DNA of 64,000 nucleotides from Paraphysomonas bandaiensis (Eukaryota > Protista > Chrysophyceae): contig CBFFRP010000374.1 of assembly GCA_965644295.1 (NCBI GenBank), positions 1 to 64,000 on the forward strand, in the 5' to 3' direction. Both the position numbers and the translations under genes were made by a program. This document shows, in pieces, positions 1 through 64,000 of the stretch; the first letter of the stretch is position 1, and each line of letters opens with the position of its first letter. The notes beneath the pieces are model-generated. The model was given only the letters and a program-made list of their open reading frames with translations, was not told the origin of the DNA and made no database searches.

Positions 1-730
1 AACCATCCTATAAAACAACAACAATGACATCACATGAGTCTCTTAGCACTGTATATGCATGTATATCACTGTATATGCATGTATATCACTGTATATGCAT
101 GTATATCACTGTATATGTATGTATATCACTGTATATGCATGTATGTATGATGTATGTATATCACTGTATATGTATATGTATGTATATGGGGGTTACTTAC
201 ATTGTTTCTTATAGTGATATCTGCTCCTTTGCTGATGAGATATTCACATGTATCTCTGTGACCTTCAGAGGCAGCCTTGTGAAGAGCTGTCCAACCAACC
301 TATAAAACAACAATAACATCACATGAGCCCTCTTAGCACTGTATATGTATGTATGTATGTATGTATATCACTGTATATGTATATGTATGTATATGGGGGT
401 TACTTACATTGTTTCTTATAGTGATATCTGCTCCTTTGCTGATGAGATATTCACATGTATCTCTGTGACCATTATAGGCAGCATAGTGAAGAGCTGTAGA
501 ACCATACTATAAAACAACAACAATAACATCACATGAGCCCTCTCAGTACTGTATATGTATGTATATCACTGTATATGTATGTATGTATGTATGTATATCA
601 CTGTATATGCATGTATAGGGGGGTTACTTACATTGTTTCTTATAGTGATATCTGCTCCTTTGCTGATGAGATATTCACATGTATCTCTGTGACCTTCAGA
701 GGCAGCCTTGTGAAGAGCTGTCCAACCAAC
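1..730 (-). CDS. Partial ankyrin-repeat gene, one 33-aa repeat per 99-nt exon (exons 632-730, 408-506, 201-299, and one starting at 7 that runs off the window)
   Basis: The minus strand reads ttttatag|exon|gtaagt. Exons translate VGWTALHKAASEGHRDTCEYLISKGADITIRNN (twice), YGSTALHYAAYNGHRDTCEYLISKGADITIRNN and DG...; all are phase 0-0. The 5' part of the gene was not found. Confidence 0.9.
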
Positions 731-840
731 CTATAAAACAACAATAACATCACATGAGCCCTCTTAGCACTGTATATGTATGTATATCACTGTATATGTA
801 TGTATATCACTGTATATGTATGTATATCACTGTATGTATG
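1..840. repeat. Tandem exon-intron repeat, units about 207-292 bp, length varying through TATG/TATATCACTG microsatellite in the introns
   Basis: The block tataaaacaacaa...cacatgag...ggttacttacattgtttc...gaagagctgt recurs about 3.5 times. Confidence 0.95.
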
Positions 841-1164
841 CGAAGGAGAATACAGCGCAGTAGATAGGAAGTGTTCTTTTCAGTTTAGTACTTGAAGTGA
901 CTGTATAAGATACGCATAGGGTACATAGGAGTGTATGGTGTAATATTATGCAGTGTTTTGTGTACGGCTGTAGACTAGAGGCATAATTTCCTCTTAATGA
1001 TAAGTTCTGTAGTAACTATAAAGAGATCCTTGCTTTGACTACCTGTAGCGTAGACTGTGTAAAAAGGCAACGGGGGTATTCCGTCCGTATACGATTAGCA
1101 ACGTCCGTTAACAACCAGACCGAGTACCGCATACTTTCTCTACGTAAGAGGAAATTAGGAAAAT

Positions 1165-1572
1165 ATGAAGAAAAATGGGACCGAAAAACCCAAGAGGTTT
1201 GCAAGATATCCATCGCAATCAACCAGAGATACATCAGAATCAGTGCCGAAGTTGCGATATGGCGCAAACAGCAACCTGGCGACGTTCAAGCAGAAGATGG
1301 TAGTGGCAGCTATGGAGAAGTACGGAAACCTTGCAAGACTGTTGGAACTCGACGAGTATTATGAGCCTGATCCAATCGAATTGAGTGATTACGATAAAAG
1401 AACAGATCCGCTTGGCATACAGCTCGATCGAATGAAGAATAAGATCAAGACCAGGGATAGGCTGATATCTGAGATGGAAAACAACAGAACGCCATTCTAC
1501 GGATATATGCTCAGACATTTAAGCAACGAGTCTTTGGATGCAATCAAACTGTTAGACGAATACGAGCAAATA
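1165..1572 (+). mobile_element. Truncated gag-like N-terminus of an LTR retrotransposon; 841-1164 may be its LTR/leader
   Basis: The ORF VPKLRYGANSNLATFKQK...MEKYGNLARLLE...YYEP...FYGYMLRHLSNES resembles copia-type gag in protists, recognised by eye. It is cut at about 1572 by the opposite-strand copia fragment. Confidence 0.55.
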
Positions 1573-4500
1573 CGCCTCCCAGCTATTGAATGCCTGAGAT
1601 AAAAAAATTCTTGACAGTAAAATAGACTCATCTCTAAGTCTAAACCTCTGTCTAAAAAACTCAGTACCTACTTGCGCCTTCTTTTATCCCTTGGTCCCTC
1701 ATTAATCACTTCAGTGGAACTCTTAACTTTCTCTCCAAGATTTCTCTTTCTCTGCTCCATATATGATAAACCAACCAATGACTTTGTATAAATATCTGCT
1801 GCTTGTTGCGATGTATGCACATGCACTAACTTAATCGTATTGAACTGATTGGGATCCACGTGCTCTCTCACCATGTGATACTTAATCTCAATGTGCTTCG
1901 ACTTCTTGTGAAACACTGGGTTTTCGGCCAAATCCTGGGCACTCTGACTGTCGATGAAGAATGGTGTGGGTTTGATGAGCCTCAACTTAATCTCACCCGT
2001 CACCCCCCGAACCCATAGCACTTCTTGGAGACCCGAGTAAATACACTGATACTCAGACTGCATGCTTGACGTTGCCACTGTCGTCTGCAGTTTGGACTGC
2101 CAGACTATAGGCCCTCCCGCTGCAAACCCAACGTACCCCGACGTGGACTTCCTGGAGAGCTGATCTCCCGCCCAATCCGCGTCAGTAAACATATGGAAGT
2201 CGAACCGTCTACTCCCATATTGAATCCCTTTGTCAATAGAACCACGAATATATTGCCATACATGTGTTAATAGCTTGCATACTTCAATATTCACCTTATT
2301 ACTGAACCGAGACAGTACTCCCACTGCATAGGCTATATCCGGCCTCGTGTTCATCGATAGATATAGTAATGCACCTATCAGCGGCCGATATGGGAAGTTA
2401 TCTACTATAAGCTGTTCCTCCTCGGTATGCTCATGCCGCGCCCCTTTTGCCACTAAATCCATTGCTTCCGCCGGTAGAGGACTCTTCCGTACCTTTCGCG
2501 GTGACCCAAGATACTTTTCAAACTTTTCTAAGATCTTAGCCGCATATACTGATTGGTCAAGACGAATATACTCTGGCGTTCTTGTGACTCGAACATTCAG
2601 AAAATGTTCCATCTCGCCCATATCCTTCATATCAAACCGGGCACACAGTTGAGCTTTTAATATCCTTCACTATGTTGACATCACGACCTAACACTAGGAT
2701 ATCATCCACATATATCGTTAATAATATCAATTCATCGCCCTTATACTGATAATACAAACACGGGTCTAATACACATGGTTTAAAAATGCATAGATCGTAT
2801 GAATTTATCCAATGTTTTCCACCACGACCGCGGGGAACTCCGAAGCCCGTATAACGACTTCTTCAACTTAAAGCAGTACCCCTCAGGCAGCTGAAAGTCC
2901 GGAGTTGCCTTCATACATACATCCCCCTCTATATCTGCATATAGAAATGCGTTAGACACATCCAGTCGATTGAATTACCATGTTCATCACGAAAGCTATG
3001 GCGATTAACAGTCGCACTGTTACCCCTTTAGCAACGGGTGCGAAATGGTTCGCCCAACCACTCGACTGCTGTCCACAACCGATTGCTACAAGACGAGCCT
3101 TATATCGGCGGACCTCTCCCTCCTTATCGTACTTCTTTCCATAGACGTACTTGGAGTGCAGTGGGACGACTCCGTCCGGTATACGAGTCACCTCCATGGT
3201 GTCTCGCTTCGCCAAACCCTCTCGCTCTACACGGCGAGCTCGTCTCCACTCCCTGTGCTCGGCACTCTCCAAGGACTCACGATGTGTCTGAGGCACTGTC
3301 GACTCTTCCGCTGACATCCACACTGAGTCTGCCTCCCGCAAAAGGTCACTCACATCACTCTCATCACTCAAATGATGGATTTGTCCTAACACCGACACAT
3401 TCGTTACCGTCCTTGGAGTTCTTGCGCGTTTGCCGTGCGGATGATTCTCGGCAGGGTCCCTTCCCCCGAAGGTAATGCTGAGTCAGCCTGGGGCTGCACC
3501 TGCCCACTTTCCGACTGCTGTGGCACCACTCCGCTGATACCGCCGTCACGGTTGTCAGTAACTCTGGCCCTAACCACCCTCTGCGCAAGATCCTCTGTCA
3601 TCTTCTTGATGTCAGCAATATGAATAGGAGTTTTATCCTCCACTTGAACCTGGTTACCAGTAACCAACGACCGGTATCCTACAATAAGTCCCTTCCTTAT
3701 CACCACTCTGTTAGTCTTGTATAGCAGACCACCATCCTCATGGTGCTTTCCGATAAGATACTCAAACTCACCCGGTTGACGAGCCTCGGGATCTATAGCC
3801 ACTTGAGCCTCCTCCAGCTCTCTATAATAATCCTGAGACCTCTCAGGTACCGATTCATCAAATAATACATGTACAGAGTGTACTACGGTGTCCCCCACTA
3901 GCACCTTGTATCCTTTTCGATCAGCTGGATACCCTATGAAATAACCTGTCATTGCTTTTGTCCTCCCAGTCCTTCCTCCTGTCGGCCTTGGGTGTTAGCA
4001 CATATGCTTTGCACCCCCATTTCCGTAGCCACGATAGGCTGGGAACGCTCCCCCCTGGGACACACTCATATGGAGACATCCATCCTTGCCACGTCCGAGT
4101 TGGCATTCGTCGCACAATGTAACATGCAGTTTGATAAGCATCAAACCAGAACGACTTTGGAAGTCCAGATGCCGTCAACATCGTCAGTGTCATCTCCCCA
4201 ATTGTTCGGAATTTCCTCTCAGACACCGCGTTGAGCTCTGGCGTGTCTCGTGTTGTATGTGACACCCGAGTCCCATATCGCTGCAACAGATACTCTCTTA
4301 TCTGCTGACTAATAAGTTCGGATCCTCCATCGGCATGATACTCCACTATACGGTTCCACCCTCGTACTTCACTAAGTGGACCTCGCACAAGTGTCGTAGA
4401 CATTTGAACACCTCCTCTCCGCTTCGAGTCCTCAGTCCATATTCCCATATCATCTTTGTTGCTAAGTCCGTAAATAGGAGCACGTACTTATACCCTTGTC

Positions 4501-4636
4501 TGGATTCACAATTGAGATAGACGGAGATGTCCGCTGTTACTCTTTCCAGGAACCTGACTGCGCTTAGCTCTTCGTTGTCCCGTGATTTGAACGAATGCCT
4601 GGTTATCTTTCGCCTGGCACACCATTTACACAGGGG
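1572..4636 (-). mobile_element. Internal Ty1/copia pol fragment (integrase-RT-RNaseH) with no LTRs and several frameshifts
   Basis: Motifs HADGGSE, ELNAVSER, YKARLVA, IYVDD, TDADWAG and KSKHIEIKYH. Near-identical to 60409-63470. Confidence 0.95.
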
Positions 4637-4922
4637 CTTAAGCTGGAATGTAGGGATGTGAAAGTAGACACTTACAGAACACTGTTGTGAATCCCTACTT
4701 GACATACTGGTGCATTAACTTAATATTGGTGTATTGTACCTATCAGATTTTTTCTGACATGAGTATTATTATCTGCAGGTTTTGATGAATCGAATCCGGA
4801 TCGTGTGACTGGAGCCCTTTATTGATATAGCGCCTTCAAACTATTCCTATACTAAAGACATATAATGCAGCTTCGAGGTAAGATATGAATTAATGCTAAA
4901 ACAAGTTACTACAGTAATTACA
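4635..4922. repeat. About 288-bp direct repeat, copy 1
   Basis: Identical by eye to 12495-12782 (ggcttaagctggaatg...acagtaattaca). Confidence 0.93.
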
Positions 4923-6083
4923 TAACCTCTAGCCACAGTGACTGGCTCTTCTCCGGAAGCTAACACATTTGAGGTGATAGCGGAATACCTGTCATAGTCA
5001 ACAGAACATGCTGTGACTGTGGAGTAGGGGTAGGCTGGGCGGGCGACACTGCCATCTAATGCAGGACTTTCTGCCACAGCAGATGCAACAGCAACGGGAG
5101 TATAAGCTGCTCGCATGCTATCCCCATATTTGTAATTTAATTTCACGTCAGTTACCTGGTAAATACATTTAGCAGTGTATGTCATGAGTAGAAGACACAA
5201 CGGCGCTGGCGATAGCCGTTTATGTTTATGTAACACCACACATACATTTAATGTGAAGTCAATACCTGAGAGTCATCTAACAGTGGATCTACAGGAGGCA
5301 AACATGCCACACCACATTCACACCCCGCATTTCTCTCATAGTAATCACATGGCGCCTTAGCGGCCCTAACAATAAGAGTAGATCTATGTAGCGAGCGAGG
5401 AGTGGTGTACTGTGCCAATAATGACTCCCGAGTTGGCAAGTGGGCAATGTCGATTTTTAAGGAGAAATGCGCTCCGTGTAATGGGTGAGTGTGATGTTGT
5501 TTTCGGCAATCTAACTGAAGTCGTAACTACCGAATACGTGAGATATATTCAAAACACATGAAATAAGAACAGTTAAATGTTTATACGTATTCACACAGTG
5601 TATATATACAATCACATATCACTTCATCGCACTTATGCATAGTAAAAGAGTTACCTGTAATCCACGTGGTTTGAATAGATATTTGTTATACTTAGCAAGA
5701 ATTCGATACAGAGCATTCATAGATCGTCGACGAGATAGAGAACCATGCCAGATATATCCCATACAAGACAGACATAGTAGTGATAGTGCTAATATCCATG
5801 AGTATATAAGAGATGCTGCTATGAATAGTATACAGAGGGAGTATACAGGTATACGAGATGAGATTGATTGATAGAGATCAGTATGAAATGTATGAGTAAA
5901 TTCAGTCCATTCACATTCACGTATACGTTGTCTGATATAGAGATTATTGGGATATGGTAGAGGTGTGAGTTTATTGGGAAAGAAGGGCTTGTAGTAGTAA
6001 GCTGGAGATGTGAGGATCTTATGGAGGGGGATTGTGTATGTATAGGAGGATATAGATTGCTCTATATTGCTAATAGAGCTCAT
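4923..6083 (-). CDS. Hypothetical membrane protein, possibly GOLGA7/ERF4-like; downstream exons uncertain
   Basis: Exon 1 (6083-5655) has EWTEFTHTF, a hydrophobic segment and ILAKYNKYLFKPRGLQ, then a GTAACT donor. Coding-like segments also lie at about 5267-5345 and 4923-5155. Confidence 0.4.
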
Positions 6084-6663
6084 ATTAATGTATAGGATAT
6101 CATTGTATAGTACAGTCGAGGTGTTCTATCGTTATATGAGAGGCATATATATGTATAGTGGGGACTTGTGTGGATACTTGCTTCATATACAAGTGTGTTT
6201 AATAGGGTGGGTCCTGTATGGAGACTACCATACATAGTATGCCTATACGCCTATACGTCAATATGCCATACGTTTCTTGGAGATTTTAAATTCCTTCCGT
6301 TTGGTATACTGTGCTGTATATGTATTGTATACGTACCTACATACATATTGGATATACAAGTACCTACTGCTGTACAAACAGCCGTACATATACACCCGTA
6401 TATATAAGTGTAGAGTACATACATTTTAGTAGTAGTAGTGGGTTTTTTATGATATATCTCGAGAAAATCAGAGATATATTACAAAAAAATGACGAAAACC
6501 CGAATATACTGCAACTAAAAGCATCATACATACTGCTGTACTCTGTACATATAGACCACACAGCAGTGCAGTACAGTGTAATGTAGCTATATATGCATTA
6601 AGATAGAGTTCATTTACAAAGTAGTCTATATATCACTCATTTCCATCTATTATCATACAAACA

Positions 6664-7549
6664 ATGGATGATTTAAACACTAGTACTTATCCAATTACTG
6701 TAGTGTTTACATGGACTGATGATGTAACTTCTATTGCATCTATTGGACGTATATATAACGATCTCTCACTACTTACTGCATATCATCCAAAAAAATATGA
6801 AGTTCAAACAATATTAAAGTTATTTAAAAGTTCTATTAATAATTCTGAGTCATTACAATCATCTGATAAAAAAAGAAAGCGTGAAAGTAAAGCATCTATT
6901 GTATTTATTAAATATATGGATTGTAGTGCTACATGTGCATTATATTTAAATGACAAACATCAATATATACAATCGGATGTACTTATTGGTATATAATCCT
7001 TTCTATTCATATATTTATACTGATGATTGTATCTTCAGGTGGTCCAAATATGGAGACTCTGCTGACTGAACTTGGGAATCTAACTCATAGATCCTCATGG
7101 AAAGTACAAGGGAAGACATTTAGACTTGAAAACTTTATAGTATCAGCAGGTGCGTTGTGCTTTTATATGTTATTGTTATTTGAACATACGTCATAGGTAC
7201 TATGGAGCACGGTGCACTGTCAAACACTGGTGTATTAGAAGTTTCATACACGAATAAATGTGCATCTCGTACCGAAGCTCTGCGTTGTATCTACTCCTTA
7301 GCTGATAGTTTGATACCATCTGAGAATGCTCGGGCCTACAGTTCTGAACACAGATACATCAAATCTTTACCAGTGGATATTCCAGTGAAGGAAGAAGGTG
7401 CCACTCAGGCCAAGAAAAGTGAACCTAGCGAACAGGAAAGTAGTCAATCTGGGGAAAGTAATGCAGCAGGAGAGGTGGGATTATCTGACACATTTACATT
7501 GTCAGAGCGTTGTTTGCTCTGGGTAGATATGTTGCAATTAAAAATGTAA
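6664..7549 (+). CDS. Probable Mediator subunit 20-like protein (3 exons)
   Basis: The spliced product has SWKVQGKTFRLENFIVSAG...GVLEVSY and C-terminal TFTLSERCLLWVDML, resembling Med20. GT-AG introns at about 6989-7038 and 7150-7196. Confidence 0.5.
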
Positions 7550-7794
7550 TATATTGATACCGCGATTTCATGAAGCTGTATTTCTATTAGTTGTTTAGTT
7601 TTGAAACCTTTAATTTTTTAAACGAATATGTGAAAGTTATATTGCACTGGCCTGATGTATTTAGCAACTTCGTCAACGATTACGACATGATACCTGCCCA
7701 TGTTTCATTATCCAGTATGGTGAATGAAATTGATATTGTTGGAATACGGAATACGTTTGGCTCTCTAATCTCTAAGATATAAAGAGTCTATCTA

Positions 7795-7947
7795 TATAGG
7801 TAGTGTTACTAAGTTGTTACTAAGTGTGAATAGAAGTAAGTGTTACTAAGTGTCGTTATTATTATCTATATCAATAACTACTGTATAGTATATAGGTAGT
7901 GTTACTAAGTTGTTACTAAGTGTGAATAGAAGTAAGTGTTACTAAGT
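7795..7947. repeat. Duplicated 57-bp block built from TGTTACTAAG units
   Basis: tataggtagtgttactaagttgttactaagtgtgaatagaagtaagtgttactaagt occurs at about 7795 and 7891. Confidence 0.85.
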
Positions 7948-8466
7948 AGTTTGATTACAATAAAATTATATCTATTGACTATTGGTCATTTTCACAAGTG
8001 AGATCGTCAAGAGAAGTCTATTGTCTAATGACACACTTATCAAGCCGTAGTGTAATTGCACCAGAATGACATGCTCCATTTCACTTGGAATTGGAAAAAT
8101 TTAATTTATCTTGGAATTAGGCGTAGCACTGTTAGAACCTAACCCGCGTGATAGCAAGCTACGCAGTGTTAGAGGCAGGATTAGATATCACACTATATAT
8201 AAAAAGTGTAGTATAAAATATTTTGTGAGAACGCTAACTACAACCCACTCCTCTTATCAGAGTATGATTGATACAACTCTTACGCTAGTTGTCTTTCGTC
8301 AATCACACATCATCTGTAACCTCAGTACTACTACTAATATTGAAGTTAAAAAACGCAACAGCTCGAAAATAAGTAGTATTAGTTACTACGGATAGACACG
8401 TTACTAACTTAAGCAAGCGCTAGAACAAAATGCATATCCATTTCACAGATCTAGTCCATGGCGCAC

Positions 8467-10479
8467 TTACACATCGCCAATGGCCTGGAATCCCTCCTCA
8501 ATTTCTCTGCAGAGTGAATCATAGTATGCCTTCAACTCCTCGACAGGTGTCTTGGGGTTCTGAAGAAAAGTGCCAGTCAACATACATCTTTAACAAAGCA
8601 AAATTGCCCTTACCAAGAACTTCGCGTCGATGACCTTCTGCATGACAGCTCCCATGGTGGTCTTAATGTATGCCCAGGTAACCTTCTTCTCCGCAGGACT
8701 CTCAGCAATAGCACGCTGGCAGTTATCGTAGAAAGTAATGATACACTTGAGCATACCAATCTGTACAAACCCAATAAGAACACGACGCCAATATCTTAAT
8801 TCTACGTACCGACTTAGACAACGGGCAAGTGTAGTCGTATTCCGTGAAAGCGTTCTGGTACAGATAATCATCGATGATGATCTCCGCAACGTCCATCACA
8901 ACTTTCTGGTCCTCGGAGAGAGATTCCTTACCGACCAACTGCACGATCTCGGACAAGTTATCCTGTTGAGCGAGAATGTCACGAGCCTTGTTTCGGAGCT
9001 TGGAGTAGCTCTCGTCGTAATTGGTATTGAAGAACGGCTCAAGCACACGCATGTACTTGGTATAAGAGATAAGCCAGTTGACGGAAGGAAAGTGCTTTCT
9101 CTGGGCAAGCTTCTTGTCGAGACCCCAAAAGACCTGTACAATAGAGAGAGTAGCAGCCGTGACGGGATCGGAGAAATCTCCACCAGGAGGAGAGACAGCC
9201 TAAACAGATGTTACATTGACACAACATATGGTATCAATATACAACTCACCCCAACAATAGAAACTGTACCCTCCCTATCGGGGGAACCCAGGCAGCGCAC
9301 ACGACCGGCTCTCTCGTAAAAGGCAGCAAGACGAGCACCGAGGTAGGCAGGGTAACCAGAGTCGGCAGGCATCTCTCCAAGACGACCAGAGATCTCACGA
9401 AGTGCCTCGGCCCAACGAGAGGTAGAGTCAGCCATCATAGATACGTTCATGCCCTGGTCACGGAAGTACTCAGCGAGAGTGATACCAGTGTAAATAGAAG
9501 CCTCACGGGCAGCCACAGGCATGTTAGAGGTATTAGCTACGAGAGTGGTACGCTTCATGATTCCGACCTCCTTTCCATTGAAAGTCATTGTAAGCTCGGG
9601 GAATTCTGCGAGCACCTCAGCCATCTCGTTACCACGCTCACCACAACCAACGTACACAATGGCGTCGGAGTTAGAGTACTTGGATAGTGTTTGAGAGATA
9701 ACAGTCTTTCCGCACCCGAAAGCACCAGGCACAGCACAGGTACCACCCAGCACAGATGGGAAAACGGCATCGATACAACGGAGACCGGTGGTCAATGCAG
9801 CATTACCAGGGAGCTTCTCAACAGTAGGACGAGGACGACGCACAGGCCAGAAGTGTGACAAATTCAAAGTGTGAGTACGGTCGAGAGTCTCGTTGTACAC
9901 CTCCATAACTGGCTCATTGATGTGGAAAAGATCCTTTCCATCGGTTCCACCACCATAGATCTTGACAACTTCTCCATAAACGTGAGGGGGGCACATAATC
10001 TTGTGATCCGAAATGATTTCGTTCTCAAAAACAGATCCGAAAATATCACCACCAGAGATAGGGTCACCCTCTCTGAAGTTACCAGGAGTGAACTGCCACT
10101 GCTTAGAGGTATCAAGAGCGTTAATATCAACACCACGAGGAATGAAACAATCCTGTGATTGTTCAGCAATATCACTCAATGGACGCTGAATACCATCAAA
10201 GATAGTGTCCATAATACCCGGACCAAGCTCAACAGATAGAGGCTGTCTCTTACGGAGCACAGGATCACCAACAGTCAAACCAGATGTATCCTCATACACC
10301 TGAATAGATGCGGTATCACCTTCAAGTTTAATAATCTCTCCTACGAGCTTATGAAAGCCTACACGGACAAGTTCATACATTGCTGCACCAGACATGCCTT
10401 CAGCAATAACGAGTGGACCAGAGACTCTGAAGATGTAACCAAGATCACCTTCCTTTGCTTCATCGAAAATGTTGGCCAT
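8467..10479 (-). CDS. ATP6V1A: V-type H+-ATPase catalytic subunit A (4 exons)
   Basis: Motifs [37 protein letters not shown] and YLYQNAF. Short GT-AG introns; ends QAIGDV*. Confidence 0.97.
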
Positions 10480-12139
10480 TTTGTTGTTTGTTAATGTGAA
10501 ATAGACAGTGTTGTTATCTATTGAGGAGGTGTGTAATAGTGAGAGCTATGCAGTGGGTTGCATGTGCATGGATCCATATGTATGTATGGTATGTATGTAT
10601 GCATGCAAAGGATGGGTGGAGTAGATCTTGTGATTTATACGGCATTTTTCATACTTTATCACAATATGCAAAAAAAAAATAGTCTGACATAAATATTTCT
10701 GTCAACAATATCGTATCTTCAACAGACACAAAGAATTATGGGATTTCAGTTTAGGATTTCTAATATGTACAGCCTGCATATAATCTTTTTTTCAGTTTAT
10801 ATAACAAATAAGACAGCATAAAAATCAGGCTTTTCCATATTATTGAGAAATGAAAATCATTATCTGCTATATAAAACTGGATTTTTATTGGAGATATTAT
10901 AGAAAAACGAAAAACCCACCGAAGTGTGTAATTGGAAACCCCAGTTTTTATTGGATTGTGTAATTCTAATTACACAGGAGTAAACAGATTTTTAACCTAT
11001 TTTTGAAGGCATCTATTCATAAAAGTCGGGTTTTATTTATGTAAGACGACAGTAACAATGATATATACTTACAGCATATCTTAAGACACAGATACTAATA
11101 AGTAGAATAACCTGCAGTAGAAGCGATAGTACATCCTAGACAAATGGACCCAGCTGCATTACACCTCATAATGCAAGGACAAAACGAAAGGAATGTATTG
11201 GAAGAATGTCCACACTATCCAGAGTACTCAACAATCTTATAGCTATACGACTTGGTTGGCTCAGTCGAAACAGATGATGATGTCCTGATGCATACTGGAC
11301 AAGCGCATGCATTAAAGATAATTTGAATCCTGGGGAAAAGAGTATTGTGACAATGTCTGTTCAGACGAATCTGCTTTGGTGACATGAGTGTGACTGTCGG
11401 CCATGAACTATATCTGTTACCCTTGACCACCGAAGGTTGCTCTTTCATGTAAAATTTTTACTGCTATAGAGGAATAAGTGAGCACAAAAGGAAAACATCA
11501 TCTCCACATGTGGAAGTGACATTGGTAGACTCGGTTTTGTTGACGTCAGGTGTGTACAATACCTGTATATGATATTTGATACTCACATCTGTTGCCAGAT
11601 AGCTCAAGGAGAAATACAGTTCAGTAGATTTAATTCCTCTGATATTTTACAAGCTAAGTATGTTCGAAACTGAAGCTAGGTAACAATATACTATATATAT
11701 ATATACTGAAGGTAGCTCAATATAGCCCAGGTAATGACTTCATCATGACATTGATATGCATGCAAGACATCTACATATATATATGATAATAGTAATCAAG
11801 CACTCGCTATAGAAATGTCTGGTAACTGGATATAATGAAATGGCAGTGCATCCATCTCCCACACTGTAAAATTATAACGATCGCGCATGCGTTTAATTTA
11901 GCTTGAGTTATACATTACGTATTTCCTTCAGTGCATATTGGGGATTGATTGTACTTGTAAAAACACATGCTAGAAATCAATTTACTGTCCACACCACTCT
12001 GTACATGCCTAGATCCATATCTCTGCTTCTATAACTATACTATCTCATAACTATATGAGCCCTGAATAGATCTCATTAATCTCTCTTTATTCCTTCCTTA
12101 TAACTCTCTTCTTTTCCCTTCTAATTACTACACACACTC

Positions 12140-12215
12140 TCATACATACATACATACATACATACATACATACATACATACATACATACATACTTACATA
12201 CATACATACATACAT
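12140..12215. repeat. (CATA)n microsatellite
   Basis: Read directly from the sequence. Confidence 0.95.
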
Positions 12216-12494
12216 GTATATGTATATAATTATCTCCTCAATAGAATATTCCTCAATAGTAAAAGGACACTACTAAACAGTGTCTATTGTCCAGCCGTGT
12301 TGCTGAGTTCTCTGGGAAGCACTCCTTTGAAATGTATGACATAGTGAATGATGTTGAGATGTCCTGTTGTGTCACCATTGAAATCCTTGACGACTTTCTG
12401 GTGCGTAAAATGGAAAAATTTAATTTTGGCCCTTTTTGGCCCTCGGCCCGAGGCGGGCCGCAAAAAAACCTTATCCGTAAAATCCAATGCGGGA

Positions 12495-12782
12495 GGCTTA
12501 AGCTGGAATGTAGGGATGTGAAAGTAGACACTTACAGAACACTGTTGTGAATCCCTACTTGACATACTGGTGCATTAACTTAATATTGGTGTATTGTACC
12601 TATCAGATTTTTTCTGACATGAGTATTATTATCTGCAGGTTTTGATGAATCGAATCCGGATCGTGTGACTGGAGCCCTTTATTGATATAGCGCCTTCAAA
12701 CTATTCCTATACTAAAGACATATAATGCAGCTTCGAGGTAAGATATGAATTAATGCTAAAACAAGTTACTACAGTAATTACA
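12495..12782. repeat. About 288-bp direct repeat, copy 2, preceded by a GC-rich dyad (ggccctcggcccgaggcgggcc)
   Basis: Identical by eye to 4635-4922. Confidence 0.93.
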
Positions 12783-13386
12783 CATATCATTAAACACGCA
12801 CGAATAGTACGTAACGCAAATATATATTCTACAACAAATGCATGATTAATGATTAATAGTTATACTGACCATAATTGAAATAACAGCCTAATAGTATAAC
12901 AACAAGATACGATTGCAAACGTATACATTAGAATATACATTAGAATCTTAGAACTGTCGAGTTCATAGAAAAAGAAGATTTAAGCGTAGATTAAGACTGT
13001 TATGATTTAACTACTTTTGATTATTTTATCAACGCAAAGAAAATAGTAATAACCATTCATCATCATGAAACGTAACACAATGTATGTTAAATATATCTTG
13101 ACTAAACACAAATGTCGTAGAATAAACAAAGCTGGATGAAATTTTTTGACACATTATATTCCTATGAAATTTACACAGTATACTTTATATTTGAGATATC
13201 CATATATACAAATAACTTTTTTATTACTAAGTCATACTATTAGTAATTAAGACCATCACCTTTCACCAAATCTATATAATCTGACCCGATGTCATTCTTA
13301 GTTTGAAATCGTAGTACTGGGGTAATTTCCAATGCAATCACATCATTTCAGTGCATTACAATTTTACAATAAATCCTTAAGGCTTT

Positions 13387-15875
13387 CTATACTCTGTGAC
13401 CAGCATTTCGCAAAGCCTTCAGTCCATTTTTCTGAAAAGGAAACGAGAATAAAGATAATAACACTTATCACACAGTAGTCATAGCACCTGGCGGCTGGTC
13501 TTGTCTCGCTTTATATCTCTCATCATTCTGTCAAAAGCACTGCATAATCCACCATCAGTACGTGCCGAATCGATCTTCGTGGCTACAGTCCCATCAGTGA
13601 GACCATCCGCTGACGCTACCGCCTCTACTCTATCGTCCTTTACATATAACAGTGAAACACAACTCAATATAACCGGTACTCGGCGCACCTGGTCATCATT
13701 TCTGACATTTTCACCAAAAATAGGAGCTATCAGATCGGCCAACTGTCGTATGGCTTGTGTCCAAGTCTCATTGCCGAACATTTCTTCCATCTTAGATCGA
13801 TGAAACTGTTTGCTGAGATATGCATCAGCTGCGTCGACCAATTCCAACGATTTCCACTGTGACTCACGAAAAGAGTCCGATTTGCCAGACACGGATTGTG
13901 AAACACGAACTCGTATATTCAGTGCACGCGAGCTCTCAACTTTGAATTTGTTACTGCGAGAAATAATTACATTTCATACGTATAGAAGGTATAAATCATC
14001 AAATATCACAACTCGGGCGGCAACGATTCTAGACAACTGATTATAGTATACATTCGTCGCCAAAGAATAACAATGCGTACCTCAAGAACTTATTAACATA
14101 AGAACAGCTTTTATCGGAGCCTAGGGTGGTGTGCCCCTTAAAACCAGGGTCATGTAGAGTCTCTGATTTCAGCACGCCATTCCCCCCAGTCACTGACTTT
14201 AAAGTGCGGTATAGACTACCCAATAGAGAATCAGACACAGTCTCAGTATCTGTAGGAACTGATGTGAGAGATATCATACCGCGCTCCATTAAAAACGAAA
14301 AGAAACCACCCAAGCCCAAATCTTGGACACCTCTATTTACCGCTGCCTTCCCCTTAGGAAAGAGGATACGAGGGTCGAGGTCTGCATACGAGCTGGTAAT
14401 ACTCGTAACTCCTAAGGACTGGCGCAAGGTGTAGTATGGAACAACACTACCGTGACTACTCCCTTGTTTTTCGGATGTGTCTCCAGCAACGTACATAACA
14501 TATAGATGCACAATGTCCCGAATATGGCATGACATAGGGTTTCCATCCGATTGCGAAAGTATCCCACCCTCGTCAGCAGTCGAGTGCGGGCCAGTGCTAC
14601 ACACGAACGACATTCGGCCGGAATCACTCTTAAACTCTACACTGGCCGATGACTGTACGTTTGCGCTTCTAACAGCTAACGACTCAAAATGCGACGCGAT
14701 ATGGTGGTGCAATAACACCTGCACAACAAAATTACTTCGGCGCATACTCAATCGCAAATTTATAGACATGAATTAACATTCCAGGGTACAGGTTGAGCGT
14801 TATACCTCTAAAGAATACATCTTGGCAGTCTCTACTCCAAATGTTAAATGCATAGCGGGCTGCTGATAGGGGTCAGTCGCTCGGACCTCATCATTTGTTT
14901 CGGTAATATCTTCAATGCTGGTGTATGCCTCATGCACAGTTCCCCTAGGAATATAGGCCATATCTCCAGCTAGTAAAGAGAATTCATTAACAGGAGGATT
15001 CAGCTGCGATATATCCAAGGATTCATTACGGGAATCTTCGAGAAATTGTACGGACGGTTTAATTACAAGGTCCGGGCGAGGGAAAGCAACTAAAGGGGGG
15101 TCATACGTCTTCCATCGCTTCGTACCAGCAATCTAAATCACTTTCATTAAAGGAGAAACTTCTCGTAAACACACAGCTCTCGTATTTTATATCGTATACA
15201 TAATATGCGCAACTATATATACTCCTACCTGGAATATAAAACCATCCATCCAATCAATATGTGCCTCAAAACCTTGGGCTCCACCAGGGGGACTGACATA
15301 GAGATTAACATTAACTAGCCACCCCAAAGCTTCTTCCAATCGTAGAGCTGCTTGGAATACATTCGGTAGAGTTGATTGGGCCCGATTCATAATAATAGTA
15401 TATCCGTGTTTATTGACTGCCTGTAATGCCGATGCAAGCGACAAACGATTATCAGGATTGGCAAATACACCTAAATACATAATACATCTATAAGAGAGAT
15501 CAATAGAAGATATAACAAGATACCAGTCCACCATTCACCCTCACGTTTCACACGTTTTGCTAATTTCCAATCAATATTATATTGAATCCTTTCATTGGGC
15601 GATGAACTCTTATGTCCCTTTTCTATAGCCACTTCCACATCATCAAATGAGAGTAATGGACCATAATAATAAGGTAGATTAGGTCGTTTAGCTGTAACTG
15701 GTTTATTATTAAGATAGTTTGTAATAAAATCATGGATTGGTATGGGACTTAATATACTCTCTAAGAATTGAAGGGATTGATTGGAGGGTGTGAGGACATG
15801 ATGGTCTATACAAGAGAGTGTAGGAGATGAATAGATTGATGATATTATGGTTAAGAGTATTGTGTATTTGATCAT
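13387..15875 (-). CDS. JmjC/cupin 2-oxoglutarate oxygenase of the ROX (NO66/RoxA)-like family, with an N-terminal signal-peptide-like sequence; about 6 exons
   Basis: Motifs NVNLYVSPPGGAQGFEAHIDWMDGFIFQ|IAGTKRW, LLAGDMAYIPRGTVHEA and MHLTFG give the HxD...H triad. N-terminus is MIKYTILLTIISSIYS. Confidence 0.85.
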
Positions 15876-16061
15876 GATTGGATAGTATGAGTTGAGGTGT
15901 ATGTATGTATGTAGAGGTGAGAGTGTGTTATATATGAAGAGTGTGGATTGATAGGATGGAGGTGTATAGCTTGCTGCTCTATTAACAAGTAGATATGTAC
16001 TGGTGTACTGGTGTACTGCAGTACCAGTGCACTATACAGCAGATCAATGATGTACTCCAGC

Positions 16062-16492
16062 ATGTATGTCTGTATGTCTGTATGTGTATGTATGTATGTA
16101 TGTATGTATGTATGTATGTATGTATGTATGTATGTATGTATGTATGTATGTATGTATGTATGTATGTATGTATGTATGTATGTATGTATGTATGTATGTA
16201 TGTATGTATGTATGTATGTATGTATGTATGTATGTATGTATGTATGTATGTATGTATGTATGTATGTATGTATGTATGTATGTATGTATGTATGTATGTA
16301 TGTATGTATGTATGTATGTATGTATGTATGTATGTATGTATGTATGTATGTATGTATGTATGTATGTATGTATGTATGTATGTATGTCTGTATGTATGTA
16401 TGTATGTATGTATGTATGTATGTATGTATGTATGTATGTATGTATGTATGTATGTATGTATGTATGTATGTATGTATGTATGTATGTATGTA
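16062..16492. repeat. (TATG)n microsatellite, about 430 bp
   Basis: Read directly from the sequence. Confidence 0.98.
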
Positions 16493-16634
16493 GGGGGAAG
16501 ATCGAAGTATTTCTGATCTTCACAGTCATACTTCAATATCTGCAGGTCATATACACACATACATACATGTATATATAGAATGACCTAAAGTTGATACAGA
16601 GAAGAGTGTTGAGTCATATATATACCCATCTCGT

Positions 16635-17220
16635 ATGTCTTCCTTCCGTATTCTTTTAATAAGATGCCATCATATCAGCGCAACACGTAGTAGTATCGAG
16701 GTTGTTGTCCAACAGGGTTGCGCTAATATGATGGCGTCTCATAAGAAGGATATAGAAGACATACAAGGTGGGTATAAGAATGAAATGGAAGGGTTAACAG
16801 ATCGTATAAATAGACTGGAGGAAGATAAATCAATGTTGAAGAGTATCTTTGTCAACGATTGAGGGGCATTTCTTGCTCCACTGATTGCTTATGCATATCA
16901 AGGTCATGCTTCTAATATTCCGCAGAAGTCATGCTCAGTTGAAAAGTATGGTTAACAAAGCAGGTGATTCTGTCCGAAACCAGTTTCAGGTCATCGAAGC
17001 AGAGTTTTTAAAGCATGGAATTAGTGAATGCGACATTGAGGTCCTCGTCAAGGAAATACAATATATAGGATTTGGAACAATCTATCCAATATTAACGATT
17101 TATGGTGAACCTCTGACAAAACATACACGATGGGAATATTGAACGGCAAGTGGGAAGGTTACTTTTTGATTCTGAAAAGACTCGAATTTTGCTTGAAGTT
17201 GTTTGCACGATTGCAAATGC
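16635..17220 (+). pseudogene. Degenerate coding-like sequence running into a hairpin
   Basis: Consecutive short ORFs with coiled-coil-like content are broken by stops and frameshifts. No family was recognised. Confidence 0.3.
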
Positions 17221-17348
17221 TGAAACAAAATTTGCAATCGTGCAAACAGCTTCAAGCAAAATTCGAGTCTTTTCAGAATCAAAAAGTAGCCTTCCCACTT
17301 GCCGTTCAATAATTTCCATCGTGTACGTTTTGTCAGAGGATCACCATA
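17101..17348. repeat. Near-perfect inverted repeat with about 118-bp arms and an 11-nt loop
   Basis: 17101-17218 is the reverse complement of 17230-17348, with 5 substitutions and one 1-nt indel. Confidence 0.95.
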
Positions 17349-18307
17349 GTTAAGGTTGAATAGTAATTTGAACTGATATACCCTTTAGTATTCTTGTACT
17401 TGGTTTAATTTCCGTTTTAGGCAAGTCTTGAGTTTTGTAAACTGTAATCACATATAATCAATTGTTAGAGATTTATAATAAACAACAGTTCGTCACCAAC
17501 AGTTCTCTTTTTTAAATGATCAAGGAAATACCGAAGAAATTTTTAGGTTTAATGCTTACGTCATCCTCGCCATATCAAGACACACACGACGCTTTAGCCG
17601 CTTTTGCTTTCTTCCAGAGCCAGAAAGTCTCCCCGTATTGCTATATATGTATATATATATGTATAGACATAACTGGAACTTGCTTGGCGTCACACACTAA
17701 GAATACGCCAGAATTATAATAGAGATCTATGCATTTCGCACTGGTTAATGCCTAACACCTAACACTAGCAGCACACGTACACTATAAGCTACATCCAATA
17801 TACCTACGCTGCCTATTAGCAGTAGGGCACGCCCCCATAATGGGGCAAAAACTAAGTAGATCTATAAAGTTGTAAAGAGCAATAGAAAAGACGATAATTA
17901 TGGATATTGTTATTAATATTCAACTAACGTATGAATGCATCAGACAAATTACAAACTGGTATCATTAACTCTACGTGCTGTTGCATGCAGTATCAATACA
18001 GATTACACAGCAATCTATCCCTTAAGTGGAACATATTTCATTGTATTCATAGAAAAAAATTACAAATTCACTGTGGTATTTAGCAAGATAATGTGATACA
18101 CAAGATTCCATTATTCTATACAGAGAACTGAAATATTTATGTTTACAGAAAACGTTCCTCAGTAGTATCACACGAAATATATAGGGTAACAATACATAAA
18201 TACATGCATACCAACGTGAATAACAAATATGAGTGTGCCAGTAGATTGTTATTCTGTTGGAAATGCATATGTGTTTTAATCTAGTTCTTCATGACTACCT
18301 ATGCTTT

Positions 18308-19412
18308 TCAGTTCCATACCTTATCAACATGGAGGGTAGTATTGCTGCTCTTCCTCTCCAGGGTACAGGAACGTGGAGATATTTCGGTATAACCCTATGT
18401 AACATTAATCACAATAACATTACATATAACTGCAATTAAATGAACAACAGATTGTGGTACACCAATAATACGGCGATTTAAGTCTAAGTTACCCTCGTCT
18501 TTAAAATTGTAACATTTAACAAAACAGCACACCTTTGCAAGCGCCCCAGCCCATTTCAAATAGACCCTTATATACCAAAACGCTATGCTGAGCAGACATA
18601 TAGCCGTCACTATACTAGCAGCCACAGAGCCGTAGGGGTGATCCCAGTACAACACCCACGATGCAGCACATAGAGACAAGGCGAATAGAAGTACACCTAA
18701 GAATAAGTCGGAAAAATAGCATACAAAATATCCACGAATACATGTAAAGACAAATCACACTATTATACACTGTATACTGTGTAATACCAAATGTAAAGGC
18801 CTTAAACGCCACTTGCCAGTCATCTTCACACCTACAAAAAACCTGTCCATCAGCAGCAGATACATAAGTCATAGATACGGCACTTACTCGCTTATCCAAA
18901 ACGAATCAAAGGTAGGATTCCTCTTCACAGGATCGTAACGATACAGGGCCAACAATACATACGTACTGATCAATGCAGCCACCATTGTAATAGCAATCTA
19001 CACATGCATGTATAAGTACATACGTATATATGGTATCTGTATATAAAACTTATACATTGCACTGTATATATAACATATATATAACACTGTATATATAGCA
19101 TACACATATTCACATAGAGTGTCCGCATACCACACTGGATGTAATGGTCCCAAAGAGCACTAGAGCAAACTCTGCAACCTCTTCAGATATCTGTATCTCA
19201 CACAGAGAAGATATGGTAAAGCCTGCAATGATAGTAGATATCTCTGCAATAGCTTTGAGTTGTTCTGACTTCTCATCAATGGTTCGTCTTGCATCATCAA
19301 TGCATCGCCGTTCATTCACTAGTGCTCTGTATTGCATATCATCAGCACGTAACTGATGTCTCCATGCCATACCACGTAATCCTGTAGAGACAGTAGATAC
19401 AAATGATTCCAT
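18308..19412 (-). CDS. Orai/CRAC-like calcium channel (about 5 exons)
   Basis: TM1 EQLKAIAEISTIIAGFTISSLCEIQI carries the pore Glu. TM2 is IAITMVAALISTYVLL, followed by FDSFWISECEDDWQVAFKAFTFG and two more TMs. The last exon is uncertain. Confidence 0.8.
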
Positions 19413-19536
19413 AGAGAGAGAGTATAGAGTTTAAGAGAGGGATAGAGTAACAAAGGAAAGATATGTATATGATATAGAGAGCTATATAACATAACAGCTA
19501 ACCGCCCCACGTAATTATAAACGGGACATATACTTA

Positions 19537-19759
19537 GGGCCCGTTCGGTTCATCCAATGGATTTTTGTGCTGGATTTGCATTCGCTGGATTTTTGATAAA
19601 TTCCACTGGTTGAGAATGCACTGTATTTGGGTAATCCAGCAAATTACTACCGAACGATTGCCACATCCGGTTAACGCATATACTGTATGTATAATCGTGA
19701 TTCAAAAATCCAGCGAATTTGAGCAAATCCAGCACTTTTTTGGTCTACCGAACGCACCC
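19537..19759. mobile_element. Tourist/PIF-Harbinger-like MITE, 223 bp
   Basis: TIRs GGGCCCGTTCGGT and ACCGAACGCACCC, TTA on both flanks (19534-19536, 19760-19762), and subterminal inverted GCTGGATTT motifs. Confidence 0.85.
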
Positions 19760-20025
19760 TTAATACTTAGACATGTACTTATTTAGACGTGTACTTATAT
19801 ACATAGACATGTACTTATATACTAGACATGTACTGTACTGTAGGTGTAGACCAGCAGTGTAGTGTATAGTGTACAGTGTGTATATAGTAGCTCTATGATA
19901 GCTACAGTATGTATAGTAGCAGTCGTACATACATGCATATGTATGTATATCACTATGAGGAAATAGATTAACCATATCACCACACCCACTCTGATTAATC
20001 AACTCACGTGCAGCTAGTCTGCACT

Positions 20026-22037
20026 ATGAATCAATACAGATCTAAATCACTTAGCAATTCATCAGAGGGGATAGGATCAGATGCTTTATCATTCTCTAGT
20101 TTAGCCTCATCGGTTGGAGTGGCTCATTCAAGTCGATATAGTGTCCCATGGTCCCCAAACTCCATACCACACTGTGAGATATGTTTAAAGCTATTTACTA
20201 TACGTCGTAGACGTCATCATTGTCGTAAATGTGGATGTATTGTATGCTATAAGTGTTCAGGACACTCAATAGTGATTCCTCGATTGGGTAAAGGACAGCA
20301 GCGTGTATGTGACAGCTGTTATAATAATGTATATGATGATCCATGTTCCAATTTAGTAGAAGATTGTATTGAATCTGGATTACAGCAGAAAATGATGAGG
20401 AATGTTCTGCATGTTGGTGTCATTACGAGTAGCGCAGTTATAGCCCAGTCAATTGTTCAAGGCCTCTCGATTGCAATGACAGGGTCTCCTTTGGGTAAAG
20501 AAGTTGATGTGGAGTGTTTCCCATCTCCATACACCCCCCCTGCGCCTCCTGGTAGTCCTCCAAGAAATTCAAGTTTATCTTTACCAAATGGGATGCTATC
20601 TAGACACTCTATTTCTCCTAGCATATTGTCCGTATCATCTCTCACGTTGTCTAATAGTCACAACTATAGTTACAGCGCAATGAGCAGGCCTACTCTACAC
20701 AGTTTACCCGAGGAGGCTCCTAGTACACCCACAGATCCATGCACACGACAGGCAACAGCACCTTTGGCATCGCGATATGTACGATCCGACACGGAGAGTA
20801 AACAGACAGCGTGTGACAAGGCTAGGCTTGCATATGATATGTACTATGAGAAGTATAGTAGAGGTCCTGACTTCTCTGTCGGGATCGTTTTTGGTGTAAT
20901 GGAAGATAGGAAGCAAACTTGTAGAGATAGTAGTATGGACTCTAATATACCACCTTTATCAGCTGCAGTACATCAAGGTGAGAAAGAACCCTGTACGGAA
21001 CATAGTGAACAAAATGTCGATAAGAGTGTTGATAAGTCGCCTACCATAAAGCCAGCAGAAAATAGCGGAAAGACAGGTATTATGTTAGTTGTAATGGAAT
21101 GATAAATATGACAACATGTTCAGATAGTAACGGAGATATGAGTTGCCTCACTGGTGACGAATCGCCGACAAACTACTGCCGTAATCTAACATCACTTCCT
21201 TTTGAAGTCGCATCACATACTCCAGGCGCCGAGGCCAAAGAATATCAAATATTTTACTGGTGTGTATGGATAACTTACATTGTGTATGTGGTGCTGTTAA
21301 TTATATGAATCATATCGTAATTGTGCTGCTTCCACGTTGTAACGGTAGCAACTCTGTAGGGTTGCAATGTACGATGGCAGTCGCATGAGCACATCCCGCA
21401 GCGCGTCGGTCTCTCTCCCTCCTTCCCTTTGTGCTCACATTCAACGGAGAGATAGAGAGCACAGTCATCAGTGCAAGATTAGACAAGAGAAAGGTATCTG
21501 TATATGCTTGATTTTGTAAACTGTGTGTACGCACAAAGTCATGGTGAATAGAAAATTGTGTATTATTACTGTTGATTGTGTCACACATGCAGCCCAAACA
21601 TCTACCAATACTACCCCAGAAGAGATTCTGCATCATGGCATGTGCAACTTTGAGGACGTTGACATCGAAGAGGAGCTTGTTGCAGCAATATTGAGAGCTG
21701 GTCACGCTGCGGCCTCCGGTTTGTCACCATCTTTAACCCCTCTCGGCCCCTCTCCAGGAAATCGCTCTGAAGGAGGGCCGCAGAATCCATTCTCAATATC
21801 GAATGCTTTGTCTGGTGGAATCATAGGTAGGTCATTATGACATTATGTATGCAGTTGCTTCTATGCTTTTGGTTGTGGGGCCATGTCATGCTAAATGCCA
21901 GCCCTTGATGCCGTGAATTTTTGTTAGGCTGGCTTACTGGAGGCCGTATGACCCGGGCGTCCTATCTGCAAAGTGTAGTGCAGCTAGCATATATTCCTTT
22001 TCAGTGGAAAGACCTTTATGAAGTTACAGATGTCTAA
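20026..22037 (+). CDS. FYVE zinc-finger protein (multi-exon; 3' exons approximate)
   Basis: WSPNSIPHCEIC...RRRRHHCRKCGCIVCYKCS...QRVCDSC. Confidence 0.8.
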
Positions 22038-22662
22038 CAATGCACATATTATATAGTTAAATTCTATTGTAGCCTTAATATATATGTTGCATTAACATGT
22101 TATGGAGAGTTAACATGTTGAAATATAGTAAAATATAATATAAAAGCTGTACTAATGAATTGAATTTGTTATGAAGTATAAATCTGTTTCCCGTTTTCAG
22201 TGTATGTAGAGTAAGCATTAGATTGTTTCATCGCTACATTCATTATTTCTAGTTTCCTTCCACACTCAATATTCATGTTGTTATGTCTAACATGATATAT
22301 TCAATATTCATGCCACCGAATTCCTTCTCTACTCTACGACCTGGAAATACATTGACTACTATGCAACACATGAAATAGCACTTATATAGATCTTGTAGAG
22401 TATATAACTTCTGCAATTGAATTCAAAAATACGTACATTCAAAAGTCATTCAAAAGTATCTAGTGAGCTCTCACAAGTATTCGACTACACGTGCACATTA
22501 GTCTTGCAACTCATACGTAAGTGTGCTGCATTATAATTTATTATATCTTGTATATACAGCACAAAATGTGTATTATCTACTTAGTTCGAAAGTGCTATAT
22601 AAAATATGTAAAATAAAACATACGGTGTATGCACTGTTTCTATATTTCACAGTCTGCACAAA

Positions 22663-23193
22663 TCAGTTAAACTGGGGACGCAGTTGTAAACGCCACTCCA
22701 CTTCGTTCCGAAAATCTCCAGTACGTGTAGGAATATTGAGTTCCTTGTACGTACGACTGTTCAGCAATCGAATGGCCCGAGAAGGGGCGGTACATACTTC
22801 ACCACTTCCATTTTCCAAATTTGCCCTCGAATCATACTTCATTTTTTGAATACCTGTAAACATCTCTTTCTGAGCCAACTTACGCTGTGTATGATTACAT
22901 ATATCGCCAGCAATATGTCCCTGTACGTATTACGTGACGTAACCTAATGTGGAGTGAGTGTATATGTACAGTACCTCTGACTTGGGTGGGGGACGCTTTG
23001 GTGTAGATGGTCTCAGTAGCTTACATCTTCTTGTTGATTCAGCAGTATGAGCACGTGAATTAATTTTCATATCTTTTTTTGTAGAATAAGCTTCAATAAG
23101 TGCAGATCGATTGACATTCATATGCATATGCTGATTCATATGAGCATTTGCTGTTGAACGATTATACTCATTAATGTATGTATCAGGTAACAT
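22663..23193 (-). CDS. Hypothetical protein (2 exons)
   Basis: Two ORFs can be joined by a GT-AG intron at about 22888-22974. No family was recognised. Confidence 0.5.
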
Positions 23194-23865
23194 AATGAAT
23201 AAATGAAATGAATGATTTATATGATGATTAAGATGAAACACTCATTGTGATGTGATATTATTAATAGATGGGAGTAATGACTCAGTTCTTCTATTTAATG
23301 GCCTCTCTCTCTATATATATGTATATACTGTACATGTATGTATGTACGTATGTATGTATGGAATGGCGATAATAAGAATAGGTCCAGTTTTCTACAATAT
23401 TTTTCTAGAGTGTGTCAAAAACAAGGTGTTTTAAAAACTAAATGTGTGTATTTGGCCAAAATATGCTATTTTTTCAATGGTCAGCAATAAATGCGTAAAA
23501 AATACATGTGAGATAACAAAAATCGATGTGTGTATGAGTTATGTATTGCTACGTATGAATTTCTAGATGTACAGTACAAGTTTGGGGTTTCTTTACACAT
23601 AAAACTATAATATTTGTAGAAATGCCTATTTTAGGCATTGTAAAAGCTACATTTTATTAATATATACTGTAATTCCATCTCATCCAGCTAAGTGGTAGTT
23701 AGTAATTACATTAACGGTCTTGTGGGTAGGAGTACTAACAACTCTATAACTATTATAGATTATTTTTTTCATTTTCTTAAAGAGATTATTTTCTTTTAAT
23801 CTCATTAAAAAGAAACGAGTGGTTTCATTGATTATTTATAGAGTTTATATTGAGTTGAGTTCACT

Positions 23866-24925
23866 ATGGCGGACGATGATCTTGGAGCATTTTTCTCTGA
23901 GATTGAGCAGGTAGAGAAAACGGTAGAGACTACCAAGACAGAAGAAGTTGCTGTAGCGGCTCCTGTACAAGTTGTTGCTAAACCAGAAGTAATTGTTCGG
24001 GCTCCTGAAATAGTAGAGAAACCACGCCCTACTGTGACCACTACATACAACTCCTCCACTGCCCAGGTATAATAAAGTATAATATGACAGTAGCAATTAT
24101 TAGATACACTTATTACATACTATTCTCCTGGCTGTGTTAGTTTATATAGATATTGTTCTGATCAAGGTTTTGTGATATAGCCACAGGAGAGTTGGAGTGA
24201 GATGAGCGCATTTGAGAGTTCCTCCTCATATCCTTCCCACGAGATCACCATGCCACCTTCAGAACCTGTGCAACCGGTATCCCAACCGTTTATTCCTGTG
24301 CAACAGAACAAGAAATATGTTCGGTGTGGGGCTGGGCAAACGTGGGTTGACCCTACCTTGAATGAGTGGCCAGAGAACGATTATAGACTCTTCGTGGGAG
24401 ATCTCGGTAACGAAGTTACTACCGACATGCTTGCAAGGGAATTTCAAAAGTATAAGAGCTTTGCAAAAGCTAAGGTAAGTACACCTTGTTTCGCCGTATC
24501 TCGAAGCTATTTGTAGCTGATGTATCTGCAATCTGTATAATTCTAACTGTACCATATACACAGGTTATACGTGGAGGTTGGAACAGCAAGTCTAGAGGGT
24601 ATGGATTTGTTAGCTTTTTAGACCCTTTTGACTGCGCGAAAGCATTGAGAGAAATGAATGGCAAGTATATTGGCAACAGGTCTGTTCAAGAAAAATCCTT
24701 TACTTGCGAGTCTACATGATGTCTAATATTCTCTCATAATCGTAGACCTATGAAGATTCGTAAAAGCACTTGGAAAGATCATGACATCAAAGAGGTGCGT
24801 ACACACCAGTTTACAATGTATTTAATGTAGTCTGTAATGTGGGACGTAATGCTGCTTGTGTGCAGGTAAAGAAGAAAGAGCACAAAAAGAGGAAGCTGCA
24901 GGAGAGTCTTGGGCTTACTTCGTAA
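23866..24925 (+). CDS. RBM42: RNA-binding protein 42 (RRM; 5 exons)
   Basis: GQTWVDPTLNEWPENDYRLFVGDLGNEV...KSRGYGFVSF...REMNGKYIGNRPMKIRKSTWKD. Confidence 0.92.
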
Positions 24926-25773
24926 CACTAATAGTATCACAGGCATGAACTCGTACTATATTATTTATGTGACAAATTCGATGCTGGTGTGAATGAAATT
25001 CGTTCATAATTGTAGCTAGTGAAATGCTATAATAGTGTACCCTAGTGGAGTGCTAGTGTTGACTAGGCTAAGTAACGTATAGATTGTTCATAAAATCTCA
25101 GCGTACGTTGGAAGTTTGGTAAACGACACCCTTGAAATGGGATTCTGGTGTTAAGTTGAAATGATATTACATGACCAAAACTCTAACTACCGGAATATCC
25201 AGGATTTCGACTGCAGAAAACAGTAAATATCCCTGAAGATACCATGAACATACCGCTGCAAGTCCGGTGTGTGGTGAACTTCAACCTGAAGTATTCAGTA
25301 TCTTGAAGGGCAGGATGGATCTTACAAGAATATGACTGCCATACTACTCATACATAATATATTATCTTAAAACTAGAAAGTTATTGAGCACTACATGTAC
25401 GCAATGGATCAAGCTGAACTTAGTACTGTAGCTTAAGGTTAAGAAGAAAAAAACAGAATGTAAGATAATGATCGAGATATATAGCAGAGACGATAATATC
25501 AGGAGGGAGGCTTTGGAAACGGATGGCAGTAATGTAGCAATGAATAGTAGTCACTGAGGGTGATGGCTATTAATTTAAGTATTTAAGTGCAATAAATTTT
25601 TCCAAGTTCTAATCCTAATATCTAATAGTTGTCCTTATTCCTTATACTATATTATAGTAAATAATAGCCAATTAATAGCAGCTTAATTGCAACCTTCCTG
25701 AGAGCAATTAAACTGCAATTATTACGTACATTCCATGCAATTTAATCACAATTAGAAATAATTGTAATTCAAT

Positions 25774-26153
25774 TGTCATATATTATTATATCTAAAATAT
25801 CTGTATCACTCTACCAGTTTCCTCATAGATATTTCTTGAAATAGTTTCTACATCTAGAAATAAAATATAGAAACTTCACACTGTCCTACATATCTACTTA
25901 TACCGCCATAATACTGTACGGGTTACCATTCACGTCCGTATGTACGGATAGTCCCGGCACATTCCAACCCTCTATCTGGCCTTAATACTCATATCTTCTA
26001 ACCTTATCATAACCATATTCTACATCTTATCTCATGCTACTACCTACACTACTTTATCCTTATTCTTATACCATAATAGCCTCATAATCCACCACTTCCA
26101 TTACACCCCAATTTGCTACATATCATTTGATGACACACTTCCCCTATCTTTCT
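25774..26153 (-). mobile_element. Putative 3' LTR (25774-26135, 362 bp) preceded by a polypurine tract
   Basis: The minus strand reads AGAAAGATAGGGGAAGTG then TGTCAT...ATGACA (TG..CA ends with a 6-bp inverted terminal repeat). No partner LTR is in the window. Confidence 0.55.
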
Positions 26154-28255
26154 GACTGGGCTGCGCTATTAGATGCTTCTCGTTCTCGCTCCTCTTCTCT
26201 CAAGAAATCCTGTATCCCTTCAATCCATTCATCAAAGGCTCCACCCCTCATCATCCTATTCTCTGGGTTTGCTCCATGTTTTAGGAGGACGTAAGCAGTA
26301 ATTGGGTCATGATTTTCGTGAGCTATTTCAAGTGGAGTTGAACCAAAACCACGATGACTTCTGGCTTCCGGATCTGCTCCTGCGTGTAATAGAAACGCTA
26401 CAACATCAGCATGTCCACATTCAGCAGCCATGTAAAGGGCGGTATGACCGAACGCATTTTCAGACTCTAAGTCTACTCCCTCTCTCACTATCAGGAACTT
26501 TATCATATCTAGATCTCCAATGACAGCAGCGGAGTGAAACGGGGCGTTGCCACAATTATTTTGAGCTTCCGTCCATCCTTCTTGTTTTGGGAGCAACATG
26601 ACAATATTTAGATTTCCAAACTCTGTAGCCAAGGAGCAAGGGGTCTTGCCGAGATCATTTTTAACCTCCGAGTTTGCTCCATGCTTTAGCAGTAACTTTG
26701 CCGTCTCATAGAGTCCAATAAGAGCAGCGAGGTGGAGGGGTGTGTTGCCGAACTCATCTGTAACGTTTGGGCTTGCCCCTCTTTCTAGTAAAATTTTTGC
26801 AGTACTGAGGCATTCATATTCGCCAAGCCAATGAAGAGCGGTCCTGCCAGAATGACATCTGGCTTCCGGGTCTGCTCCTGCCCTTATCAGCAACTCTGCA
26901 ATATCAGGATCTCTATGATGAAGGACAGCTAGATGAAGTGGGGTATGGCCATTGCACTCTCTAGTATCCAGATCGGCTCCCTTATCTAGCAAAAGCTCTA
27001 AAACATCAGGGCTTCCACGCATAGCGGCGATGTGAAGGAGAGTCTCTGCGAAGTCATTCCTATGAGTGAGAAGCCCTACATTTATGTTTTCTGGTGTCAG
27101 TAGTGACTTGAGGGTTAATAAAAAGTTTTCTTCTCCAGCACATGCTTCTGCCATCTTTCTTACTGTATTTTCTGAGAGCATAGGTGCAATAAGGCTCATC
27201 ACCTCATCAGTATAGGGTAGTGTAGAAAATTTTCCACCTTCACTCTCGAGCCCAGCGCAAAGAAGCTCTTTGGTTTCATCATCTAAAATCACATAGTTAA
27301 CCCGCGGATTCTTATTTTGGAGCTCTATTGCAAGCTCTTTACCGCGTGCTAATAAAGTCTCTGTAAGAGTTTTAAGTTCTGGACACTTCTCTTCCCAGCT
27401 AGGAATAAGCTGAAGACTTCCCTTGATGGCCTTGGCGTAATAAGACTCTAAAACAGTCAAAGGAAAGGTTTGGTCAAAATCAGGTCCTCCTGTGATTGAC
27501 AACAAGGTCAAAAGATGCTCAGTGGTAAAGTCACTAAGTTCCTTCATACGCTCAACAGTGGCACTAGGGTCTTGCTCTATGGAACCCAAAGGCTCTAAGC
27601 AGTAAAAATCTCTTGGCTCAAAGCTGAAAAGCTTCCGATGTTCGTTGAAGAACGCATAGCAGTGCTCATTATGTTCTTCCTGGGGGAGCTCTTGCTCATG
27701 ATACAGCTCAAGATGTGCGTTAAACTCTGCCTGCAGTTGCCCATCAAGATACTTTCCTGACAACTCGGTCTCCCCTTCAGTGATAGGAGTATATTCTTCT
27801 TTAAGCAACACAGAACCATCTTCTCTTTGTAGGAGGTAAGGATGCAAGACGCTTGGGATATCTTGAAGGGTAGATGTTTGTTGTTGATTGACTAGCACCG
27901 CTGTATCATATTCCTGCTTAATGTCTTGAATTCTCTTCTGTATGTAAGATTGTTTGGCTTCTTTCAGCAAGAGTTGGTCTGCTGATAGCACAGAGACCGT
28001 TCTACTCTCAGTGTTAGCAGCATATCCTCCAGTCTTTGCCTGGAAGTAGAGAGCGATAAGGAGCGGAGATGGAGTGGGAGCTTCTTCGCTTGTATTCACA
28101 AAGGATTCGATACTAATCTTGGTATATTCTTTCACCAGATCAGAAGTTCCTGTTGGAGTTTCTGTAGGAGTTCCTGTTGGAGTTTCTTGCTGTAAGTCTA
28201 CAAACTTCATCATCATGTCAAGTTTTGACAAGATCCGCTCGTCGTATTGAGGCAC
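26144..28255 (-). CDS. Intronless protein with an unknown helical N-terminal region and 8 C-terminal ankyrin repeats (first ATG at 28216)
   Basis: Repeated GxTPLHLA...LLxxGAD motifs in an uninterrupted ORF of about 700 aa. Confidence 0.88.
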   Translation of the reverse strand: MPQYDERILSKLDMMMKFVDLQQETPTGTPTETPTGTSDLVKEYTKISIESFVNTSEEAPTPSPLLIALYFQAKTGGYAANTESRTVSVLSADQLLLKEAKQSYIQKRIQDIKQEYDTAVLVNQQQTSTLQDIPSVLHPYLLQREDGSVLLKEEYTPITEGETELSGKYLDGQLQAEFNAHLELYHEQELPQEEHNEHCYAFFNEHRKLFSFEPRDFYCLEPLGSIEQDPSATVERMKELSDFTTEHLLTLLSITGGPDFDQTFPLTVLESYYAKAIKGSLQLIPSWEEKCPELKTLTETLLARGKELAIELQNKNPRVNYVILDDETKELLCAGLESEGGKFSTLPYTDEVMSLIAPMLSENTVRKMAEACAGEENFLLTLKSLLTPENINVGLLTHRNDFAETLLHIAAMRGSPDVLELLLDKGADLDTRECNGHTPLHLAVLHHRDPDIAELLIRAGADPEARCHSGRTALHWLGEYECLSTAKILLERGASPNVTDEFGNTPLHLAALIGLYETAKLLLKHGANSEVKNDLGKTPCSLATEFGNLNIVMLLPKQEGWTEAQNNCGNAPFHSAAVIGDLDMIKFLIVREGVDLESENAFGHTALYMAAECGHADVVAFLLHAGADPEARSHRGFGSTPLEIAHENHDPITAYVLLKHGANPENRMMRGGAFDEWIEGIQDFLREEEREREASNSAAQSER

Positions 28256-28802
28256 AAGTAGACGCAGTCAGTCCCTGGCCTGGACATCCATAAAATGGAC
28301 AATCTTCCTAGAATACAAGACCGTATTATGATGGATACTGATATTATGGGTAGACGTTCCTCTAAATTTGAAGTTTTGTTTCGAAAATGTAGTATTTTTT
28401 ACACTATTGATCAAAAATATCTAATTTATTCTGTCTGGCATATCCAAAATCCAATGCCTGATACCAGTATACATTCAAGTCCGTAGCACACCATCGTACA
28501 TATCCACGTATAGGGTCCTCTACAGCAGTACACCATGCCTCTACAGCGGTGGGTTATATGCACCAGTCACCATCTTGTTTTTTCGGGAATATATTGAAGT
28601 AATTATCGTCTATATTACTGCAATAAAACTACGGCTGGAATACACATAATTATTGTCTCAATATTAGAGGCATCTTTCAACAAAAATATACACAGGATGC
28701 CGATACATTTACAGCCCATTGATCTCTAATGCCATGAGAGTACATACATATCAATATACTTACCACTGAACATATCTATCAATCATCTTAATAGAAATCA
28801 TA

Positions 28803-30655
28803 ATGACTTTATTTCTCTATATTCTCTTATGTATACTATGTACTACATGCATATCATTCCGTGTATTAATGGGTATAACTGTCAATACATCTCAACTCAT
28901 AGAGAATCAACTTGAATCCATCATACTGAACATACATAACGATTATAGTACGAATAAAACATATGAACATCTCACAGTATTCATATGTATATATTCATCC
29001 AACGGTATCATCCATAACAATAAACTGAAACATATCTTATATACATATAACATCACACACTACTATAGTGACAGTAGAGTCCCATATATGTGTGCATTTG
29101 ATTATCCAAATGCTACTGCATATGATAGATTAATACAAATCAATATGGCTGCAAAGAATATTCCAAGAAATTTATTTGGGATATCAGAATATATTGTACA
29201 TGATGATTTATCGTTAGTATGTTGTCCACAAGCTAACATACATTTCGTACAGGATACGATAGCGAAACATTTGAATAATCACTTATTGAATGATAATGAA
29301 ATATATTCAAATGTTTTGAAGCTTGCAAGTGATATGAAAGATACGGGAAATATTGAAAACTCCAGTACTTGTCTTGCTCCTGCACCTCTATCTCCCGATG
29401 TACCACTTCCTACTCGGTCAGCAACATCTAAGTATCATACCTCCGGTCCTTGTAACCTCTGGTGGCCTTTAGATAGAAGTGAGATATATATATACAGCGA
29501 TACTACAGTGGATGATGCAGGCTCTCCATACATTCACAAGGAGCCAGTGATATTTATATGTCCTGATTTGCCGGCCTCTGCAGCGGACACCCCACTGAAC
29601 AAGCCGCCAATATATGTTGGGGTATTCGAACAATTTGATATAACCTCTGAGGGCATCCTATCTACACCTAGTTCAAACGGGGTAAGTCTAGAAGGTGTGG
29701 ATATGAAGTGGCAAGCGGTACAGATGGTACTCGGTCTTCGAATAGCTCCAGCAGTGGTAGCCAAACGCTTGGTTGTATCGATATGCCCATCCACTCGTTC
29801 TGGTCCGCTCAACCGACATAGCTGTATTGCCACGTTTGATGTGGAGGTAAAGGTTGTCAGACCGAGGGAGGTCTCCCCATCTGCGCCTCTTCCGTCACTA
29901 CTACCTATGACTGCCACACTAGGATCGCGTGATCTATTTGGTCATGCGTTAAACATGATGGGTCATTCCCATGGCACGTTTGTGGAGATTGGAGTGAACA
30001 GAGGTCACTACGCGAAGATCATGATGTCTCAATGGAAAGGCATGAGGTAAATAAGTGCCCCTTGTCCTGACGACGATACATTATCGTGCTTATAGCCATT
30101 ATCTTACAGACGTATTGGTGGTTATTTGCAGTTGACTGTAGAGCATGCAGCATATTTAGTTTTTTGTTTAGTAAAGTTAAATGTGGTTCTCACTCGTCAT
30201 TGTGTAGGTATATAATGGTGGACCCATGGGAAGCCTTTTCAGCCTCTGAGTATGTCGATATTGCCAACGTAGCTGATCAGCAAGTTCACGACTCCGTCAT
30301 GGAAGAAGCTATTCTCAATGTGGAGCAATACGGAACTCGGCCAGTTATATTGCGGGAAACAAGCGTTGCCGCTGCCAGACTCATGGTAGATCATACTGTG
30401 GATGTGGTGTATATAGATGGGTTGCATCATTACCAAGGTGTGATGGATGACATTGCGGCCTGGTGGCCGAAGTTGAAGCAGGGGGGAATTATGGCTGGAC
30501 ATGATTATATGCACGAGGCTGTGGGCGAAACTATTTTTACTGTCAAGCCCGCGGTTGACGAGTTCGCTAGAAAAATGGGCCTGTTTGTATTTCAAACTCA
30601 TGATAGTTATCCGACATGGTTTATATTCAAACCCAAGAGCAGTAAACAGACATAA
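28803..30655 (+). CDS. Class I SAM methyltransferase (Methyltransf_24-like) with a hydrophobic N-terminus; 2 exons
   Basis: Motifs FVEIGVNRGHYA, VDPW, DVVYIDGLHHY, WWPKLKQGGIMAGHDY and VKPAVDEF. Intron at about 30047-30208. Confidence 0.85.
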
Positions 30656-31531
30656 TATCTAATAAAGGATTGATCTTAGTAATAGTAAAACAGTGTTGTG
30701 ATTATTAGAGTGTAAAGTAATGAACACAATAGAGTGAGAATTATGAATAACAATATAGAACATAACTATCATGCACAACGGAATAGTTAGAAGTGTAACT
30801 GATAATGACGACGTTGTGATGACGATCATGTATCTTCAACAGATACTCTTTCAAATTCAGTTCATGGTATATTTTATATTTCATTGAACATTATAACTCA
30901 CAGAATCCTAATATATCTGAACCGTATAAATATAAGAATTTTTGCTATTAGATTTCTAGACTTTCATGCTTCCTACGTGTAGGCGTGAATAATGGATATT
31001 CCGTTCAGTGCGTATGCTATTCTAATTGGTGTGTCTGCATCGATGTAAGACAAATATCTATCTGCTATGAGATGACAGATATTTGTCATCTATGCTCGCT
31101 TGCCATTGTCTGTATCATGTATATTTTGACATAGGAAAATGCCCCCGTAGTATCGTAGTATTCAGCCATAGCAAATATGGGATTTTGATATTTTCTAGGA
31201 CATTAAGACAAGTCTTAACTAATTATTTCATCTTGAAAATATTATAATTTATCCTACTCAGGGCCTGGAAACTATTAATTCCTCACCCCTTGCAATACGT
31301 TACGGCAATTTAAGTTGTACGCATATTTCTAGAAAATGTTATACATACGTACTTCAACAAGCTGTGAGCCAAATATAAGAAGGAATATAAAGGGTGTTTA
31401 GAGGCTGCTTGTATATCTACATATCCTACGTTAGTCAAACTCATCCACACACCAAAATAAGTTTAATGAGATCTTAAAATAGTCTAGCTTAGTTAATTCA
31501 AAATCTGCACTTAAATAATCAGCATTACAAT

Positions 31532-33891
31532 TTAGGTATCTTCAGCTTGGCTTTCAGTACGTCTTTTCTTTTGTTTTGACTGTTCGATAATACGTTTCTT
31601 CTTAGCGATCTTCTTCTTATCATAGTTGCTAGTGGATGAAATTGATGCTCGCTCCGGCGCCCGTACACGGAGTCTACGCTTTTGCTTTGTGCTCAGCTGA
31701 AACAAAGAAAAATTAATTTCACGCATGAGGTAATCACTGCCAACTCATAACAAACAATGAGGTAATCACTACCAACTTATAACAAACATTGCACCGGTCA
31801 TAACATCACGTAGCTACTTCAGCACCTGTTTCACTGAAAGCAACCAGTCTGGAACATCGCAGCCTGAGAGCTTCATAACATTGGCAATGCTCCTCATATT
31901 CGGAATATCTGCCTCCGTGAAAAATGTTATTGCTGTCCCAGACCGTCCAGCTCGACCAGTACGACCTATGCGATGTATATACGACACTGGACTCTGAGGA
32001 ACGTCATAGTTGATAACCATCTTCACAGCTGTATGTTGTCATCAGTTACAAAGAGTGAATTGTAGTAAAAACACAACATAGAGGGCATATGAAGCGAGCA
32101 TTGGATTAGCATCACCGGAGCTAATCCAAAAATCCACAACAAACACATGATATTCCGCATACCAATTTACGACACCAATACAGACCATAAATGTCACAGG
32201 AAACATACCTTTAAAATCTAAACCTCTGGCCATGAGATCTGTGCATATGAGCACCCATATTACACCGGTCCTAAAGTTGTTAATAATAGTTTCTCTCTGA
32301 GCTTGGGTGCGATCGGAGTGCATAACATCAACTTTGATCCCATCATAGGCAAGCTCTTTGTACAATTCTTTCGCTCGATCCTTACTCTGTAAGAAAAGCA
32401 ATACAGGCGGGCGCAACTCTCCATTGGTAACTAACTGACGAATTGCCAGTGCCTTACCATCTTCGCGACCAACAAATTGCAATTTCTGTGTAATACTGAG
32501 AGCTCCGGCATTTTCGACCCCAATATGAACACTCACAGGATTCTTCAAGAATGAATTAGCCAATTCCTGCACTAAAGGACCAATGGTTGCGCTAAAAAGT
32601 GCTCTCTGAAGATTTAACTGGTCATGACCAGTTCCACATTGCGATAAAATCTCGTCTACTTGAGAAAGAAAAGAAGTCTTTGAATCAATCCAATCGTTCT
32701 GATCTTCGTCGTCTGAATTTTCCGCATTTAACATATGCCCCTCCATCTCAAACAATTTGTCAGCTTCATCTAGTACTACTGTTTCAACGTTCGCCAGATT
32801 GATACCCTTTGCACGCAGCAGTGCAACTATACGCATAGGTGTGGAAACTAGTAAGTCATACTTGCTGTAGGCTGTGGCCTGTAACACAGTGAGATCAGAC
32901 CATAAAGTACTGTATTATGCATGGGAGCACTCAGTGCAACACGACACCCCCAATCTGGTTGGTGAACAATACAAAATAATATAACGCATACCTGTCCTTG
33001 CAATGCATCTGTAGTCTGGTTACTCTTCTTCACAATTCCAATGCGTATTCTCTTCCCAGCGCATAGACGGCACGTTTCACGATGAATCTGCTCGGCTAGT
33101 TCTCGAGTAGGTGCGAGCAGTAGAGCACGTACACCACTCTTTTGTCCTACATACAGAGTTAACTAACCACTTTCTTTAATATGAATGAGCATCGGAACTA
33201 GTTATTGTCCACTCAAATACATTAACAACACATAGCTCCATTTAATAGCCCTGTATTTGAAGGAGTGAACCTACCTTTTTGGAGCTTTGAAAGTGTAGGT
33301 ATGACGAAAGATGCTGTTTTCCCCGACCCAGTGGGAGCAGAGGCAAGGATATCCCTATTTTGAAGCATAATAGGGATCGCTTGCATCTGAATAGCAGTCG
33401 GCTCTTTCCAATCAGAGTTTTCAATGTTACTTAATAACACAGGCTTCAATTCAGAAGATATATTCATATCTTTAAACGATGTGTTTGGGGCTGGAATATC
33501 TGATCCCTTCACACGTATTTGAAGCCTATATAGATATAATGAGCTAACCAACTCATGAATATGATAATCTCACCTGTTTCTGAGTTCATTTATAGAATCT
33601 TCTGATGTTATTTTGGGTATATCTGAGTGTCAGTTATGTGGACAGGTTATTCATATCATATACACAGACCTGAACTCATACCTCCGCTTAGAGGGGTGTC
33701 ACTAACAGCATCTGTATATATATGATTATTACTGCAATAAGACATACACACACATACATATACATCACTACATACATACATATACATACATATATACACA
33801 TGTGTGTATAACCTGAAGCAGAGGGAACACTAGCCTTCCTCTTCTTCTTAAAATGAGCTCCACTTGAGAGCATAGAGAATATTGAATCCAT
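31532..33891 (-). CDS. DDX52: DEAD-box RNA helicase DDX52/Rok1 (multi-exon)
   Basis: Motifs [64 protein letters not shown] and SGCDVPDW. Confidence 0.92.
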
Positions 33892-34366
33892 GATAATCAC
33901 AGTGCTTCGTTTAAGTTTGATTGTATGTTAAGACTGTGTTCATTATATGCCTCATGTGTGTATGTATGTCTATATGAGTCTCTTGACAGGGATTTTAATG
34001 GTTGTGTAGAAACCTCAAAATACAGCATTATACGCTGAAAAAATACTCCTTTCCAATCACCATATGCTGCTGTTTTGTAGGAATATCTGAACTGTACGTC
34101 TCTCTATAGATGACTTTCAGACGAAAAAATCCATGTTTTTTGTAGTATTCTCTATTTTTTATTATCAAATACCATAAAAAAAGGTTATAGTTTGACATAT
34201 TTCCATAAAAAAATGAGGAATTCCAACTCATTCGCTCTACAGGCCTTAAAAAACTATACATATGCATCCTCTGGATACTGTATGCCTGTATGATGATGGA
34301 GTTCATAGATTGACAATCACTGGAATTTATATTAATATCAGCTGCATTTGTAGAAACTTATACACA

Positions 34367-34972
34367 ATGTACCAGCAGTTATACTCCACCCCACGACAGA
34401 CATCATTGTTGAATAAGGATATATTATCCAACCTTGAGAGTCTCATCCCATCCTGTTTTAACTTCTCAATTGTTGAAGGGAATGTCAAAGCATTCCTTGA
34501 CATTCATGAAACTCAAGTTCGTAAATTTATACAAGAGTATTGTGGAAACTATGATAGAAATGATTTTTTATACACTTTCGACAGCCTATCCTATAAGGCC
34601 ACCGTAGCATGTGTTCCGTATACTACTTCAGATGGAAGAGTGACTGTAAACGTCAACATCAAGATGTCAAATGATGGATTTCTGTATCCGTCTCACTCTG
34701 CTCTTGACGTGCATCGTCCATCAATCAAACGCCATAAGTCAGCTGGTTGGTGTCAACTCAACAATTCGGAATGTGGCAAATTTCATCTTATGCAAAATTT
34801 TGCAACTAGTTTACTCCCAGCAGGAAGATTACAGTCCCAGCTGTTCTATAATCAGAGCGAACAGAGAATGGACTTGAAGTATATGGAAAAAAACTCAGGT
34901 ACTGCGGTAGTGTTTACTTTTGAGCCAGGTTTCCCAGAGGATGACTTTGAAGACAATTGGTTTGATATATGA
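34367..34972 (+). CDS. Hypothetical intronless protein, about 201 aa
   Basis: Clean ORF with protein-like composition. No family was recognised. Confidence 0.55.
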   Translation: MYQQLYSTPRQTSLLNKDILSNLESLIPSCFNFSIVEGNVKAFLDIHETQVRKFIQEYCGNYDRNDFLYTFDSLSYKATVACVPYTTSDGRVTVNVNIKMSNDGFLYPSHSALDVHRPSIKRHKSAGWCQLNNSECGKFHLMQNFATSLLPAGRLQSQLFYNQSEQRMDLKYMEKNSGTAVVFTFEPGFPEDDFEDNWFDI

Positions 34973-36035
34973 AATGTTTACAATACTATATGCTTGATCA
35001 CTTTGAAGTCACCCACTTGGCGGTATGTATATACCTTGTATATAACGATTCAAACGGAAAAGGTTATAACGATTTTGGCCATTCAATATCCACTATCTAA
35101 ATACTATTTCATGATGAAAGTTTCTCTATATATTATCATCAATGAATAAGACATTCATGTTTGTACGAGTGATACACGCATAGCTATAACTATCTATTAT
35201 TTGGTTTGAAATATCTGTTTTTTAATTAAACACCCGATAATTAGGTTTCAGTGTAGCTGATGATATTTTTTTCCATGAGTATTAGCGCCTATCATAACTT
35301 TCTTGTTAGTAGAGATTGCCAGTATTAAGAGCCTCTGGAAGTAGAGTAAAGATCTTTGTACACTTCTTTAGCTTGATCCTTACTCTGTGAAAAAAGCAAT
35401 GCTGGGAACCTTCGAACAAACTATCACCTTTTCTTTCGTCTCTGATACCTTGCCATCACCGGCCCCTTTCTTCCACACACACCCTACACCCTATGTCTCA
35501 GCCTGTACCCTGTACCCCCGTGCACTAACTCAGACACGAAGAGCAGCTGAGGGCGTATTAATGTCTCCTCACAATCATGCTTCTCTCGTGCATAGATCTA
35601 TCAGAGATCAGAGTACTTGACCTTGGTGCCCTATTTCTTATGGCTAAGACAGCAAATGGGTAATTCCGACGCTACTCCACAGTAGATGAAAAGCTTTTGC
35701 AAGACCTTCATCCACATAACTCCGAGCCACTTGATACAACGCCTAATGGAAGGCCACCAGATCGCCAAACTCTGAAGGGTATATTGCTGCTTTCCCTGGT
35801 GCCTGCCGTAAGGCACAAAAGGCATTCGCCGATGCAAATTGCACAAAATGTATGCGTAGTCTTAAGCGTTCCATTGTGGTGGTAGACTTAGATCACTGCT
35901 TTCACTTGTCATGCTGTACGGTGTACAGCGTTCCCAACATATACATCTATGAATATTGTGAGAATTATGGGCGTCTATATCTATGTATAAAGCACCACTC
36001 TCATAAAAGAGGTAAAAAGTGATTATTATGCAATA

Positions 36036-36770
36036 CTGAATTATAAATAACACATCTCTACAATATCAACGGCTATTCCCCTACATTGTATTCTTAACTA
36101 CATAGTACATGTGTATACTGTTCGGCACGAAGACTTGCTTCTTCAGGACTTTCAACTAAATTTCTCTTTTTCCTAGGAAGTTGAGCTGCGAGAGCAACCA
36201 TTTCGTCCTCACTCAAACCCTCACGAATTGCACCTTGAGTGTGAGATTCATTTGTAACAATTTACTTCGCTGGGAAAGTAATGTAATCAGATTTGCAGAC
36301 ATTTGTGCTATGGAAGATTTGTCGTGGTGTGATGAAGTGTCTAATTGGGTTAAGTCTGTTGAGAAGGTCTTCACTTTCCCAGCGAAGTCAATTTGTCACA
36401 AACGAGCCTCACATTCAAGCTTCAATTCGCGAGGTAAGGACAACATGATTCAAGCAAGTCTTCGTGCCAAACATGATGCTGTGAACAGAAAAGTTAATTT
36501 TTATACAATGAGAATTCGTGAAGCAATGTATCCATCAAAAAAGGGAAAGATATTGAAGATCGTGTCAACAAGATGAATAAACTCCATATTGAAAATCAGA
36601 TTCATGACTAACAGTGAAATCAAGAAAATAACCCATGAACAAATCGATAAAATTGATATGCACAACCATCCCCTGAATTATAAATAACACATCTCCACAA
36701 TACCAACGGCTATTCTTAATCACATTCCCCTATATTTTATTCCTAACTACATGGTACATGTATATACTGT
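36036..36770. repeat. Direct repeats of about 86-98 bp (36036-36121, 36673-36770) enclosing a diverged inverted repeat (36119-36473)
   Basis: ctgaattataaataacacatctc...tatactgt occurs twice. Internal arms pair 36119-36140 with 36452-36473 and 36219-36279 with 36373-36434. Confidence 0.85.
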
Positions 36771-36934
36771 ACTACACTTAAAAGCATATACCTATATATA
36801 TATACTGTATATATAGGTGGACAGTCCAACAGAATCGCACCTCGTGGTGCTTGCGGCGACGCAGACGTAGCGTTTAATAGTAGGATATCAGACTTTGTAG
36901 TTGTTAGTCATTGTTCATCTAGCTACTAATAAAC

Positions 36935-37069
36935 ACTCTCCATTGGTAATAACTGACGAATTGCCAGTGCCTTACCATCTTCGCGACCAACATTGCAATT
37001 TCTGTGTAATACTGAGAGCTGTGGCATTATCAACCCCAGTATGAACACTCCTCACAGGATTCTTCAAGA
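36935..37069 (-). pseudogene. About 135-bp copy of a DDX52 exon fragment
   Basis: Matches 32416-32550 with a few substitutions and small indels. Confidence 0.9.
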
Positions 37070-37516
37070 GGGAGCGAGCCGAGCGGAGTATCCGCCCAAT
37101 CACCATAAAAGTCGGTCAGGGCAAAACAAATCCCAGGTTTTTAAATGTAAACTGATCAATATAGAGTAGATTGTACAGTATATTCTCAAATCCACTAAAA
37201 AAAGGGCGATTTTATACTGTATATACTATGCTGCTGCTGTGTACAGTCATTGATATGCTGCTGGTGCTGTATACAGAATCCATGTCGTGTATACACTGTA
37301 TTCTAATCAGAATACTTGCTTGAAGTTTCGAGATTGTTCGGAAGAAAAATATCAGATAGTTCACTGACACACACTGTACATACATATCCATACAGAGGGA
37401 TGTATACAGACACATACAAGTATTTAATGGAGTTCTATATATATATATGTATATATCTCCTAACAGAGTCTGAAGGTGATCCATAATTCTATAGAAGAGA
37501 TTTATAAATAGAACCA

Positions 37517-38446
37517 ATGAGTCATTTTACAACAAGATTTCGTAAAAGTTCAATTGAAGAAACACATGAACCTGAGAGTATGGAGAGTCTTATAACGGAG
37601 TTAAGACATACAATAGGAGAGGATATAAGCTCCTGTATGTCTGATCATGACTGTCAAAGATTTCTAGTAGCTAGAAATTTAAATATAGAGAAATCTGTTG
37701 CTATGATAAGGAACTGGTGGCAGTGGATGCATACACCAACACATAAAGGAGGTCCCTTACCATCATCTGTATTAACAGCTGCTACTATTGAAGATCCTAA
37801 TGAACTGGTATATACAGAGCTTTGTCCGCATACTTTATATGGATTTGATAAGAGCGGTCGTCCTGTGTACTGGGAGAAAACTGGAGTTATTTCTCAGAAT
37901 CTTAAGCAACTGAAAACTCGTGTGGACATTGACACACTTGTGGATCGTCATATCAGAATTCAGACCTTAACTGAAATACGTCAAAAGTACAGCAGTGAGA
38001 AACTAGGACATCCTGTTGAAATGTCGGTGATAGTGTTCGACCTTGCAAACGTAAAAAAGGTGCCTGATTTGTTTGGCATCAATCAACTCCGCAAAATTGC
38101 CACTATGGACCAGAATTATTACCCTGAGCGTTTAGGTACATTAATTGTCATTAATGCACCTAGTTTCGTTGCTTCTTTGTATAAACTCGTAAGTTCGGCA
38201 ATTGACCCCAAAACCGCGTCGAAAATAAAGATCGTGGGGGCGGATTATCTGGAGACTCTGCGAGAGCAAATGGACGACTCTCAAATTCCTGAGGAGTACG
38301 GCGGATCTGCTAAGAATGTGTCATGGGGTTGGCCATATTCCGAAGAAAGTGGTGTTTCTCCGACCCAATTGCGGGCATACTTCGACATGAAGACTTCCTC
38401 GGAGACGACATCAACTACTTCTACACCTTCAGAAATTACACCGTAA
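37517..38446 (+). CDS. Sec14/CRAL-TRIO lipid-binding protein, intronless
   Basis: Motifs RFLVARNLNIEKS, GFDKSGRPVYWE, DQNYYPERLG...INAP and IPEEYGG. Confidence 0.92.
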   Translation: MSHFTTRFRKSSIEETHEPESMESLITELRHTIGEDISSCMSDHDCQRFLVARNLNIEKSVAMIRNWWQWMHTPTHKGGPLPSSVLTAATIEDPNELVYTELCPHTLYGFDKSGRPVYWEKTGVISQNLKQLKTRVDIDTLVDRHIRIQTLTEIRQKYSSEKLGHPVEMSVIVFDLANVKKVPDLFGINQLRKIATMDQNYYPERLGTLIVINAPSFVASLYKLVSSAIDPKTASKIKIVGADYLETLREQMDDSQIPEEYGGSAKNVSWGWPYSEESGVSPTQLRAYFDMKTSSETTSTTSTPSEITP

Positions 38447-38942
38447 AGATGAATACTCAACCGTCCACGGATTGTAGACAGCTTATAATTCATTTTTTAA
38501 TATTTATTATTCAGCCTCGGATATTGCACAAGCGTGTATTGCAGTCGTTGAGTTTTTCAATTACACTAAACCTGAAACATATTTGTAATCAAGATCAAGA
38601 AATAAATTCTCTGTTAGTGAAAAAATAAACAATGTCTCATGGCCTATGTAGTCTGTAGAAATCTAGATAATGTAATAAATCAGTAGCTTTTAAGGTCACT
38701 AATATGGTGCCTGATCCAATGCAATTTAATAGAATATATTGGTAACTTGAAGGGATGGGTTCTTAAGGGACTAATACGATTGTTATCAAACATTACTCAA
38801 ATATGATTAATTCCGACAAAAAAAGCACTACTCAACTATTACTCCTGGACAATAAGATCTTCAGTCAACTTTAAAATTCCAGCGGGTTTAAGCATGTCCT
38901 ACATAAAAAATCAGCAATGAATTGACAGAGCTGATCATCATT

Positions 38943-40888
38943 TATTTTCCACGCCAATTCATCTGATGTGGCAGCTTATACATCTAATATACACAAGTTG
39001 CCATCCATTCAGCGTAATCTAATGATCCTACCTTTATCGCGATACCCAGCTCTTCGCTCTTGCGATATACATGAAGGATAGATTCCGGATATATAAGCGC
39101 TCCGACACGACTTCATACATACGTTACTTGTTAAAACGAAAAGATGATGGAGAGTACAGAATAGCTATACACTGTTGTAGTAGTACGATACCATGTCATG
39201 ATATGATAAAAATAGTATTACGATAAGTTACAAGATTAATGGTACAAACGCAACAAACATGCAAAATACAAAAGTATGCCCCCTACCTCAGGACATCAAT
39301 ACTGTTTCTAACGCGGGCGATTTTATGTAAATCATTCTTAAGCATCGGCTGCATACATTATCCATTAGTGCACCATAGTGCCAAATCGTTACGTGAATCA
39401 AATTAGTACTACCACACGGGTGAATTCTCAAACACATCGACATACCGTTGTTGCATGTCTGACTCTAAGTCGCTGTAGCGTCTCAGCTAAAGGCGCTGCC
39501 TGTAATATAACATCAGTTAACCACAGTAAAATCATAGTGTCAATTTTCATTTCATACTATTATTCAATCAGGGAAAGGGTTAACCCTAATCGTCAACACA
39601 ACAATTATACCTCATCGTGATCTTCTTCTTGCTCCTTCCACTCATCTGGCATGCGTCCTGGTAGTTCCACTCATGTGAGAATGAATACGTACAAGAAACC
39701 AAATATACTGTGACCACAAGACTTTCATGATATTATACTACAGTAAAAGCAAGCTCATTTTTACTATTGACCAGTACTCTATAGTATATACTGATGAAAA
39801 TCACTCGTCACTTACTTGTTATCCATATATACCCGTTTCTTCCTAAAATAACGTCTATTCCAAAAGGAAAAGATATATAATGCTGGGCCAATCGCTTTAT
39901 TAATGAAGATGGGACGATGAGTAGTTGTCCGTTTTCCAACTGTATTAACAACGAATTTAGCACATGATGTCTCGTACATTATTCTATTCTTTTACCTTGC
40001 CATACTTTAGACTTCTAGTATGTAAAGATGGTGTACCATCAGCATTGACATTCTGCACCTCAGCCTGAAGTAATATTGGACGGTGGTTATGGAATAACAC
40101 ATCCAACAAATATATTGTAGCCGTAATAGTGTATAGTGTACTATACATTGTATTAATCGGTATGGTGTCAACTTCCACCGTAACATAGTGTGAACCTATC
40201 ATTTTGCGGTAGCATGTATTCTACACATGCCATACAATGCGCAGCCTTACACTAATAAGGTCGTGCTCCATATATAGAGATCTCATCTGAAGCTGATCCT
40301 CGTATGTTCTCATTCGTTGCACACCGCCAGGAAGATTTACAGACGCTAATTGTAATACAGCATCCTATATTAAAATAATTTAGTTTACGTCGTACTAGAG
40401 TGTATAAGTACAGCGGCGAAACAATATCACATGAAGCGCATGAGCAACACAACACACCTTCTGTCCATTGATATCACACTTCCACCTTTTCGATTCAACT
40501 GCAGTAATCCGACCAACAATAAGATCCCCAATCTCTCCCAAATATCTAATTCAATAGAGTACACTAGTTACATGTTGTTATATATTATAAACGTATATAT
40601 GAACCTGGAGCTGACAGGCTTAACAGATATAAGCTTATTCACTCTTTCAATCTGACCTGCCATAGAGGCAACTAATTGAGATCCGGACTCAATATCTTGA
40701 AAATATGTTCCATGTCCCCGTAAATATCCCTATAATCCTACATCATCGTAGAATAGTACTGTAGTATAGATATATACCTGTTCTGATGTTATGGGCTGTC
40801 CAGGAACAACAAGTGAAGAACCAGAGAGGGCAGTCTTGCCCTTGTGTGTCTTGGACTTCGTTTTCACTACTTCTGCATCGATTTCCAT
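38943..40888 (-). CDS. RRP4: Exosome complex subunit Rrp4 (many short exons; 3' end approximate)
   Basis: Spliced segments LVVPGQPIT, YLRGHGTY, ERVNKLISVKP, GDLVVGRITAV, VNLPGGVQR, SLHTRSLKYGK|LENG and VILGRNGYIWI. Confidence 0.9.
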
Positions 40889-40988
40889 AGCAAATATATA
40901 GGAATTGTATAAAGCAGGTTTAAGTAATCAATGCGAGAAACATGGACCATATATGCTATCCGTAGTGTACACGCTATACAATGGTACG

Positions 40989-41148
40989 TACATACATACA
41001 TACATACATACATACATACATACATACATACATACATACATACATACATACATACATACATACATACATACATACATACATACATACATACATACATACA
41101 TACATACATACATACATACATACATACATACATACATACATACATACA
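40989..41148. repeat. (CATA)n microsatellite between the divergent RRP4 and EPC-like genes
   Basis: Read directly from the sequence. Confidence 0.97.
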
Positions 41149-41625
41149 TCATATAATACGTATGTATATAGAGTAGTAGCAGAGTACGAAGTCCGGAAGT
41201 GTGGATGAAGTCTTTTGCACGTGTGGTACACTGCTGTACCATAATACCGTATATCCATATCTGTATACGGTACATACATACACATATACTCTGCTGAGCT
41301 CTGTACGTATATATGTATATATATATGGTTTCATATAGAATTCCATTAAAGGCTTCTCTTATCCACATATCTCTACTTATACACATCACATCCATCACCA
41401 GTGCCAACCTCCATGAAGAACATCTCATACATCCCATAGCCAATCAATCAAACGGGCTGTATATAGTAATATTATTATAATTAAGCTGCAAACACTGCAG
41501 TGATCGTGCTGTATATGTGAGATGGTCCATTCACACTCTCATCAGGTAGAAACACTCTATTCCTCTCATTCTATGCATTAAATATATGATATAATCAGAC
41601 TAGAGATATACCTGTAGCCGGTAAC

Positions 41626-44421
41626 ATGAGATCTGTAGCCCGTAACAGGAGATCTCAGAGACTGAGCAGTCTCTCTCATGACCTATCGAGTCCCACTCAT
41701 AGAGATCAGATGGAAGATCATGGATCTAGAAACCGTCATGTAGAAGACTTAGATGTAAAAGAATCACGCGATAATTCTCATCCGAGTTTGGATGGAGATG
41801 TTAGTATGGCTGTCACGTCACGTCGCTCTCGTCGCCGATCTCTTGCAGTTGATCACACGAAACCACTCATGATTATCCGCCCTGGGGACGATATACAATC
41901 TCGTTTGGACCTCTCTAGTAAGGAGCTACAAGAGTTTAATCTGCTTTTAAGTACTGATGATTGTGAACGCCATTCACTTTCAGTCGAAAACCCTGCATCT
42001 TCACTGTTGCGTAAGGAGAAAACAACCCACAACAATGACGTAGTCCTCACACCGGGAGTTGTGGCATCAGGACAATCCTCTGCCTCTCTGCCGACTACAT
42101 CTCCCACATGTGTGACCAATAAAGCTGGTAAAAGCAGTACTAAAACGATCGTGAAGAAGTCCAACAGGTCTGGTATCGAAACTTTGTTCACCTCAAACCG
42201 CTGTACCCCTCTTTCTGCCACTATTCCCAGCAGCTCAGCCTATCTTCAGTATGATGTGGATAGTGATGACGAAGGGTTTATTAAGAAGCTATCTCTTAGT
42301 TCAGTCAGTGAAGGGAGTTGCCCTAATTCCCCGAATAAGAAAAAGAACAGAAATAAATCTCTATTGAAAGGCGCAAGAGCCACCACAGTGCCAATAGATA
42401 CCCGCTGCTTTGAAAACATGATTGAGGTCTTGGAACGTGAACTAGAATTAGCTAAAACATTTTTGCGAGAAAAGGTTAGAGCAGAGTTGCAGCTCAACAT
42501 TACCCAGTGTCTCATTGAGGACGGGAACAAATCATTGAGCCACTTGAAGACATTCCTAGAATCCTCAGATGGTGCAGTTTCTGGAAAAAGAGCACTCAAA
42601 CGAGCATACGAAGAAATTTCATGTGAATCTTCCAAGCGGTCTAGATCGGCATCGACTCGCGGTGAATGGGCGGCGGTCACAGGTGGTGCGCCAAGCACGA
42701 CGACTGATCGATTATACTTTCCCGATCCATCCCTGTGCCACATCATGAGTTGCATTACTACAGGACCTAGAAAAATGAATAAACTATCAGCAATAAATGA
42801 ATGCAGCAATGGTGTTACTTCCCTTCAATTTGACTTTAAGGATGGAAATGATGCTGACAAGATCGCCCCATACTTGACGGAAGACAATTTGCGCAGGATG
42901 GTGCCCGAAGATCATGCTGTTCCACTGCTACAGGATGTGATTGGTAGACTTAATAGTGTCCGAGTGGAAAATGCTCCAGTGAAATCATCTACCTGCAGTA
43001 GAAATGAATCTTCAATAAATACAGATAAACACGGGGCGACTGACCCCCTCCTATCTGCCTCGACTACACGGTGGGTGGCCATCCGTGTATATAACTACTG
43101 GGTCTCGAAACGTGCTGCGCGGTTAAATTCATTATTGCGATGCTATCACACGTTTATGGTGAACGAATATCAACAGGAGGTCAGCATGCCACCCCTACCG
43201 GAGGATTTTAGATATAATGAGCTGGTTTATGGGCACGATCAGCTGGTGCGTTTACGGTGTCATTTAGATAAAGCTAGGCTGATATTGGAAAAAATACGGC
43301 GGCGTGAAAAGATAAAAAGGGAACTGGTGAAAATTACTGGGGATCGTTTTGACCGTATATTCTCTGCAGCAGACACACCACAGGTATCGTCTCAGAGGAA
43401 GTATGGTAAAGAATCGCTGCAGGAAAATAATGCATGTACTCATTTGAAATGTCCTATAGATGCTTCTTTAGCCCTAAAGCATATCCGCTTTTCTCTTCTA
43501 GCACAGGACGATGGCATTCATCATTGTGACGAAATAGTCCCGAAGGATATGGGTATTGACCATGCACTTGTTGCAGAGCAGCTTCCAGGTCAGAAACCAT
43601 TGCCGAAAGGGTGGAAGTACGAAATTGTGCCACTCGAGGAGAAGCAAGGCGGGAAAATGGACAGTCTGGAAATAAGAGGCAGAAAGTTGCGTTCTACTCG
43701 TGAAAGAAAGTTGCATACGTTAGAGTCGGGGAATTTGAATTCTCATTCCAGCGTAAAGTCCAAGTCAGGGATAAATTTATGTGATGAGCACCCTGCGCAG
43801 GAAAAAGTCAATGACGATCGATATTGTCATAACTCAATTAAGAAGGGATCCAGTAGCCAATGTGAGGATATGCAGTCAGAAGTGTATTCCGACTGCCTTT
43901 CTGATGACATTGAAACCGATTCTCTTGACGAGGGTAGCGTGTATGAAGCTGATTCAGATGACTATTCGGAAGATGGGGACATAGACGAGGTGGGAACAAC
44001 GTCGTCGATGTGGAATAGAAAAGGAAATCGTGTTGTATCAGATGCAAAATTCAGTGAAGTTATTAGGGAAAACCGTAAACACTCCGCTAAAAGAAACTTC
44101 GAGCGTAGCACTGAGTTAGGTAGAAAGAGCCGAGGAATGCGTAATAATTCCGTCGAAGCAACAGCTGTGACCACACAAAAGCGCAAGAATATCGATAATT
44201 ATCCACATGTTGAGAAGCGCCTTCGACATGATGATGTCAACAACAGTGCATCTTCTTCATCTGCTGAGCCGAGTGGTGTTGATAAGGAATCTTCAATGTC
44301 TTCCAACCCAGATCTCCAACATCGTAGTGTTAAACAATCTCGTTTTCCAAATAGCCTTTGTTCATTAGCTGCAATTAGTAACATTTATACGCGTCTCACT
44401 GGAGGAAGTATTTCGAATTGA
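41626..44421 (+). CDS. Enhancer of polycomb-like (EPC/Epl1 domain) protein
   Basis: Motifs YDVDSDDEGF, FENMIEVLE, VYNYWVSKR...LLR and LVRLRCHLDKARLILEKIRRREKIKRE. Confidence 0.82.
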   Translation: MRSVARNRRSQRLSSLSHDLSSPTHRDQMEDHGSRNRHVEDLDVKESRDNSHPSLDGDVSMAVTSRRSRRRSLAVDHTKPLMIIRPGDDIQSRLDLSSKELQEFNLLLSTDDCERHSLSVENPASSLLRKEKTTHNNDVVLTPGVVASGQSSASLPTTSPTCVTNKAGKSSTKTIVKKSNRSGIETLFTSNRCTPLSATIPSSSAYLQYDVDSDDEGFIKKLSLSSVSEGSCPNSPNKKKNRNKSLLKGARATTVPIDTRCFENMIEVLERELELAKTFLREKVRAELQLNITQCLIEDGNKSLSHLKTFLESSDGAVSGKRALKRAYEEISCESSKRSRSASTRGEWAAVTGGAPSTTTDRLYFPDPSLCHIMSCITTGPRKMNKLSAINECSNGVTSLQFDFKDGNDADKIAPYLTEDNLRRMVPEDHAVPLLQDVIGRLNSVRVENAPVKSSTCSRNESSINTDKHGATDPLLSASTTRWVAIRVYNYWVSKRAARLNSLLRCYHTFMVNEYQQEVSMPPLPEDFRYNELVYGHDQLVRLRCHLDKARLILEKIRRREKIKRELVKITGDRFDRIFSAADTPQVSSQRKYGKESLQENNACTHLKCPIDASLALKHIRFSLLAQDDGIHHCDEIVPKDMGIDHALVAEQLPGQKPLPKGWKYEIVPLEEKQGGKMDSLEIRGRKLRSTRERKLHTLESGNLNSHSSVKSKSGINLCDEHPAQEKVNDDRYCHNSIKKGSSSQCEDMQSEVYSDCLSDDIETDSLDEGSVYEADSDDYSEDGDIDEVGTTSSMWNRKGNRVVSDAKFSEVIRENRKHSAKRNFERSTELGRKSRGMRNNSVEATAVTTQKRKNIDNYPHVEKRLRHDDVNNSASSSSAEPSGVDKESSMSSNPDLQHRSVKQSRFPNSLCSLAAISNIYTRLTGGSISN

Positions 44422-44582
44422 TTTTGGGTTGGTTTTGCTTGAAGTTTTTATGCATTTGTCGTATTGATTTAGCTTGTATCTCTCATTTGTCACGTTACTC
44501 TTACTTCCAGTAAGATCATAATATTACCCTATAGACATTAAGCTATATATAATTTCAATGATTTTTAAATTATTTAAAAGTT

Positions 44583-45706
44583 GTGAATGTCTTATTATTA
44601 GCAATAGCGTGTAAGAGTCAGAACTAATTTAGCAAAAGTATTTAACTAACAAGTGCTTAACTCTGATATCCTACTATTTAAAGCACCAAAGTGCAACCGC
44701 TTTCGCTCTATCGCTCAAAGCAAGCATAATGTTGATATACGTAACCTCTTCTGACTTTAGGATTTTTGAGTCCTCAAGGTGGTGAACAGCCCGAATGCTT
44801 GACTTCCGTTGGCAGCAGGCAGCCCAATACCCCTGTTACCCTTGAAGTGGGGTCATTCCCGGATGCCTGTTTATTCGTCAAGGTCCATACTATGGACCAG
44901 CTGAAATTCTACATGAACATCCAGTCGTCGTTTCTTCTACTCTCGTCGCTTGCTTATTATTAACTTGTACTGTTCTTTTTATCTACTTCTGTAGAAATTT
45001 AACACTTATAGCAGTTTAAGTTAATAATAATTGTGTTGACAACACACACTTGTAATTGTTTAAACATAACAACGTTACTTTTAGTATCTACTATCCACCA
45101 ACAAAACCTGGTAAAATCACTTTACCAGGTTTGGGCATCACATCGACTTTAGACGTCAACACAAGTGACACTTATTTATGTCCCTTGTACCACACAAGCA
45201 GTTGGCTATAATGAGTGGGTAGAAATGGTCAGCTGACTATATATGCGGCTCACGTTAGTTTCCCGGAGAAATATCTCCGGTACTTATCCCCCAGAACACC
45301 ATCAAATGGTGAGAGCTCGACTTTTTGATAGTTAAATTTAAAAAGCAGAACTCCAATCAATGGTAAATGTTACAATATTAAGTTAGAGTTGCTGCACAAG
45401 TAGAATTGACTGAGAGTATGATGTAATACTTGCGCCTGAATTTGATAGAAAAACTCTTTTGCGGAGCTAGAAAGTGTTTTCGCTTGCACAAATACATCAT
45501 TCCCCTCACGATTGCAGATTGTTTCTATTACAGCGGCCCGATGTATAAAAAACCGTTACTGACTTGATTTGTAATACTTTTATGTGCGCGTGTAAGCAGC
45601 GTTAATTAAAAGGATATTATCAGAGTTAAGCACTAGTTAAATAAATTGCAATGCTAAATTACTTCCCACTCTTAAGCGCCTATTGATATAATAATAAGAC
45701 ATCCAC
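44583..45706. mobile_element. Non-coding repeat element with imperfect terminal inverted repeats of about 100 bp
   Basis: GTGAATGTCTTATTATTA...CTTAACTCTGATA at the left is mirrored at about 45610-45706. Related copies lie at 50188-50764 and about 36835-36910. No clear TSD. Confidence 0.7.
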
Positions 45707-46286
45707 TTCTGAAACGCGAGATATGATGAAATAAAGTGTCTGAAGTTATTGTACTCTATGACGTTTACGAAGTTGTTGAAATTTGCTTTAGTTGTTGAAT
45801 GCTGTTGGTGTTGATTACAAGAGTTAAATACAGTATCATATTAAATTTCAATGAACTCTATGATTTTCGTTATAGACAAACTGATAGTGACTGTATCATA
45901 TATAGCGACTGCATAAAAGATAGTGTCTATAAAACATAGTATTCAATACGGTACGTACTCTGAACTATACAACAATATATTTTCTGTACTAATTCTAGCC
46001 TACAAATATGAGTGATACAAACCATTACAAAACAACAATTTTGTTAATTCATTAGCACAAATACTCGGAACAGCTGAAAAAAAAATAATCTACATTAACT
46101 CAGGAATGACTTCCTAGAACTCCTATAAAGTATAAAACTATAAATAATTTCACACATCATTTACTTCATAGCAGAACACATTAGACTTGTCGTTATCATA
46201 AAGTCATTACAACAACAGAACTTCTTACGCGGAATATCCAGTATTCCGATTAACAGATGACACTAAACCACACGGCACTGTGATAA

Positions 46287-49025
<2,739 letters not shown>

Positions 49026-50187
49026 ATCTTAATGAACTATAACTAATAGATTCAAACTAATTGCATAACAATCTCCAACCACACTCTCTCATCAATCAAT
49101 TAAAAACTTATGCATGATATCGTCTTCATTACTATTATTTCGTTCTATTGAATGCATGATATTTTCATGGTTACTGACAGTCAGCTTCAGTCGTCACTCA
49201 AGCAAGCTAATAACATATCCATGTTAACCAATCAAAAGTATTTAAATTATTTTGATTTGTTATTATTATTCCCATTGAAAAAATACACCAATAAAATCAG
49301 TGTTTTCTATTTATCTAAGTATCTATTGGTTGACTGTGCCGTTGAGACATATGTTTGGTTGGCTTGCAATGGTTGGTGCATTGAGTGACAAGAATGCAAT
49401 GAAGCGAACTCATTCATAACAATGATATTATATTCCATATGAATCGCAGGGGCCCTCCTCGTTGATATTCGTAATCCAATGCATCTTATAGGTGACAGGC
49501 AAGCATTGAACAGCTAGATGTTATACCACTACCAGTGGATGCCTCTTCAAGATGTGCAGTCGTATGGAAAGACTTGTTGATGGACAGACTCATTACAACA
49601 ATGAAATTGAATAAATAGATATTGGAATATTTGTTTTTTCTTGATATCGCTGGATGCATACTACGAAATCTCACGACCCTGTGCGATCTGTTGGTGTCAA
49701 CGCATTCTCTCAACAAAGTTATTCAATTTCTCTATGTTTCATTTATTACAATCAACTGCTTGAATTAGTAATCTGTATGTGTTACAGTATAAGAGGAGTG
49801 GAGTAAGATCATTACGCCTGGAGTCGACGCTCTGAATGGAAAGGAATTTAGTACAGCCTTTAGGATGAGTACCGAATCAACGATTAAAGTGTTCCAGTAC
49901 TTAGTATTTCCAACACATGTCAATATTTTTAAATACTCTCGTAACAGTGAATGTACCTCTACCTTCTCTTGCGTTTATATAATTTGAGCATGCAAAACCT
50001 ACAAGACAAGACTGGTTAGAATTTTTAATATTTATAATGTATTAGTTGTATAGATGGTACACGAAACTGTTGAAATTTATTAAGTAAAAAGTGCAGTATA
50101 TTTTCTGTGAGTTCATCAAAGTGTCTGAAAACAAGAAAAATAATTCCAATAAGTGCGTATTGATGTCATGCTCCTGAATATCTAGTA

Positions 50188-50764
50188 GTGAATGTGTTAT
50201 TATTAGCAATAAGAGTTTAAGAGTAAGAACTACTTTAGCATTGCAATTTAATTAACTAGTGCTTAACTCTGATATCCTACTATTTAACAATACGAAAACT
50301 GCTTGTGCGTCACCGCATGCACCAAAGTGCAACCACATTCGCTCTATCGCTCAAAGCCAGCGCAGTGAGCACGCAGAATGGTGATATACCTGACTTCTGC
50401 TAACTTTATGATTTTTGAGTTCTTAAGAGGTGAACAGCCCGAATGATTGGCTTCAGCAGTCAGCAGGAAGCCCAATACCCCAGATGCCCTTGAAGTGGGC
50501 TCATTCCTGGATGCTTGACTTCCGTTGGCAGCAGGCAGCCTAATACCGCGGTTACTATTCACCTGGGCCTAGTCCCGGATGCATCTTTATATGTTAAGGC
50601 CCAAAGACGTCTACACAAGGCAGTGACACTTATTACTGTCCCTTTGTACCACACAAGCAGTTGGCTATGAGTGGGCAGCAATATATGCGGTTCACGTTAG
50701 TTTACCGGAGAAATATCTCCGGTACTTATCCCCCAGAACACCATCAAAAGGTGCGAGTCCGACT
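50188..50764. mobile_element. Truncated second copy of the 44.6-kb repeat family
   Basis: Colinear similarity to 44583-44880 and 45160-45322. Confidence 0.8.
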
Positions 50765-51055
50765 GTGTTGAGAGCTGGATTGTTTGTATATTTTTTCGTG
50801 GTATTGTTATCAAATGTCTAAGTGCGTAGTACATGGTCTAGACTTTAAAAACTTAGGATATTCGAACTACTATGACCATTCAAATGTCAAGAACTGATAC
50901 AATAAAAGCTATTTGTAATATCATAAATCTAAAAACTAATTATATATTAACAAGAAAGTCATTCAATATCACGTTGATCACGGCACCTTTATTTCTGATA
51001 TATAAATACATGAGAAAGTGTAACACATATACAAAACAATAGGAATACGGTTCAG

Positions 51056-54000
51056 CTAGATGGTAGATTGGCCATCACTAATATTAGATTTAAATTTGTT
51101 CACTCGCATAACAATATGCTCCATGATGTCAGCTTTGGTAATGTCTTCATAGGTAATAGTGCCGGTTCCATTTGTGTCAATGTCGTAGAACTGTTGATTT
51201 ATAATACAAACAAGTTCAGGATTGAGAACACCAATGCGAACCAGCATCAAAATAATGAACTCCTTGGTGTCTAGACTGCCATCTCCATCTACAGAATAAA
51301 CATAGAGGTGAATTCTACAGTGTTTATTCAATCGACAAAGTCAACCATGTCCAAATATGAACACTATAAATTTCTAGCTGCTTATAAAGGTCGTCTCACC
51401 TTCCATGCCAAATGAACGCATCATGCAAAGTTCTTCTTCAGTTATTGGAGCCAGCATTTCCTGATTCGAGATATCATTTACTTTTCTCGCCACAGCTGCA
51501 GTAGCCGTAATTCCAAAGACAACCGCCTGTAAATACGTATATCATTACACGGGCACTACTCAATGTATTAAACAGACTATGCTAAACAGAAACTATATTC
51601 CCATGCAACGCACTTTGTTTAGAGTCATGCAAGTATAACTCACCATTAATGGAATACCAATTGTCATATATACAGCCACCAATGCATAAGATAAATTGCT
51701 TGCATTGTCAGGAATAGACTTCAGGCCTGACGTTGACAACGTTGTTAGAACAAACATTGCACTTTCCAGTACGCTCCATTTGATAACTAAGCATGCCCAC
51801 GTCACACCGATGACAACCCATATCGAGAATAATATATAAATTCGGAGCTTTGGCATATAGTACACTAGTCCTGCAGCGATGTCGTCCCATATACCCTCTG
51901 TGAGGAACGCTTTCTCGAGATTTTCTCGTTTCAACGCCTCCATAAACCTGTAATGCAATACAAATTAGCGTGCTATGAAATAAGACCCTTCAGTGCAAAT
52001 ATCATTAACGAACATCCCATATTTCACACAGCATACACACTGGTACAGACGTCATGTACCCACCAGTCATTCTTCAAATCAGAAAATAGCATCGCACAAA
52101 ATGCCATGATCACGGCAGTGGCAACGCTTCCGACTAACAAGTGGAATATCGAGTATGCGTGGGTATATGCCGCTTTGTGCACATCCATCCAGAATATGCT
52201 GAATCCGATGCTCACACTCAAATAAAAGCCCTTAGAAAATGATACGTGTTCAGTGAACGCATAAAACATAGTGCCCGCGATGATCCAAACGCACCTATAA
52301 ATTAAGAAGATGAAATAAAACAAATCACAAGCACAATGAGAGCATAAGCTACCATATATATCGAAAAATGTGAAAGCGACAGCAATGAATGCGTACGCAC
52401 ACTTTATACATGGGGTATGAGTGTTGTGCGTCGCACTTACCATGCACAGAATGCCTGAAAGTAGTGATCATATAAGAAAGCGTCCCGTATACTCTGAAGA
52501 ACCATGGCGCAAATCGACTTATCTGGCGGAAATCCGCGCCGAAATGACTGAACTAATATATTCTTTACTGTCATACGCCTTATGCTTTTCGCATTACGAG
52601 AGTGGAACTCGACTGATAAGCGCCGCTGTCGTTTGGCTGCATTTGCGACATCGTGAATGTCGATACGATTTACACTCTCACGACGTTTCCCGTGTTGGGT
52701 ATTTGTAGTTATACCAATATGGTTAACGCTCCCTCGACGTTTCCCTGGCTGTTGTTGAGTATCTATAGAAGAATTAACCTCACCCTCGGGGCGATGAATC
52801 ATACGGTCAGGCACAGTGCCAGACTCAGACGTTTGCTTTACAACCGCTTTAGATTCATGGGCAGATGTCTTTCCTTCAATAGGTAAACTACACTGCACAC
52901 CTTCCACTGCAGGGTGATCAGAAATACTTCTTGCTGATTTACAATCAGGTATTTCTTTTGCAGTGCCCCCATTCAAATGCTTGGGCATACTCTCCACTGC
53001 AGGCACACTCTGGACCTTAACGGAGACTTGATGTGAACAATTATTCTGCTCAGAGACTACGACATGGCTATACGAGCTAGTCGCGCAATCATTGGTTTCC
53101 GAAGCTACACTATCTATACTTGACTCTCGTCTTTTGATGATTGCTGGCAGCAAAGGTCGCTCCGGTGCATGTGATATGTTGTCTGTAGACGAGAACTGAC
53201 GGACTATAGTGCATTGCAACGCTTTAGCTAACGGTGAAAGTTGAATGGGAGCCTTACTACCACAGTAAGTGGAATCCATATCCCAATTTTCATCATACTC
53301 GTTGGACCCACTTTTCGCATCAAAGTCAATTGAGTTACATTTATTTAATACAGACGCCTGTGAAGGAATACTCAAATCACTTGATGGTGGGTCATTTGTA
53401 GTGTTTTGCAGAATTTCCATTGACACGTCAACCCTTTCATTCCCAGAAGGTATTTCGTCGTGTCCTGTGTCATCATAATCATTTCCTATGCTTCCCGACT
53501 CAACATCATTTTCTATAGCATTAGTCTCAAAGAAAAAGGAATGTTGGTCGTGAGGAGTTGAGTCAGCAGGGCTCAAAGGTATATTAGACATGCTCTGTTG
53601 AGAGTTAACAGAATAATCAGAGCTCTGCTGGACACAATACACTCGACCTCGACCGTTTGAGCTCTTCTTCGTGCTAGCACGGCGCTGACTGCGAGGCCTT
53701 GAAACAGACAGAGATACAGCTCTGTGCAACGCTTGAGCTCCAGTTGAAGATGCTAGTAGTAGTTTTTGTACTGCACTGGTAAACCGCTGCTTGACATTCG
53801 CCTTCTTGCCTCCGAATAACAGTTCTGAGTAATCTATGCCACCCTCTCCCTTAATATCTAATTCATGGAACCTCTGCTTTAGCTTCCCTATTACTTGTGG
53901 AGGAACAGCACCTATTCTAACTACAATTAATATAACGTACTCTTTAGCGTCTATACTGCCATCTCCGTCGTCAATACCAAACTGCTTCATGAATCGAATC

Positions 54001-55182
54001 TCAGAAGGAGTAATTTTCGCCATGATTTTTCGGAACATTTCCAGTTCATCAGATGCAAACATAAGTCGAGACGCTACCAGGCCGAGCGCCACAGCCATAA
54101 GAGGCATACCAATATTTCCATAAAACGCTACCACAACATACTGCGAGGATGGGGATGAATGAGGTATTGTGGAATAACCACTTCCTGATAATAACAGTAT
54201 TAGAAAAGACAAGAAGTAGAGTTATCAAATAGTGAATCATGCTACGGTCGTGACACCAACCTGTAAGTGTCGACACAGTGAAATCCAGCGCATTCCACAC
54301 AGTCCACCCATCCACACTGCAAGAAAACCATACTACACCGAGAATCCACCATACTAAAAATAGAAGTATGGCTTTGTGTTGGGGAGCGTAAAACGCTACA
54401 TAACTGTATATCATATCAACTATATTTTGATTTTTTGTAGAGGCGGCTAGTTCTTTCTGCCGTCGAATATTGACCATCCAATTTTCCCTCCGCGCGGCTA
54501 ATTGTTCTGCAATAAATACAACTATCATTACTAGAAAGAATACCCCAATAGAAGCATGTAGTGAAGTGAAGATCTTGCTTAGCGGCGTACTGTATGGCGG
54601 AGGGTAGTGTGGATCAATTGGCCATGCAATAGACCATCCAACATTCACACTCATATAGTACCCATAAGACCATCCGTATTGATCATGTAGTGCATAGAAA
54701 ATAGTCCCTGACACTATCCACACTACCCTGTAGAGCAATGTACGTTATACAAAGAAGGATAGATATCACTAACATAGAGAAAACACAACTTTTTAAATCA
54801 CAATACAAACTAACATACATATCGCAATACGTAGTGTACTCTTCTCTTACCAGGCTCCAATGGCACATGTCACTCGGGTATTTATGGATAACGCGCGATT
54901 TTTCTGAAAGTTTTGAAGCTCCAGCATCTGTGCAGTGCTCAGTATATTTCCGGTTCCTTTCTTACGGGATGCTATTCGTGCCTTTGTACGAGCAGTAAGT
55001 TCCTTTGATTGAGTTACTAACAACCCAGAACTAAACGTTTGAGATGTATGTAACATAATTCGTCGGGATGTTATCCGATCTGGTTCATATATTACTAACC
55101 CATCCTCTGCATCCTCCCCGTCACTTAATATATACTCAGACTCGTCACATAATTCATTTGAAAACATCTCTACATCACCCAT
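51056..55182 (-). CDS. Tandem-duplicated TPK/K2P-like channel, 2 x (4TM, 2 pore loops, EF-hand pair); multi-exon
   Basis: Two parallel modules with pore loops SVNVGWSIAW/STLTGSGY and SVSIGFSIFW/TTLSTSGL, and EF-hands DDGDGSIDAKE, DGDGSLDTKE and DTNGTGTITYED. An in-frame splice TG|gtaagt...ag|G links them. Confidence 0.8.
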
Positions 55183-55776
55183 TATGGATATTTAATATTC
55201 TATACAGTCATTGGAATAAACTCTGACTCAAATGTATGTGTATAAGTGTATTTATCATATACAGAGTGTGTTATGGATATAAACCACTAGCACAGTAGCA
55301 CGAGATCATTATACTGTTCTGATAAGGTAATATACAGTGAGATGATAGTAAGAAACTGTCCGTATCTCATTCAATAGATAGATGAAGTAATAGAAGGGGT
55401 GTTGATATGTATGTATAGCTCAACAGCAGAACATGTAGCTCTATGTATGTATATATGGAGACACGGACCTAATCTTGTTCAATACAGAGTGTATATGTGC
55501 GCAACGAATCGTACGTTTATATATACGCACTACTAGTATAGGGAGATCCTCTTGTAGCCCGTACTTTTTGGTGTACGTCATTCTTTTCTATACTTCAATA
55601 CTTTGTATGTGTCAATATACAACATGTCGTACACCTATACACTGTGTACCTGTGTACATGTACATAGGTACTGTATATCTCTAACAGGACTTGGAATACA
55701 CGAGTACACTAATAGATATGATGAGGACATCTCGCTCATATATACATACATCCATCTATTAATAATCCATAACTAA

Positions 55777-58700
55777 ATGGAGGGTAATACACTTGACCCT
55801 GTATTGGATATGAGTGACTCATGTGTCTCAGCATCTCACAGTCCACACAACATGTGTTTTAAAGTCAAATGGAGTCTGTCTCACTCCCATCAAGATCTCA
55901 TCACTACATACGATAAGATCTCTATACACCCCCCTACTACCACACCTTCCTCTTCATTAATATATCAATATAATCGTCAGAATTTATTAAACGATAGCTG
56001 TATAATTACATATGACTCTCTGTGTGATATAGAGATGGGTGTCGCCTACACGGTATGTTATACATCTGCCCCGAGTGGTCATATATTAGCACAAGCTACT
56101 GTAACTACCATATCATATGAACAAGAAATACAGAATCTTCCAGGAAGATTACAAGTAGAATATGATTCCAAAGACAATCATGTATTGATATATTTCGACT
56201 TGTCTGCTGTTCCAAATTTTTCACCGAGTTCGTCAGACTCTTTACACATATGTCGAGAGAAAGATAGCTCCTTCCATTTTCAGGCTCGTATATCTGCGAC
56301 GGGTGAAGTTAAAGGTAAAACTTATTTTCATGTTAATACTGAACTTAAAAATGGCGTAAACTACAATGTCCGATATTTATTCGATGATAATAATATAGTC
56401 GGAGTTAGTAACGTTTTCCAGTGTTCTGGATTATTTTGCCACTCGAGCTGTGAGGAGTGTATATTAACAGCAAATTTCGATCCTGAAACTTGTTCAGTGG
56501 ATGCTACTTGGGAGTTCCCGCAGCCTACTTCTATAACTGTTTCGAACACACAGTTTTTATATTTATATAGGACAGAGGAGACCAGTGTGGATGTTGATTT
56601 GCAGCAATATCACTATATATCTATCCAGACATCTGGTAAATATAAAGGAAGCGTACGAATAGCAGTTCAAGGTGCAGTAAGTAATAATGAAACTTATACG
56701 CTGCGATATGTCGACACCACCTCGTGGACGAGCTATGGATCAGTGACTTTTACTGCACGGGATGTATCAACAAGTCATAGCGACGTGAGCCAGCTTTCGG
56801 CGGCCATGGTGTATAATTCAGGAGCATTCATGAGATATATGACACAGGAAGCCGAAGAGATTAATGATGCACCATACAACCCTATTTTGAGTGTTGATGT
56901 TGACAAAGACTACTCTGTGGCGCAGTTTTTGGAGGAATACCATGCAGCATCTCTCCCAAATTCATCTGAGAAGTTCACTGAAGGTTTTGCACCTCTCTCT
57001 GCAGAAGACCTTCAACAATCACTCTACATTCATCTAGACAAATCCCCTGGTGTAATATACGCAGGTGCGGGTTGCTCCATGGATGCACCGTCGTGTTCGC
57101 CGTCTTGGTGGAGGTTAATGGCAGAGCTTGTGCGAGCAGTGTTCAGTACTGCCCCTGAAGAACACCGCCCTCGTCAATATACGGAGAGTGATGTTTCACG
57201 TCAACCCGAAGAAATTATGGAGTCATTTTATTATATACTCGGAGAGAAGCTACTGACATTGTTTCGAGCTCTGGAATATGGTCGTCCGAATGCCAATCAC
57301 GTTGCGATGGCCAAACTTGCTAAAGCAGGAAAAATTAAGGCTATCTTTACAACAAACTTTGATTTATTCATTGAGCGTGCTTTGAAAGAAGAAAGTGTTG
57401 ACTTTAAAGCTGTAGTCACCAATGAGGAATTTGAAGAGTATCTATATATGTTAAAATCTGGCACAGCTCCAGTGGCAGTGCTGAAAATACACGGCACAGT
57501 GGACAGACCGGAAACTATCGTGGCTGTGGCAAGCCACTATAAAATGGACAAAGGATTTTCCGGTACGAAAGCCGAAGTTTTACTAGATCTGGTTCAACAG
57601 TTTCCAGTATTGTTTATCGGATATTCGGGGTGGGATTTTGTACATAAAAACTACCAAGACTTTTGGTCCCGTGTGCAGACCAACGGCTGTAGAGGTCTCT
57701 TTTGGCTGAAGTTGTTGGGGTTTTCTGGGGGGCCTGATTTAGGTAGGGTTGTAGGGCGCCATGTGGGCACTAAACTTCATATTGGAGCTGGTCGGTTACC
57801 TGATTTTTATAAGGATATCTTGAATCGGTATGTGGAGGATACGGAGAGCTGTTTCCTGGGAAAGGCAGCCCGGGTAGATGCCACTCTAGAGTTAAATACA
57901 GTGAATGCATTACGGTTTGAATTTATGCTCCAGTGGGTGCAAAATATTCATCCCACCACGTTATTATCCTTGGTTATGATTGAAGGACATCGACTTAATG
58001 AGATCATGCAGAAATCTGCGGAGAGATTAAAGCGACATGCTGGAAGTCAAGAGGTAGCGGAAAGCACATCAGACATGATGGCGGTCTACATGCAGTTAGC
58101 ACTGGATCTTCAAAGTGGTATAATTACTGAAGAAGAATACAACGACCGCGTCAACGTTCAAACAATGAAAACAACTTTTCAGTATGTTGCACTAGATAAA
58201 GAGAAAAAGGAGCAAGTAATGCTCCTCTGTAGTCGAGCTTGTCGTTCTCACTCGTTACTGAAAGACAACTCTACCAACCAAAGTATGCTTGGGTCATTAA
58301 TAATGTCAATATCTCATTCTCTACCCGAGACTGCTAGCCCTCAGGAGTACATTGATACAGCACTGCGATTTCTACAGAAAGTTGAGCGATACAAATCAAG
58401 TCCAGCAGCCAGAGACAAGATCGTAGCGGATACACTCTTGTACTGCTCCTCTATGCTGGCGGGATCAGTGGACAATCAACAAAACGTAGATTCATGGATC
58501 ATTCAGTTGGCTGACAAAGCTATATTAGAAGAGTGGACTGACGATAAATTATCGACGGAGCGCGCAAATTTATGTAGCCGAATAACCCAGTTGACCTCAG
58601 GTACTCTGGATATAGAAGGAATTTTAGATACACAAATGCAGCTCTCGCTTAAAATCCCGGAATCGGAATTGAATATACTGTTAGAAAGCTGCACGGCGAT

Positions 58701-59604
58701 AGCACTGGGGTTAATTAGTCAGTCAGAGCAACGTGGTTTGGGATTTATGAGTCAAACTGGGTTTCAACAGAAAGTGATAGTGCCTCTGTCCATGGACTCT
58801 GACGCCACAATACCAGAATTTGTGTTCAAAGAATACGAAGACAACTACAACCAGACGCTGTCTGGTGTTTTAAATAGGTTGACACTCCTTCGTGACCAAG
58901 GGGCAATATCATCGACGGAGGGTGTTTTATCTCCTGCCGAGTTGTTGGCAGCTTTTGATATTTCAACGTTGCTGCTTTGGTATCCTGCTTGCAAGTATGT
59001 CACTGGGTATATAAACTCTCAAAATAAAGCTTTTAAAGGATTTTATCCCAAAGAAGCTCTGCCTAAATCCGTGTGCAATTACTTGCTTCCTCGTGCTTTG
59101 GCCGCGAAGTCCGTTGTCACAGATATTCGACTTGCGCAACCTCTTTTGTCCTTACTGAATGTGATTGGGGAATCACTTTCGAACATCGACCTAATTTACG
59201 ATGCTTCTGAGTCATCTCTTTTATTAACTCAAGGGAAGGTGACTGAGACAACACCACCACCGATTCCGGAGGCACTTGCGAATGCCTATCTGGAGCAAGG
59301 GGATTATGAAATGGCCTTCACATGGTACGAGAAGGCACTCGATGCTATTCGTACCTGTGTCCGTCGGGAGAAGGTGGATGCTATTGTGTTAAACGCATGT
59401 CTTGTGGCTGCTAAATATGGAAAAGTAGATACCGCCCTACGTTGGGCTTTTACAACAAGTCCGCTATTTGTTAACATACCCTCAGGATTGGGTATAGCGG
59501 GACCTGGTCGCTCTATACTACTTCAACAGATGAATGCGTGGATTACGGAGCTTGGGTTTGCCTCTATTAAAGAGGCGGAGGCTCATTTAATGTACGCCAA
59601 TTAA
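55777..59604 (+). CDS. SIR2-like (SIR2_2, bacterial-type) domain protein with N-terminal beta-sandwich repeats and a C-terminal TPR; intronless, 1275 aa
   Basis: Motifs YAGAGCS..PSW, PNANH, IFTTNFD, LKIHG and LFIGYSGWD, plus TPR-like EALANAYLEQGDYEMAFTWYEKALD. Confidence 0.88.
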   Translation: MEGNTLDPVLDMSDSCVSASHSPHNMCFKVKWSLSHSHQDLITTYDKISIHPPTTTPSSSLIYQYNRQNLLNDSCIITYDSLCDIEMGVAYTVCYTSAPSGHILAQATVTTISYEQEIQNLPGRLQVEYDSKDNHVLIYFDLSAVPNFSPSSSDSLHICREKDSSFHFQARISATGEVKGKTYFHVNTELKNGVNYNVRYLFDDNNIVGVSNVFQCSGLFCHSSCEECILTANFDPETCSVDATWEFPQPTSITVSNTQFLYLYRTEETSVDVDLQQYHYISIQTSGKYKGSVRIAVQGAVSNNETYTLRYVDTTSWTSYGSVTFTARDVSTSHSDVSQLSAAMVYNSGAFMRYMTQEAEEINDAPYNPILSVDVDKDYSVAQFLEEYHAASLPNSSEKFTEGFAPLSAEDLQQSLYIHLDKSPGVIYAGAGCSMDAPSCSPSWWRLMAELVRAVFSTAPEEHRPRQYTESDVSRQPEEIMESFYYILGEKLLTLFRALEYGRPNANHVAMAKLAKAGKIKAIFTTNFDLFIERALKEESVDFKAVVTNEEFEEYLYMLKSGTAPVAVLKIHGTVDRPETIVAVASHYKMDKGFSGTKAEVLLDLVQQFPVLFIGYSGWDFVHKNYQDFWSRVQTNGCRGLFWLKLLGFSGGPDLGRVVGRHVGTKLHIGAGRLPDFYKDILNRYVEDTESCFLGKAARVDATLELNTVNALRFEFMLQWVQNIHPTTLLSLVMIEGHRLNEIMQKSAERLKRHAGSQEVAESTSDMMAVYMQLALDLQSGIITEEEYNDRVNVQTMKTTFQYVALDKEKKEQVMLLCSRACRSHSLLKDNSTNQSMLGSLIMSISHSLPETASPQEYIDTALRFLQKVERYKSSPAARDKIVADTLLYCSSMLAGSVDNQQNVDSWIIQLADKAILEEWTDDKLSTERANLCSRITQLTSGTLDIEGILDTQMQLSLKIPESELNILLESCTAIALGLISQSEQRGLGFMSQTGFQQKVIVPLSMDSDATIPEFVFKEYEDNYNQTLSGVLNRLTLLRDQGAISSTEGVLSPAELLAAFDISTLLLWYPACKYVTGYINSQNKAFKGFYPKEALPKSVCNYLLPRALAAKSVVTDIRLAQPLLSLLNVIGESLSNIDLIYDASESSLLLTQGKVTETTPPPIPEALANAYLEQGDYEMAFTWYEKALDAIRTCVRREKVDAIVLNACLVAAKYGKVDTALRWAFTTSPLFVNIPSGLGIAGPGRSILLQQMNAWITELGFASIKEAEAHLMYAN

Positions 59605-59978
59605 ATGAGTTATTATTATTATTAGTATTATATTACATATTACTTAACTATTAGACCGAACCCTCTTTAGGCAAATATGCTTCATCTTTTCACTCTTTAG
59701 TACGTTTAATTTGAAAAATCAATGTGTTACATATTTTATAAGAATGTATAGGAGAGCGACCCATACTTTTTTTCTAACAAGTAAGCTAACTCTGATCTTA
59801 GTTGCAAAGTACTTTGTACACTATGAGCACATATATTCTTGTTAATGATATACAAATTAGTGACAAAACCCGATTTCTTTCTGAATTCACTTAGGACAAG
59901 CACAGAATTAGGATTCAACTTTATATAAGATATTGTGTATAATAGTATTATATACTATGTAAAATGTGAAAGAAAAAT

Positions 59979-60379
59979 TGTTGAGGTATCAGAATTAATT
60001 ACATGAAAGAATGATCATACCAATACTCTGCCAGTTAACTGTACCCATGTTACTCTCCAGAAATAAAATTTCTGACTATAAGTCGATAACAGAAGTTGAC
60101 ATTATTTGCTAAGGTTTTCTATTCTCAACTGATAAGATGAAATTATAAACATTACATGATAAAGAACCTAAGTTGTGTTCGATGTGTTCAACACCATTCA
60201 TTTACTACTATAGTGTACAAACCACCCACTCAGTGATCGTATCCTGTATAGTCATCCACTTCTACTTCAGTTTCATACTACATAATATAATGTACTAATT
60301 ACATATATATCTTTCGATCCTTGCATCTCACATAATACTGCACTCAATTGCAAGTATATAGAATCTTCAGATCTCAACA
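59979..60379 (-). mobile_element. 3' LTR of the copia element, 401 bp
   Basis: Bounded by TGTTGAG...CTCAACA. The PPT TTGAGGGGGAG lies immediately upstream on the minus strand (60380-60390). Confidence 0.85.
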
Positions 60380-63300
60380 CTCCCCCTCAATTGAGTGTTG
60401 TACTTATGACGCCTCCCAGCTATTGAATGCCTGAGATAAAAAAATTCTTGACAGTAAAATAGACTCATCTCTAAGTCTAAACCTCTGTCTAAAAAACTCA
60501 GTACCTACTTGCGCCTTCTTTTATCCCTTGGTCCCTCATTGATCACTTCAGTGGAACTCTTAACTTTCTCTCCAAGATTTCTCTTTCTCTGCTCCATATA
60601 TGATAAACCAACCAATGACTTTGTATAAATATCTGCTGCTTGTTGCGATGTATGCACATGCACTAACTTAATCGTATTGAACTGATTGGGATCCACGTGC
60701 TCTCTCACCATGTGATACTTAATCTCAATGTGCTTCGACTTCTTGTGAAACACTGGGTTTTCGGCCAAATCCTGGGCACTCTGACTGTCGATGAAGAATG
60801 GTGTGGGTTTGATGAGCCTCAACTTAATCTCACCCGTCACCCCCCGAACCCATAGCACTTCTTGGAGACCCGAGTAAATACACTGATACTCAGACTGCAT
60901 GCTTGACGTTGCCACTGTCGTCTGCAGTTTGGACTGCCAGACTATAGGCCCTCCCGCTGCAAACCCAACGTACCCCGACGTGGACTTCCTGGAGAGCTGA
61001 TCTCCCGCCCAATCCGCGTCAGTAAACATATGGAAGTCGAACCGTCTACTCCCATATTGAATCCCTTTGTCAATAGAACCACGAATATATTGCCATACAT
61101 GTGTTAATAGCTTGCATACTTCAATATTCACCTTATTACTGAACCGAGACAGTACTCCCACTGCATAGGCTATATCCGGCCTCGTGTTCATCGATAGATA
61201 TAGTAATGCACCTATCAGCGGCCGATATGGGAAGTTATCTACTATAAGCTGTTCCTCCTCGGTATGCTCATGCCGCGCCCCTTTTGCCACTAGATCCATT
61301 GCTTCCGCCGGTAGAGGACTCTTCCGTACCTTTCGCGGTGACCCAAGATACTTTTCAAACTTTTCTAAGATCTTAGCCGCATATACTGATTGGTCAAGAC
61401 GAATATACTCTGGCGTTCTTGTGACTCGAACATTCAGAAAATGTTCCATCTCGCCCATATCCTTCATATCAAACCGGGCACACAGTTGAGCTTTAATATC
61501 CTTCACTATGTTGACATCACGACCTAACACTAGGATATCATCCACATATATCGTTAATAATATCAATTCATCGCCCTTATACTGATAATACAAACACGGG
61601 TCTAATACACATGGTTTAAAATGCATAGATCGTATGAATTTATCCAATGTTTTCCACCACGACCGCGGGGAACTCCGAAGCCCGTATAACGACTTCTTCA
61701 ACTTAAAGCAGTACCCCTCAGGCAGCTGAAAGTCCGGAGTTGCCTTCATATATACATCCCCCTCTATATCTGCATATAGAAATGCGTTAGACACATCCAG
61801 TTGATGAATTACCATGTTCATCACGAAAGCTATGGCGATTAACAGTCGCACTGTTACCCCCTTAACAACGGGTGCGAAATGGTTCGCCCAACCACTCGAC
61901 TGCTGTCCACAACCGATTGCTACAAGACGAGCCTTATATCGGCGGACCTCTCCCTCCTTATCGTACTTCTTTCCATAGACGTACTTGGAGTGCAGTGGGA
62001 CGACTCCGTCCGGTATACGAGTCACCTCCATGGTATCTCGCTTCGCCAAACCCTCTCGCTCTACACGGCGAGCTCGTCTCCACTCCCTGTGCTCGGCACT
62101 CTCCAAGGACTCACGATGTGTCTGAGGCACTGTCGACTCTTCCGCTGACATCCACACTGAGTCTGCCTCCTGTAAAAGGTCACTCACATCACTCTCATCA
62201 CTCAAATGATGGATTTGTCCTAACACCGACACATTCGTTACCGTCCTTGGAGTTCTTGCGCGTTTGCCGTGCGGATGATTCTCGGCAGGGGTCCCTTCCC
62301 CCGAAGGTAATGCTGAGTCAGCCTGGGGCTGCACCTGCCCACTTTCCGACTGCTGTGGCACCACTCCGCTGATACCGCCGTCACGGTTGTCAGTAACTCT
62401 GGCCCTAACCACCCTCTGCGCAAGATCCTCTGTCATCTTCTTGATGTCAGCAATATGAATAGGAGTTTTATCCTCCACTTGAACCTGGTTACCAGTAACC
62501 AACGACCGGTATCCCACAATAAGTCCCTTCCTTATCACCACTCTGTTAGTCTTGTATAGCAGACCACCATCCTCATGGTGCTTTCCGATAAGATACTCAA
62601 ACTCACCCGGTTGACGAGCCTCGGGATCTATAGCCACTTGAGCCTCCTCCAGCTCTCTATAATAATCCTGAGACCTCTCAGGTACCGATTCATCAAATAA
62701 TACATGTACAGAGTGTACTACGGTGTCCCCCACTAGCACCTTGTATCCTTTTCGATCAGCTGGATACCCTATGAAATAACCTGTCATTGCTTTGTCCTCC
62801 CAGTCCTTCCTCCTGTCGGCCTTGGGTGTTAGCACATATGCTTTGCACCCCCATTTCCGTAGCCACGATAGGCTGGGAACGCTCCCCCTGGGACACACTC
62901 ATATGGAGACATCCATCCTTGCCACGTCCGAGTTGGCATTCGTCGCACAATGTAACATGCAGTTTGATAAGCATCAAACCAGAACGACTTTGGAAGTCCA
63001 GATGCCGTCAACATCGTCAGTGTCATCTCCCCAATTGTTCGGAATTTCCTCTCAGACACCGCGTTGAGCTCTGGCGTGTCTCGTGTTGTATGTGACACCC
63101 GAGTCCCATATCGCTGCAACAGATACTCTCTTATCTGCTGACTAATAAGTTCGGATCCTCCATCGGCATGATACTCCACTATACGGTTCCACCCCTCGTA
63201 CTTCACTAAGTGGACCTCGCACAAGTGTCGTAGACATTTGAACACCTCCTCTCCGCTTCGAGTCCTCAATCCATATTCCCATATCATCTTTGTTGCTAAG

Positions 63301-64000
63301 TCCGTAAATAGGAGCACGTACTTATACCCTTGTCTGGATTCACAATTGAGATAGACGGAGATGTCCGCTGTTACTCTTTCCAGGAACCTGACTGCGCTTA
63401 GCTCTTCGTTGTCCCGTGATTTGAACGAATGCCTGGTTATCTTCGCCTTGGCACACCATTTACACAGGGGTTTCTTGCAACTCTTCTCCTTTGCCTTCGA
63501 AAGGTGATGTCGTTGTAGTCCTGATCCTCTGAATAACATGTGTCGGTGAGCTTCTATTAACTTCGATTTCGAGACATGTCCAGTACGCTCATGTAAGCGA
63601 TCCAACGCATCTTGTCCTGTATTATCCGACAAATTTACCTCCTCTATCTGATTGCACATAGACACATTTGGCAGATTTAACACCTCCATCAAGTCCACAT
63701 ACGGCATCCCTCCATGCTCATCGTACTCTCCAGTCAACACCTCGTTTCCAGAGTCCAATTCCACGATTTTAGGCTTTCGAAGCAGTTGTAATCCGTATCC
63801 CATTGATCTCAGCATCCCTCCTGACACAATGTTCTTCACCGCTTCTTCACTAACTCTGATGTCTCTCCATTCCCCGAATGTACCAGTTCCCTGTGTCTCC
63901 AATTGAGAACCCTTTCTAGTTAGTTGGATTGCCCCAAACTCAGGAGTAAATGACTCCAGTGCAATTTTATCCTTTACTATAAACAGTCTTTTACTTGCAC
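59979..64000 (-). mobile_element. Ty1/copia LTR retrotransposon continuing beyond the window; pol from 60505 to past 64000 (protease end, GAG-pre-integrase, IN, RT, RNaseH) with one frameshift at about 62885
   Basis: LHERTGH...CKWC, integrase core, QLDVSNAFL, SLYGL, YVDD and RNaseH occur in copia order, followed by a PPT and LTR. Confidence 0.97.

What the first reader, a model, noticed from the sequence alone, without database searches (positions are those of the whole stretch)
1..840. Hypervariable one-exon-per-repeat ankyrin array, like a natural DARPin cassette library
Seen: what looks like satellite DNA is an array of 99-nt exons with canonical ag/gtaagt sites, all phase 0-0, separated by nearly identical introns. 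The two complete exon types differ only at repeat positions 1 (V/Y, and D in the partial exon), 3 (W/S), 8 (K/Y) and 11-12 (SE/YN); all framework codons are identical. Known: these positions lie on the beta-turn/helix-1 binding face, mostly the sites randomised in designed ankyrin proteins. A similar exon-per-repeat shuffling architecture is described for Ectocarpus LRR-ROCO and NB-ARC-TPR candidate immune genes. Inference: a receptor that diversifies its binding surface by exon recombination or skipping. Only three full exons, of two types, are visible.
Basis: partly seen in the sequence, partly recalled or inferred. Interest (0 to 1): 0.85.

Follow-up and report, generated by a model that had tools for sequence, protein, structure and literature searches.

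The report
One-exon-per-repeat ankyrin array, variable binding face
The left edge of the window holds the start of a tandem array in which each 99-base exon encodes exactly one ankyrin repeat, and the repeats differ only at residues of the binding surface. It belongs to a large, transcribed and spliced family in a marine stramenopile, but this copy is cut off upstream and may be a dead fragment.

Summary
On the minus strand, three complete 99-nt phase-0 exons (730-632, 506-408, 299-201) and the start of a fourth (7-1) each encode one full Pfam ankyrin repeat, with ..tatag| acceptors and |gtaagt donors. The two exon types differ by 9 bases. All 9 are non-synonymous and fall in codons 1, 3, 8, 11 and 12. 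The other 84 exon bases are identical.

Contigs of two DNA runs show that the unit is highly repeated in the genome, and the differences between copies pile up in the same codons. Contigs from two marine metatranscriptomes cover the exons, skip the introns, and join exon to exon exactly at the predicted sites. These RNA contigs come from paralogues, not demonstrably from this copy.

The locus is incomplete. The intron upstream of the first exon breaks off at 840 against a dispersed repeat, the array does not resume anywhere in 63 kb, and its 3' part runs off the window.

The receptor, exon-skipping and recombination readings remain untested. The closest known systems are the Ectocarpus LRR/TPR exon arrays and the fungal NLR ankyrin repeats. 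First readers of this scan noted similar arrays on other pieces of the same genome; those notes are unchecked.

The parts
1..7 (-). First 7 bases of a fourth ankyrin exon (GATGGTT, giving D G ..). This is a third exon type at position 1. The array runs off the window here.
8..200 (-). Intron 3, 193 nt: gtaagtaaccccc, then about 7 copies of the 20-nt minisatellite, then a conserved 3' end ..ttttatag.
   Evidence: no RNA contig depth in these bins
201..299 (-). Exon 3, type A, 99 nt, one ankyrin repeat. Identical to exon 1.
300..407 (-). Intron 2, 108 nt.
   Evidence: RNA depth 0 at 301-400
408..506 (-). Exon 2, type B (Y1 S3 Y8 Y11 N12), 99 nt, one ankyrin repeat.
   Evidence: (Ank E 1.2e-11)
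507..631 (-). Intron 1, 125 nt. It carries type-B-specific variants upstream of exon 2 (two SNPs and a TTG insertion).
632..730 (-). Exon 1, type A (V1 W3 K8 S11 E12), 99 nt, one ankyrin repeat.
   Evidence: Ank E 9.6e-11
731..840 (-). The 3' 110 nt of an upstream intron (minisatellite plus conserved acceptor region). It has no 5' splice site and no upstream exon. In other genomic copies the same sequence continues to gtaagtaaccccc.
   Evidence: DNA loose ends at 826 and 786; no resumption anywhere in the window
841..1100 (.). Dispersed high-copy repeat abutting the broken intron. It marks the upstream breakpoint of the array and is not part of the gene.
   Evidence: Very high summed contig depth, with differing left flanks in other copies (tables 2 and 7)
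1572..4636 (-). Ty1/copia retrotransposon fragment with broken ORFs (context only). It is 99.3% identical to a second copy at 60409-63470, which scores RVT_2.

Best explanation
Positions 1-840 are the upstream-most visible part of a tandem array of ankyrin-repeat exons. The array belongs to a large, expressed gene family of a marine ochrophyte stramenopile (by V-ATPase A, chrysophyte/synurophyte-like).

Shown here:
- Each 99-nt exon encodes one complete repeat and both boundaries are phase 0, so any number or order of units stays in frame.
- The framework codons and the intron ends are kept nearly identical between units. Five codons on the beta-turn/inner-helix face (1, 3, 8, 11, 12) are heavily substituted. 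Across the wider family the differences fall mostly in the same codons, and codon 32 also varies (N or D).
- Family members are transcribed and spliced at exactly these sites.

Inferred:
- Units are gained, lost and exchanged by unequal crossing-over and gene conversion between the near-identical, minisatellite-rich introns (concerted evolution).
- Selection keeps or favours differences at the binding residues. The product would then be an ankyrin solenoid whose binding groove is assembled from interchangeable cassettes.

This particular copy is truncated upstream at 840 by a repeat insertion or rearrangement and runs off the window downstream. It is either a piece of a longer gene with a disrupted 5' part or a dead array fragment. 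What the family binds, and which domain it is attached to, is not visible here.
For: - Exon anatomy and splice sites.
- One exon equals one Pfam Ank repeat.
- Nine of 9 differences between types are non-synonymous and confined to 15 of 99 bases (p = 3e-9), while the introns differ at only a few sites.
- The variable positions coincide with DARPin variable positions.
- Family size: 3298 (X1) and 772 (X6) DNA contig pieces lay on the 1.5-kb stretch, and single alternative letters at codons 1, 8, 11, 12 and 32 are carried by about 20-60 different contigs per run.
- Of the exon rows listed, 18 of 27 lie in codons 1, 3, 8, 11 and 12. Most of the rest are synonymous third positions (codons 4, 10, 22) or N32D. 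No indel is listed inside any exon.
- RNA: the polyA and cDNA metatranscriptome contigs X15 and X17 have depth over the three exons and none in the pure intron bins. Seven loose ends read straight from the end of one exon into the start of the next (for example ..GADINIRDN|GGR....RTN|DGL....RDK|LGW..), whereas DNA contigs continue into gtaagtaaccccc at the corresponding place.
- Truncation.
Against: - Only three full exons of two types are visible at this locus, so the locus-level statistics rest on one A/B comparison.
- The family-level profile comes from short de Bruijn contigs filtered at 85% or more likeness. Only the best-supported 40 of 72 rows were printed, so copies with a divergent framework are under-sampled.
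- The RNA contigs differ from this locus by 3-15 bases. They are paralogues or close strains, and expression of this copy is not shown.
- No upstream exon, start codon or attached domain was found in 63 kb.
- Recombination, selection and binding are inferred, not measured.
- Assembly correctness across the repeat could not be checked, because no raw or long reads were available.
Confidence: 0.62

Rival explanations
1. This locus is a non-functional relic. It would be a fragment of an ankyrin-exon array severed from its promoter and 5' exons by a repeat or retrotransposon insertion or a rearrangement, too recent to have decayed. The family is real, but this copy does nothing.
For: - The upstream intron lacks its 5' half and abuts a dispersed repeat at 840, followed by a gag-like ORF and a broken copia.
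- No further ankyrin exon, donor motif or minisatellite of this kind occurs anywhere else in the window.
- No RNA contig matches this copy exactly.
Against: - All three exons are intact with perfect splice sites, and two are identical, so the copy is at least very young.
- The bulk of the array lies beyond the window and is unseen.
- A long repeat-filled intron or an alternative promoter cannot be excluded.
Confidence: 0.35
2. The pattern is neutral. An old two-repeat unit (A-B) was recently duplicated in tandem, and gene conversion has homogenised everything except a short stretch by chance. There would be no selection on binding residues.
For: - The A-B-A order and the identical A units with identical upstream intron ends show very recent block duplication or conversion.
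- The locus offers only one independent A/B comparison.
Against: - The 9 differences are all non-synonymous and sit in 5 codons that coincide with the known ankyrin binding face (P = 0.0017).
- The same codons vary across dozens of other genomic copies, while the framework shows mainly synonymous changes and no indels.
Confidence: 0.07
3. It is an assembly artefact. The array in the window would be a collapsed or chimeric join of reads from many family members, so the order A-B-A and the junction at 840 would not exist in any one chromosome.
For: - The unit is highly repeated.
- Short-read contigs break inside it, and no listed contig spans the stretch.
- The junction at 840 joins two repeated sequences.
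Against: - The three units have different intron lengths and type-specific intron variants in a consistent arrangement, which a collapse would blur.
- Two independent DNA data sets under different organism labels hold most of the 10-kb stretch's words (share 0.89 and 0.72).
- The exon structure and the variation pattern do not depend on the exact order of units.
Confidence: 0.1
4. It is a programmed diversification system. The cassettes would be combined differently in different cells or transcripts, by regulated exon skipping or somatic recombination, to generate a repertoire from one locus. The models would be DSCAM or lamprey VLR.
For: - Phase-0 symmetric exons of equal length make every combination in-frame.
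- Alternative splicing of equivalent LRR exons is reported in brown algae (PMC11378527).
Against: - Nothing here shows alternative exon use.
- Contigs cannot show isoform diversity, and the joints listed are ambiguous because all exons look alike.
Confidence: 0.05

Closest known systems
[quoted passage not shown] 2012, PMC3341825; Teng et al. 2024, PMC11378527)
   Same: - The organism is a stramenopile.
- Each repeat is encoded by one exon of fixed length, with frame-preserving boundaries.
- The family is large.
- Variation sits on the ligand-binding face.
- The arrays are transcribed and spliced.
   Different: - The repeat type is ankyrin (99 nt), not LRR (72 nt) or TPR. In the Ectocarpus genome-wide screen almost no non-LRR, non-TPR loci showed this architecture.
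- No inactivated or reverse-strand exons lie in the introns here.
- No ROC-COR or NB-ARC domain is visible.
- The introns here are minisatellite-rich.
Fungal NLR ankyrin, TPR and WD repeats with high internal conservation (Dyrka et al. 2014, PMC4986451)
   Same: Near-identical ankyrin repeats whose few polymorphic positions map to the inner helix and beta-hairpin of the concave face. These are interpreted as concerted evolution plus diversifying selection, with repeat-number polymorphism.
   Different: - The fungal repeats lie in one continuous coding sequence, not one per exon.
- They are attached to NACHT or NB-ARC domains, which could not be examined here.
- The lineage is different.
Designed ankyrin repeat proteins (DARPins)
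   Same: A fixed 33-residue framework with a handful of variable surface positions. Exon positions 1, 3, 11 and 12 correspond to DARPin randomised positions 3, 5, 13 and 14, and DARPin chains are the best PDB sequence matches.
   Different: - DARPins are man-made.
- DARPin positions 33 and 2 (exon positions 31 and 33) are constant in this array, although they vary among family transcripts.
- Exon position 8 (DARPin L10) varies here but is fixed in DARPins.
Lamprey VLR and arthropod DSCAM cassette systems
   Same: Many similar cassettes that encode parts of one binding surface.
   Different: Those systems assemble or choose cassettes somatically or by mutually exclusive splicing. Nothing of the sort is shown here.

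Membership tests
Ankyrin repeat (Pfam PF00023, clan Ank) | A 33-residue helix-turn-helix-hairpin motif scoring above the Pfam gathering threshold | tested here: met
   41.8 and 44.6 bits against a cut-off of 21.1, covering profile positions 1/2-33 of 33; best PDB matches are designed and natural ankyrin proteins.
Ectocarpus-type exon-per-repeat candidate receptors | Each repeat is encoded by a single exon of constant length | tested here: met
   Three exons of 99 nt, each one full repeat.
Ectocarpus-type exon-per-repeat candidate receptors | Successive exons have the same phase, so shuffling keeps the frame | tested here: met
   All boundaries are phase 0. RNA junctions fall at these exact sites.
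Ectocarpus-type exon-per-repeat candidate receptors | Inactivated or reverse-strand repeat exons inside the introns, as footprints of shuffling | tested here: not met
   The introns contain only minisatellite and conserved ends. There is no plus-strand copy of the exon core and no ANK-motif hit in the introns.
Ectocarpus-type exon-per-repeat candidate receptors | Repeat array attached to a signalling domain (ROC-COR or NB-ARC) | not testable with these tools
   The array runs off the window and is broken upstream. The contig could not be extended.
Ectocarpus-type exon-per-repeat candidate receptors | Excess non-synonymous change at residues of the binding face | tested here: met
   Nine non-synonymous and 0 synonymous differences between types, confined to 5 binding-face codons. 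The same codons vary across family contigs. No formal codon-model test was possible.
Fungal-NLR-type highly internally conserved repeats | Repeats at least 85% identical over at least 100 residues | tested here: inconclusive
   A and A are 100% identical. A and B are 28 of 33 residues (84.8%) and 90.9% at the DNA level. Only 99 residues are visible.
Fungal-NLR-type highly internally conserved repeats | Central NACHT or NB-ARC NOD domain | not testable with these tools
   No part of the gene outside the repeats is in the window.
Fungal-NLR-type highly internally conserved repeats | Repeat-number polymorphism between isolates | not tested
   Only short contigs were available, and none spans the array.

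The most novel reading that the evidence does not exclude
A unicellular marine stramenopile keeps a genome-wide library of interchangeable ankyrin cassettes, one exon each. It uses them, through rapid germline exon shuffling and possibly alternative exon use, as a diversifying recognition system for prey, pathogens or symbionts. This would be an ankyrin-based counterpart of the brown-algal LRR/TPR system and of fungal NLR repeats.
Probability: 0.15. Interest if true: 0.85.

Novelty: new variant of a known kind. Interest (0 to 1): 0.55.

Why it matters
Exon-per-repeat arrays with hypervariable binding faces are known for LRR and TPR repeats in brown algae. Near-identical ankyrin repeats with hypervariable faces are known in fungal NLRs, but without introns. 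I found no paper describing the ankyrin version with one exon per repeat, and this locus belongs to a large, expressed family of that kind in a marine protist.

If the family proves to be a recognition system, it would show that repeat-cassette diversification arose independently with a third solenoid type. It would also give a natural analogue of DARPin libraries, with a ready-made catalogue of tolerated surface residues. The locus itself adds only three exons and is probably incomplete, so the value lies in the family.

Tried and rejected
- Extending the contig leftwards: five exact-product look-ups for ORFs near the window start found nothing on record. The only 100% V-ATPase A match is a 2-kb metatranscriptome contig.
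- Collecting more family members by protein search:
  - phmmer with the 33-aa exon against 1.84 billion representatives returned only long generic ankyrin proteins, at most 19 of 28 framework identities.
  - The word-index search refuses queries shorter than 40 aa.
  - A 54-aa sense read-through and a 67-aa antisense ORF found no candidates.
  - A multi-repeat query would have had to be typed, so it was left out.
- DNA pattern scans: metagenome contigs twice, genome contigs once and viral contigs once all gave 0 hits.
- Looking for the rest of the array or upstream exons in the window: none found.
- Taxonomy through the ESM Atlas was uninformative.
- Literature: seven searches found no description of one-exon-per-repeat ankyrin arrays.
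- The joints (for example 473 to 680 and 503 to 208) were considered as evidence of exon skipping or reordering. They were rejected as uninterpretable, because all exons share the same framework and the mapping is arbitrary.
- The first sequencing-run request failed because the machine was busy. The repeat worked.

Full report
WHAT IS THERE

Read on the minus strand, positions 1-840 contain three complete exons at 730-632, 506-408 and 299-201, and the first 7 bases of a fourth at 7-1. Each complete exon is 99 nt. Each is preceded by ..ttgttttatag and followed by gtaagtaaccccc, so all boundaries are phase 0.

Each exon translates to a 33-residue peptide that matches Pfam Ank (PF00023) over profile positions 1/2-33 of 33, at 41.8 and 44.6 bits against a cut-off of 21.1. 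One exon is therefore exactly one ankyrin repeat in the standard register. The 48-nt framework occurs three times, against none in 100 shuffles.

Exons 1 and 3 are identical (type A). Exon 2 (type B) differs from them at 9 bases, and the partial fourth exon starts with D, a third state at position 1.

The introns are 125, 108 and 193 nt long. They share the first 13-20 nt and the last 45 nt or so, and differ in the copy number of a 20-nt minisatellite. They also carry a few SNPs and a TTG indel that go with the exon type downstream. "Nearly identical introns" is therefore only partly right.

THE VARIATION PATTERN

All 9 A/B differences are non-synonymous and lie in codons 1, 3, 8, 11 and 12: V/Y, W/S, K/Y, S/Y and E/N. 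The other 84 exon bases are identical (Fisher p = 3e-9). The conserved intron ends differ at a few sites, so the framework is at least as conserved as the flanking intron, while the five codons are far more diverged.

The HMMER alignment of the exon to DARPin chains fixes the register. Exon positions 3, 11 and 12 align with positions that differ between the internal repeats of one DARPin. By the published DARPin design (my knowledge: randomised positions 2, 3, 5, 13, 14, 33), exon positions 1, 3, 11 and 12 are four of the six randomised sites. The chance that at least 4 of 5 variable positions fall among 6 of 33 is 0.0017.

Position 8 lies on the inner helix. Together with the beta-hairpin, that is where the hypervariable sites of fungal NLR ankyrin repeats map (PMC4986451).

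THE WIDER FAMILY, FROM PUBLIC READS

Twenty runs hold the first 10 kb of the window or part of it, among them DNA-type runs under four coded organism labels, a seawater metagenome and marine metatranscriptomes. I laid contigs of two DNA runs (X1, X6) and two RNA runs (X15 polyA, X17 cDNA) on positions 1-1500 at 85% or more likeness.

DNA runs:
- X1 placed 3298 contig pieces on the stretch and X6 placed 772, so the unit (and the adjoining repeat) is highly repeated.
- Single alternative letters are carried by roughly 20-60 different contigs per run.
- Mapped to codons, 18 of the 27 listed exon rows fall in codons 1, 3, 8, 11 and 12.
- Most of the rest are synonymous third positions (codons 4, 10, 22) or N32D, where D is the majority state. 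Changes in codons 22-24 come from one to three low-depth contigs.
- No insertion or deletion is listed inside any exon, whereas several are listed in introns.

Caveats: these are short de Bruijn contigs, the 85% filter under-samples copies with a different framework, and only the 40 best-supported of 72 rows were printed.

TRANSCRIPTION AND SPLICING

In both RNA runs, contig depth lies over the three exons and is zero in the pure intron bins (1-200, 301-400, 551-600), while the DNA runs cover the introns (table 2).

Seven RNA loose ends, translated in frame, run from the start of an exon directly into the end of a preceding exon. Examples are ..GADINIRDN|GGR....DYNLRTN|DGL....INIQNK|DGW....GADIHVRDK|LGW.. 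and ..GADIHIRAA|DGW... DNA contigs at corresponding places continue into gtaagtaaccccc.

The family is therefore transcribed and spliced at exactly the predicted sites. Positions 31-33, which belong to the same beta-turn, also vary among members.

The RNA contigs differ from this locus by 3-15 bases (table 8), so they are paralogues or other strains. Expression of this copy is not shown, and contigs cannot show exon skipping.

THE LOCUS IS INCOMPLETE

Upstream of exon 1 there are 110 nt of typical intron 3' sequence (731-840), but no donor site and no exon. At 841 a dispersed high-copy repeat begins. It is followed by a gag-like ORF and a broken Ty1/copia element at 1572-4636, which is 99.3% identical to a second copy at 60409-63470.

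Neither the exon core, the ankyrin motif of this family, the donor motif nor the minisatellite occurs again in the remaining 63 kb. In other genomic copies the same intron sequence continues to the donor (loose ends at 826 and 786).

The array has therefore been severed upstream by an insertion, a rearrangement or possibly an assembly join, and downstream it leaves the window. I could not extend the contig.

WHICH ORGANISM

The V-ATPase A exon at 9211-10479 is 100% identical to a JGI metatranscriptome protein. Its identity to named relatives is:
- 89% to Mallomonas annulata and 87% to Dinobryon divergens
- 82-83% to a raphidophyte and a brown alga
- 78-80% to diatoms

Closely related proteins (92-98%) are filed under Symbiodinium, Ectocarpus and Mesodinium records, which looks like a common co-cultured organism (inference).

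The genome is thus a marine ochrophyte closest to chrysophytes and synurophytes. This does not fit the word "diatom" in an earlier follow-up note (s1-436739).

HOW IT MOST LIKELY WORKS

Shown: one repeat per phase-0 exon, a near-invariant framework and intron ends, substitutions concentrated on the binding face both within the array and across many copies, and spliced transcripts of the family.

Inferred: near-identical, minisatellite-rich introns favour unequal crossing-over and gene conversion. These add, delete, move and homogenise units, while selection preserves or drives differences at the binding residues. The encoded solenoid would present a binding groove built from interchangeable cassettes.

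What it binds, and whether the family acts in recognition of prey, pathogens or partners, is speculation. First-reader notes on other pieces of the genome mention arrays attached to a kinase or F-box, or framed by cap exons. Those notes are unchecked, and I could not read the sequences.

COMPARISON WITH KNOWN SYSTEMS

The closest architecture is the Ectocarpus LRR-ROCO and NB-ARC-TPR system: one repeat per exon, frame-preserving boundaries, positive selection on the concave face and alternative splicing (PMC3341825 and PMC11378527). It differs in repeat type, and its genome-wide screen found almost no non-LRR, non-TPR loci with this design. Its hallmark of inactivated or inverted exons inside introns is absent here.

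The closest evolutionary behaviour is that of the fungal NLR ankyrin repeats with high internal conservation (PMC4986451), which have no intron per repeat.

Seven literature searches found no report of an exon-per-repeat ankyrin family. That library does not cover most subscription journals.

VERDICT

The binding-face reading is supported, and the family is large and expressed. The receptor and exon-shuffling mechanism is plausible but untested.

This particular locus is a truncated edge fragment with three exons of two types. I rate it a new variant of a known kind, of moderate interest, with most of the interest belonging to the family rather than to this copy.

Noticed in passing
window 4635-4922 and 12495-12782: Two 288-nt direct repeats, 100% identical and 7.9 kb apart, bracket the V-ATPase A gene region. 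The left copy adjoins the end of the copia fragment. They could be LTRs of different elements or a segmental or assembly feature.
   Followed up: no
window 1572-4636 and 60409-63470: Two Ty1/copia copies are 99.3% identical. The right one has long ORFs (797 aa with RVT_2). The left one is split into several ORFs, so it carries frameshifts or stops despite its youth.
   Followed up: partly
window 55777-59604 (+): An intron-free 1275-aa ORF has a SIR2_2 domain (E 3.5e-15) and C-terminal TPR hits. This architecture is reminiscent of SIR2-containing STAND or defence proteins.
   Followed up: no
window 47418-49025 (-): A 535-aa ORF combines a cyclic-nucleotide-binding domain with a protein kinase domain (PKG- or PKA-like fusion). 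The kinase match is cut at the ORF end.
   Followed up: no
window 26144-28255 (-): An intron-free 703-aa ORF contains many ordinary, non-identical ankyrin repeats (Ank_2 E 1e-54).
   Followed up: partly
window 16062-16492, 40985-41153, 12141-12215: There are long (ATGT)n/(TACA)n microsatellites, up to 108 copies. The same tetranucleotide theme makes up the intron minisatellite of the ankyrin array, so this genome is rich in such repeats.
   Followed up: no
window 9211-10479 (-): V-ATPase A places the genome nearest to chrysophytes and synurophytes (87-89% identity) rather than diatoms (78-80%). Proteins 92-98% identical are filed under Symbiodinium, Ectocarpus and Mesodinium records, which suggests the organism or close relatives are frequent culture companions.
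   Followed up: partly
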